Shown here piece by piece: positions 1-64,000 of a stretch of 64,000 nucleotides of DNA. The notes under the pieces were generated by a model that worked only from the letters and a program-made list of their open reading frames with translations, was not told the origin of the DNA and did not search any database. The stretch lies in the NCBI GenBank assembly GCA_951406725.2, contig OX597815.1:38812001-38876000 (forward strand), in the 5' to 3' direction. The position numbers and the translations under genes are program-made. Each line of letters begins with the position of its first letter. Positions within the stretch are counted from its first letter, which is position 1. This DNA is from Octopus vulgaris (taxonomy: Eukaryota).

Positions 1-37
1 ATGTTTTGAGTTCTATTTTCCTGCTGGTGTAATCAAA

Positions 38-252
<215 letters not shown>

Positions 253-286
253 GGAGTTAAACGCAGGTGTTATTCAAATCTCTTTA

Positions 287-350
287 CTTCCGACATATGT
301 TTTGAGGAATAAAATGATGTAAAACAATGCAATCTTCTCATTATGGAAAG
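287..350 (-). ncRNA. Degenerate type I hammerhead-like motif at the 3' end of a Penelope fragment
   Basis: Minus strand reads ttcc-ATAATGA-gaag...cctc-AAAAC-atat-GTC-ggaa. Stem I ttcc/ggaa and palindromic stem III ACATATGT are intact; the core is mutated from CTGATGA/GAAAC. Confidence 0.5.
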
Positions 351-600
351 AAAGAAACCAAAGACATCAGTAAAACAATTTAGCAGAATGAGATGACTGT
401 GCATATGATGAAAGGAACGCTAGCAAGTTGGGTTGTTTTTTTAAAAAAAACTTTAACAGATATAACGTCAAGGGCAGTTTATAGAAAGAGAAGGGAGAGG
501 AAAATAATAGTGGAGAGATATAGAGCGAAAGGTGAATAGGAATAAATCTTAAAGGCTTGGAAGTAGATATATTTAGTGGAAGTGAAATTTAAGAAGATAG

Positions 601-1300
601 TTAAAGGTCGAATTTTATAGAATGGTACAAATCACTTATAGGAACTAAGGGTATGTTTTTGCCAATGTTTGCAACGATAAACGTGTTTACAAGAGGATTC
701 TCTGAGAACAAGATGAAATACATTTCATCGTTACAAAGGGAACAGAAAGATTTACCTTTATCATACGGAAATAATTTAGATAGAATATTCCATTCCAAAT
801 CAAAGTTTTTAATACTATGACCCTTTAGATACCAAATTAATTTATTAAGTCCAATATCGTTACGTTTATTGATATGTCTAAATGTAGAGTAATGATTAGA
901 AATTCTTTTGGAGAACTGAGATGAAGAACTATCTATATAAAAAAAAGACACCAGAACTGGAAGTAATTTTACATTGGTAAATAGAGTTTCAAATCTTAGA
1001 ATTACTACTAAGGAAACGAATGCGAACATAGCTGTTATTATTCTTTAAAGAATGGTTAGTGTTAACAATATTACCATTTTCATTAAGTGGATTTGCATTT
1101 AACAACTTATTATTATGCGAAGAAATGATTTGTGAAAGATGTTTTTATGTTAGAAAATCATATCTTGATTCGGTGTGAATTAATAATCGAATAGTATCTT
1201 GAATTTTTGGGAAATTCCTTTCTATAGCTACACGAAGCTGATAAAAAAAAGGTTGGATTTGATCTACTTACCATATGGAATTATCAACCAAACAGTTTCG
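601..1300 (-). mobile_element. Penelope-like element fragment (RT-EN linker and GIY-YIG C-terminus), decayed
   Basis: ORF 601-1029 has RISNHYSTF..LIWYLK..EWNILSK..PY..CSLC, typical of the Penelope GIY-YIG tail. Upstream VWLIIPYG..NFPKN resembles the WFNPPY..HFPK linker. Confidence 0.8.
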
Positions 1301-1560
1301 CTAGGACGTACCTTGTTATTAGGGTAATTATCTTTAAAAGCACTCGATGTACCTTTATAACGAAAAATGGGTTTTAAATATTGGTTATCTCCCTTACGCT
1401 GCAAAATTACATTACACAATTTAGTGTTGTTATTCGAACTAAGATTAATATTGTTAATGTCGTTATGACGTGATGGACAGCCATGTTGAAATGGCTACGA
1501 ACATTACTTGTTAGTACAACTGCTGTGTTGATCTCTTAGAGAGATTTTAGAACTATACAC

Positions 1561-1593
<33 letters not shown>

Positions 1594-1672
1594 TACATAT
1601 ATACATACACACGCACACATACACACACTCACACACATACATGCATACATACATATATACATACATACATAC

Positions 1673-1703
<31 letters not shown>

Positions 1704-2118
1704 CATACATACATACATGCATACTTGCATATGTGCAGTAGTAATTTGCATTAATTACTCTACCAAATGATCTCATGCAGATTGTTAAACACGGAAATCG
1801 TACTGAACATCGGAATACGTGGCATATGAAACACAAGAAAAATTAGGAAAATATGTTTCCAATTGCATATATGTGAGGGTGCGCGCGCGCACCGATGTTC
1901 AATATGATTTCTACGTTTAATAATCGGTTTGAGAACATTTTGTAAAATAACTAATGCAAATGATTAATGAGATATTGTATAATCGAATCACCTCCAAACA
2001 CACATACTTGCATGCATATACGCACATGCATGCATATGTACATTCGTACATATGCACGCAATGCATGTGTGTGTGTGTATGTGTGACGATTGCTCCATCT
2101 TCACAAATAGTTACCCTT

Positions 2119-2271
2119 CTTATTTCTTTACTGCCCACAAGGGACTACACACAGAGAGGACAAACAAAGACAGACAACCGGATTGAGTCGATTATATCGA
2201 CTCCAGTGACTAACTGGTACTTAATTTATCGACTCCGAAAAGATGAAAAGCAAAGTCGACCTCGACGGAAT
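2119..2271 (-). mobile_element. SINE fragment (same family as 54722)
   Basis: Reverse complement of the GTCGACTTTGCCTTTCATCCTTTCGGGGTCGATAAATTAAGTACCAGTTA core seen at 54816. Confidence 0.85.
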
Positions 2272-2349
2272 CCGCTTGCTACTCATCGGGCCAAGGATAC
2301 CTTAATCAAAAGAAATCAACAGGGGTTCCCTTGAGGATAAGGTATGTTT

Positions 2350-2433
2350 GACCTGGTGAGTAGCTAGCGGATTACAACTCGTTTGGATAATTACTACTTC
2401 CGAGGTTCTGCTAGCTATGAAACACATGTAGCC
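2350..2433 (+). ncRNA. Type I hammerhead-like motif, copy 1
   Basis: gac-CTGGTGA-gtagctagcgga...tctgctagctat-GAAAC-acat-GTA-gcc; long stem II; core position 6 is G. Confidence 0.7.
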
Positions 2434-2861
2434 TGGATTCTATCTACTCCATTCACTAATTTGGAATTTCTATTCGCATGAACAGCAACACCAGCTGGTA
2501 ACCGTAAACTATAAAAATAACATTTTTCAGTTTATCGAACTTCGATATGGGAAAAACTTAAAACCTTCTACGTCAATAAAAAGTTGCTGTTTATATCTAC
2601 TACAGACTGCTCGAAGCTTACCAACATCCTCCACCCTAATCCTTGGATCTTACCTTTACATTTAATTATATGTGTATGTGTGTGTGTGTTTGTGTGTGTG
2701 TATGTATGTATGTATGTATGTATGTATGTATGTATGTATGTATGTATGTATACACACACACATACATATATGTATATACACTCATTTTCGATAAAATCTC
2801 CAGCGAATTAACTAGGGATCCCTTGACAACAATGTAACCTTCATTTAAATAAGGTATCTAC

Positions 2862-2946
2862 GGCCTGCTGAGTAGCTAGTGGAGCACCCTTCTTTGGGTA
2901 CTTATCACTTCTGAGGTTCTACTAGCTAGGAAACATATCTAGTCAA
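2862..2946 (+). ncRNA. Type I hammerhead-like motif, copy 2
   Basis: ggc-CTGCTGA-gtagctagtgga...tctactagctag-GAAAC-atat-CTA-gtcaa; core position 6 is C; CUA replaces GUA. Confidence 0.6.
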
Positions 2947-3194
2947 GATCTTACCTGCTTCATTCCCTCAATTTGGATTTTTATTCGCATATATAGCAAC
3001 TCTAGTTGCTAACCACGAACTGGAAAGTAGCTTATTTCAGCGTATCGAACTTCGATATGGGAAAAACCTAAAACCCTCTACGTCAATAAATCACCATTGT
3101 TACTGAAAGTTCTTTTTTACACCTTCTACGAACTGCTCGAAGCTTACTATCTTCCTACACCGTAATCCTTGGATCTTACCTTTACTTATATATA

Positions 3195-3642
3195 TCGTGA
3201 AGTATATTTGTCACATTTAAGTGTCAAATATACTTCACGATGTCGTGCAGCTACTGTTTATACCTCGCTCAGAGATTTATTATTGCTTGTTAACACTTTT
3301 TCGATATCAGTGGCTTTTCGTCACTGGAAAAAGGATATATATTTGCGTTGGGAACTACTTCACATCGACAACCGGTGATTACCACACGCTGATGACGGGT
3401 CAATACGCAGAAACTCGAGTCCGTGTGTATCATGTCAGGTTCGAGATGAGAAGGATGGCTTCACTTTGCAAATACTGATAGAGCACAGATAGTGTGTCAA
3501 TAGCCAGCTGGGGAAGGTGTCCTCCTGGGGCTACAAGCTACAGTAGCATCCACCCTTGAGGGTTAGCCACATTTAAGTGGCAGATATACTTCACGATGTC
3601 TTGCGGTTACTGTTTATACGTAGCTCAGATTTATTATTGCTT
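3195..3642 (+). mobile_element. Penelope pLTR-like non-coding element with 5' hairpin, terminal direct repeat and internal hammerhead
   Basis: Hairpin 3195-3240; ~75-bp direct repeat (cacatttaagtg..tatacttcacgatgtc..gatttattattgctt) at both ends; second family copy at 50824-51087 (-). Confidence 0.7.
3383..3427 (+). ncRNA. Minimal type I hammerhead ribozyme motif
   Basis: cacacg-CTGATGA-cgggtcaatacgca-GAAAC-tcga-GTC-cgtgtg. Perfect core, 6-bp stem I, palindromic stem III ACTCGAGT; stem II weak. Confidence 0.75.
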
Positions 3643-3644
3643 AG

Positions 3645-3653
3645 ATACATACA

Positions 3654-3687
<34 letters not shown>

Positions 3688-3741
3688 CATACATACATAC
3701 ATACGTACGTACATACATACATACATACATACATACATACA

Positions 3742-3775
<34 letters not shown>

Positions 3776-3839
3776 CATATACATACATACATACATACAT
3801 ACGTACGTACATACATACATACATACATACATACATACA

Positions 3840-3873
<34 letters not shown>

Positions 3874-3918
3874 CATACATACATAATACATACATACATA
3901 CATACATACATACATGCA
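3645..3918. repeat. (TACA)n microsatellite
   Basis: Read directly. Confidence 0.95.
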
Positions 3919-3919
3919 T

Positions 3920-4030
3920 AAAATACCCTGTTGATGATGTTGAAATTCCAATGAAGGAGCCTTGGATCTAGATTAGAAAGCCGTTCTTTCCCTATTGGTA
4001 AGAAATCTTGAAATAAACTGAATAATGACA
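3920..4030 (+). mobile_element. 3' tail of the R4-like non-LTR family seen at 51930-52600
   Basis: Near-identical to 52494-52600 (gatgttgaaat..aagaaatcttgaaata..actgaataatgacatac). Confidence 0.65.
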
Positions 4031-4285
4031 TACATACGTATATGTAATAAAATTTTCCTATTTTACAATAAATTGACACTGCAAATAGTTTTTCCATATT
4101 TCTTAATTTCAATTTGTATTTTTGACTCAAATACGGCGCCAAATATGGATACACATTGCTTGTAATATTGGAATAAGCATGTGAGTTTGAAAAAGAAACA
4201 ACTGGATTTGCCCTAACTAACTTACATAATATATTTATATATTATTGCATGTATATATGTACACACGTACATACACACACACAGA

Positions 4286-4332
4286 CTGAAGAAGCTACGG
4301 TAAAAGCAGAATCTGACCGATCAGTCTGGAAA
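4286..4332 (+). ncRNA. Degenerate hammerhead-like motif
   Basis: CTGAAGA-agct acggtaaa agca-GAAT-ctga ccga tcag-TC-tggaaa. A15.1 changed to T; 5' stem I lost into the CA repeat. Confidence 0.5.
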
Positions 4333-4588
4333 TATCTCGACTCCTATTTTTCTGGTGATAACGATCTTTTTCAGCATGTACGTATGCAATTATGTGCTTT
4401 GACTGCAGTATTAGAGCGTTTAGCTCTTATATATATGTATATATATATTTTACTATATATACTAATATATTTATACTATATATTCTATATTCTACATTAA
4501 TATTATAAAGAATATAAATAAAACATAAAAAACCGAGTTGTAATTCCTTTGAATAATATATATCTCTCTAAACACAATCATACAAATC

Positions 4589-4629
<41 letters not shown>

Positions 4630-4631
<2 letters not shown>

Positions 4632-4930
4632 AGGCACAATGGCCCAGTGTTAGAGCAGCGGACTCGCGGTCGTAGGATCGCGGTTTCGATTCCCAGACAG
4701 GGCGTTGTGAGTGTTTATTGAGCGAAAACACCTAAAGCTCCACGAGGCTCCTGCAGGAGGTGATGGCGATCCCTGCTGTACTCTTTCACTACAACTTTCT
4801 CTCACTCTTCTGTTGTCCTGCTCGCTTAGCCAGCGGGGTGGCGTTATTTGAAGGCTAAAACAATGCGAAGCGCATTGTGACCAGCGATGTGTAGCAACAT
4901 CTGATAGCCTGGTCGGTCACGGTGATCACG
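4630..4930 (+). mobile_element. tRNA-derived SINE, full length
   Basis: A box TGGCCCAGTGTTAG, anticodon-like arm, B box GGTTTCGATTCC, followed by a non-tRNA body and tail. Confidence 0.85.
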
Positions 4931-5129
4931 ATGATATATATATATATATATATATGCATGTGCTGTACGTATGTATGTATGTACAATTATGTGCTTTAAC
5001 TGCAGCATTAGAGCATTTAGCTCTTATTTCTAGCAATATAGGTGTTTATAACACCCTCAATCGTAGTTAATGCCGGTTATAGTTCCTCTTCTTGGTACAT
5101 ATTTGCTTTCTGCATGATAGGTCGGTAGC

Positions 5130-5330
5130 CACTAAACCATTTTCTATTTTTTCTATTTTTCTATTTTCTATTTCATATTTTGTTTATTTCTGTGTTCCTT
5201 TCTGTCGAAGAGTGTAGGCTCGAAACGTAGAAGACTTTCTCACTTCCCAAGCGTTAAACTAATACATCTGTTTGTTGTTTACACAGCCGTCTTCGTCTTT
5301 TTTCTTTTTTTGTATTTTTTCGTAAATTCT
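5130..5330 (+). mobile_element. Inverted copy of the Penelope 3' terminal repeat with GAAACGTA hammerhead variant (5194-5235)
   Basis: Reverse complement of 5432-5600. Confidence 0.75.
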
Positions 5331-5342
5331 CTCTCTCTCTCT

Positions 5343-5431
<89 letters not shown>

Positions 5432-5433
<2 letters not shown>

Positions 5434-7160
5434 AAATTTACAGAAAAACAAAAGATGAAGATGCGTGTATGAACAACAAGCAGGTGTATTAGTTTGACGC
5501 TCGGGAAAGTGAGAAATTCTTTTACGTTTCGTGCCTACGCTCTTCAGCAGAAAAGAATAATTGAAAATAAACAGAGATAATTTTTTAAATCTTGTGGAAT
5601 TAGCGATGAAGCATGGCGACTGGTTGGGAGAAAAAAGCTTTGACAGGAGAGGTAGAAAGAAAGGGAGATAATAAAGTAACGATGATCCCAAAACGTGCGT
5701 GTGTATATGAGAATGAATGTGTAAATATATGGATGGGGGCCAGTGACTTTGACGTGTGGATGTGTGCATATTTGTGTGCGTCTGTAATGTGTGGGTGTGT
5801 GGATGATGGTGTATTGGTGTGTGAATGAAGGTGTGTGGTGTGAGTGCTGGGAAGTGGTCAGTGCTAGTGTGTGGAGTAGTGTGGGAGGGCGTGAGGTGGG
5901 TGTGGATGGGGATGTGGGTGCGAGATGGAGACGTGGAGGTAGTGGTCGGGTATGTGGGTTTGGGTGTGGGAGGAGAGGGTATCAATGAAGAGAAAAGGTA
6001 GATGTCAGATGAAGAGAGGAGAGGAGGGGAGTCAGATGAAGAGGGGAGGGACGTTGAGCTCATGTGGTGCAAAGGAGCCAAGAGAGAAGATTAATTCATG
6101 TTCACAGCGAAGGCAGGAGTCCAGATGGCCTCTGTGCAAAAACAATCCGAACACAGACAGGTGTTGTAGTGAATGACCGGTAGAGCGGAAATGGCGCGAG
6201 ACCGGCGTTTCATTGCCGAATCTGATATCCTGGAGGTGCTCCGCGAACCTCCAGATGGTGGTGTTGGAGAGGTAGGAGTAAATGTGTCAGCATGAGCGGG
6301 AGCAGGGGAATGAGCCAGGTTAGGAGGTGAGTTAGGGAAGAAACTATGGACCATGAGGTCATGCATGTTGTGGGCTTATTTGAAAGAATGAAGGGACAGC
6401 TTGGGGTAGGTTGGGGAAGATGTGCAAGGTGGAGGGGTAGGACTGGAGTCGCCTGAAAGCTCGGAGAATGGTGCGTTGGAGGGGCAGGGTAGAGAGGTGG
6501 TAAATAAGGGAAACGGGAGACGAGCAACAGCGAGGCGGGTGCAGGGAGAGAGATTAGATGCATGGTCGACGGAACGTGCTCTGGCAAGGGTTTTGTAGAT
6601 AGTGGTGAGGGGATATCCACGAAGGATGAAGTGGCGAGCCATGAGCTGAGACTTAGTCTCAAAATCATGGTTGTCACTGCAGAACCAAGGGATGGAGAGC
6701 TTGGTGTGTAGAGGGGTAGGAGAAGTTAAGGGATGAGTGGGAGTCGGTGTGTTTGTAGTGAATAGAGGTAATGACAGCAGAATGGTGTATGTTGACCGAA
6801 GTCGAGAAATGCGACGGAAGTGTTGGAAATAGTGCTGTGGAATTCGAGGGCAGGATGGAAGGATTGAACAAAATAGAAGAAGGAGTCTAGTTATTCGCGG
6901 GAAAGTGAGATCGCACCGATACAGTCATCAATATACCGTCCGTATAGTTCGTGAGTGGACCCAGTGAATCGTAAGAATTACCTCAACGTAGCCAATGAAC
7001 AGGTTCGCATAGCTGGTGCCGATTCTCGTTCTCATGGCCACACTCGAGACACGTTGGTAAAAATCTCCCGCGAACGAGAAGCAATTGAAGGAGAGAACAA
7101 GTTCGGCCAAACGAAGAAGTATGGAGGTGTCAAGTTGGGAGTAGGGTCAAAGGTCTACAC
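5432..7160 (-). mobile_element. Penelope-like element, 5'-truncated and decayed, with 3' UTR/pLTR
   Basis: RT motif FYQRVSSVAMRTRIGTSYANLFIGYVE (cf. GVAMGT.MGPSYANLF), RGYP thumb segment, GIY-YIG tail EHELIFSLGSFAPH; hammerhead variant at 5517-5557. Confidence 0.85.
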
Positions 7161-7190
7161 GTAACATTCAAGCACACAGATATACACATA

Positions 7191-8802
7191 CAGTTGCGGC
7201 CAAAATGTTCAGAACGGCATTGTTTTCGTCAGAAAAGTAGGTATAAGTTTTTATCAAAGTTGTTTTATATATCTATAATTTTCACAGACAATAAATAAGA
7301 TATGAATTATTATTGTCTGAGATTTTGGTGTAATTTGAGAGGATAATACAAAAGTTATGGATGATTTAATGATTTACTGCAAAACCCATGGCGGCCAAAA
7401 TGATCAGAACGGTTGAAAAAAAATAGTAAAATAATCAAAAATGACAGAGAATACTGGAATTATTTAATATTTAGTGTGAAACCCTTTAGCTTCAATCACA
7501 CTTTGACATCTTCGACTGCATGAGGAAATTAAATTTTCAATTTCTTGCTGGGTGATCTTATTCCATTCTTCCTGAAGGGCATTCCATAATTGCTCGGTTG
7601 TTTTAGGATTTCTGGCTTTCGAACGTTCTCCTAGAATATTCCACACATTTTCAATAGGATTAAGATCTGGGCTTTGAGCAGGCCAATCCATAACAATAAT
7701 CTTTTCAGCCTTGAGAAAGTTCATGACCACCTTAGCCTTGTGACATGGGGCATTGTCCTGCATGAATATGGGTGATCGCTTAGTTGAATTTCTCAGCACA
7801 GGCAAGACATGATCTTTTACAAGTTGTTTATAAACTCCTGCACTTACCTTTCCATGTAATCGCACCAAAGGGTCCACACCATCTCCAGATATCATCCCCC
7901 AAACCATGACACTTCCTCCACCGAATTTAACACTAGTCTTAAGGCATTTAGGCGATAATTTTTCACCTACTTTTCGACAAACGTACCTTTTCCCATCTGA
8001 GCCAAATAACATAGACTTAGATTTATCACCGAAATGCACCTTTTGCCATTTTTCTTGAGACCACAACACATGTTCGGTTGCAAAGGTAAGACGACACTTT
8101 TTATTCTTGGAGCTGATCAGTGGCTTCACTGCAAGTGCTCTTGCTTGTAGGTCATGTTCAACTAAACGACGAGACACAGTTTTTCGAAATAAAGTTTTTT
8201 TCAGTACAATGCTCATTTCCCAAGAAACAGCAGCAGCAGTTTTAAATCTATCCTTTTTAACCAACTTTACCATAGCACGATCTTCTCTCTTGGTCGTTTT
8301 TCTTGTCCTACCTGTAAACTTTCTTGCTTCACACGAACCACAATCATCGTAGACCTTAAGAATACCGTGAACAACACTTTTTCACTTGTTAACAATCTTT
8401 GCAATAGACCCAATACTTAAATTATCCTTCTTTCGAAGCTTAATAATCTGCTGACGAATTGGTAACAGAGTAAGTAGCATTATATTAACAAAGTACACTG
8501 CAGATACTCTTACTAATGTTTAGTAAACGAACCGTCAGGTAAACAAATTCAAAACATTGGAGTTCACCGGTTAAATATACTAAAACACGGAGTAAAAGCA
8601 ACCGTTCGGATCATTTTGGCCGCCATGGGTTTTGCAGTAAATCACTAAATCATCCATAACTTTTGATTTATCCTCTCAAATTACACCAAAATATTGTATT
8701 TATTGTCTGCGAAAATTATAGAAAATAAAACAACTTTGATAAAAACTTATACCTACTTTTCTGACGAAAACAATGCCGTTCTGAACATTTTGGCCGCAAC
8801 TG
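7191..8802 (-). mobile_element. Tc1-family DNA transposon, full length, IR/DR type
   Basis: TA target duplication at both ends; ~220-bp TIRs (CAGTTGCGGCCAAAATG..) each with outer and inner direct repeat GCGGCCAAAATG.TCAGAACGG. Confidence 0.97.
7464..8480 (-). pseudogene. Tc1 transposase, DD34E, 338 codons with one in-frame TGA at 8382-8384
   Basis: ATG at 8480 is in frame with ORF 7464-8273; motifs GR.RKT, FGD, MQDNAPCH, WPAQSPDLNPIE with 34 residues between D and E. Confidence 0.92.
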
Positions 8803-9753
8803 TATGTGTGCATAAACTTGTGTGTGTATCTTTATATGAATGTGTGTGTATGTGTCTTTATATGAATGTGTATGCGTGTTTAAATGTGTGAATGCGTGTA
8901 CACATATTTATACTTGCTTTATATATACATGGGTGTGTGTGGCTTTTACAATCGTCTCGGTGCATCAGTATTTTTTTCAACGATATAGTAAGGGATCATA
9001 CACCATAGTTTATACATGCAGAACTTTTTAAAAAATTAGAAAGCAAATAAAATAATATATGATAATCATAAATTCAAAAGCAGAATCATTGTTTCATGAT
9101 CCGGAAGACAAACCGTTATTTTTGTTATTTCGTGGCGTGGTGGGGCTTTTGTTCGACTAGGTTAAAGAGATTAAAAATCTAAATACTAAAATGTATAAAC
9201 TCACAGCTAATAATTTCAAACGTAAAATGGGCAAAGCTAAGGCTTCAAAATATATAGCTATCGAATATGAGAAACAAAGTGGTACGGTCCATACTATAAT
9301 TGTATCTATATTGATGTAATGTGTGACAATTGATTGTAGAACGTTTATGTGACTGTAACTTGAATTATATATGGACGTAAAACAGAAAGCTTCTTTTTTT
9401 TAAATTATATATAACATGTATACATCTAGAGGTAAATTTACTTATGGAATTTATGAAGGAATATATTGAATCACAAATTGACTGGAAAAGAAGGAAAATA
9501 AGTGAATAAGGTATAGATTTGAAAGAATCATATTTGTTGCAACCGATAAATATTGCGAGAAATGATAGCGATGTCGATAAACTTTTGTTCTGGAATGAAA
9601 ATCTTAGACTTGAAAGGAAACAGAATAAAAACGCATTAAATTTGTGTGATGTATGAAGAGAAATCAGAAGAATTTAAATAAATTTATATATTGTAAAACC
9701 TCACAGTATGTTGAATAAAAATGTAAATCCGTCCTTTCTATTTGTGCACGGAG

Positions 9754-10122
9754 AAACCCTTACATGCTTAGAAATAGCAGTCAAAACCGCTATAAAGCCA
9801 CTATAAACACTCATATCTTCTCAACAACAAAAGCTGCCGGCGAGCGACATGATATTAAAATTCTTGCAGATCGGAACACATGTTAAACCCCAAGGTATGC
9901 TTTTTTGTGTGTGTTAATTTCTTTGTACAGGAATGTTCTCCCGACGAGAGGAATGGATCCACTTTTGGTTCCTAACTTCGAAATTGCAATAGAGGACTAA
10001 CCTTTTATTTAAGTTTTGAATTTTAACGTCATGTCGCAGCTTATATGGTTGAGGAGATATAATATGAGCTTATAGTGGCTTTATAGCGGCTTTGACTGCT
10101 AATTCTAAGCATGTAATAGTTT
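9754..10122 (+). mobile_element. Fold-back element (~105-bp inverted arms) enclosing a hammerhead motif
   Basis: Arms 9754-9863 and 10018-10122 are reverse complementary with indels. Confidence 0.8.
9935..9997 (+). ncRNA. Type I hammerhead-like motif (U4 changed to C)
   Basis: gttctc-CCGACGA-gaggaa...ttc-GAAAT-tgca-ATA-gaggac; 6-bp stem I with one G-U, palindromic stem III ATTGCAAT. Confidence 0.7.
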
Positions 10123-10859
10123 TTATAACCCTTTCCGTTATAATTGTGATTTAGTCACATTTATACACCCTTCTTTTATGAAAATTAATTTTTTGGTTGC
10201 ATGTCCTGGCCACTGATACATTCGTAAATAATTTTGAATTGTTTACAATATATCCTGCGTAATGTATTTTTACATTCATTCCTCTTTTATATATGTTAGT
10301 GTGTGTAGGTGTCTGTAAGTCTGTCTGTCTGTATGTGTGTGTGTATGTGTGTTTGCGTCTTTGTGTGCATGTATCTGTATGTGTATGAAGACAAGCACAC
10401 TCACACACACACATATGTATGTACATGTTTCAATGATTCAACGCTTTACTAGAGAGAGAAGGATAGGAGAGTAACCATGGACCCCATTTTGCAAACCCAT
10501 CAAAATTGGTGGGATGAAAGAGAAATTCTGCAAAGAACATCGACACATGAGAGGACTGCATTAAACCGAGCGATGAAATATGTCTGATGCTCATGTACAA
10601 ACTATATAACATTATTAACCCCTTGACAACGGTTGACGCAAATATGCGGTCACACTTTTGCTTGCTACCCGCGGTTAACGTAAATATACGATAAAGAGCT
10701 GCCCTACATCTATCACAGACTTTTTTTAGCGGCTGACGTATGTTTACGTTCGCTATCATGTACTTTATCTCTTGAGGTGCGCGCGCTCTCCGTCCCGTGC
10801 ATTATCTTAGCTATTTTAGGTTACGTTCAAGTCATGAGACTAGCAGTAGACCAATGACA

Positions 10860-11135
10860 TGCGGATACTTTACATGCATAATACCATGTTTGAGTTGTAC
10901 CACACACAAGCTATTTTTTGGACTTGATCAGAGTAACTCGTGCATATCATGTTATTATATGCACGCTGAGAGTTGCTGAAGCATGGAATCAAACTGCCGG
11001 CATCAGATGTTAGTTGTCGGAGCACTGCATCCTTCAAAACTTCCATGCTTTCGCCAACACTACACCTGATTTTCTCCCCTCCATACACACACAAGCATGT
11101 ATCTGACTCATACATTGTTCGCTTTCCAGACATTT
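10860..11135 (+). mobile_element. CR1/L2-like LINE 3' end
   Basis: RVAEAWN.LPAS.V..S..SFK terminal motif (frameshifted). Confidence 0.65.
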
Positions 11136-12154
11136 ATACATTACTGAATATAGAATATCAAACAAAACTATTCAACATATCTTCAGTAATTTTATGATGG
11201 CAACATATTCTTGCTGTTTCTACAATGTATTTTTGTAAGTATTTTAATGTAGTATAATTATACACTCGACTTTCTCTTCATCCTTTCCAATAATTATCTT
11301 GTAACTGAAGAGCTTGCTTCAGTTATCGTATGTAGTTGTTGTTTTTTCTGCCTTTTATCCAGAAAAGAAACATGTATTATATCAATGGCGTACACTATTA
11401 ATCTACCAGAACACTAATCACAAGTGTCTAATGATAGCTACACGTTCACGGAAAGCTGAATGCCAATGAAATTCGAAGTCCGAATGAAGTTTAAAGGGAA
11501 AAAATGATTGATACTTGTAAAGCATGTGCTTAACTCGTTACTTCTAAGATTTCGAGTAGAATGGAGAAAAAAAATGCTTTCGTCTGACAAGAAGTTAATA
11601 CGGGTTTTATTAACTCATGTTAATATCATTGAAACCTCTTTATTTTACTGGTTAAAAACAATGTGATTTGTGGAGTTTTGTTCAAAACTATAAAACCATC
11701 TAAATTGGAGACGTGTTCCTTTTTACTTGTTATATGTTGTTGTGGGTTTTTTTTTATTCTTACACTTTAAGCTTGATCGTCCAGTTCTTGAAGTGTTCAT
11801 GTTTATACATCTCAGCAATAACCATTTTCTTTCTTTCGAAATTTGCAACAGGCACAAAAGTAATCAAATGCGTTGTAGTTGTTTTTGTTATTGTTGGTGG
11901 TGGGGAGGGTGCTAGTGGGGGTGGGGTGTCACTGCCCACGTTGTTGCTGCTGCTGCTGTTGTTGCTGATGTTTTTTGGGCTATTATTGTAGTTGAAGTGA
12001 GACCGATGTTTCATTTTCTGCCACTTCAGCATCGCCAACTGATTCAGCATTTTATTCATCACTTAATTTGTTTCAGAGCAAAATTAGCATAATACAGCTC
12101 AGATGTATGCTCTTATGAAGGGTCATATTTATCATAAGTAATTAACTACAGCTG

Positions 12155-12205
<51 letters not shown>

Positions 12206-13824
12206 TCAGATAAACTATTATGATGTTTATGCATCTATGGATTATCACGAAAATAAATACTTGTTGGATTTAAACATCGAATTTTGGGTTCAGTTTTCAA
12301 GAAACCAAATAAATATATGAAAATATTAATTTCTATAAGACGTTCCCGTAATATAGGGCAAAATTGACTGCAATAATTCCAGTAGGTTTGCCATTCATTC
12401 TTTTTAGCTAACCTAAAGAGGTGAAAATGAAAGTTGATCAGATAGGATTTGAACTTGGTATCAACGAGATAATCGAATAATGAAAAACTTTGAAACCGAC
12501 GTTTTACTGCCTCAACCAACTCGACAACTGCTAATAAAAACCTTATGGTACCTGAAATCTATTGATTTTTATTTAATAATAGCAAAATACTTGATGCTTT
12601 AAGAAAAGTGCGAAATGCGACATTGCGACGCTTATATCATTATGAAAGATAGAATCCGATATTGTTGAGCGAACTTGCTGTCAAGAATAATGGAAAGGTG
12701 CCTGCGGCATGAGCTAAACAAGCACTTATAGCTTACACTGCAGCACTCACTAGATAAAAAGTGTCGATTTCTTTGTAGAAAGCAAAGGTGAAATTTTGCA
12801 AAGGAAAATTATAGCTTTTGGAATTGATATCAGTGTATTATAGATATTTGTTTTATCGACCCGACCCGGATTGATCAAAGTATTTTTAATCTTGGTCACT
12901 ACTTCAACTAAATATACTGTAAAGTATTTAGTGATACTTTACCGTTTCTGTAACTCATGTACCTACTTATAGTTATTAGTAGAAATAATTTGCTTGAAAG
13001 ATAACATTAAGTTTGACCACCTAAAACAATAGAAAACATTCTTTCAGCTTAGCAATGTAGTATTTAGTCTATAGCTCTAAAAACGTATATAGAGGATAAA
13101 ATATGTTTAGGTACTTTACTGAGTCAGTTTATGACCTAAGTTCAAATTAAACCAGGTCCAGTTTTATCCTTTATTCCAGTTTGAGTACTAGTTAAACACG
13201 AGAGATTAATTAAATCGACGATAACCGCTGCCCTAGGAATTTATGACCTTGTGTTAATGTTAAAATTAATGTTTTTAAAGGGGGTAAAGCAAAAGGATGA
13301 TAGAAATGATTAGGTATTGGACCTTACATAAATGAGGTACCAGCATACTTGAGATTTTTCAATTATCATTAAGCTTTCATATTCATTATTAATAAGGACT
13401 TGCGAGAAATTTTGTATTATTTGCAGCTCACGTTTTCAGACACATTTTGAAGTCATTATGTGGAACCATTATAATTAACGGTGGTACTAATTTTATTGAA
13501 TCCGAAAGTATGAAAGACGATAACAACATTATGGGATTTGAACTCATAAACTCAGGATAAGCAACAGAATACCTCAAGATACGCATATTTATGAAGGAAG
13601 AGGCAAAACCAAAATTAGTAGCATCGTAACGTTTAGTAACGTTTGATAATTTGAGGCAAAAACTACATGTTAGTTTTATCTCAAATGTTGACTTAAGTGG
13701 CATCGTTTTTGTATCTGGTTTGCTGATCACAAATATGTAGGATGTACCCATTTCGAAAATACCACATGCACTAATGATAACTGTGTAGTATGTAAGTTTA
13801 GCCCAAGTGTTAACTGTAAAACTA

Positions 13825-14135
13825 GAACCGTAGTCAACTACATAAGGGGCATGGTAAGACTTTGTAAGGACAGACACACGTCATACATTGCGGAGACCTC
13901 TAGGAGTATAGTGGAGAGGCCAGAAGCGCACTGGAAAGAGTATAATGACGAGAAACAATCGTACATACTCTATCAACATGACAAAGACCAACATGGCGGC
14001 ACACTGGGCCGAATTGACATCCGTATTTTGTTCAAACACCATCAGGCCCATTACTTAGACAAATACAAGAGTACGTCCTTGTAAATGAAACATTACCCAT
14101 ACTAAACAGGAAATACACGAGAAGTTAGGGATGCC
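13825..14135 (+). mobile_element. GIY-YIG endonuclease fragment (Penelope-like)
   Basis: SYIAETSRSIVERPEAH..LYQH..QH matches the YIGETSR...R..EH pattern, followed by RQIQE..V...P.LN. Confidence 0.7.
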
Positions 14136-15077
14136 CCAATGCCACAGATATCACCTACACAGCGTACATACATAGGTACATCCGTAAATAGGCAGTCAAA
14201 TAGATGGTTATGTAGGTAGGTAGGTAGGTAGGTAGGTAGGTAGGTAGGTAGGTAGGTAAGTAGATAGGTAGGAAGGCAGGCAGGTACATACACGCACATA
14301 CACACACACGCACAAAAACATATACAGACACAAAAGGAGACAAAAATACAGACTATACACACACTTCACACACGCGCATACACACACATATATAGACACA
14401 TGTTTACACAACAGGCCCAAGTGCATACACATACAAACTCGTACGCATAGATACACTTAAGCACGCGCGCACAAGGAAGCAGAAGTACGCACACAGACAC
14501 ACACACACATATATACATACATATATACATACATACATACATATATACATACATACATTCATACATACATACGTAAATACATACAGACGCAAGCAAACGC
14601 ACACACACGCACGTAACAAGGTCTCAAGCAGACAAACGCGGCTTCCGTAGCGGACGAAGTCAAAAGTCATTGAAAAGGTTGCAAGTAGCAACGAAATATT
14701 GGGTTGTCAGACAAAAAGAAACAAAACAAATGATTTACTGTTTAACCAAATTAAACAAGCGATCGATTAGTTAGTTAGATATTTAACCAATTTACTAATA
14801 ATAAAGGAGTGGAATTGAGTCAGTGCATACTGACTCTCTTTAGACACAGCAAGACTTTAGGGACGTTATACAAGTTATTTTGACATAGCGCAAAACCTTA
14901 TTTGCTACTTAGAAGAAGAGAAATTGGATAGTGTAGCATTTATGTGTTTCTTAAAGTCTAATTATTATTGGTATAAGTGAAGAGAAGTGTCTTTAATAGT
15001 GAATCAAAAACACATCACATACTAATTTGATAAAAGCCACAATTTTAAACCTATTGCGCTGGCACTAAGCAGAATAG

Positions 15078-15521
15078 GGATCTTTTCGGTTTGAACGGCA
15101 GTTTTTTCTAGCGGTGTCATATGAAATTGTCACCCATAATTATGACCCTTATATCGATCTATTGCATTTCAATCTGTTTTAGGGTTAGGGTTAGAGTTAG
15201 GGTTAGGGTTAGGGTTAGGGGTGGGGAGAAGGGTATCTTTTTTTTCTTCAAAAATGTAAATAAACCCAATCTGTTTCTTAAACGAGGGACATATTCATAC
15301 GGCACAGAATGTTTTTTTACCTCAGTAGACGTATTTGATTGGCTGAAATTGCAGAAATTGCAAAATAAAGAACAACAAATATCTTACAAACTATAGAATT
15401 GTCTCAATAAAGCAAAGAGAAAAAGATGTTTTATAAACACATTCTACTAGTATACGAAGTTTAACATTTTTTAGTTACCTAGAAATTATGTTAAAAACTG
15501 CCGTTCAAACCGAAAAGATCC
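15078..15521. mobile_element. MITE with ~29-bp TIRs, 8-bp TSD and internal (TTAGGG)n
   Basis: TIR GGATCTTTTCGGTTTGAACGGCAGTTTTT; TSD CAGAATAG on both sides. Confidence 0.93.
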
Positions 15522-16478
15522 CAGAATAGAATTAATTTGGTTCTTTTGGAAGTTTCAGAACTTTAAATGTTTAAAGTTGCAAGTTGTTTTTCATTTTATC
15601 GACACAAAACGTACAAAGATGACCGATAAATCATTGCTTAGACTACAATTTATTATTCAATATCAACAATCTTATTTCCTTTTGACATAAAATGTGATGA
15701 CGTCTTACTTATGAATGTCCTTTATATCATATAACCCGCCATCTAAATTAAAGTTTTACACTATGTAGTTTCGATTCTTTATAATATAAGATTATGACAA
15801 GTTCAATTTTCCTTCCTCCCACTGAGGTCTGTAAAATGTGTACCCGTCTACACTGGAGTTAAAATTCAATCGAATATACACATAGCTTGATTTTGTGCGT
15901 CTGTATGAAGTCATTATTAAAATCGATTAAATTGCAACTTAATTTCGTAAAGACATCTAATTTCAAATCCAACTGTTATTTTTTTCATCACTTCATTGTA
16001 GGATCAACAAAATTTGCCTCATCTTTGTAATGTATTTTTGTTTAGCTGCCATTAATTCGTGGCTATTACGTTTCCTGTTACAAAAGAAAGCTAATTTAGT
16101 ATATACATTTGTGCCCCAGCATGGCCACAGCTCGTGAGCTGAAACTAGATAAAATAAAAAAATAAATAAAATATGAAAAGAAGTTACGAATTCAATGAAA
16201 GCAACTATGTTGAGAAGTTATTTGCTGTCTTTTCATGATTAATGACTATGCACTTGAAGGAAAGGTCAATTCTTTACATTTTCTAACTAGATAGACATCT
16301 CGTGAAAGCTCGGCCTACTAGAAGTCGCAGACAAATTTTACTCGAGTCACACTTAAATGAGGAAGATACATTGAGTAACGTAGTTGTATATATACTGTAT
16401 TTAACAAAGGACGTGAACAGAGTTGACCTGACCTGGAGTTCAGTAGCAAGTAAAAAGAAATAAACAAATAAGCCTAAA

Positions 16479-17225
16479 TATTGGGCTGTCGTAAAAATTT
16501 GTTGGGGTTTTTTTCTACTTATTTTAATCCTTATTTTTTATCAATAAATTTTTTAAATGAATCAATAATATACTCTTCTTCATTGTTCACGACTTCTAGC
16601 CAACGTTCTACTAGTTTGTCAAAGCCCTGACAATATAGATCACCAGATATTGACTAGTAGAATTCATCTAACCGTCTTCAGCTCTACATCAATATTGAAC
16701 GATCGATTTGCAGACGGTTGGAGAGAGACCGAAAAAAGTTGTGAAAGTGTGAATCTGCTGTATCAGGAGAATCTGGCAGGTGTGATAGAACATCGCAACT
16801 GACCTCTTGAATAGCATTTTTGGTCAAGTTAGTGGCGTGAAGGGTGGGGACGAGCATTGTCATGTTGAACAAGCACGCCATATCGATGATCAGGTCGTTT
16901 CAGTTGGAGTTCCTCTTTGAGCCGGTGCAGTTACTGAACGTAAATTGAGCGTGATCTTATTTTCAAGCATTTCGTAGCGGATCATCTCCTCCCAATCTTA
17001 CCAAACACAAATCATTGGATACAGCTCAGACTTAGCTCGAGGTCTTCACTGTTTGTCGGGATTCAGCTATTATTTCCTCCGCTTCATATTGGTGTAAAGA
17101 CGTCATTTTTGTCGCTGGTGACGATGCTCTAAAGCAATTTGTTTGTCTTCACAAGAAACCTGATGTCGAGCGAGCAAAGTGGTTCTTATTTCTAAGCAGA
17201 AAAAAGAACGGCTTCTGTTGTCGTT
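16479..17225 (-). mobile_element. Decayed mariner fragment (3' half)
   Basis: Translation resembles HDNARPH..TKNAIQE..VLSHLPDSPD..FRSLSN; TA-TTGGG terminal sequence at 16479. Confidence 0.75.
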
Positions 17226-17780
17226 TCAATAATGTTTGCTGGCGGCGGCGGTGTTGTTGTTGTTGGTGGTGGTGGTGGTGCTGGTGGTGCTGGTGGTCGT
17301 GGTGGTCGTGGTGGTCGTGGTGGTCGTCGTTGTCGTCGTCATCGTTGTCGTCGTCGTCGTCGTGCTTGCCTCAGTTTTAAAGAAATTCTGCTCGTCACTG
17401 CTCTTACTATTTGTATTGCTGTCGTTGTTGTTGTTGTTGTTTCTGTTGCTGCTGCTTTCTACTTCGCCTCTCGACCAGTTGATAACAAGTGGTGGAAAAT
17501 CAAATGTCATACTGGCTGTTTCAATAGCCGTCACTTCCCTCGATCCGGGGGACCACATTGATATTTGTTTGTTTAAGAATATTAATTTTTCCATTTTAAA
17601 TCTCAAAACTCGCCATTAAGAGGTGAGTTCTTTTCCGCAGCAGCTTGCCAGATTCAAGGCAAGCCGGCGTGTCTGGTAAATAACTCGACAAAAATTCGAA
17701 TACCAACTTATAAAACAACAAATTTTGAAGAAAATTTACGAGCCACGTACATACTTCCACTCCTTCCAAACACAAATGAC

Positions 17781-18610
<830 letters not shown>

Positions 18611-18639
18611 ATAATAATAATAACAACAACAACAACAAC

Positions 18640-18705
<66 letters not shown>

Positions 18706-19712
18706 TAAGTAGTAAACTGTTAGGTTGTTGTTCTTGGTGGTGATGTCAAATAGATCACAAATGTAAACAGAACTAAAAATAAATAAACAAAATTTTTAAT
18801 GAGATAAAAATGAGATTAAGTGTGAGAATAGAAAGAAAAATAACAACGGTAAAAATAAAATATAAATAGACAATAAAATTAATAGAAATGTAATAAAGAT
18901 TAATAATTTGGTTGGGTGGGTGGGGAGGTAGTGATAATGATGGAGGAAAGGTAGAAAGGAACGTGGAGATATATAAAACGTTAATAATGTCATTTAGAAA
19001 TCAAACATATTGATTTAGTTATTCCTCAAGGTTGACAGCTCAGGGCGTGACAAGAAAAGCCGTTAAGTTCGCACTTATAAATATATACAGATGGTCGCAA
19101 CCGTGTGTGATTGTTTGTGCGCGAGCGCAAATTTATTTAAGATTAATAGGTTTAGATATCAACTTATGAACGCCATTTGTGTTTACTTCTTATATACATA
19201 CATGCATATATAGATGTATGTATGTATGTATGTATGTATGTATGTATGTATGTATGTATGTATGTATGTATGTATGTATGTATGTATGGCGTACGTACAC
19301 TTTCTTCTCTTACATGTAAGTACACATTTCACTAAATTTTGTGCGACTTTTTCAAATCTTTCTCCCCACTCTCTCTCACATTTCTTTGCCTTTCTTACTC
19401 CCTTTGCACTTCACTATGTCCCTGTCTCCCCTTTTTTTCTCGCCACTCCTTGATTCTTCCGTCTATCTACTTCTACACACACACTCTCTCTCTCTCTCTT
19501 CTCCCCTCCTAAATTCCTTTGTTCATCTTTTTCTCTCTCTTCTCTTCTCACGTGACCGTTGGCCGACTGCTAGCCCTTTTGTATCTGACCACGGTCACTG
19601 TCACATCGATACTCTTCCCTCTGCCGTAAAACTTCATTTCCATACACGCCAGCTGAATTCAATTCGTCCCCAGTCGAAAGACGCCTGTTGTTATGTCCTG
19701 TTATTATTATTA

Positions 19713-19765
<53 letters not shown>

Positions 19766-20027
19766 GTTGTTGTTGTTGTTATTATTGTTATTGTTGTTGT
19801 TGTTTTTGTTGTTGTTGTTTTTTATTGTATTTTGTAGTTATATTCGTGTGACATCTTTTGTTTTTCCGTCCTTGTTTTATATACATTCGTTGCTTTTTTC
19901 CAATGAATCTTTCTTATATAAACTACGCGATTTTCAATTATTAATCTTTGATTTTTTTGCAATGATTATTATAATTAATTAATGCAATGTAATTTATAGT
20001 ATTATTTGCTATTTGACTAGAGATAAT

Positions 20028-20170
20028 ACTCTTTTACCCTTTTACTTGCTTCAGTCATTTCACTGCGGCCATGCTGGAGCACCACCTTTTTAGTCGAGCA
20101 AATCGACCCCAGGACTTATTCTTTGTAAGCCTAGTACTTATTCTACCGGTCTCTTTTGCCGAACCGCTAA
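20028..20170 (-). mobile_element. SINE 3' part (family of 55405)
   Basis: Matches reverse complement of 55466-55600. Confidence 0.8.
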
Positions 20171-20605
20171 ATTTTTTTTTTTTTATATTTTTCCTGATAT
20201 TTTAGAAAAACTAATGCACTAGGATGATATTTAGATTAAAATACTTAATAGTATATACATATATATTTCATGGCCATTATATTAGTTTATTTTCCATATA
20301 TTATTTTTTATCTTTGATTTTGCTTTTAATTATTGACACTCACGCTTGAAAACATAGATATATTTAAATTCAGTCTTTTCTTGGAGCTGTGAATCCTCAT
20401 ATATCGGAAATTTCACGGAGAAGATTCTTACCCATAAACAATGGATTTTTATAACTTTAATATGAGTAAGAATTGAAACAATTGTATATAATTTGCATTT
20501 GATATTTATTATATTATATTATTATAAGAATATTATATATAATATAATATTATGTTAATAAATTTTAATTTTTGAATTGACAATTGTATATCTCCATTTT
20601 CTATT

Positions 20606-20649
<44 letters not shown>

Positions 20650-22319
20650 GTGCTCGCACGTGTGTATACGTGTTTATGCATGTGTATGTACACGAGGAAA
20701 TTTACTATTTCTCACAGTTGTCTCTCTTTTTATCTCTCTACCTATCTAGCTAATCAAGTTACCTGTCTGTCAGTCTGCCTCTGCGCATGTACATTAATTA
20801 AACTGTCATCTATGTATCAAAAGACTGGATTGTCAGAATTGAAACCCCTTTGGTGATAGTTCTCGCGCTTGGATGGCAAAAGACAAAACAATCGTGTCAA
20901 AGACAGCTTCAAATAGTAAGGTGTGACTTGAGAAATAATCGTATTGTTTCTGACATGTTTGCTGTCCGAGGTTGATAATATTCAGTCATAGCAAGATATG
21001 TAATTTCAGAAAGACATAGCTGCTACTTCTGGCATACAAAGTGAGTATTTTAAGGTCACTGCAAAATGGACTGCGGTGATGACGGTTGTGATTGTCAGCA
21101 AGATGAAACGGCAAGATGCGATCTGAGAGGAACTTAACTGTTAATAATAGGCATGTTGCGTGGTTATTGTGGGTTAAGTGATGAATTGTTGCCCTGAAAT
21201 AGCGAAATCTATTGCTTGTGGCAGAGAGCTAAGATCAATAAGCATGACCGATGAGGAATTTGTAAGAAGTTAATGAGGCAGAATTTTGAGGTAATTGAAT
21301 GTATCGAAACAAGAGGCGAAATGGCATATGGAAAGCACAATGACAATCGTTATGCAGAAGCTATGAAATTGTGGTGAAAGCATTTACAGTAAAGAATGAA
21401 ATGCTGCCAGTAAATTTACAAGAACCTGTGGTCTAATTGCTAATCATTTAATCATATATATAATGAAATCATTTATTTAGGGAGCGAAAGCAATGAAATT
21501 GTAAAGCAAAAGAAGACGAATATTGAAAATAGGCCTGAAATGGAAACTTTATTATTAGAAAGGCTTGAATAACTGAAAATGTGCTGTGGTTATAAACATG
21601 AAAACAGAACTGAAATGGAAGATTGTGAATTGAAAAGAAAGCAAAATTGATAATGGAAAGAAATATTAATGAAAGAAATAAAATTGTAATTTTCTGAAAC
21701 GGAAAATGAATTAATCATGTGAGGTTTGCACAAATGGGTGCCTTGAGCAACAATTAACGGTCGCAAGTCAAGAACACCAATGGACAGAAATGACATTTGA
21801 CTTCTGCACATGTGCAGCAATTAAAAAAATGCAAGCTATGACTGACATATAAAGTTTAGAACTCTATAACTATAATTACAACATAGGATCAAATAGTTAT
21901 ATTGAAGTGGGCATTATCTAAGGATGAATCGATGATTAATCATTTTCTTTTTTCATAAGAGTAGCATAATAGCATTTCGATTGCGAATCACAGTATCTAC
22001 CGTTCGCTTCTGTAACACCCATAATGCCTTTAGGAAATATGAAAATTACTAAATAACCTATATCACTGACCTGCTGAAAGTTTCAATTTACATTTGACAC
22101 ATTTTCATTTCAGTTACACTTTTAAAGCATTTATGAGAAATATGAACACATCACAGTTTTCTCTTCATTTCATGAAAGAATGCAATATCGCTACCAGTTA
22201 TTGTGAATTCTATCGAGCTGGTTGTAAATTTCTTAGTGACAGGAAGAGATGCCCATAGATGACGTTCTTAAAATTCCCGGAGGTTGTACTTCAACAATGC
22301 CATAATTACGTTTTAAAAA

Positions 22320-22645
22320 GGAGCACTCCGTCGGTTGCGACGACGAGGGTCCCAGCTGATACGATCAACGGAACAGCTTGCTCGTGAAATTAACAAGCAA
22401 GTGGCTGAGCACTCCACAATTCATGTACCCTTAACGTAGTTCTCGGGGAGATTCAGCGTGACACAGTGTGTGACAAGGCTGACCCTTTGAAATACAGGTA
22501 CTACTCATTTTTGCCAGCTGAGTGGACTGGAGAAACATGAAAGAAAGTGTCTTACTCAAGGACACAACGCGCTGCCGGGTATTCAAATTCACGACCTTGC
22601 GATCATGAGCCGAATGCCCCTAACCACTTAGCCACGCGGCTTCAC
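22320..22645 (-). mobile_element. tRNA-derived SINE, full length, 12-bp TSD
   Basis: Minus-strand A box TGGCTAAGTGGTTAGG and decayed B box; TSD ACGTTTTAAAAA at 22308-22319 and 22646-22657. Confidence 0.9.
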
Positions 22646-25600
22646 ACGTTTTAAAAACGCATGATTGTCACTCAGTCTTCACCCTCTATACATTTGCGAT
22701 TTTGTACTTAAATATGTAAATAGTATTTAAAGTTTTGATAATACTAATGTTCAGATTTGTTGGTTTTTCAGTTTCCAGAAAAGAGTGGCAATGCCTATAG
22801 CTAAACGAATGTTTCAAATTTAGATTTCTAAAGCTCATAATAACTAAAGAAACAAAACATTGTTTATATGACTGTGGAACTAAAATAGTACGAACATCAG
22901 TCTTCTGCACAGATCAAGCTTGATTTATTGAAAATTCATAGTTATCGACAGTGGAAATTTTTTAAAGTAAACTAAGAATAACAGTGAATAACACTAAAGC
23001 ATCATCTTTGATGTTCAACGAGTTTGTTTCTGTATAGATAAATACATGATACTGCATCCTTATGTTAAACAACAATACCTTAACTTTCTGCAATATGTCA
23101 TCCGGTTAGAACTCTATATATAAGTTGACAAGAATAGCCTCAGAAAGAATTCCTGAGATATGTAAATAATGATATATTAATATTATTACTATTAGTTAAT
23201 TGCTTTTTAACGAGGTTCAGTTGCGTTTTTTACAAGAAAGAATGCAGTCACTTAAATTGTTAGACTTATTCCTTCAGCAAGGAACAAATAAGATGTTAAA
23301 CTCAATAGATAGTTGAGATGATGGCTTATATCTGCTCACCAGAAAATGTTACATATCTGGTCAATATAGCTAGTTATCAAGAACATTTTCACGTAGTTGT
23401 TAATATGTCAACCAATAAGTAGCAGAGTGACCTTAAAATTGCAATGGTTTCTCTAGATGTAGATTAGAGAAAACTGAGCTTTACCCAGCTGAATTACCCT
23501 AGCATTCGCTAATGTACCTATAGTTCAGCAGATTATCGGACTCACCATCATGCAATGAACTTCAGTCAGAAATCACACCCGAGCCTTAAAGGGACAATAC
23601 TGCATCTTTCGAAGCAATACTTAGTAAACTAATTTTAATATTATTTTCGAAAAGGTTGTTTCAGTCACTGACGCCTTACAAACTGAGCAGAGTGGCTTGT
23701 TCATGTGATAATTGCTGGATTATATGTCGTTTCGTATCAATAAAATGGCTGAATCATATTGATGTGGTTTCATTTATAGTGTGTAATCACCGAAAATGAA
23801 AAGCCATATCCAAACCTTACATTTCGTTAATTAAAATTAAGATCTCTTTACGTTGCTGAAAGATTCTTTTAAGAAATGTTCAAGTTAAAATGCAGATTAC
23901 TCAAATTACCAGCTGATGTTGAAATTGAGAAAGCAAAACATATGGCAGTCTCTTCTCTCAAATATTTACACCATAAAAAAGTGTGTAGTAATTAGACTTC
24001 TTATTTTTAAAAGAGGGGAATAATTAAAAACTTTGATTTCATTTCGATTCAGATGTAATGGCTTTGGTTATGATGGCAAAATATATTCAAACGAACAAAT
24101 ATCAAGTTAACAACTACTCTTTGTAAAATGCTGTAAAATGCATCCACCAACTTATTTGAAATTTTAGCAAACAATTAACCTCCTTACACAGCCCACGTTT
24201 TCCCAGCGGTTGTCAATCTGATATTCTTCTAGAATATTAATCACGTCAATCTCGCCGGTCTTGGATAACCTACAAAGGACATGAGCACAGGCTCTTCGTT
24301 CAGTCCAAATAAATAACGAATAAAAAGTAAAGAATCAGATGTTCGATCTGGTAGAAATAGCAGTCAAATCTCCCTCAAATTATTCCATACTGCCATAAGG
24401 AAATTATTCCATACTGCCTGAGGAAAGGAAAAAAACGAAACTGTGACGAGTTACTGCTTAATTAAGGATAAGTTGGGACTAAACAACAACAATAATAATA
24501 TCAACAATAAGTCTCATAAAAACATGAGTTATAACTATTACAGTTTTGTTCCACTCTTGATCAAATGATACTGCTTCAGCTTAGATACCTTAAGGACTGC
24601 GTACGGAAAGGCAGATTGACAAATTTAGTGTCGAACTATTACTTTATAATATTATAAATTTTCTATCTCTTCTATATCAATATAGTAGATTCCAGTAACA
24701 TGCTAGAATGAAATGTCTTCAATACATTTCTGTTGGTCTTGCTTGTAAACTTTAAAGACGCACTGAAAACTCTGTAATTTGACTGGTCGTCTTATTATTT
24801 CAGAAAATATACTGTGTGCAGATAGTGCTGTAAAATTCCATGCTGTAAGACCTCAGTATTCTGTTCAGCCTTGCTGTTTTTCTTGTAGCTGTGGTCATTG
24901 TATTCCATCTGAAGTCAGGTATCTCAACTATAAACGTATAAGTGTAGTGAAATGAACTGGCAATGCAATTTCCAGAGAAGTAGTCTTATTTCTAGTTTTT
25001 GTACTTACAGATTGCCATTTCTCTCACTAAACTTATTATGCTAGACACAATAACACCAGAGGAATCAATATTCGCATCAATTATATAATATTGTAGTTTA
25101 ATTATCGTTAATGTGTTACTTGGCTTAAGCGCTGGGATCAGGCAACTTATTTCCATTCTTTTCCGAAGTGTATATGCTGTTCTCATAGTTGACGAATAGA
25201 GAGTCAATATTAAATGGCCGCTTCAACATATTTGTTTGTTTCTCACAATACTCGAAGAACTAATCAACAATAATTTACCGTATTTCTGGGTGTATAAACT
25301 GAATAAATATATAATTAGGAAAATGTAGATTAAATGCCTTGTAGTATTTCATTTACATCTATTTAATCATTTAAATTATTGGCTAATTTTGCCTTTTATC
25401 CCTCTGAGTTGGTAAATTAAATACCACCGATGAACTAGGAAACAAGCCAATTTATCTTGTAATATCATTCTACCTCATAACATCACTATAAGTTGTGTCT
25501 TTTTTGGAATGGTTATGAACCATTATTATTAATACTATTTAGAGAAACAGTGTATATTGGACTCAGTAGTGCGCTCGAACAGTGATTATTTTGTTGAATT

Positions 25601-26249
25601 CTTAAAGTCTCTGTACGTGTTCATTTCCGTGATTCTTGATTCGCTTTGACCTTTAGTATCTTATGGTTGAGCCGTCTCCTTCCTATATTTATAGATTCGT
25701 TTATTTATTTATTTATTTATTCGTCACGGTCTCCTTTTGCGTCACATGACCTGCCATTTGAGTTTCATCTCTGTCACCTACACTTTGTTACATGACATAG
25801 GCCGGATTTCAGAGTTGGGATGTTTGGTATGCGTTATTTTTGACAAAAAGCTCCTGTTAAGAATTGGTGCACTTTCTTTGTTAGTTATTGAGTGCTGAGT
25901 GTTCTAATGGTCCGTACGGAATATTGCTATGTCTAAAGTATAATCAAATTTTCACTAATTCTAAATTCTCATTAATTCTGAGCCGATTTTTCATTGTACT
26001 TTTTTTTAATATATTTTTGTATTGGATACATAATATAACGAAGGAGGGGGAGAAAGCATATACGCGACGTATTACTGCTACACGAGACTCACCGCTCTAC
26101 ATCAAAGGCTACCAACACTATGATTTTATTGAAATCACAGGGTTAAACAAAAAGGGGGCAATACACAGGAGAAATGGGATCGGGAACTTATCGAATGATA
26201 TTACATATATGAATAAATATATTATAAATTCGGATGAAAATGAGAAGTA

Positions 26250-27630
26250 AATGAATGGACGCGGGATGGGTTTGTCCCCACCAACCGCATTCCCGCGTTG
26301 AACCGTTTACTTCATCCTTGTTTTGTTTTTTTACCCCACTTAATTGGACACTTATATACCCAACATTCGGGCTACTTTCTTCCATCCTTTTTTCATACTT
26401 TCTTGACGTCAGGCATTTCTTCTCCAGATATGCTTTCCCTCTTAAGTGATGTAAAAAAAGATTAACCAAAGCATGCCTGGAGACGAAGGTGCTTGATGTG
26501 ATACCTCTTCCACGCATCTTCCATATAACCTCTTTCGCTATAGCTATTACGGCTAGAAAACAAAATTTCTCTTCTTTTAGAGGAGACGGCGGAACGATCT
26601 TAATAATGGATTCGGCTGACAGATGTACTCTCCCCAGCTGTGATAGTACCCGTTAGATAGAAACCCACAGGTCCCAGAGACTCGGACACTGTACGATTGC
26701 ATGCAAAACAGTTTCGTTGCTCTGTCCGCAATGTGGGCGCGTAGGCGAAACCGTAACGCCGTGCCTCGCGAGTTTATCTCGAACTGGCAAGGCACTTCGG
26801 AACCATAGCCAATCCAGGGACCTCTGGAAGTTATCCATAGGTCCTGGATCAAAGTCCTTCGATGCAGGTTGGCGATCTGACTTTCATCGAAGGCCAGAGT
26901 CTCCGCCAGGCCGTCATCACACTTGCTCTCTACCACCCATCTATAGTACGTGGAGGTGGTATCCCCTCCACCGGCATTGCTCGTTCGGGAGAGAAGCACG
27001 CACGCCTGTCGACACTCTGCTTGCGAAGATCCCAGCCTTGGTCTACGCCTGATCCAGCATTCCATTTCACCAAAAGAGGTGAACCTGGGAAATATCTCGT
27101 CCGACGACGCTGTTGGACTGCATCGACTTGCTGCAAGCCGACCGATTTATCCCGGCCAATTCTTGCTCCTGCCACCTCTTCGTAATCCTTTAGAGCCTCA
27201 CCTACCCTCTGTAGTTCCTGGTCCCTGTATACGATGACAGCGACATCGTCCGCAGACACTGTGACTGACTTTCCATACCCTATATCTTGCTGGTCTCTAC
27301 TCGTCGCTTCATCTTCGCAGTAGTGGCTCGAGAGCCAATAAATACAGCAGGGGTGAAAGTGTACAACCTTGACGAACCAAGCTTTCGATATTGAACGGCT
27401 CCAAAAAGAAACAGTTCACCCGAACTACCGACTTGATGTTGCTATATAAAGTGTTGATCCAGCTGCGGAATGTCTAGCCAAAACCGGCCGCCTCGAGAAC
27501 CGCCGCCAGATACCGATGGTCTACCCTATCAAAGGCTTTTGGATTGGTCTAAATGGACCAACGCCCCACCCTTGCCAAGAAACCTATTTACCCTTTCTAA
27601 GGTATAGAGTATAGATGGAGAATATCGCCA
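26250..27630 (-). mobile_element. L1/Tx1-clade LINE ORF2 fragment, decayed
   Basis: KAFDRVDH, FRSWINTLY, SADD (YADD equivalent) and C-terminal CG..ETVLHAIVQCP zinc-finger remnant. Confidence 0.85.
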
Positions 27631-28169
27631 ATCACTCACAGTTCTTTCATTCATAACCATGAGTCAGTCCACTTTTAGTCACTTGAGGGGTGGTCGGAAT
27701 CCTTCCACAACAGTTTTTTTTTTATATAAGCTAAGATTCATGGCTTCCACGAAAGAATCATTGAAAATCGAATATTTTAAAATACTGAAATGAAATATAT
27801 GAACGAAGAAGGCATATCATTACTGCAGAGCAGTTTGGTCGAAAACTAAAAGGTTTCAGAGAGAGCACCTCTAAAGTAAAACTTAGGACAAATTAATCTC
27901 TTCCAGAAACATCTGACCATGACTGTACGACCTCCAAACTCACACGCACACGCTATTCACGCACGCACACACACACACGCGATTTCACATGCACACACAC
28001 ATACACACGCTGTGAGTGAGTGAAGCGAAAAGAAAGTCAGGGAATGAATACAAACATAGAGGAAGAGAGGACATACACTGAAGCTTGTCTATCAGAAACT
28101 TATAGAAATTTCGAGATTCATGAGACAGACGGACATTTTACACATAAAGTTCAATGAAGTGTTTTGGGG

Positions 28170-28317
<148 letters not shown>

Positions 28318-28332
28318 TTATACTTATGTGCT

Positions 28333-29525
28333 AGGTGCATTCCAGAAATTTTAAAACACTTTTTAAAAGAGAAAACTATAACTGCCCTAGATTATAGTAA
28401 TTTTTTCTTGGTTGATCTTCCAACCTTCTATTCCAGATTGAAGGAGATGGCTGCAACAGCACTTTGAACACACCAAACTAAACATTGTTTGTCACAACTG
28501 ACTAGTTTTCGGAATGCAAGCGAGACGTGAAGACAATTTGGATGCTCGCTGTGCAATAAAATGTTTTGTCAAAGCGTTAGAAAAGCTCATGAATCAATCC
28601 AGACTGCTTATGGATCAATTTCTATGAACCGAGGATCTGTTTTGCGCTTGCATAAGAGGCTCAAGGGCGGTAGAGAGGAGATAAAAGATGATGGGGGTGT
28701 ATGAGAAGGAGAGGGCACCAAATCTGCTTGAGAAAATTCGCAATTTTCTGTACGAAGACCGCTGTGTCTATAAGCACAACAAGCATACAGACGAACTGTA
28801 CACGAACATGCGCAAAACTGTTCCCAGGACCCTTAGAGACGAACGGAGGTAAAGACACGTTGGTGACAGCAGGGAGGTGCTTGAGTTCATTACCTCCTAT
28901 TCAAGAGTTCTTGATTTTATGGTGACCTTTGACGATAGCCGAATCGACAGATATGATCTAGAAATGAAGGCATCCTCCTGGCTCCCCCAGTCCCAAAAAT
29001 GCCAGGCAAAACAAGTCCACCGGGGAGTTCATAATAATCTTCGACAGAAAGATATCAGGATTTCCTCCGGCCAAGCGGTCAACAATGGGTGTTTTATGGA
29101 GATCTTGAGAATATTCAAGAAGCGATTGCTGCGTAAAAGGCCAGAGCGCTTCCAGTTGGATCGGTGGTGCCTGCACCAGGACAATACACCAGTCCACAAT
29201 TCCATCCTGGAAAGCAACTATTCAACAGGGATGGCCATCAATACTGTCTAACATCCTCCCTTCAGACCAGACCTTGCTACCTGTGATTTTGATTGCTCCC
29301 CAACCTCAGGAGGCAGTCGTTTTGAAAATACTGAGATAAAGAAAGCTGTAACAAAGATTCTGAACACTTTCGTTTTGGAAGACTTCCATGAAGCCTTCAT
29401 GAAGCGGCTACTGAGTGTGCATTGAAGTTAAAAGATCTACTTTGAATGATATTAATGATTTGTACTTTTCTGAAATTAATAAATGTCTTCCCGAAACAGT
29501 TTCAAGACTTATGGAGTGAACTTTG
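28333..29525 (+). mobile_element. Decayed mariner element
   Basis: LHQDNTPVH and HPPFRPDLATCDF motifs; diverged ~28-bp TIRs; ~1.2 kb. Confidence 0.8.
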
Positions 29526-30779
29526 TATTTATACGAGTGTTTGCTGTTATATTATAGAGATGATGAAGCAATTCTGACGAACTATTTTATCTCTTCCTGG
29601 TTGTAAGAAAGATGCGGTTAATAACTTGGTTTGATCATCAGAAAATTGAATGCCTCTAGACAAAATGTAAATGAAGAGAAATATGCAGAGGTGAACTTCT
29701 GTGGTTGAAATATTGAGCAACGCATACAGTGTAGAAACTGACATGTAAGACATACTAAAGTATAAAGAGAAACAAGATAGAATAGCCTTGAGTAAACAGC
29801 TACTTAAAAGGAGAACGAACCTTTGTAGTGAAGACAAACTAAAGAAGATACGGCATATCGGTGATTCTGAGTTGGTTATTATATATTTTTGGATTAAAGT
29901 ACTTTCTTTTGGATGTTATATAGGATATTCAACGTGTAGTCTCAGTGCCGTCTCAGAGGTGTGAGTGATATTCTAAGGAGGGTTTTACTAAATTGATTCT
30001 GGTTTCTTATTTGAGCTTTAGTGTTGAAATCGTAATATAGGTAGGAGTGGTCACCACAAGAAATAATCATTTGCATAGCCGTTGAAGGTTGTTAGTTGTA
30101 TGTTGCTTACGAATAGAGAAGGGAAGTACAAGATTGCTTCCTTCAAATGTGTAGTGATATATTACTGCTGATAACAGAGTTGCCGACGTATTTATGGTTG
30201 TGATTCTGGGATTCGTGTAGTTTTGTTTATGTTTGTGTTTGCTTCTGTATTTGTTTTGTATTTAATTGTGTGTATGTGTTTGCATCTATATCTGTTTCAG
30301 TGTATTTATATTTAGGTATGAAAGTGTGTGTTTCGTTCTGAATTTCTTTTCTGTTTCTTTACGTTTGTGTGTGAAACTGTGTGTTTATAAGTGTGTGAGC
30401 CCATAAACGCGTAGCTGTGTATTGTTGATTTATGTGTAGAAAGATCCCTTCTCTTTTGTGTATTTTGTTGTTATTCGTTCATCTTCAATCATCTGATTGC
30501 GCTACTACTATTAAATGTTATTTATAATGGCAGCTGATCATCTTACAAGAGATAAGGTGAACAAGAAGCAAAGAGAGAAAAAGCAAGAGAAGATAATAAT
30601 GAAAAATAAAAGACAACAGTAAGGAAAACGAAAGAGAGAGAAGAGACAAGGCTATACTGTCTTCATTGAAAGATGTTTTTAAGGGTTTTTTTCTCATGGA
30701 TAGAGTATAAGTTTAACATAAGAAATTTGGGCTGCATGTGAATTATGTATGTAAGTTGTAGAGAAAATTAACGTGAAGT

Positions 30780-31780
30780 GAAATAAAGCAACATTTGCAT
30801 AGAAGTATATTGTTAGAAGTGGAAGCAATCAGGTCCACACATGAGTGGAGGAGATATTATCGAACGTTAGCGTGCGCTATTGTTGATAAGGTCTGTGTTT
30901 ATGTGCAGCATATACTGGTATTTGCTGCAATGGTAAAGTCCAACAAGAAGCTTTCGAGCCAAGCATTAAGAGAGTTAGAACATACACAGACAATTAAGAC
31001 AGGAGATTCCTAAGCTAGACGCAGACAAAGGCATTGCTAATGCCAAGTTCAACAAGATTGCTTTTACAGAAGTTCTGAGGAGATGGGATTCGACAAAGGA
31101 AGTGCAAGAATAAATCCCCGGTAAAGCTGGCTCTGTTGAAGCTGCACTGGCTGCCACTGAAAATGAAAAAAAATTGAAGTGATGATGAAAAGATGGCGTG
31201 TTCTGGATTGGTAGTGTTCTGAGTTAGAGAGTCTTCTATTTTTGTATAGGGAACATACTTAATACAAAGATAGGCTTACACTTTTGGACATACAGTAGAG
31301 AACATACAGTAGAGAGACTGTGTAGCGGGATAGAGATTAGTGACAACGAAGAGCAAGGGAGATTAAAGCTAGTCGTGAGGTTATGAGTTAGCTCTAGGGA
31401 GCAATGTTTGAAGATGACGGTGACGCATCGTCAGAAATAGTTACCGTGTTGAAGGGATTGAAGGAAATTTTGCTTTTGATGATTCCATGTACGGATAGTA
31501 AAGATGAGTGTGGAGAAAGAGAGATTGCTGTGAACAGCACATGTAGGGATTTTTTCAATAGCTTTGGGTTTCTTTGTTACTTTCAAAATCCAAACTTGGA
31601 GGTGTTTACTTGAAAGGTCAAGTATGTCAGCTGCAGTGGAATCCCAACAGCTCTCTATGTAATCAGATTCGAAGAATGTTTTATTTAACTTTTCAGAGAT
31701 GTTTGAAGAAAGGCATTTTGAAATGCTTATGATCTGAAATCCTCAACTCTTGACTTAGTGGGTATCTCCTGCTTCTGAAT
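30780..31780 (-). mobile_element. Possible very old LINE remnant
   Basis: Coding-like composition and weak RT-like fragments only; no clean motif. Confidence 0.3.
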
Positions 31781-32469
31781 TTCAAATTTACTAACAATGA
31801 GAACTATGATCAGTTCAGCACTCAGCTCCACGCATAGGTCGTATTAGTCATCACTGAGAACGCACCATCTCATAATTATGTAGCCCAGAGGTACCAGTGT
31901 TTGGAGCGAGGATGCAACAAATTTGATTCGGTTTTCATTGAAAGAGAACGTTTGTGTTGATCATAAACAGGTTGTGTTCACTTCATATTTTAAAAACAGA
32001 AGTGCCTTTACTGTTACAAAAGCCAACCCATGACGCACAATGATATCAGACCGTGCATTACGACGTTTCGTATACGAATACGTCTATGTGTTCAATACGA
32101 TCTAAGATAGAAAAAATAGTTAATGGATATCTATACATATTTCAAGAGTTATTGCTTTTTTTATTTGCACTACATCAACTTTCCACGAGTGCATCGTTTT
32201 AATACCTACTAAGTTTAGCTGTGTAACACCACTGGGAAAACCAATTTACATATTAAATACATTCCTGGCAGCTGGTATTTTAATATTAATTATTAGCAAG
32301 GTCACAGTATTTCGTTTTGCAACCATAATATACTACCAAGTATACTAAAGGTTTACAATTAAATATTGTGTCTTGCTTTTTCTGCTGGCAGTGAGATATT
32401 CTAACTTTAAAATAATAAACTATAGATTTTCTAATGATTCAATGTACGTGATAGTAAAGATGAATATCG

Positions 32470-32500
<31 letters not shown>

Positions 32501-32559
32501 GAGTGCTGCGAGCGGCATATGTAAATATGTTTTTCTATAGCCGTGTTTCTTTGTTATTT

Positions 32560-35135
32560 TCATACAGCAACGGTCATCTACTGATGAAGACCTGCTGATC
32601 ACCAACACGAAGTTTCGCCTGCCCAAACGGAAAAGGAAGTCCTGGATGCATCCACGCAGCAAACATTGGCATCTTATTGACTACGTCATAGTGAGGAAAA
32701 GAGATATTAGAGTAACAAAGGCCATGTGTGGTGCAGAATGCAAGATAGATCATAGACCCATTCTCGCAAAACTCGACGTGCACATCCGATAAACAAGCGA
32801 CTAAACATCAGAAAATTGGTATGATACAATGTGATACAGAAACCCAGTGAGGACTTGTTTAGCAAGTCGAGCCAAGTCGATGTTGATACAAAGGGAACAG
32901 AGGAGGAGTGGGTGGTGTTCAGAGACATAGTGTGCAACACTGCACTCGCGCATCTGGGCCAGAACACGCACAGACACCAAGACCGTTTCGACGACAACGA
33001 TGAGGAAAATCAGAAGCTGCTCAATGAGAAGCATGAAGCCTACAAAATCTCTCAGCAAGACAGCATATCGGCTTCCAAGAAAGCAACCTACAATGCTACC
33101 AAAAGTAAGGAGCAAGTAAAGCTCAGAGAGATGCAAGCTTCCTGGCTCAGCAACAAGGTGGATCAAATACAGAAGTACGCTGACAGCAACGACTCTAAGC
33201 GTTTCTACGATACTCTGAAAGTGATCTACCGACCACAGCCCTCCGGAACATCACCACTGCTCAGTGCTGAGGGGACGTTACTCCTTACTGACAAAAAAGC
33301 AAACTTGGAAAGGTCGGCAGAGTACTTAGTCCTGAACAAGCCTTCCTCTATCAAGGTTAAGGATACTGCTCACATGCCCCAAGTTGACATCAACACTCTC
33401 ACACAAGCAGAGGCCCCAAAATAATTAAGCTTCTCTCAAATGGCAAGGCACCAAGCCCTGACTCCATCCCAACTGAAATATACAAGGCGAGGGCTATCAG
33501 TCGTGGCACAGAAACTCGCCAATCTTTTTCAGATCATGTAGCAACAAGAGGTTGTTCCTCAGGGTGCTCAAAGTCGCTTCTGTTGTCCATCAGCACCAGG
33601 GAAAGGGAAACAAACAACCTCTGACAACCATCGAGTAATTTCCCTCCCTGTCATCGCAGGTAAAATACTCGCAAGTGTCCTCCTTAACCGCCTCACTCAG
33701 TACATGGAAGGCAGTCATCTACCAGAAAGTCAGTGGCTTTAGAGAAGACCGTGGACAGCCGGCATGTTTCCTGCTGCATGCCAACTTTACGAAGAGTGCC
33801 AGAAACAAAACAGGGATCTATATCCGACGTTTATAGGCCTAACCAAGACCTTTGATAGCGTCAGTAGTGAGGGGCTGCCCGGACAAATTCACCGGTATGG
33901 TACGATAGTTTCACGATGGCATTCGCGTTCGAATACTGAACGATGGAGATTTTCCCGATGCATTTCCAGTTACTAACGGATTGAAATAGGATTTTGTACT
34001 TGCTCCTATGCTGTTCAGCATGTTGTTCTCAGCCATGCAGTTTGATGCCTTCTGCAATGACGACGAAACCAGCATCAAGATCAGATTTAGGACTGATGTC
34101 AGACTCTTCAGCCTATGAAGGCAACAAAGACCAAAATGGAAAAGAACTCAGTGTACGAGTTCCTGCTCACAGACGATGGCACACTCAACGTCACCACAGA
34201 GACCAAGGGGCCACAGCATGAACTACTTTCTACTGCCTGCAGCAACTTTAGCTTCGCAATCAGGACTCAGAAGACAGAGGTCATGCACCAACTTGCACCG
34301 CAGAAGCTGTATGTGGAACCAACAATCATTGCCGAAGAGGAAACCCTGAAAGTCATTTATAAGTTCACATACCTCGGCAGCACACTCTGCAGATCGCTGA
34401 GCATTGACAAAGAATTCGATATATGCATCTCCAAGGGAAACTCAGCATTCGAGCGGCTACGGGTATCACAATGAGAGAAAGAGGGGCATTAGGCTGACCA
34501 ACAAGTTGAAGGTGTACCAATCCTACACCATTATATGCCTGTGAATCTTGGATGGTTTAAGAACGCTACGCAAAAAGGTAAACCGTTCCCACATACACTG
34601 CCTGAAAAGCTGTTAAAAATCACCAGACAAGACAAGATCCCAGACATGTAGATCCTCTTTTCAGCTGATCTGCCAAACCTTTACACACTGCTGAGAAGAG
34701 CGCAGTTCAGGTGGGCAGGTGACCTTGTTCGAATGCCTGACACATGACACCCCAAGAGACTGATTTACAGAGAACTGCGAAAGGCAAGCGCACGCAAGGT
34801 GGATAGAAAAAGCGCTTTAAGGACTCGCTGAAGAGCTTTGAGATCAACTCCGATACTTGGAAGACAAGAGCACATGAATGAAGATTCGTCAACAGAGGTG
34901 CCACCTCCTACGAAGAGAACAGGATTGCGGAGACACAAAGAAAATCCAAATTCAAGTCCTTGTATTCAATCACAACAGATCACCATTGTCTGATCCAAAC
35001 AGATCACCAGTACCTGACCAGCTGCAGAACCATTCAAGAACGCATTGGACTGATTGGCCACTGCGAGAAGCACCGTGCCCCATTTTTTGTTCTCCGAGGT
35101 GATGTTCTTGGTTATCGTCAACAACGTGTGATGAA
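32560..35135 (+). mobile_element. RTE-clade (BovB-like) LINE, 5'-truncated and decayed
   Basis: SWMHPRSKHWHLIDYVIV (APE C-terminus), KAPSPDSIPTEIYK, GKILASVLLNRL, PESQ, TKTFDSV, FTYLGSTL. Confidence 0.92.
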
Positions 35136-37087
35136 CTAATAGTATTTATGTATGCATGTATTTATGTATACATAAATGTGTGTGTGTGTGTGTGTGTATG
35201 TGTGTGTGTGTATGTGTGTGTGTATCGCGTGGATAGTTTATTTATGCGCTACAGATAATCTATACTTCAGTACAATCTCTTACATGTCTGTTCATCGGCG
35301 ACTGAGCCGCTGCACCCGTTAGGCTATCTTGGTTGCTAGAAAATTAAGAGGACAAAAACAATAGGAAGAAACCATGACTCATATGTTACTCTTGATTTAG
35401 AGATCTGATCTAAACACTTTCAACAGCGAGGACTCTACTAAAGTGGTTTGAAATTCAGTGAAAAATGAAGTCTATCAATCTAAGAATAGAACACCTGAGT
35501 ATTTTCTGCTGAGTTTCTGGCGAACTTATTTCATTCACATGACATAGGTCAACTGAAAGTTAAGATAGATAACACTTAACCACAATAATGCACCTCTTTT
35601 ATTTCTTTTCTCTACTCTTTTACAATGTCTTCGACAAGGAAGGAACGGTAGAGTCCATGACCCTTTAAAAATTTCTTCAGACCTTTCAAGACAAAGAAAC
35701 CTAGGATAGGGGCAATGAGTCTAGCAACGGTACGCAAAGAGATAGAAATATACTAGATGTTCGACAAATGCCCTGTAAAACCACTTCTAGGATAATGAAA
35801 TCCCTAAGTTTTGGCAGAACATGTTCTCAAAAATGGTTAGACATAGCTGTGGGGAATGCGACTTTACTGCATTTATCCTGCTACCATGTGGGTAAGTACA
35901 GGCAGATAGAGGATAGGAAGAGAAGAAGAAAAAGAGGTGTGATGACCAGCTTCGTGGCGGTTTCAGCATCTGGCAGAAATATACCAGTCGCCTTGATGCA
36001 TCCTTGTTAATGGATTTATCTACTTCACACGAATCTTTGATTTCAGGGGTATTCGTCTATGTTCTGGCGGTTGGAGTATAATACGCGTCTGATTCAATCA
36101 AGTATCAAAGCTTCCGTAGTTTCTTCTTTAGTGAAACTACACATTTGGTCTAGAACAGACGGTATCCGTTGTGCTTCTTTTGTTGCACTTGCGGCTGCAT
36201 TCCCCATTATTGCTGATCTTCATACAAGACTGTCATAAAACGATTCATAATTGAAGCATATGGTCATCATAAAATTCAACGGAATATTATAAACAAGCCA
36301 GTTGTGTATTTATGTTGTATTCAGTTGTGTATTCATTTGTGCATTCGTTTGCTTGTGTCTCTATGTGTTTAAGTTAGTGCATATGTGTGTGTGTGTGTGT
36401 GTGTGGTGATGGTAGTGTCGGCGGCGACGACGGTGGTGGTGGTGGTGGTGGTGGTGGTGGTGGTGGTGGTGGTGGTGGTGGTGGTGGTGGTGTTGTTGTT
36501 ATTCGTTCATACGTTCATTCGTTTGTCATCAGTCACTTGATTGAGCAGCTGCGATTAAGTGTCTTATTTATAATGACATTGGAAGGCGACAGCTGATCAT
36601 CTTACTGAAAGCAAAAACAAGGAAGGGGGCGAGAGAGAGAGGGGTGGGAGTAGAGAAACAGATATAAAATTTAATGGACAGAGAAAGAGAAAGAGAGATG
36701 TGGTAACGGAAGGGAAGCAGTGAGAGAGCGAGTAACAACATGATACAAACACAAAGTGATAGTTTTATGTGCTTTAGCATATCGACGTCATCACGACTAA
36801 GGCCATACTGGAATACTATATATATTATTCAAATTCTCCTTTGCTGATTTAAAGTATATGAGTATGCCAATGCCACAGGCCTGCCCTTAAAGGTCTACTC
36901 AATCATAAGTAAACCTGTACTTATTTCAATTAGGGATTTAGTTTACTTGTCTGTCGAGTTGCTACGCCAAAGGGCAAAATAGAGACACATAAACACCACA
37001 TCGGCTTAAATAAACACATGCACTGTATCTATGTCTACATTTTTCATCTTTCCATACTTATCAATATATCTTTATATATATATATTT

Positions 37088-37275
37088 CTCGAAATTTACA
37101 GTAAAACAAAAGACGAAGACTGGTATATAAACAACAAGCAGGTGTATTAGTTTGACGCTCGGGAACGTGAGAAAGTCTTTTACGTTTCGCGTCTACGCTC
37201 TTCAACGGAAAAGAACACGAAGAAATAAACAGAGAGAGAATAAAAAAACACTTGTGGGATTTAGCGGTTAATCAT

Positions 37276-37280
<5 letters not shown>
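37088..37280 (-). mobile_element. Solo Penelope terminal repeat (family of 5432) with GAAACGTA variant at 37175-37217
   Basis: Colinear with 5432-5610. Confidence 0.8.
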
Positions 37281-37330
<50 letters not shown>

Positions 37331-37333
<3 letters not shown>

Positions 37334-37635
37334 GATTAAGGTAGCTAAAAGCTAGACGTAATTTAAAACTAGAAGGGAAAAAAATTCCCGGTCACTAAAA
37401 GTGACAAAGGGTGCAGAGCAGCACAAGCATTGCTAAAAACAAGAGTCGAAGACTCGCTTGCTGTGAGGAGGTTGCGTCCCTTGTCAGTACATAGAACTGT
37501 GCTTTGTTCGTATCTAAAGAGTATTTGGCCCTTGTTTCTAGCAATGCTGGTGTTGCCCTACATCCTTAGTCACTTTTAGGGACGGTGAAGATCTTTCTTT
37601 TGGTTTTGTATTGCGTCAAGCCATGTTAACCATTT
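37331..37635. repeat. Fold-back with ~115-bp imperfect arms
   Basis: ctaaaagtgac/gtcacttttag and agcattgctaaaaacaag/cttgtttctagcaatgct; loop is repeated at 37793-37870. Confidence 0.8.
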
Positions 37636-37899
37636 TATAATTTTCACATTACCATTTTGCTGAATCGGGCATTGATTCCTGTGGTAAATTCTATAAGTAC
37701 GGACAAGTGGAACTCAGCTTCACCACCAGCGATGGAATAGCATCATCGACAAGCATCAATTTCATGCGAAATCGGCATGCCAATCTGATGCTCTCGCTTG
37801 CTGTGAATAGGATGTCTCCCTTGTCAGTATATAGAACTGCTTTGTTCGTGGCTAACGAGTCTTTGACTCTAGAATTTCTTGATCGAAATTATAATTTAT

Positions 37900-38708
37900 T
37901 TCGCCGTTTTACGAATTGAGAACAAGACCGTTTGTCAGCTGTCTTTTGAACAGATTATGTTTAAACTTGAGGTGCTGGTAAGGAAGAAGACAAGAAGAAA
38001 AGAACAAGGAAGATAATCAACGTTACACAAACGCGATGTCAAGCAGACGTATACAAGACTTTAATGGTTTACTAAGTGCCTACTGCTCTACTTTTAAATT
38101 TCTTGAAATGCGAACATACAGAACAAATCCCGTTACTGGAATCTATGTGTTCATTGAAAGTTTTTTTATATTTTTGACCATTCTATTTGGTATTTAATTT
38201 TTTATTCTGCCAGTCCCCACATGACGTCTGCCAGCGAGGTCGTGTGCCGTCCATTTATTTTTCGGAATGACGAAATGTGGTTTCGATAACGGACTTTGAA
38301 TTGGTTTTCAGTAGCACCTGTGTACACGTAATTATGTTGAGATGTGTAGATTTATGCATTTATATACTATTTTTTTTTGTTGTTTTCTTTTTAGTACACT
38401 GGTTCAGAAGTGGACATGCGGATTTTCTACGGCATGTGCAGTTAATCGTATTCTTATTATTCTTATATTTATCTGGCGGCTTTTTGATTCTGTTTTCATG
38501 ATGTTCCGTTTAATTTCTAGTACCCGAAGCTTTGTTTAATCGGTAATCTGTTTTGTTGGATCTTTTTGGATGAAATATTTCAACTATATTTCCACCGTTT
38601 TTTACTCTATCTGAGATTTTGCAGTCTATCTGTCGTTTATTTTGGTTATTGGTGTTAAATTCTGTGTAGTTTTGATTTTTTTGTTCTCTACCAGCAGACG
38701 TTTATTTA

Positions 38709-38744
<36 letters not shown>

Positions 38745-39285
38745 AGTATGTGTGTTAGTGTGTGTGTGTGTGTTCAAGTTCTGGTTGTTGTATTTATGTA
38801 TGTAAGATGATGTAAGATGTTGCATGCGATATTTTCACTGGGTGTTTGTTGAATAAACGGTAGTAATTATGTGTTTTAGGAAAGCATATATTTAATGCTG
38901 CAATGAATTACCAATCTTGGACGATATTTGGAGTCCAAAACTTGGATTATACCATAGGATTATACAATAGGACTTCCGAATTTTTGTACCTTTTGTTTGC
39001 TTTCTTCCATATTTTTTGTGTGCAGTGATTATGTGCATCAGTATTCAGATTTTTCTTCCTTTTTGGGTTATATCCATTTTCCACCGTACTTTCCTTTGTT
39101 CCTCAGGTTGTCCCTTTTAGCTTTTAGCAGTAGTATTGTTTTTTTTTCTATTATGTTTTTACTAATACGCCCAATGTCCGATTTTGATGGACGTATAAGT
39201 CTCATTTTAGGGTCGGTTTTGAAATTATTTTGTGTTCGACTAAACATTTCAAGATGGTACCAGCAGTCTAATGACTGTAATAAAC
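37900..39285 (-). mobile_element. Penelope-like element (RT, linker, GIY-YIG), internally deleted and decayed
   Basis: NFKTDPKMRLIRPSKSDIGRISK (RT), WYNPSF linker, CTCRRKSACPLLNQC, VYTGATENQFKVRYRNHISSF. Confidence 0.85.
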
Positions 39286-39322
39286 AGAAATGCATGCATA
39301 CATACATACATACATACATACA

Positions 39323-39400
<78 letters not shown>

Positions 39401-39401
39401 A

Positions 39402-39609
39402 TTCAAATATTAAACAGAAGCACGACTAGGAAAGAACGGAAAATTCACACACAAGACATGGACAAGCGCTTTCCTCGTCAGTTATCGTCCAAAATATCAT
39501 TACAATTTCACACCTTTAATGAAATTGTAATAACTGACGAGGAATGAACTTTCTCACGTCTTGTGTATGAGTTCGTTTGTTTCTTGTCGCGTTTGTTTAA
39601 TATTTGAAA
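39402..39609. repeat. ~208-bp imperfect palindrome
   Basis: ttcaaatattaaaca/tgtttaatatttgaa outer arms; perfect ttcctcgtcagttat/ataactgacgaggaa inner arms. Confidence 0.85.
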
Positions 39610-39672
39610 TTTATTATTTAATGTATCACCACGTACCTATCTTCTCTTTTGTCTCCCTATGCACACACACAC

Positions 39673-39709
<37 letters not shown>

Positions 39710-39711
<2 letters not shown>

Positions 39712-39945
39712 AAAATTATTATAATTATAAACATAATTATAATTAGAGCTTAGCAAAATTGCTTCACCACATACCGAAATTTAGAAATAGCAGTTAAATA
39801 CTATTCTACTACCATAAGACATCTCCAAGACAACAATACTCTCACACTGGCAAAGAGGAAAAAATAACGAATCCACATACCGATAATGGTTCTTTTAACA
39901 TACCGAACTACTTGCTAAGATTAATAATTATAAATTATAAGATTA

Positions 39946-39950
<5 letters not shown>
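39710..39950 (+). mobile_element. Truncated relative of the 55780 fold-back arm
   Basis: Shares ttcaccacataccgaaatttagaaatagcag..ctaccataag..agacaacaatactc. Confidence 0.75.
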
Positions 39951-40011
<61 letters not shown>

Positions 40012-40017
40012 ATGTAT

Positions 40018-40087
<70 letters not shown>

Positions 40088-40088
<1 letters not shown>

Positions 40089-41504
40089 CGTTCATAGACT
40101 GAATATGAAGGAATGAAAGTATGATGCTAGAGCTGAGAAATCTTGCATGCATTACTTTCAATACTTCTTATTAATAAATGCATTGTTTTGCCTTGTTTTT
40201 CAGCTAAACTGACATATTACTGTTGAAAGAAGACTTTAAAAGTAACTAGTAGTGGCTTCTCTTGAAAATCGACAAGATTTGGTATCGTGATGTCATCAAG
40301 TACCTGCAGAAAAAGGGTTTAGTCACCAAGGACATTCATGCTGCCATTGTTGCTATATTGGAGATGGAGCTCCAGCGATGATACATGTCTGTCACCACCA
40401 TGCATAACATTGATTGTTTTCACCACATGGCAATGAATGACAGGCGATTGACTATAAATCAAATAGCCAATGTTATTAGCATATCATGTGAGAGAGCTGA
40501 GAATATTCTGCGCAATGAACTTGGTACGATGAAGGTTTCCACCAGGTGAGTGCCACGTATTCGAACACATGTTCCGCTGCCGACGCCGCAGTCGCTCGGT
40601 TTCCGTTTCGATTCTTTTTTTTTCTTCCTTCCAGTGCGCGGCATCGCGCCGCATCACTGCATTTTTCAGTATGTCGTCGTCATCAGGCTGATCACAACAC
40701 GGAAAAACCTAACATTGTTTCAGTTAGATACAGTTGGTTTCCTTGAGTGTTTCTTAACCCAGGATATGTGTTAGCTTCACCGCTTTCAGCCACAGATCAC
40801 AACACGGGAAAACCTGACATTGTTTCAGGCAGATCCAACTGGTTTCCTTGAGCGTTTCTTAACTAAGGATATGTGTTGGCTTCACCGCTTTCAGCCAGAG
40901 ATAAAGAGACATTCCATGCAGTGGAAACACCACTCCTAACCTAGAAGGCCAAGGTCGTTTGACCTGCAAGGAAGATAATAGCCTCAGTTTTTCTTTTTTT
41001 TTTGAGATGCAAAAAACATTGGAATTATTGACTATCTTTAAAAGGGTCATACCATCAATGAAGAGTATCATGCCAACTTTTTGAGGCAGTTACGTGTGGC
41101 TATCAAGACTAAACGCCCAGGAAATCTGACTGAAGGTGTCAGACAATGATCCAGCACACAACTTGATTTCAATAGCTACTGCATGTGACTGGGTTTAAAC
41201 TGGTTGATCATCCTCTTTATTCTCCTAATTTAGCTCCATCTGACTATCATCTATTCCAGAACATGAAAAAATACTTGGCTGGGAACCAGTATCGCAGTGA
41301 CGATAACATCATATTTTCTGTTGGTGACTTTTTAAGACTAACAGGAAGAAAGCTTCTTCAGCAATTGGAACTAGTCACTGCAACGCCTATGGGAAAAGTG
41401 TGGGGACTGCAAGGGGGGGGGGTGTTCAAAAATAAACCTCATTTGGTCAAATTCCATAAAAATACATTGGGCAGTCTCTGAACTTTCCAGCCGACCCTCG
41501 CATA
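40088..41504 (+). mobile_element. Decayed mariner with internal insertion and ~105-bp tandem duplication
   Basis: VIKYLQKKG, VPR, HPLYSPNLAPSDYHLF motifs; right TIR ends ccctcgcata. Confidence 0.85.
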
Positions 41505-41562
41505 CGTATGTATGTGTATATATGTATGTATGCATGTATGTATGTATGTGTGTGTGTGAGTG

Positions 41563-41770
41563 TACTCTTTGCTCTCTTTTACTTATTTCAGTCATTTGAC
41601 TGTGGTCATGCTGGAGCACCGCCTTTAGTTGAGCAAATCGACTCCAGGACTTATTCTTTGTGAGCCTAGTACTTATTCTATCGGTCGCTTTTGCCGAACC
41701 GCTAAGTTACGGAGACGTAAACACATCAGCATCGGTTGTCAAGCGATGTTGGGGAGACAAACACAGACAC
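41563..41770 (-). mobile_element. SINE (family of 55405)
   Basis: Reverse complement match to 55405-55600. Confidence 0.8.
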
Positions 41771-41911
41771 ACAAACATATACACACACACATATATACAT
41801 ACATACACACAAACATACATACATACATACATACATACATACATGCATGCATGCATGCATGCATGCATACATACATACATACATACATACATACATACAT
41901 ACATACATACA

Positions 41912-41947
<36 letters not shown>

Positions 41948-42425
41948 TATATTCAGATATGATTACATGTGCTCGACACGCGACAACTGAATCGCATAGG
42001 TTTCAGTACCAATATTAATTGCGTTAAAGTTCCACGGCCGTATATACACACAGGTTGTCCATATCTGATAGTGGGCTATGGCGAAATAGCTAACCCCCCC
42101 CCCCATGTACGAATATTTCCATGCAGTCTTTTTAACCACTCTGATATGATTCATTTTGCTTGTATGCATGGACCTTTGTGAGAATGATTGCTATTACTGT
42201 TGTTTGTTACTGTTGACATTACTCTTGCTGTTGATGCGGTGTAGTTGTCGCTGTTGATGTAGCTGATGATGATGATGATGATACTGTTATGGGTGTCGTT
42301 GTAGCTGCTTCTGTTATTGCCTTCGTCTTTGTCGCTATATTACTATTGCAGTCATCCTCGTCTTCGCTATCGTCGGCGGCGGCGTTGCTGTTGTCGTGTC
42401 ATCCTTAATGTTCGTCCATTTTTTT

Positions 42426-42468
<43 letters not shown>

Positions 42469-42984
42469 CTCTCTCTCTCTCCTTTTTGAATGTCGTCGTC
42501 ATCGTAGTTCTTGTCACCGTTATTGATGATGCTATTGATGTTGTTGTTGTTGTTTTATTGCCTTATCGTTTGCTAATCGACTAATATGTCTTCTTTTGAT
42601 TTATTGCAATGGTATACAACCTAGGTTACAAGGGATTTATCTTCTACTGTTGCCGCAGATCGCATCTCAGTAACAAGTAACCAGGAATCGGGTTTCACAT
42701 TTCTCTTAATTTTACATCCAACTCCACTTTGCAATAAATATAGATCTTTTTTTCTATTTTTTCTTTGTATCTTTCTTTTATTCGTTTATTGTTTCATTGA
42801 CTAATTCATTTATTCATCCATTCATTCAAGTTGTTATTTGTTAGTCTTTTATTCTTGCGAGGGAAACTTATTCAAATTCACAAATATGATGGCGTTTTTG
42901 AGTAATCTGTTATCTAAACAATTTTAGTACGAATATATTTCCTGATTTCCCTTCCCTATTCTAGTCAGTGCAGTGAAGTCTATG

Positions 42985-43035
42985 AGCCGCTGAGGATAAC
43001 CGTAAGGCCGAAACAAGCCCTAAGTTGTTAGCCGT
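42985..43035 (+). ncRNA. Degenerate hammerhead-like motif
   Basis: CTGAGGA-taacc gtaa ggcc-GAA ACAA..TTGT-T; stem I not paired. Confidence 0.4.
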
Positions 43036-43539
43036 TGTTACTGAAATAAAATATATCTACAAATATTGTTTTATTTTACCGCATAATTATCTCTGGTTAG
43101 ATTTTTACTGCCACTTGCATCAAATCTGAATATGTTAACCCTAACTTTATACAATTCAACGATTCGATGATGCATCTCACTCCGGATGTAATATGGTCAG
43201 TCTGGTAGAAAAAAGTAAAAGATTTTTCTTGGGCCATAACAAGTGGCCACTTACTACGTCGAAATTTCACTCATTCATGTAACGTGATGGGGCACCTCGA
43301 CGTAGTTGCATGGTCGACTAGAAATAGCTGCCAAATCTCTCTCAAATCATATCCTACCATCTTAAATAAGAAAACATTGGATTTAAGAACAACTTAATTA
43401 TATAAAATTGTCGTTACATCGTCTTTCGGCTGCTAGTAATATCGCTTTTAAATCGATTGAAGAATATTATCTAGATCTTAATTTATCATGCACAATAATG
43501 AATTTGAACAAGGCACACTGTGTATCTTGAAAAACTTGC

Positions 43540-44715
43540 TTTTCTTTAGTAGAAACTCGAACATCCGCCATCTGTAGAAAGTGTAAATGGACAGGTTGGT
43601 CACAGTATTAATATCTTCCACTCTAGTGAACAAGCCGCGTCTACCTCCACAGGAAGCCCTAAACCTTAGACAAAGTGTTTTTGTCTGTGGCAACTCGAAA
43701 ATCTACATCCATGTCTGATGTTCACTTAAAAGGGCTGGTTGTTAGATATGTAAAACAAAATAGGATATTGTTCTACTCATTCAGAATTTATTACTACAAC
43801 TTTTACTATCGCACAATGTAAGACAATATCGTCAATTATGCAGTCTTAATTTTTTTCTTCTAGTAACTGTATGGTATGTGACGAGCCTATTTCACCTTCG
43901 ATCATGGATAAAATTATTGACAAAGGAATCAAAATTATCATAGATATAGATTCATCAGAAAATTTAATGTCAAAAATCAGCTAAATGAAATCGATGTGAA
44001 AATATATCTAAAAATTGATGTTGTTTCCGTGGCAAATTCCATAACAGCACTAATTAACGGAGCACATATTGTTAAAATGCCTAAATGAGAATAAAAACAA
44101 GACTTTCTAATCTTCCACAACTTTGTTCTGATATGATTACGCTATAATAATTTTTTAATTAAGTAAACAATTAGAGTCATATACAGACCATCAGTACATT
44201 TTTATTTATGGTTCACTTAATTACAGTTGAGCGAGAAACCTAATAAAAACTTTTCACAAACTTACTGGAAACTTCAAACCTATTGCAACTAAACTTTGCC
44301 AATATATTGTAGGAAATAAAGCTATGGAAACAGAAATTCCAAAACTTTTCAGAAAAGGTATCAAAGAATCAAGTAATTCACAATGGCAGGCACAGATTTT
44401 ATGTGTTACAGGCAATTCTGGTTTTTAAAAAATACTTATATTCGATTTCTCTCAAGCTGACAACCATTTTACAGAGCTTGATGCTTATCCAATTCCCTGT
44501 ATAGATGATCTGGTCAATGTTATAGCCAAACAAATAATATAGTAAAATTGATCTAAGTAGCACTTATTATTATGGAAAGACCATGCACAGATTTCTAAGC
44601 ATCTGCAAGGCTGTATCAATTTACTCGAGTGGCTATGAACGCTAGAAATGCTGCACCTCTGCTTCAGCGTGTCGTCAATAAATTTATCAAAGAAAATCAT
44701 CTTAAAGGTACCGTT
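43540..44715 (+). mobile_element. Gypsy LTR-retrotransposon gag/pol remnant
   Basis: RT start KGIKESSNSQWQAQI, FTELDAYPIPCIDDLVN, KIDLSSTYY, LYQFTRV; possible protease remnant IDSSENL. Confidence 0.8.
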
Positions 44716-45640
44716 GTTTGTAGCAAAATTATTGCCCGATACTAACCTTTCGAAATTCTTTCATTCTTGCTGGACGTACAAGTATGATACAGAGCAAAGA
44801 TATGTCTGCTAACTTCATACGCTGTCATATTTGTTATGGTGAGTTTTTGTTTTAATTCTGAACACTGGACGTTCTCTTTAAGATTCTTCGTTTGGATTCT
44901 CCGATTATTACGTCAAAAGAATCACTTTCTATTCTTCTTAAATTAAGTCGTTAGTTGGCGCAATTTTTCTTCTGTTTGACTACATTGTAAATAAAGTACC
45001 AATCTAAATAGATTCTAGATAAAATACCAATCAAAATACATTGTAAAATACCAATTGTACACAAAGGACCAATCTGAATAGATTCTTAAATGTACCAGTC
45101 TAAAAGCTGGAATGAGTATACTCGACAAACTCGCTCATCTCAAAGTTTCTGACCTTGTGTCTGAATCAGAAACCATTATTATTGGTAGCAGAAATACGAT
45201 GTGTTAGCGGAAATGTCAGAAAACTAACATACATTCAATAGTATGTGCGAGAGGTCAGATGTGTGGGGAAGATATGAAGGAAATATATATGTGTGTGTGT
45301 GTGTGTGTATGCATGCATGTATGTATATATGTGTATATATATTATATATAATATCTACATATAAATATATATATAGTTAATGGAATATATTCAATGGGAA
45401 TACAGTATACTAAGTTTCGAATTAGTGCTCTTGATAGGGAAATATCAAAAACCTTAAAGGTATTTAGACATTTAATAAAAGCGATTATATATTATATCAT
45501 AGAATAAGAGCAGGAAAATCATCATCCAAAATATACGTCCAAAAGGATATTGTATTAATAGATAAATATATAAATATATAAAGTATGATTATCAAAAATG
45601 TTTGATCGTTTTATCAATGTATTAACCTTCGAAATGAAAT

Positions 45641-46490
45641 CTAAAATACGTTATTACTATTATTATTACTATTATCGTTATTATTGCTATCGTTGTTGTT
45701 AATTATGCTATCTCTAACGGTGTTGGAAGTTGTGGTAGCATTGTGGATAGTGTTAGTAGGATAAGTTGGGTTATGGTTATGGTCTAACGTATGAGGTTCA
45801 ATGCTGGAACTGTGTATATGTTGGACGCTCGTGTATTCAGAATTGTTATAGTGTGAGTTTTGATAGTAGAGAAAAGGCTTTTGTTTATTACAGGCTGCTA
45901 TGATAGACTCGAAGTTAGGTGGGATGGAATAGGATAGCTTCATGGTAGATCTATTAAAGATAGAGTGATATTTATGTTGACAAGGGAAGTTGGAGCCCAG
46001 TATATTAAAGAAGGATTTAGCTAAGCCCTTAACGTTTAGTGCGTAGAGGGTGTATACCATAGAATAGAATGTCCGCCACATGTTTTGGGGTGCGTAGAGG
46101 TAGTGCTGTCTATATTTTTTGGAAATGGCCCTTTGTTGTCAGCTGCTTTAGCTGTTTATGCTTTTGACCTAATGTTATAGGTATGAGTGTGGGTATTGGG
46201 TTTTCTTAATGCGGGTTCTCCCGGGATTCTAGCATAGTGCATGTGTGGTCTGTTGTGATTCTGATGGTTGGTGTATCGTTGCGTTGGGATTTGAGATATA
46301 TGTTGCTTGAGCCTAGGATTAGTGATGTATTTTATTTGTTGGGAGAAGGCGCTGGCAGTGACCGCTTGGTTGTAATACGGTGCGTGGTTATTGAATATTT
46401 CCTCAGTGGAAAAGAAGTCAGATATGGGGATCGTGATACTCTTGACTATGTTATCAAAGGTGGATTTATGGTGACTGTAATGTAAAATGG
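45641..46490 (-). mobile_element. Penelope-like fragment (RT thumb and linker)
   Basis: NFPCQHKYHSIFNRSTMKLSYSIPPN (cf. HFPK.HK.HKIFNRNT.K.SYSC.PN); STEEIFNNHAPYYNQA. Confidence 0.85.
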
Positions 46491-46513
46491 TGACGCCAAA
46501 ATGTAAAAATGAG

Positions 46514-46883
46514 CAAGATAAATGAAAATATACGAAATAAAAAGTGATTACCTACGTACCATTGGTTTCATTTGTTAATATCTACGTATGCAAACACGCA
46601 GATATCTGCAAGATCGTCAGTGTAGTCTGTCGCTTACAAAATACAATTTTCAGAACTAGATACAGAACGCTCAACCGAAATCGAGCGTGAAAGTATTCTC
46701 TGTATATCCATGCTCGATTTAGGTTGAGTGTTCTGTATCTAGTTCTGGAAATTGTGTTTTGTAAGCAAACGACTATGCTGACGATCTTCAGATATCTGCC
46801 TGTTTGCATACGTAGATATTAACAAGTGAAACCAATGGCACGTAGGAAATCGTTCTTTATTTCTTATATTTTCATTTGTCTTG
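46514..46883. repeat. 370-bp fold-back (palindrome 1)
   Basis: ~175-bp arms, about 90% complementary by eye, ~20-nt loop near 46700. Confidence 0.92.
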
Positions 46884-46888
46884 TGAAC

Positions 46889-47383
46889 TTAATTTTAAAA
46901 AAATTTAATTCAATATTAATTCAATTTTAAAATATTTAGCCACTCTTCAGGTCAAAAAAATTACGTAAATAAATTTGGATATTCTAATAAAAACAGTAAA
47001 TATATAAATATATGTATATTAACTGTAAATAATTCAATAGAATTTAACAATAATAATGTAAAGCAAAAACATGACTTATCTTATTGACGAAAACCAGTTA
47101 AAAGAAATTTTAAACTTACAATCTAGCGTTTTACAACGCTTTATTGTAAGTTTAAAGTTTAAATTTTCTTTTAACTGGTTTTCATCAATATGATAAGTCA
47201 TGTTTTGCTTTACATTAATATTGTTAAATTTTAGTGAATTATTTACTGTTAATATACATGTATTTATATATTTATTGCTTTTATTATAATATCTAAATTC
47301 ATTTATGTTATTTTTTTACCTGAAGAGTGGCTGAATATTTTTTAATTGAATTAATATTGAATTTTTAAATTTTTAAAAATTAA
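46889..47383. repeat. ~495-bp AT-rich fold-back (palindrome 2)
   Basis: ~245-bp arms centred on agcgtt-ttac-aacgct at 47125-47140. Confidence 0.92.
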
Positions 47384-47445
47384 TTTTTTTTAAATCAAAT
47401 TTTAATCTTATCTATTATATTTAGTCATGAAACGCGCGTAGTCAA
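47315..47445 (+). ncRNA. Type I hammerhead motif with long AT-rich stem II
   Basis: tttac-CTGAAGA-gtggctgaatat...atatttagtcat-GAAAC-gcgc-GTA-gtcaa; the mirror arm (46951-46955) preserves ttgac for stem I. Confidence 0.75.
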
Positions 47446-47546
47446 TTTAATGTTTAATTTTTAGAATAATAATTATAAAATTTTTATTTAATTAATTTCC
47501 ATGTGATCATTATAGATAATATCTTGTCACTAACTAGATAGTGGTT

Positions 47547-47591
<45 letters not shown>

Positions 47592-47593
<2 letters not shown>

Positions 47594-49360
47594 GGGTGAT
47601 TTCAAATTCTCCAACGTCAAATGGCACAAAGGTCTCATGCCCTCAGGAATGACTCATTGCAAGCAAGCACAGGTGGCATCCCTGCTCAACCTCACCAATG
47701 CCCTATTCATGAAGCAAGCTGTACTCAGACCAACTAGGGCGAATAGCATTTTGGATCTCTACTTCACGAACAATATGGACATCGTTCATGATGTGAAAGT
47801 GACGCCGACATTAGTCTCAGATCAAAACATAACAGAGCTGTCTATATTTGGGCCGAAAGTAACCAGAGACTAAAGGAAGCACCCGAAATCTCTCCAATGT
47901 GAACTTCCACAAAGCAGATTGGAAATCGATCCAAAAAGAGATTCTCAGACAGGACTGGCCGAAATGTCTCTCCACACCAGATATTGATATGAAACTAGAA
48001 TATTTCATGTCTGTTGTGCAAGCCATATGCTAGAAATATGTCCCAGAGTCCAAGGGTAAACAAATAGGAACGCGATTCCAAGGGAGAGGGAGACGACGGA
48101 CGAATGTTGCAGATCGACTCAACCAACATCCCAAAAGTAGCGGAAGGTCCTGCCTAAAAACAACACTGATGCAGATTGAAAAAAGACTGCAACGATCTTA
48201 TGTGAGGGAGAGAGCAGACAAAGAAGCCTGGGTTATAAAAAACATTAAGTCAAACCCAAAGGCCTTCTTTCAAACACGAAAGAAACAGCCTCAGTACGCT
48301 CTAAGATAGGACCTCTCTTCCAAAAGGATGTCTCCCTCAGAGGATCAATGAGGTACTGAATGGCCAGTTGAAAAATGTCTTTACCACCCTATTGGAACAC
48401 AGACAAGTGAACGAACCAGTTAACTTGTTTGTTTCTCACCTATAACCAGCGAGGCAGTTACGATAGAATACATCGACATTAGTGAAGAAGATATACTACT
48501 AGCCATAGATGAGGTGAACGCAAGCTTAACTGTTGGTCCTGATGGTTTCCCAGCAATCCTCCTCAAATCGTGTAAGCGTGCCCTGGCAAAAGCCCTCCAG
48601 ATTCTTTTCCAGAGCTTTCTTGCAAATGGCCAAGAAAGCTGAAGGAGGGAATAATATGCCCAATCCATAAAGGGGGAATCAGAGCAGATGCCAAAAACTA
48701 TAGTCACATCTTTCTGATTTCACACATCAGGAAAGTCATGGAACGGGTTTGGAAACCATTTGCATTCCTTGAGGAAAATAACATGCTGAGTGATACCCCG
48801 CATGGCTTCAACCAGGTAGGAGCTACCTGATTCAGCTCTTGCAACATTATGACTGGGTGTTGAGACTGTTACTCAACAACTCAAATGTGGACGTAATATA
48901 CCTTGATTTTGCAAAGGCTTTTGATAAAATGGATCATGGTATGATATGCTGCAAACTGCATAATATACATCTTGAAGATTCTGGAAGCAATTGGGCCAAA
49001 TTTTGGCATTGAAAGCTACACCAATACCAGAACGGGTCGACGCTGCATAGTGCTAAAGATGCCAGCAATGCCATCGCGCTTCAAGACCAGTTACTGCAAC
49101 AGCCTGGGTTTCAGAATACCACATTTTTTAATATTCTCCCAAAGAGCCTGAGGAACCAGCACAAAGTAGATGTAGGCGTTTTAAAATCAAGGCTGGACCT
49201 CTTCCTCTCGAGAATCCCAGATGAACCTACCTCACGGCAAGAGGTGAAAATGAGGGTAGCTATATCAAACTCCATTCTTCACCAAGTGTCACATATTTTA
49301 ATTGTAGTGAAGAAAAACGGCGGGGCATCAGTATGCCCGCAGATCTGCGCTGAAACTGCA
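47592..49360 (+). mobile_element. CR1-like LINE, internally deleted and decayed
   Basis: MGDF.. and PTRANSILDLYFTN (APE), GPDGFPAILLK, YLDFAKAFDKMDHG (RT), C-terminal [15 protein letters not shown]. Confidence 0.88.
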
Positions 49361-49369
49361 GAGAAAAAA

Positions 49370-49579
<210 letters not shown>

Positions 49580-49839
49580 ATATATATATATAAAAATATA
49601 TATGTATGCATTTATGTATGTATATCAAGAAAACTCAAAGAGTTGCAGGCAACGCTAAGTGCTATGGAACTCTTGGTTCGATAGGGATACCGGTGAGGAG
49701 TGTAATATGGGTCTTGTATTAGTATGCATATTTGTATTAGACAAAATGATATAACAAAGCCAAGGCTGTGAGGAGTTTTCAGGACATTTATAAGGAAAGG
49801 GACATAAGCAAAATTATTTTTTCACAAAATAATATCAAT

Positions 49840-50575
49840 CGTCAAGGAGAAATCAAGCGTCAACTTATGCTCCTGTACAGGTGAAGTTATAACATGGTCC
49901 AATCTCTTAAACAAGAAGAGCTTCCTACAATTCGATATAAATAATTACTACTTTTCTATTTCTCCCAAACTTCTTAATCAAGCTCTCCCTCTAGCTAGGA
50001 ATCTAACTAACCTTACCACACTAGAAATTAACATAATCTTTAATGCCCGTAAAACCATTATTTCTATTGAGGATAAACTCTGGTGCCGAGCCAATAACCA
50101 TAACAATACCAATAACCATAGCAATTTATTTGACATTACCATGGGATTATCCGACTCCGCCCATGTCACCGACCTCCTTGGACTATACGTACTCCACCAG
50201 CTCCAAATACATTTCCCAAATTTAAAGGAGGCCTCTACAAAGATGAAGCCTTGCAAGTAACCAAGAGCGTAAATAAATCATTTTTAGAATGAGCTAGAAA
50301 AGATCTACTCAAATTTTTTTTCTAGCCTAAATCTGTCTATTACTTATGAAAAATACACAAAACTACTAACCATTTAGACGTAACTTTAAACTTAGAAACC
50401 TCTCAATACTCTCATTATAACAAACGTAACCAATACCTTAAATACTTAAACAATCATTCCAGTCACCACAAATCCACCTTTGATAACATAGTCAAGGGTA
50501 TCACGATCCCTATATCTGATTTCTCTTCCACTGAGGAAATATTCAGTAACGATGCACCGTATTACAACCAAGCGT
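49840..50575 (+). mobile_element. Penelope-like RT fragment
   Basis: QFDINNYYFSISPKLL, FDITMGLSDSAHVTDLLGLYVL, LDVTLNL, STEEIFSNDAPYYNQA. Confidence 0.85.
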
Positions 50576-50823
50576 GTGTGTAAATGTGTGCTCCTGTATA
50601 TTTGTGTATGTATGTATATATATATATATATATACTGTCTCAAAGCGGCGAAAATATTTTGACAAATTAAATTTAGATGTTGAAGTGAATTTAACGGCTT
50701 TTGTGTGTTTCTTAAATGTCTTATAAACACCTTCCACGCTGCAATTGTTTCCGTTCCAGCACACGATCTCAGATCAGGTTACTGGCTATGCAAGTACATC
50801 TCCATAATATATATTTATATATC

Positions 50824-51087
50824 AAAGCAATAATAAATCTCTGAGTGAGGATAAACAGTAGCAACACGACATCGTGAAGTATATTTACCACCTTAATGTG
50901 ACGAACCCTTAAGGGTCGATGCTACTGTAGCTTGTAGCCCCAGAAAGACACATCCTCCAGCTCGCTATTGACACACTATCTGTGCCCTACCAGTATTTGC
51001 AAAGTGAAGTTATCGTTCCCATTTACAGCCTGATGTGATACACGAGGACCCGAGTTTCTTGCTATTGACTCGTCATCAGCATGTGAC
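50824..51087 (-). mobile_element. Second copy of the 3195 pLTR-like family with hammerhead remnant (51041-51085)
   Basis: Minus strand cacatg-CTGATGA-cgagtcaatagcaa-GAAAC-tcgg-GTC-ctcgtg; colinear with 3383-3642. Confidence 0.8.
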
Positions 51088-51516
51088 AACGCCACCTATG
51101 TGTGTGTATGTATGTGTATATGTATATACAAATATATATGAATGTGACTATGTGTATATATCTATACGTATGTACTTGTATGCGTGAGTGCGTGTGACTG
51201 TGTGTAAGCGCATGTGCGCCTGCGCGTATGTATGTATATGTGCATATATGTGTATATGTAAGCGCATACATATGCGTGTATGAATACATTTACGGATGCG
51301 CGTGAGTATGCATGTATATATATGTATGTGAATGTATATGCATATGTATATATATGTATATGTGTGTTTGTTATGCGCACGTATATATGTATGTGTGTGC
51401 GCGTACATATATCATTATACCTTCTTTCCTCCTCTTTGATTCCTAACTATCACAGTAACGTATGCAATCGCATACGTCTGTTTATAGAAATTTGACATCC
51501 TTGTATTCTACCTTCT

Positions 51517-51705
51517 ACTTTAAATTTTACTACTGAACACCACTTACACCTTTTCTCTACCCATCCCTTAATGCAGCGCTATCATATCATACCAACTCAC
51601 GTATTTCACACTTTAAATTTTACTACTAAACCCCACTCATACCTTTTATCTACCCATCCCTTAATGCAACTCTATCACATCACCCCTATTCACATATCTC
51701 ACACT
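51517..51705. repeat. Two tandem ~94-bp units
   Basis: ctttaaattttactact..ctacccatcccttaatgca repeated. Confidence 0.8.
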
Positions 51706-51929
51706 TAATCACTCCTTACCTTCTCATCTCTCCCTATCCCTCCCCCAGTCCTCTCCCATCCTCCCATCACATCATCTTGACCACCAACTAATACTCCTTT
51801 TCTCTCTTCTTTCACCCTTTCTTCGCTTTTTTCACTCTTTTCACATTTTTGTCTCTTCTTTTTTCTATTTTTCCCCTCATTTTTCTTCCTGTTCTCATTT
51901 TGACTTATCTCACCAGTCTAATCATACAC

Positions 51930-52600
51930 ATTGAACTATTGAGAAATCTGTAGTTACTTTATCCAGATTACAAGTTAAGGTTTTATACCTGTAATTATTG
52001 GAGCACTGGGATATGTAGCACTGACTAAATAATAATCTTGAGAAACTTCGCTTCTCGAAACCAGAAAGGAGAAAGTTGATTCAAAGACTACATATCCAAA
52101 TTATCTCTGGAACTGTAAAAATCAGTAAAACTTTCCATAAGTTTATCATTTAAGTATATATGAGAATGTCTAGACATGCAACTATAAACATGAGAAAACA
52201 TACGTAAAACAAAACATACAATCTGCACGTATACTTACATACATACATACATACATACATACAAAAATACTTTGTTGTTGATGTTGTTGTTGTTGTTGTT
52301 GTTAAGCAACAAGAGGGGTAAGGGTGATTAGGTGATAGTCTAGGGCTTGGGGTGGGAGACCCCAGACCTTGAAAAAATAAACCTTTGGTCGACTTGTTGT
52401 AGTCGAGGGCTCTTCGTTGACACACGACACCACTGGGAGATGGCCCTCGAAGTCGCTGGAAATGGAGATCTCCAGGTCCAAATTTTTGAACGGCTGTTGT
52501 TGATGTTGAAATCCTAATGAAGGAACCTTGGATCTCGGTTAGAAACCGACTCTTTCTCTTTTGGCAAGAAATCTTGAAATATAACTGAATAATGACATAC
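51930..52600 (+). mobile_element. RLE-type (R4/NeSL-like) non-LTR 3' end
   Basis: RFIPVIIGALG motif typical of the restriction-like endonuclease C-terminus, then a 3' UTR shared with 3920-4030. Confidence 0.7.
52303..52495 (-). mobile_element. Short LINE-tail-like insert within (GTT)n
   Basis: Interrupts the R4-like UTR between two gttgttgatgttg tracts; family not assigned. Confidence 0.45.
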
Positions 52601-52867
52601 ATACATAAATACATAGAAGAGAGAAATTTAATAATTCATTAATGAATAATACATTAATGAATAAAAGATATAATTAAACAGGTGAAAATAAATGGATACG
52701 AATAAAGGTCAGTGATCGGTCACTGACTTTTATTTATGCACATTTGTTTTTATTTATTTCTTTATTCTATTGTTTATTTGATATTTATTCAGTTACTTCT
52801 TTTTAGTTATACTAATGTCATTCATTTACATTCACACACATACACACACGTCTCTCTCACTCTCTCA

Positions 52868-52937
<70 letters not shown>

Positions 52938-52959
52938 GAATATATGTATATATGTATAT

Positions 52960-53812
<853 letters not shown>

Positions 53813-54122
53813 TACAATATAACATGACTGGTCGGTATTGTGCCTCGTCTCTCTAATTGTCGCTTTATCCATGTTGACGTAGATGCATATGGATATCTAG
53901 GCATAGAAATATACGTTTATACATACGACTGTCTTTATATGAGCATCTATATGTTCGTAAATGTGACGTCCCATCACCATTACCGTCACCGCTGTTTACA
54001 TGTTTTGCACGTTCAAGCGACCGTGTATGCATATACGCCTAAGAGCACCAATAAATGTATGTGCATATGCGTCTACATGTTTTGTACATGTATATCTGTA
54101 GTTGTGAGTATATATCTGTATG

Positions 54123-54298
54123 TGTATTTCTTTACTAACCACAAGGGGCTAAACACAGAAGGGACAAACAAGGACAGGCGAACGGATTAAGACGATTACA
54201 TCGACCCCAGTGCGTAACTGGTACTTAATTTATCGACCCCGAAAGGATGAAAGGCAAAGTCGACCTCGGCGGAATTTGAACTCAGAACATAACGGCAG
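54123..54298 (-). mobile_element. SINE (family of 54722), 5'-truncated
   Basis: Reverse complement of 54780-54955. Confidence 0.88.
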
Positions 54299-54457
54299 AG
54301 TGTTTGTATACGTACATGTGTGTGCGTGTGTGTGTATGTATGTATGTATGTAGGTAGGTAGGTAGGTATGTATGTTTATATGTGCGTGTCCCCGAATATG
54401 TAACTGTGGATATAGTTTATTTGTAGGTATGTGTCTATAGTGGGTATATATGTATAC

Positions 54458-54512
<55 letters not shown>

Positions 54513-54721
54513 TATATGCGTATATATGTATGCCTTTATATATGTGTATATATTTATGCATTTATAAATGTGCATATATGTATACTTTTGTATATATGTA
54601 TATATGTATATATGTGCACATTTGTATATGTATATATATGTGTGCATATACATATGTGTATATATATACACATTTCTATATGTCTATATACGTATGCATT
54701 TATATATGAATATACGTGCAT

Positions 54722-55133
54722 AAGGCGGCGAGCTGGCAGAAACGTTAGTACGCCGGGTGAAATGCGTAGCCGTATTTTGTCTGCCGTTACGTTCTGAGTT
54801 CAAATTCCGCCGAGGTCGACTTTGCCTTTCATCCTTTCGGGGTCGATAAATTAAGTACCAGTTACGCACTGGGATCGATATAATCGACTTAATCCGTTGG
54901 CCTGCCCTTGTTTGTCCTCTCTGTGTTTAGCCCCTTGTGGGTAGTAAAGAAATAGATATTTCGTCTGCCGTTACGTTCTGTTCAAATTCCATCGAGGTCG
55001 ACTTTGCCATTCATCCTTTCGGGATCAATTAAATAAGTACCAGTTACGCACTGGGGTCGAGGTAATCGACTTAATTCCTTTGAACTTGTTTGTCCCTTCT
55101 GTGTTTAGCCCCCTGTGGGCAATAAAGAAATAA

Positions 55134-55135
<2 letters not shown>
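54722..55135 (+). mobile_element. tRNA-related SINE followed by a tandem partial copy
   Basis: A-box-like AGCTGGCAGAAACG, B box GAGTTCAAATTCC, core GTCGACTTTGCCTTTCATCC; second unit begins near 54955. Confidence 0.88.
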
Positions 55136-55176
<41 letters not shown>

Positions 55177-55404
55177 CCTCTATATATGTGTATATATGTA
55201 CGCATTTATATATGTGTATATATGTACGCATCTATATATGTGGATATATGTATGCATCTATATATGTGTATACATGTAAGCATTTGTATTTGTGTATATA
55301 TGTATGCAATTATAAGTGTACGCATTAATGCATTTATATATGTGTATATATGTATGCGTTTATATGTGTGTATATATGTGTATGTTTGTGTGTATGTTTG
55401 TGTG

Positions 55405-55600
55405 TCTGTGTTTGTCCCCCTAGCATTGCTTGACAACCGATGCTGGTATGTTTACGTCCTCGTCACTTAGCGGTTCGGCAAAAGAGACCGATAGAATAAG
55501 TACTGGGCTTACAAAGAATAAGTCCCGGGGTCGATTTGCTCGACTAAAGGCGGTGCTCCAGCATGGCCGCAGTCAAATGGCTGAAACAAGTAAAAGAGAG
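55405..55600 (+). mobile_element. SINE 3' part ending in taaaagag tail
   Basis: Four dispersed copies in window (20028, 41563, 55405, 59560). Confidence 0.82.
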
Positions 55601-55779
55601 AAAGATATATATATATATTCCTTTTTTATATATCACCACTCGTGTTCGACATCTCCTTTTTTTAAATATATATATATATATATATATGTGTGTGTACGCT
55701 TTTATATATGCGTATATTTGTACGCATTTCTATATGTGTATATATGTATGCATTTATGCAAGTCTATATATGTAAGCAT

Positions 55780-56372
55780 TTAAATAAAAATTCATTATAA
55801 TTATGAGTATAATTATAATTATGGTTCAGCAAAAGATTTGGTTCACCACATACCGAAATTTAGAAATAGCAGCCAAAATTAGTTATTTCTCTACCATAAG
55901 AAAATTTCCTAGACAATAATACTCAACAACTCGATAACACACATGGGTAGTTGAGGGAGAATACGAGATCTCATTCGTCTGTTTGAATTCGGAGATACTG
56001 GTCATTGGATGTAGTTTGTCTGATGTCGCTAGGTCAGATAAGGTATGCTCAATTTTTTACAGTGCCCTCAAATTTAAAATCTTGAAATACTGTACTGAAG
56101 AGCGAGAATGATAGAATAGAAATGTGTTTTTTTACATTTTTCATAACTATCTAACTCCGAAACGCGTCTACAGTTAATCTAAGCCGAGTGAATTCGTTAT
56201 TTTTTCTCTTTGCCTACGTGGGTTGTTGAGTATTGTTGTCTGGGAGATTTTATTATGGTAGAGAAATAGCTAGTTTTGGCTGCTATTTCTAAATTTCGGT
56301 ATGTGGTGAACCAAATCTTTTGCTGAACCATAATTATAATTATATTCATAATTATAATGAATTTTTATTTAA
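55780..56372 (+). mobile_element. 593-bp fold-back element with 153-bp inverted arms enclosing an intact hammerhead
   Basis: Arms 55780-55932 and 56220-56372 differ at 8 positions by my count; further G-U-rich pairing inside. Confidence 0.9.
56089..56174 (+). ncRNA. Type I hammerhead ribozyme, intact core, short palindromic stem III
   Basis: actgta-CTGAAGA-g(c)gag..gatag..ctatc..ctcc-GAAAC-gc-GTC-tacagt; predicted cleavage after C56168. Confidence 0.88.
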
Positions 56373-56804
56373 GTTTACCGATAATCGCTACATGCTGAAC
56401 TACTTGGCATAATTATTAATTATTAATTAATTAATTAATTTTACCCTTTATCATTATTGATGATATGTAAGCAATTATATAAGTATGTATATGTATGTAT
56501 TTATATACGTGTATATATGTGTATATATGTACGCATTTATATGTGTATATACGTATGCCTCTATATATGTGTATGTATGTATGTATACATCTATATATGC
56601 ACATATATGTATACATCTATATATGTATACATATGTATGCATCTACATATATGTATATATGTATGCATTTATATAAGCGTATATATGTATGCATTTATAT
56701 ATGTGCGTATATGTACTTATAGATGTTTCAGTACATGTGTATAGGTATGGTCCAGTGTATGGGCGTCTTTCTGTATATATACGAAGATATGCATCCGTCA
56801 ACAT

Positions 56805-56874
<70 letters not shown>

Positions 56875-57146
56875 GCACACACACAGACACACGCTGTTAT
56901 ATGTCATGCCTTCGCAGGTCATTCCCCTCCGCACCTTTCGTTCTGAAAATTGTAAATCGTCAATCCTTATGTACAAAACTCTTTATTGACCCTCATGAAA
57001 ACTTTTCTGTTTCTCATTTTCATTCTTTTCATTTTGTCTTTCTCTCATTGTCTTTGATTTTGTCACTTTCACTCTATTACTATGGACGGAACATATTTTT
57101 TACTTGTTTTCATTTTATTTTTTGTATAGGCGTTCTTCATATACCT

Positions 57147-57354
57147 AGCTGGCAGAAACGTTAGCACGCCGGGCGAAATGCGTAGCCGTATTTCGTCTGT
57201 CGTTACGTTCTGGGTTCAAATTCTGCCGAGGTCGACTTTGCCTTTCATCTTTTCGGGGTCGATAAATTAAGTACCAGTTACGCACTGAGGTCAATATAAT
57301 CGACTTTATCCGTTTGTCTGTCCTTGTTTGTCCTCTCTGTGTTTAACCCCTTGT
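57147..57354 (+). mobile_element. SINE (family of 54722)
   Basis: Colinear with 54731-54938. Confidence 0.88.
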
Positions 57355-57357
57355 TAA

Positions 57358-57452
57358 CTGTGTCTTGCTCAAGAACACAACACGCTGCCCGGTCAGGGAA
57401 TCGAACTCACAACCTCACGATCGTAAGCTTGACGCTCTAACCACTGAGCCAT
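57358..57452 (-). mobile_element. tRNA head of a SINE (related to 22320)
   Basis: Minus strand TGGCTCAGTGGTTAGAGCG..GAGTTCGATTCCC followed by gtgttcttgagcaagacac. Confidence 0.8.
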
Positions 57453-57559
57453 AATAATAATAATGATTTCAAATTTTTGCCAAAAGGGTAGCTTGGGGTG
57501 GGGGAGGATTGTCTCTTCCCCAACTTCCTCATTTATCAACTCTCTTCACCGTTCTTTTA

Positions 57560-59405
57560 TACTTTGAAATGGACTTTGACTCCGGCATTAAAATGTTTAG
57601 TTGACTTTTTTTTGTATTTTCTCTATGTTTTTTTTCTTTTGGTGACAATTTTTCGGAGATCAATTTAAACTTTCGAGCGACTTGGGGAGGTCCCATAAGT
57701 CAAACAACTTCAACCAGTCCGTGCGACGAAAACTTTTGCTCTACATATTTTTCATCGAAATGTGATATCACTCCACATTTCACGTACGAAGTGTAGTTTT
57801 TCACCTGTCACAATTGTTGATGTTTTTCTTATCGTAGGCTTCCCACTTCTTTTCCACGTATCGAGATGTCGCTACCAGTATCTAGTTGTAATTTAATATT
57901 CATTTCGTTTACTTTAACATGTACAAATTTCCTCTTTTTGGTGTCGCTTTTACTTTCCGTTGAGAAGACTTTAGAAATTTTTATGTTCGACCTTCCTAAC
58001 TTTGCTCTGCAATGTGAGCTCTTGTGTCCTACAACTGTTTTGAAAGGACAATCCTTCCTGAAATGTAGGGCTCCACATCCGTAGCATGGGTCTGGTCTTA
58101 ACATTTTTTTCTTTGTTCATACCTTCCCGGTCGACACGCTTATACTCGTCTTCAATATCCTTTAGGTTCTGATGTAAATTTACCATTCTTTGACACTCCT
58201 CTGCAACTTTCATCAGGGTTAAACTTTGGCTCGCTTGTTCAAGTTTTGTGAGAATTCTTGCACGTATCTCCGTATCTTTGTCGTAAAACCTTGTACAAAA
58301 ATGAGGCAATCAATCATACCAGGAGTTAGTTCCTTCAGTTTGAACCTTTCGCACATTCGGTTTATAGTCCCGGCATACGTGACAAAGTTTTCATTCTCTC
58401 TTTTAACTAGATTACAACACTCCCATCTAGTGTTAAATAGGAAACTCTTATCACTGAATATTTTTGATAGTAGTTCGACTGTTTCCTGGAAACAAATTTC
58501 ACTAGTTGTTTTTTTGTTTATTTTTGTTTTTTGGGTGGGGGTAATATGATGATAAAATATTTTGCGTGTTCAGCCAGTGCTAATTTATGTAATAATAGTC
58601 TTATTTTTTGTTGTATGTCCTCGACTTGCAATCTTTCCTGAAGATTTCTTCGTACCTTCTAAAGTACGCTGCAAATGTTATATTCTCCTCTAGGTCATAA
58701 CTGAATCCTGTTATAAAGTTCGATACGCCGTCTGGCGAAAACGAATTTATAGTGTTTCCGGATTTCTTAAGATAGTTCCATTAACTCCATTTTGGTTTTT
58801 CTTGTTGCAGAAGTTGTTATCTCTGCTTTTCCTGCTGTTGTTCTTGTTGTTGCTTTTGCAATTGTATTATAGAAGCTAATAGGGCTTCCATCATTAACAA
58901 CTTTGTATCACAAAAAATTGTTAACCGACCTGCGTAAGCTTCGAATCCTCGTCGCCAATATTGTAACGTAGCTACTCGTCGCCAATTATTGTAGTATCTC
59001 TACTATTTATGACGATACTTGTTTACAATATAACCGTGTGGTAACAAGAAAATATATAACGAAAGAGGGTAACAACAACGTAACAATCCAACAAACTCTC
59101 CGCGAACTATACACGAACCAACAAACGATATTCCGACAAACTACCAAAACGTCACCTTACAACTTCCTGCAATTAACATCTACTCTCTCTCTCTTTCTAA
59201 GACCGCTACTACTTGTAGTCGTTCGGATAAGTTTGTTCTCGCAGAGGGTGTCGCGACTCTCGCCACAACACTTCCCGACTACATGGTTCCAGGTTTAGCC
59301 CCACTACTTGACAAACTTCGAAAAGTTACTTCCACTATAGTCTCTGGCCGTCCAAAACCTTATAAGTCGGTTTCGTTGTTAGATGGAAACTCAAAGAAGC
59401 CTGTC
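57560..59405 (-). mobile_element. Gypsy LTR-retrotransposon 5' part: LTR, PBS, gag, protease (decayed)
   Basis: LTR ending ..ACA at 58990, PBS TGGCGACGAG, zinc knuckle CYGCGALHFRKDCPF, protease LQLDTGSDISI; outer LTR boundary uncertain. Confidence 0.85.
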
Positions 59406-59559
59406 GTATAGATAAATAGATAGATAGATAGATAGATAGATACATACATACATACATACATACATACATACATACATACATACATGCATACATGCATACA
59501 TACATACATACATACATACATACATACATACATACATAAATGTATATGTGTCTATGTGT

Positions 59560-59745
59560 GTGTATGTTTGTCCTCTACTTGACAGCCAGTATTGGTGCGT
59601 TTACGTCCCTATAAATTAGTGATTCGGCAAAAGAGATTGATAAGATAAGTACCAGGCTTTACAAAAATTCTTGTGGGTCGATTCGTTCAAGTAAAACCTT
59701 TTAATATGGTGCCTTAGCATGGCCACGGTCAAATAACTGAAACTT
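59560..59745 (+). mobile_element. Older SINE copy (family of 55405)
   Basis: Diverged match to 55405-55590. Confidence 0.7.
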
Positions 59746-59984
59746 ATATAAAAGTTTAAAAAATAAAAGTAGCCGTTAATTTTATTATTGTAGATTTTTG
59801 ATATTATTACATATGCATGATTTGTATACAATATCAACGTTAGTAAGTTAGAAGACAGAGAAGAAGAACTAAGGGGAAAGAAACGGGAACACAGAGAACA
59901 AACGTTATGATATTACCATTAGTCTTAAATAAAATGCATAAATTTAGTAGACGAATGATTTGTGTGTATTGGCATGTCTTTGTA

Positions 59985-60252
59985 AGTGAGTGAGTGAGTG
60001 AGGGAGTGAGGGAGGGAATGAGTGAGTGAGTGAGTGAGTTAGTGAGTGAGTGAGTGAGTGAGTAAGTGAGTGAGTGAGGGAGGGAATGAGTCAGTGAGTG
60101 AGTGAGTGAATGAGTAAGTGAGTGAGTGAGTAAATGAGTGAGTAAGTGAGTGAGTGAGTGAGTGAGTGAGGGAGTGAGTGAGTAAGTGAGTGAGTGAGTG
60201 AGTGAGTGAGTGAGTGAGTAAGTGAGTGAGTGAGTGAGTGAGTGAGTGAGTG
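59985..60252. repeat. (GAGT)n microsatellite
   Basis: Read directly. Confidence 0.95.
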
Positions 60253-60892
60253 AGATGGAGATAGAGACACAGAGGCAGAGAGTTAATCAAGCATTTATGG
60301 CATACTACAATACATATTATCACCTAATAAATGGCTTAATTTCACAGACAGCCCCCAACATGTCATTCTTGATGACATATTTAAATACAAGTGACTCAAT
60401 AGCTACTTTATCTTGTCACCTGTCTTTGATTTCCATGAATACCAATTAGCATCACTGCCGACATCTAATTCGCGTTAAATTGATAATATAATTATGGTCA
60501 CTCAAAACAACAAATAGCAGCAATTTTTATATCTGATTCGACTGATCATATTCTCCATTCACATCAAGATTTACTGAAAGAAATTTCAAAAGAAATATCA
60601 GCTTATACCTTAAATTTATTGTCATTCATATACTAAGTTGGAATATTCATACAAGTCTTACTCATTAGTGGTTTTGGGTGTTTGACTATGACTACGGGCA
60701 CGCAAGTGTTTTAAGTCGGTCATATTGACTACAGTAAATAGTTATTTTGTTGAGTTGCTTTTCTTGGTATAATGCTGCTTTTTAACTGGCAGTATTTTAT
60801 TATACATATAAATTCACACACATACACACGCGCGTTCATACACACGTCCACAAACAGACACATACAAACACGTATATATATATATATATACA

Positions 60893-60933
<41 letters not shown>

Positions 60934-60976
60934 GTGTATATATATATGTATATATATGTGTGTATGTATATGTATC

Positions 60977-61027
<51 letters not shown>

Positions 61028-61541
61028 GTATATATATAACTCAAAAAAAGTTAGAGGTTGTGAATCCAACCAACTAAGGGATAATATCTATCCAATATAC
61101 TGCTGGTAGAATATCATATATTATATGTAAAGCATAATATGTTATACATGTATGTATATTATTGTAATTGTCATTTTAGTAAATAAATAAGTTGACATAA
61201 TATAATGTCTAAAAGTTGATGAGCCACCTATTGATCCTCTCCATTATCTTATTGCTATATATATACGTATATGCGAGCATCTTCAATTTCTGTCTACCAA
61301 ATTCCACTCACAAATGACTGCTTTCAACTCAAACCTATAGTTGAAGACACTTGCCACGTTACCGCCGCAGTAGAATCGGTCCCAAAAGCGAACTTTTATA
61401 CTTACAGACATTTCTGTGTCTGTGGACAAATATTAAAAATATTTTTAATTAAATTAATAGAAAAATATAATTATTCTACAGTATTTCTGTATGATTCACG
61501 TGTTAGACTGTTCTACTTCTACTGTTCCATTCTCTAGAATA

Positions 61542-61600
<59 letters not shown>

Positions 61601-63296
61601 CTTTTCTCGAGATGAAAGTTTGAATCCTGTTAACGTTTAGTATCTTCTATTGAATTTCTAAAAGCGAGTATTTTGCTCTCCTATTACCTGGATCAATTTT
61701 CAATGGAAACCAAGATGTAAGGGTTCAATTGTAATTTAAGTTTAACTTTATATATTGTTTCTTTACCCATCTTTCGTAGACACCCATCTTAATATCTTTG
61801 TATCTCATCGATACTGCTCACGAACAATTTATACATATATCATTAATGATTTTTAACGCCACCACCTGATCCCTGGATGCTTTTCGTGAAGTTCACTCTA
61901 TTGCTAACTTCCGTGCCTGGGCTCTGGTTTGAGAATACCTACCCCTCTCTCACTTGGCAGTGTGCCTCTCTCACCTGAATAAACGACTGTGAACGAAAAG
62001 ACGAAATCTATGTATGTTTTGGTTGGTGTATCTGATAAACGAAATAAAATAGGAGTAAGCAAAGATAATTCCGTACAGCAAGCTGGTTACATCGAGTAAA
62101 ATATTACATAATTTTTATCCAGAAAGCATTCAATATTCTATATAAATCATAGGAGTAAAGACAAAGGAGTAAAGAGAGACTCTTTTATCTACCCAGCTTG
62201 GAGTGTTCAGTAACATTACATACTGTTCATCGGAAATTTTCACTCACACTCTTGAAGATTGTATTGGCAGAGAATGGGAATGATATCTTTTATTCGGCAG
62301 AACCATATATCCACGGCCCCCTTTCAAGCAAAAGCCAAAAGATGTTTATAATCAAAAATAGAAACGAGCATCTTTGTAATGTTAATAAGAGGGAAATGTT
62401 AAATCTCATTCAGAATAAAGAATTAAAGTTCGAATAGTTTGTCACAATTTCTGTGAAGTTAGTGAAATTTAGATGTTTATGGAAAGTATTTCACCAGTTG
62501 ATGGACATAGATAATTAAACGTCCTTATTCAAATCAGGTCCAAATAATGTAATGGTAGACGAAGATTCACCACTCGAAGAATGTTGGCGACAAATTTACC
62601 TGGTCAAACACAACTTCACGTTAATTGGCAATGAAAATCACCTCCAACGCAACTATCACAAAGCACGTAAGCTTCTGTTGTAATGATTGAAGAAACGTCT
62701 GTCACATAGGTAATATCTATTTGGTTGAAGAAATTTGCTTTATAATTTGTTGGTTCTGGGCTATATTCCGCTGTTTGTCATCATTTTCTTCGACTATAGG
62801 CTTGATTTTCCCGATTTTTGTGGTTAGGACTCAGCGAACGAGAATTACACTAGACCACAAAAATATACACATGCATATATGTGTGTGGAATGGTGAATGT
62901 ATCTTCGTATGTATGTGTGCATATGTGTATGTATGTGTTTAAAAAAACCAAGCAGCTTTTCTTTCAAAAACGGTATATCAAAGACACTCATGTTTTCGTC
63001 TTTGATCATTATATTAAAGGTTACTTCTTTTCTAGTCATTCCTTTACTTTGAAACAATAGCGTTCCTAAATCTATGAGAACATTAATGATTAAGGATAAG
63101 CTGCAATCCAATCTCTAAACAGAAGTAATTCTAATAATGGTGTATTCGTGTATTTAGGAGTAGGTTAAAATGATCATGAAAATATTATAAGTGATAAATT
63201 CATCACTGTCAGATGTATCCATGTGCAAGCACACATACGCAGGTATATACAAGCGCACACACATACACGTATATACATATATATATACATATATAC

Positions 63297-63368
<72 letters not shown>

Positions 63369-64000
63369 ACACATTCAGTAGTATGATATAGGCGTTGAAA
63401 GAAGGAGGAATAAGCAATCCCCAGATAACATGAAGCATTACTGCTAAAATCAGAAAACATATTAACGAACAAGCAATATCTTACACTTCGGCATTTCAAA
63501 TAAGGACCACCACCCACTCTGCCGATCCTATCTGGATAAGTTTTTTCTCTGAACGTGAACATTAAATATATACAACATACGAACTCCATACATAGAGGTC
63601 ACATCCCACATGATGAACGCCCTCAACCCAGAAACATGCGAACATTACACATACCCAGGCTATAACATTATATAAACAACCAACCATTCGGCACACGCTT
63701 TTCCAATAGTCAAACCCAAGGGAGATAATCATCCAAAGCCGCCCCCTTTGATTTTTTGTCTTGCTTGCCAAACATTTTCGTATATATATCATGAATTCCA
63801 TGGAATGTTCGAGTTTTCATCCAAAACGGATACGAACACTATCGCTCCATGTGATCGGCTAGAAAAATTATTAAGACATTTCTTTAACATGAAACTAATG
63901 GTAACTTTAGTACACAAATTAAGAAATTTTATGCAGTACTGAGCATCCATTTTCTTTGTTCGACATTTACGTATATATATATATATATATATATATATAT

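Follow-up and report, generated by a model that had tools for sequence, protein, structure and literature searches.

A non-coding hammerhead repeat with mirror-image arms in Octopus vulgaris, probably left by Penelope-type insertion

We hold with considerable confidence that the element at positions 9748-10290 of the window (the whole 64,000-nt stretch of Octopus vulgaris DNA analyzed here, C2:38812001-38876000 of a 2.8-Gb genome in 227 contigs) is a non-coding hammerhead repeat, likely copied in by the reverse transcriptase/endonuclease of a Penelope-type element (PLE), with a fold-back that likely arose from the insertion. The element is classed as non-autonomous, Penelope-type and retrozyme-like, and as neither an autonomous PLE nor a MITE. 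Its mirror-image arms are likely a by-product of PLE insertion rather than a selected RNA shape. The restriction of a tail to one arm, the two alternative 3′ ends, the 5′ truncation and the inversion, taken together, fit the published PLE footprint. A literature search returned no paper on this repeat family, which may already be recorded in supplements or in Repbase/Dfam.

The window is AT-rich and dense in microsatellites. Two inverted arms around a loop, as described in an earlier note on this DNA, are present at 9754-9863 and 10018-10122 (78.8% identity over 113 columns), and the region 9754-10122 folds with z = -12.9 (an equally good fold in 0 of 100 shuffles). These coordinates hold for the arms but not for the full extent of the element, as homology to other copies of its family (family A) reaches ~10290 and the left arm, followed across a 10-nt deletion, starts at 9748 (Table 1). 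The junction overlap is defined by an arm match to query position 114 and a direct match from query position 111. The outer end of the left arm lies ~50 nt short of the short 3′ end of family A and has no microsatellite, a (TA)n-type AT-rich flank being found on the right side only. Neither an open reading frame (ORF) of ≥110 aa within 9748-10290 nor a PLE protein match at this element was found. With arms 79% alike and a U4C core, the copy is old and decayed, and probably inert. Elsewhere in the window, a broken remnant matching PLE reverse transcriptases lies at ~6511-7140 on the minus strand (tblastn E ∼1e-9), and a Tc1/mariner transposase frame of 304 aa, with HTH_Tnp_Tc3_2 and DDE_3 over cut-off, at 7464-8381 on the same strand. 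A 180-nt inverted pair (54120-54299/54780-54959; 94%) is probably a common short repeat, found also at 57196-57354 and 2121-2271.

Table 1. Positions of the element, its parts and its relatives within the window.
Feature	Position	Strand	Description
Left arm	9748..9863	-	Inverted 5′-truncated copy of the 3′ part of the unit; tail absent
19-nt motif in left arm	9768..9786	+	Superfamily-wide motif; antisense to the element here
Junction overlap	9860..9863	.	4-nt microhomology between inverted and direct copies
Direct copy, family A unit	9860..10290	+	5′-truncated; 431 nt of ~560-nt unit
Type I hammerhead	9935..9997	+	U4C core, extended stem II with AAT/TAA internal loop, palindromic stem III
Right arm	10018..10122	+	Portion of direct copy repeated by inverted copy
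19-nt motif, sense copy in right arm	10090..10108	.	2 mismatches
Unit remainder to short 3′ end	10123..10179	+	AT-rich hairpin ~10140-10164
Tail, ~111 nt	10180..10290	+	Right arm only; stops at long 3′ end
Degenerate TA/TG microsatellite flank	10291..10420	.	Likely target
Third superfamily copy (B type)	39711..39950	-	Between two (TA)n runs; inverted tail stub plus direct copy
Family B relative	55780..56465	+	Inverted arm 55780-55930 (short end); direct copy 55929 to ~56465 (with tail)
Family B window hammerhead	56089..56174	+	Canonical

The loop holds a hammerhead with a single core change, in agreement with the earlier note; it is of type I. Stem I (9935-9940/9992-9997) forms 6/6 pairs, stem II runs from 9948 to 9979, GAAA occupies 9980-9983 and the palindromic stem III 9983-9990; all pairs in the three stems are standard, and cleavage is predicted after 9991. 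The core strand CCGACGA (9941-9947) departs from the canonical core CUGANGA/GAAA/UH by a change of U4 to C at 9942; according to PMC3088659, this substitution reduces in vitro activity, although a viroid tolerates it. Across the 64 kb, a custom hammerhead descriptor matched exactly twice, at 9941 and at 56095. An Rfam scan of the window gave a hammerhead hit at neither element, and nearly all of the matches listed (150 of 221) were microsatellite-driven miRNA matches. For comparison with other copies, the family A search gave 366 first-look candidates (40 scored, 30 fetched) and the family B search 2,172 (30 fetched). The core of the 30 family A copies began with CTG in 15, with CCG (U4C) in 8 and with other or deleted bases in 7, and the strict whole-motif test was passed by 3/30 family A and 15/30 family B copies. 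Family A hammerheads are decayed, and those with U4C formed no clear subfamily (identity 82.5% within vs 81.8% between). In 15 hammerhead copies from several subfamilies the core words and the AAT/TAA loop of stem II were kept, and the hammerhead lay 111-138 nt upstream of a 19-nt motif. Paired cells made up 86.9% of this alignment, with two-sided changes in 11 of 13 pairs, a covariation of 0.64 vs 0.10-0.12 in slid controls, and the first stem II pair unpaired in 8 of the 15 rows. Comparison of these sequences supports a hammerhead fold conserved with compensatory changes across subfamilies; the covariation counts as support rather than proof, because these are related sequences that also served to derive the structure.

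The 19-nt motif is common to two of the window's elements (9768-9786 and 55860-55878), as the earlier note had seen, and occurs genome-wide in 3,987 exact matches (reversed control: 0), so that the two elements are likely relatives. The note was also right that they otherwise do not align: their local score of 88 compares with 66 ± 8 (maximum 94) in 300 shuffles. Families A and B are nonetheless judged likely relatives within one superfamily because their landmarks (core, stem II loop and motif) come in the same order, and their shared layout is therefore not independent evidence. This kinship through ordered landmarks, with a whole-unit alignment that does not rise above shuffles, counts against our reading. 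The family B element folds with z = -30.1, and its arms end at TTAA-like bases. The third copy (39711-39950) lacks a hammerhead as well as matching long arms, its direct copy being truncated downstream of the hammerhead. In another part of the genome, a short fold-back (L085, 801-1030) has a 3′ region with features of both families and may be a bridge between A and B.

Copies of the superfamily are numerous and dispersed, hold no ORF, and occur as monomers and partial tandems of a ~550-nt unit. Periods of ~560 and 496 nt were found in family A and of 545-558 nt between direct motif pairs; family A tandems occur. The window copy comprises less than one unit. In both families the sequence 3′ of one copy matches the sequence 5′ of others, so the unit is circularly permuted. 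The 5′ truncation varies among copies. In sister subfamilies, copies repeated in direct tandem at 545-558 nt carry two canonical cores (L147, L151 and L156). The first 100 motif matches fell into 74 clusters, of which 50 held a single match, 20 were fold-backs, 3 were direct and 1 was opposite, with at most 3 motif copies per cluster and no long arrays; the 20 fold-back clusters are a lower bound because exact matching overlooks diverged partners. Assembled contigs of four runs contain sequence related to the family B element, of which the contigs do not give start, end, strand or circularity, so that they weigh neither for nor against expression as RNA. Four near-identical copies of one fold-back (L130, L132, L136 and L138; C1:21.09-22.27 Mb) share the same flanks, which points to segmental duplication; in one of them the junction sequence occurs three times over.

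Arms and hammerhead are separable. The earlier note had argued that an architecture conserved across families marks a functional class rather than a chance inversion; recurrence across families and a non-chance origin were borne out, whereas the arms and hammerhead as a conserved unit were not. An inverted arm within 1 kb was found at 12 of the 30 best family A copies, although the query was biased toward copies with arms, and at none of the other 18; in the AT-palindromic family B the same test may give false positives (e.g., L033). Most family A copies match only query positions 111-376, i.e., without the left arm. Conversely, among 20 fold-backs chosen by motif alone on contig C1, a relaxed descriptor found a hammerhead in 9 and none in 11, of which 6 span <150 nt and are too short to contain one. 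The note had named copies lacking either arms or hammerhead as the observation that would speak against it, and both kinds occur. Ten family A fold-backs have arms of 67-521 nt and loops of 154-299 nt. To see whether inversion points cluster at the cut site, 17 short-armed loci were compared: their arms had inner ends 3-77 nt upstream of the motif, with the cut at ~100-128 nt, long-armed loci having dropped out of this comparison.

Copies stop at one of two fixed 3′ positions, a short end or a long end ~90-120 nt farther, often in (TA)n; many 3′ ends adjoin (TA)n or (CA)n. Once duplicates were removed, 42 fold-backs remained: 39 paired a tailed arm with a short one, 3 were short/short and none was tail/tail. 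After the four duplicated loci were collapsed to one and two complex loci (L042 and L007) dropped, the tail-plus-short arrangement accounted for 34 of 37 (P = 5 × 10−8 vs independent choice). A tail was present in 22 of 53 single copies. In all these counts “short” means that no tail signature was found, and the class thus includes damaged ends such as the left end of the window copy. We propose more tentatively, at a little less than an even chance, that the ~550-nt retrozymes, thousands in number, share one 3′ RNA handle and that every two-armed insertion was made by a PLE dimer, its halves having to start at different fixed sites on opposite strands. If true, Penelope-type insertion would follow a rule at which the published description of an often one-ended tail only hints, and the tail would be three times as long as usual.

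Intact-ORF PLE families with reverse transcriptase and GIY-YIG domains are present in the genome, with products of 781 and 775 aa. A coding partner was sought among GIY-YIG loci L061-L090 and 30 loci of the 775-aa family; at none of these 60 PLE loci (≥3 families, among thousands of candidates) was the 3′ domain joined to an ORF end. Profile matches at L068, L085, L089 and L172 lay apart from the ORF ends (L068 read base by base). At ~780-830 on the minus strand of L068, the 3′ end of the 781-aa family appears by eye to contain a hammerhead whose core has a U3-A8 pair, a variant described in PMC4209133, and whose stem III is palindromic. Upstream of the 781-aa ORF, an overlapping frame of 330-400 codons was seen in 4/4 copies (L081-L084); if real, it would be unusual for a single-ORF PLE. 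At L087, a coding fragment with reverse transcriptase and GIY-YIG domains is accompanied by a 766-nt, 100% identical inverted copy within (TA)n, a layout like that of the fold-backs. At L042 (1-3150; C5:132.81 Mb), inverted and direct family B units are joined straight to a 5′-truncated PLE ORF fragment whose 3′ end differs from that of the B units. This may reflect a nested insertion or a switch of template by a single enzyme; the latter would point to a partner.

The features of the superfamily have counterparts in described PLEs. Craig et al. 2021 (PMC8557442) report PLEs with partial tandems, an inverted 5′-truncated copy, a 30-40 bp tail that is often one-ended, and (TA)n targets. The octopus repeat resembles the endonuclease-bearing groups treated there (Penelope/Poseidon, Neptune, Hydra and Naiad) in its partial tandems and 5′ truncation, in an inverted 5′-truncated copy at the 5′ end, in a tail at one end only, in (TA)n targets, and in a type I hammerhead, which in those elements lies in the terminal repeat. 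It differs from them in having no ORF and a tail of ~90-120 nt rather than 30-40 bp, and in that the 60 PLE loci yielded no coding partner sharing its end. For Poseidon from Anolis (PAc), Frangieh et al. 2024 (PMC11167929) describe two reverse transcription start sites, which set the limits of the tail; both strands are extended, and a dimer is predicted. The two fixed ends or starts and the AT-rich targets are shared with our repeat, and both-strand extension was shown in PAc; unlike the window repeat, the PAc starts lie inside its ORF, ~30-40 nt apart. Opposite-strand pairing of the two start sites, suggested here by genomic counts, is not reported for PAc in that description.

Metazoan non-LTR retrozymes, as defined and tied to PLEs by Cervera and de la Pena 2020 (PMC7229834) and Li et al. 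2026 (bioRxiv 10.64898/2026.07.22.740005), offer a second comparison. They too are non-coding low-GC units with one type I hammerhead each, occurring as monomers and dimers, and have been proposed to be PLE derivatives. The ~550-nt unit is longer than the RNAs of 170-400 nt in PMC7229834 but falls within the 51-972 bp given by Li, Clavereau and Pollet 2026. Unlike metazoan retrozymes, the octopus repeat formed no long arrays (≤3 motif copies per cluster among the first 100 matches) and is described here from genomic DNA. The main text of PMC7229834 makes no mention of “inverted”. Cervera and de la Pena 2014 (PMC4209133) describe a palindromic helix III, and hammerheads that occur in pairs on opposite strands, separated by 100-700 bp. 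Our hammerheads match their minimal and variant PLE motifs in a large helix II, a short palindromic helix III suiting dimers, and opposite-strand pairs, and differ in a conserved AAT/TAA stem II loop with a variable distal stem and in U4C at 8/30 family A copies. The element behaves like a PLE-mobilised retrozyme.

That arms and hammerhead instead form one functional, replicated unit, a selected rod-shaped (viroid-like) RNA, is very unlikely. Both window elements fold far above shuffles, yet such z-scores arise from any DNA palindrome; the layout is repeated in several subfamilies, but its arm and loop lengths vary by locus, 18/30 family A copies are armless and 11/20 fold-backs have no hammerhead. 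Arm mismatches on the ribozyme strand give a mixed picture in the window, with 6 G·U vs 0 A·C in the family B copy, as a rod would have it, and 2 vs 6 in the family A copy. Over 16 fold-backs the two kinds were balanced (49 G·U vs 46 A·C; p = 0.84), and the lack of a G·U bias means that there is no sign of rod selection. The inverted ends, and the TTAA-like bases at the arm ends of the family B element, would also suit a MITE-like DNA transposon with terminal inverted repeats around a captured hammerhead. Fixed terminal inverted repeats at both ends are absent, however, most copies are one-ended, the ends are unequal (tail on one side), arm length varies and partial tandems occur, and we regard this origin as extremely unlikely.

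Closer to the preferred reading of a PLE-mobilised repeat is the suggestion that the copies are not separately mobile but pseudo-LTR debris, left when a coding PLE was truncated to its 3′ end, which we consider unlikely. Coding PLEs do leave 5′ truncation, inverted copies and tails (PMC8557442), at L042 B units adjoin a fragment of a PLE ORF, and the 60 PLE loci examined are a small share of all. Nevertheless, upstream extensions of the copies enter the tail and start of another unit rather than an ORF, the direct tandems of the sister subfamilies carry two canonical cores, and the ORF fragment at L042 has a different 3′ end. Distinctly unlikely as well is an origin of the arms that followed priming or was independent of it, through fold-back synthesis or repair copying of the direct copy. 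Microhomology at the junction and the 99.7% identity of young arms (L147 and L151) agree with later copying, but the inverted arm stops at a fixed family end unlike the end of the other arm, and it is often the longer-ended one, which simple copying does not predict.

Under the preferred reading, the element would have arisen by steps drawn from the cited systems, among them transcription, cleavage, circularisation, PLE binding and two-strand priming. A tandem source locus would be transcribed, and its hammerheads would cut the transcript into RNAs of unit length, which might be circular. The conserved 3′ domain with its 19-nt motif would then be bound by a PLE protein that nicks both strands of an AT-rich target; on one strand cDNA would start at the inner site, on the opposite strand at the outer site. 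Two unfinished cDNAs, joined head to head via a few bases of microhomology, would then produce the palindrome.

The finding is one of ordinary mobile-element debris, and scans for fold-backs with ribozymes in such genomes will yield many viroid-like false leads. The palindromes, if read through in transcripts, would form long double-stranded RNA. The strictly one-sided tail and the shared 3′ motif lead to a concrete prediction on how inverted copies form, a step left undefined in the literature cited here.
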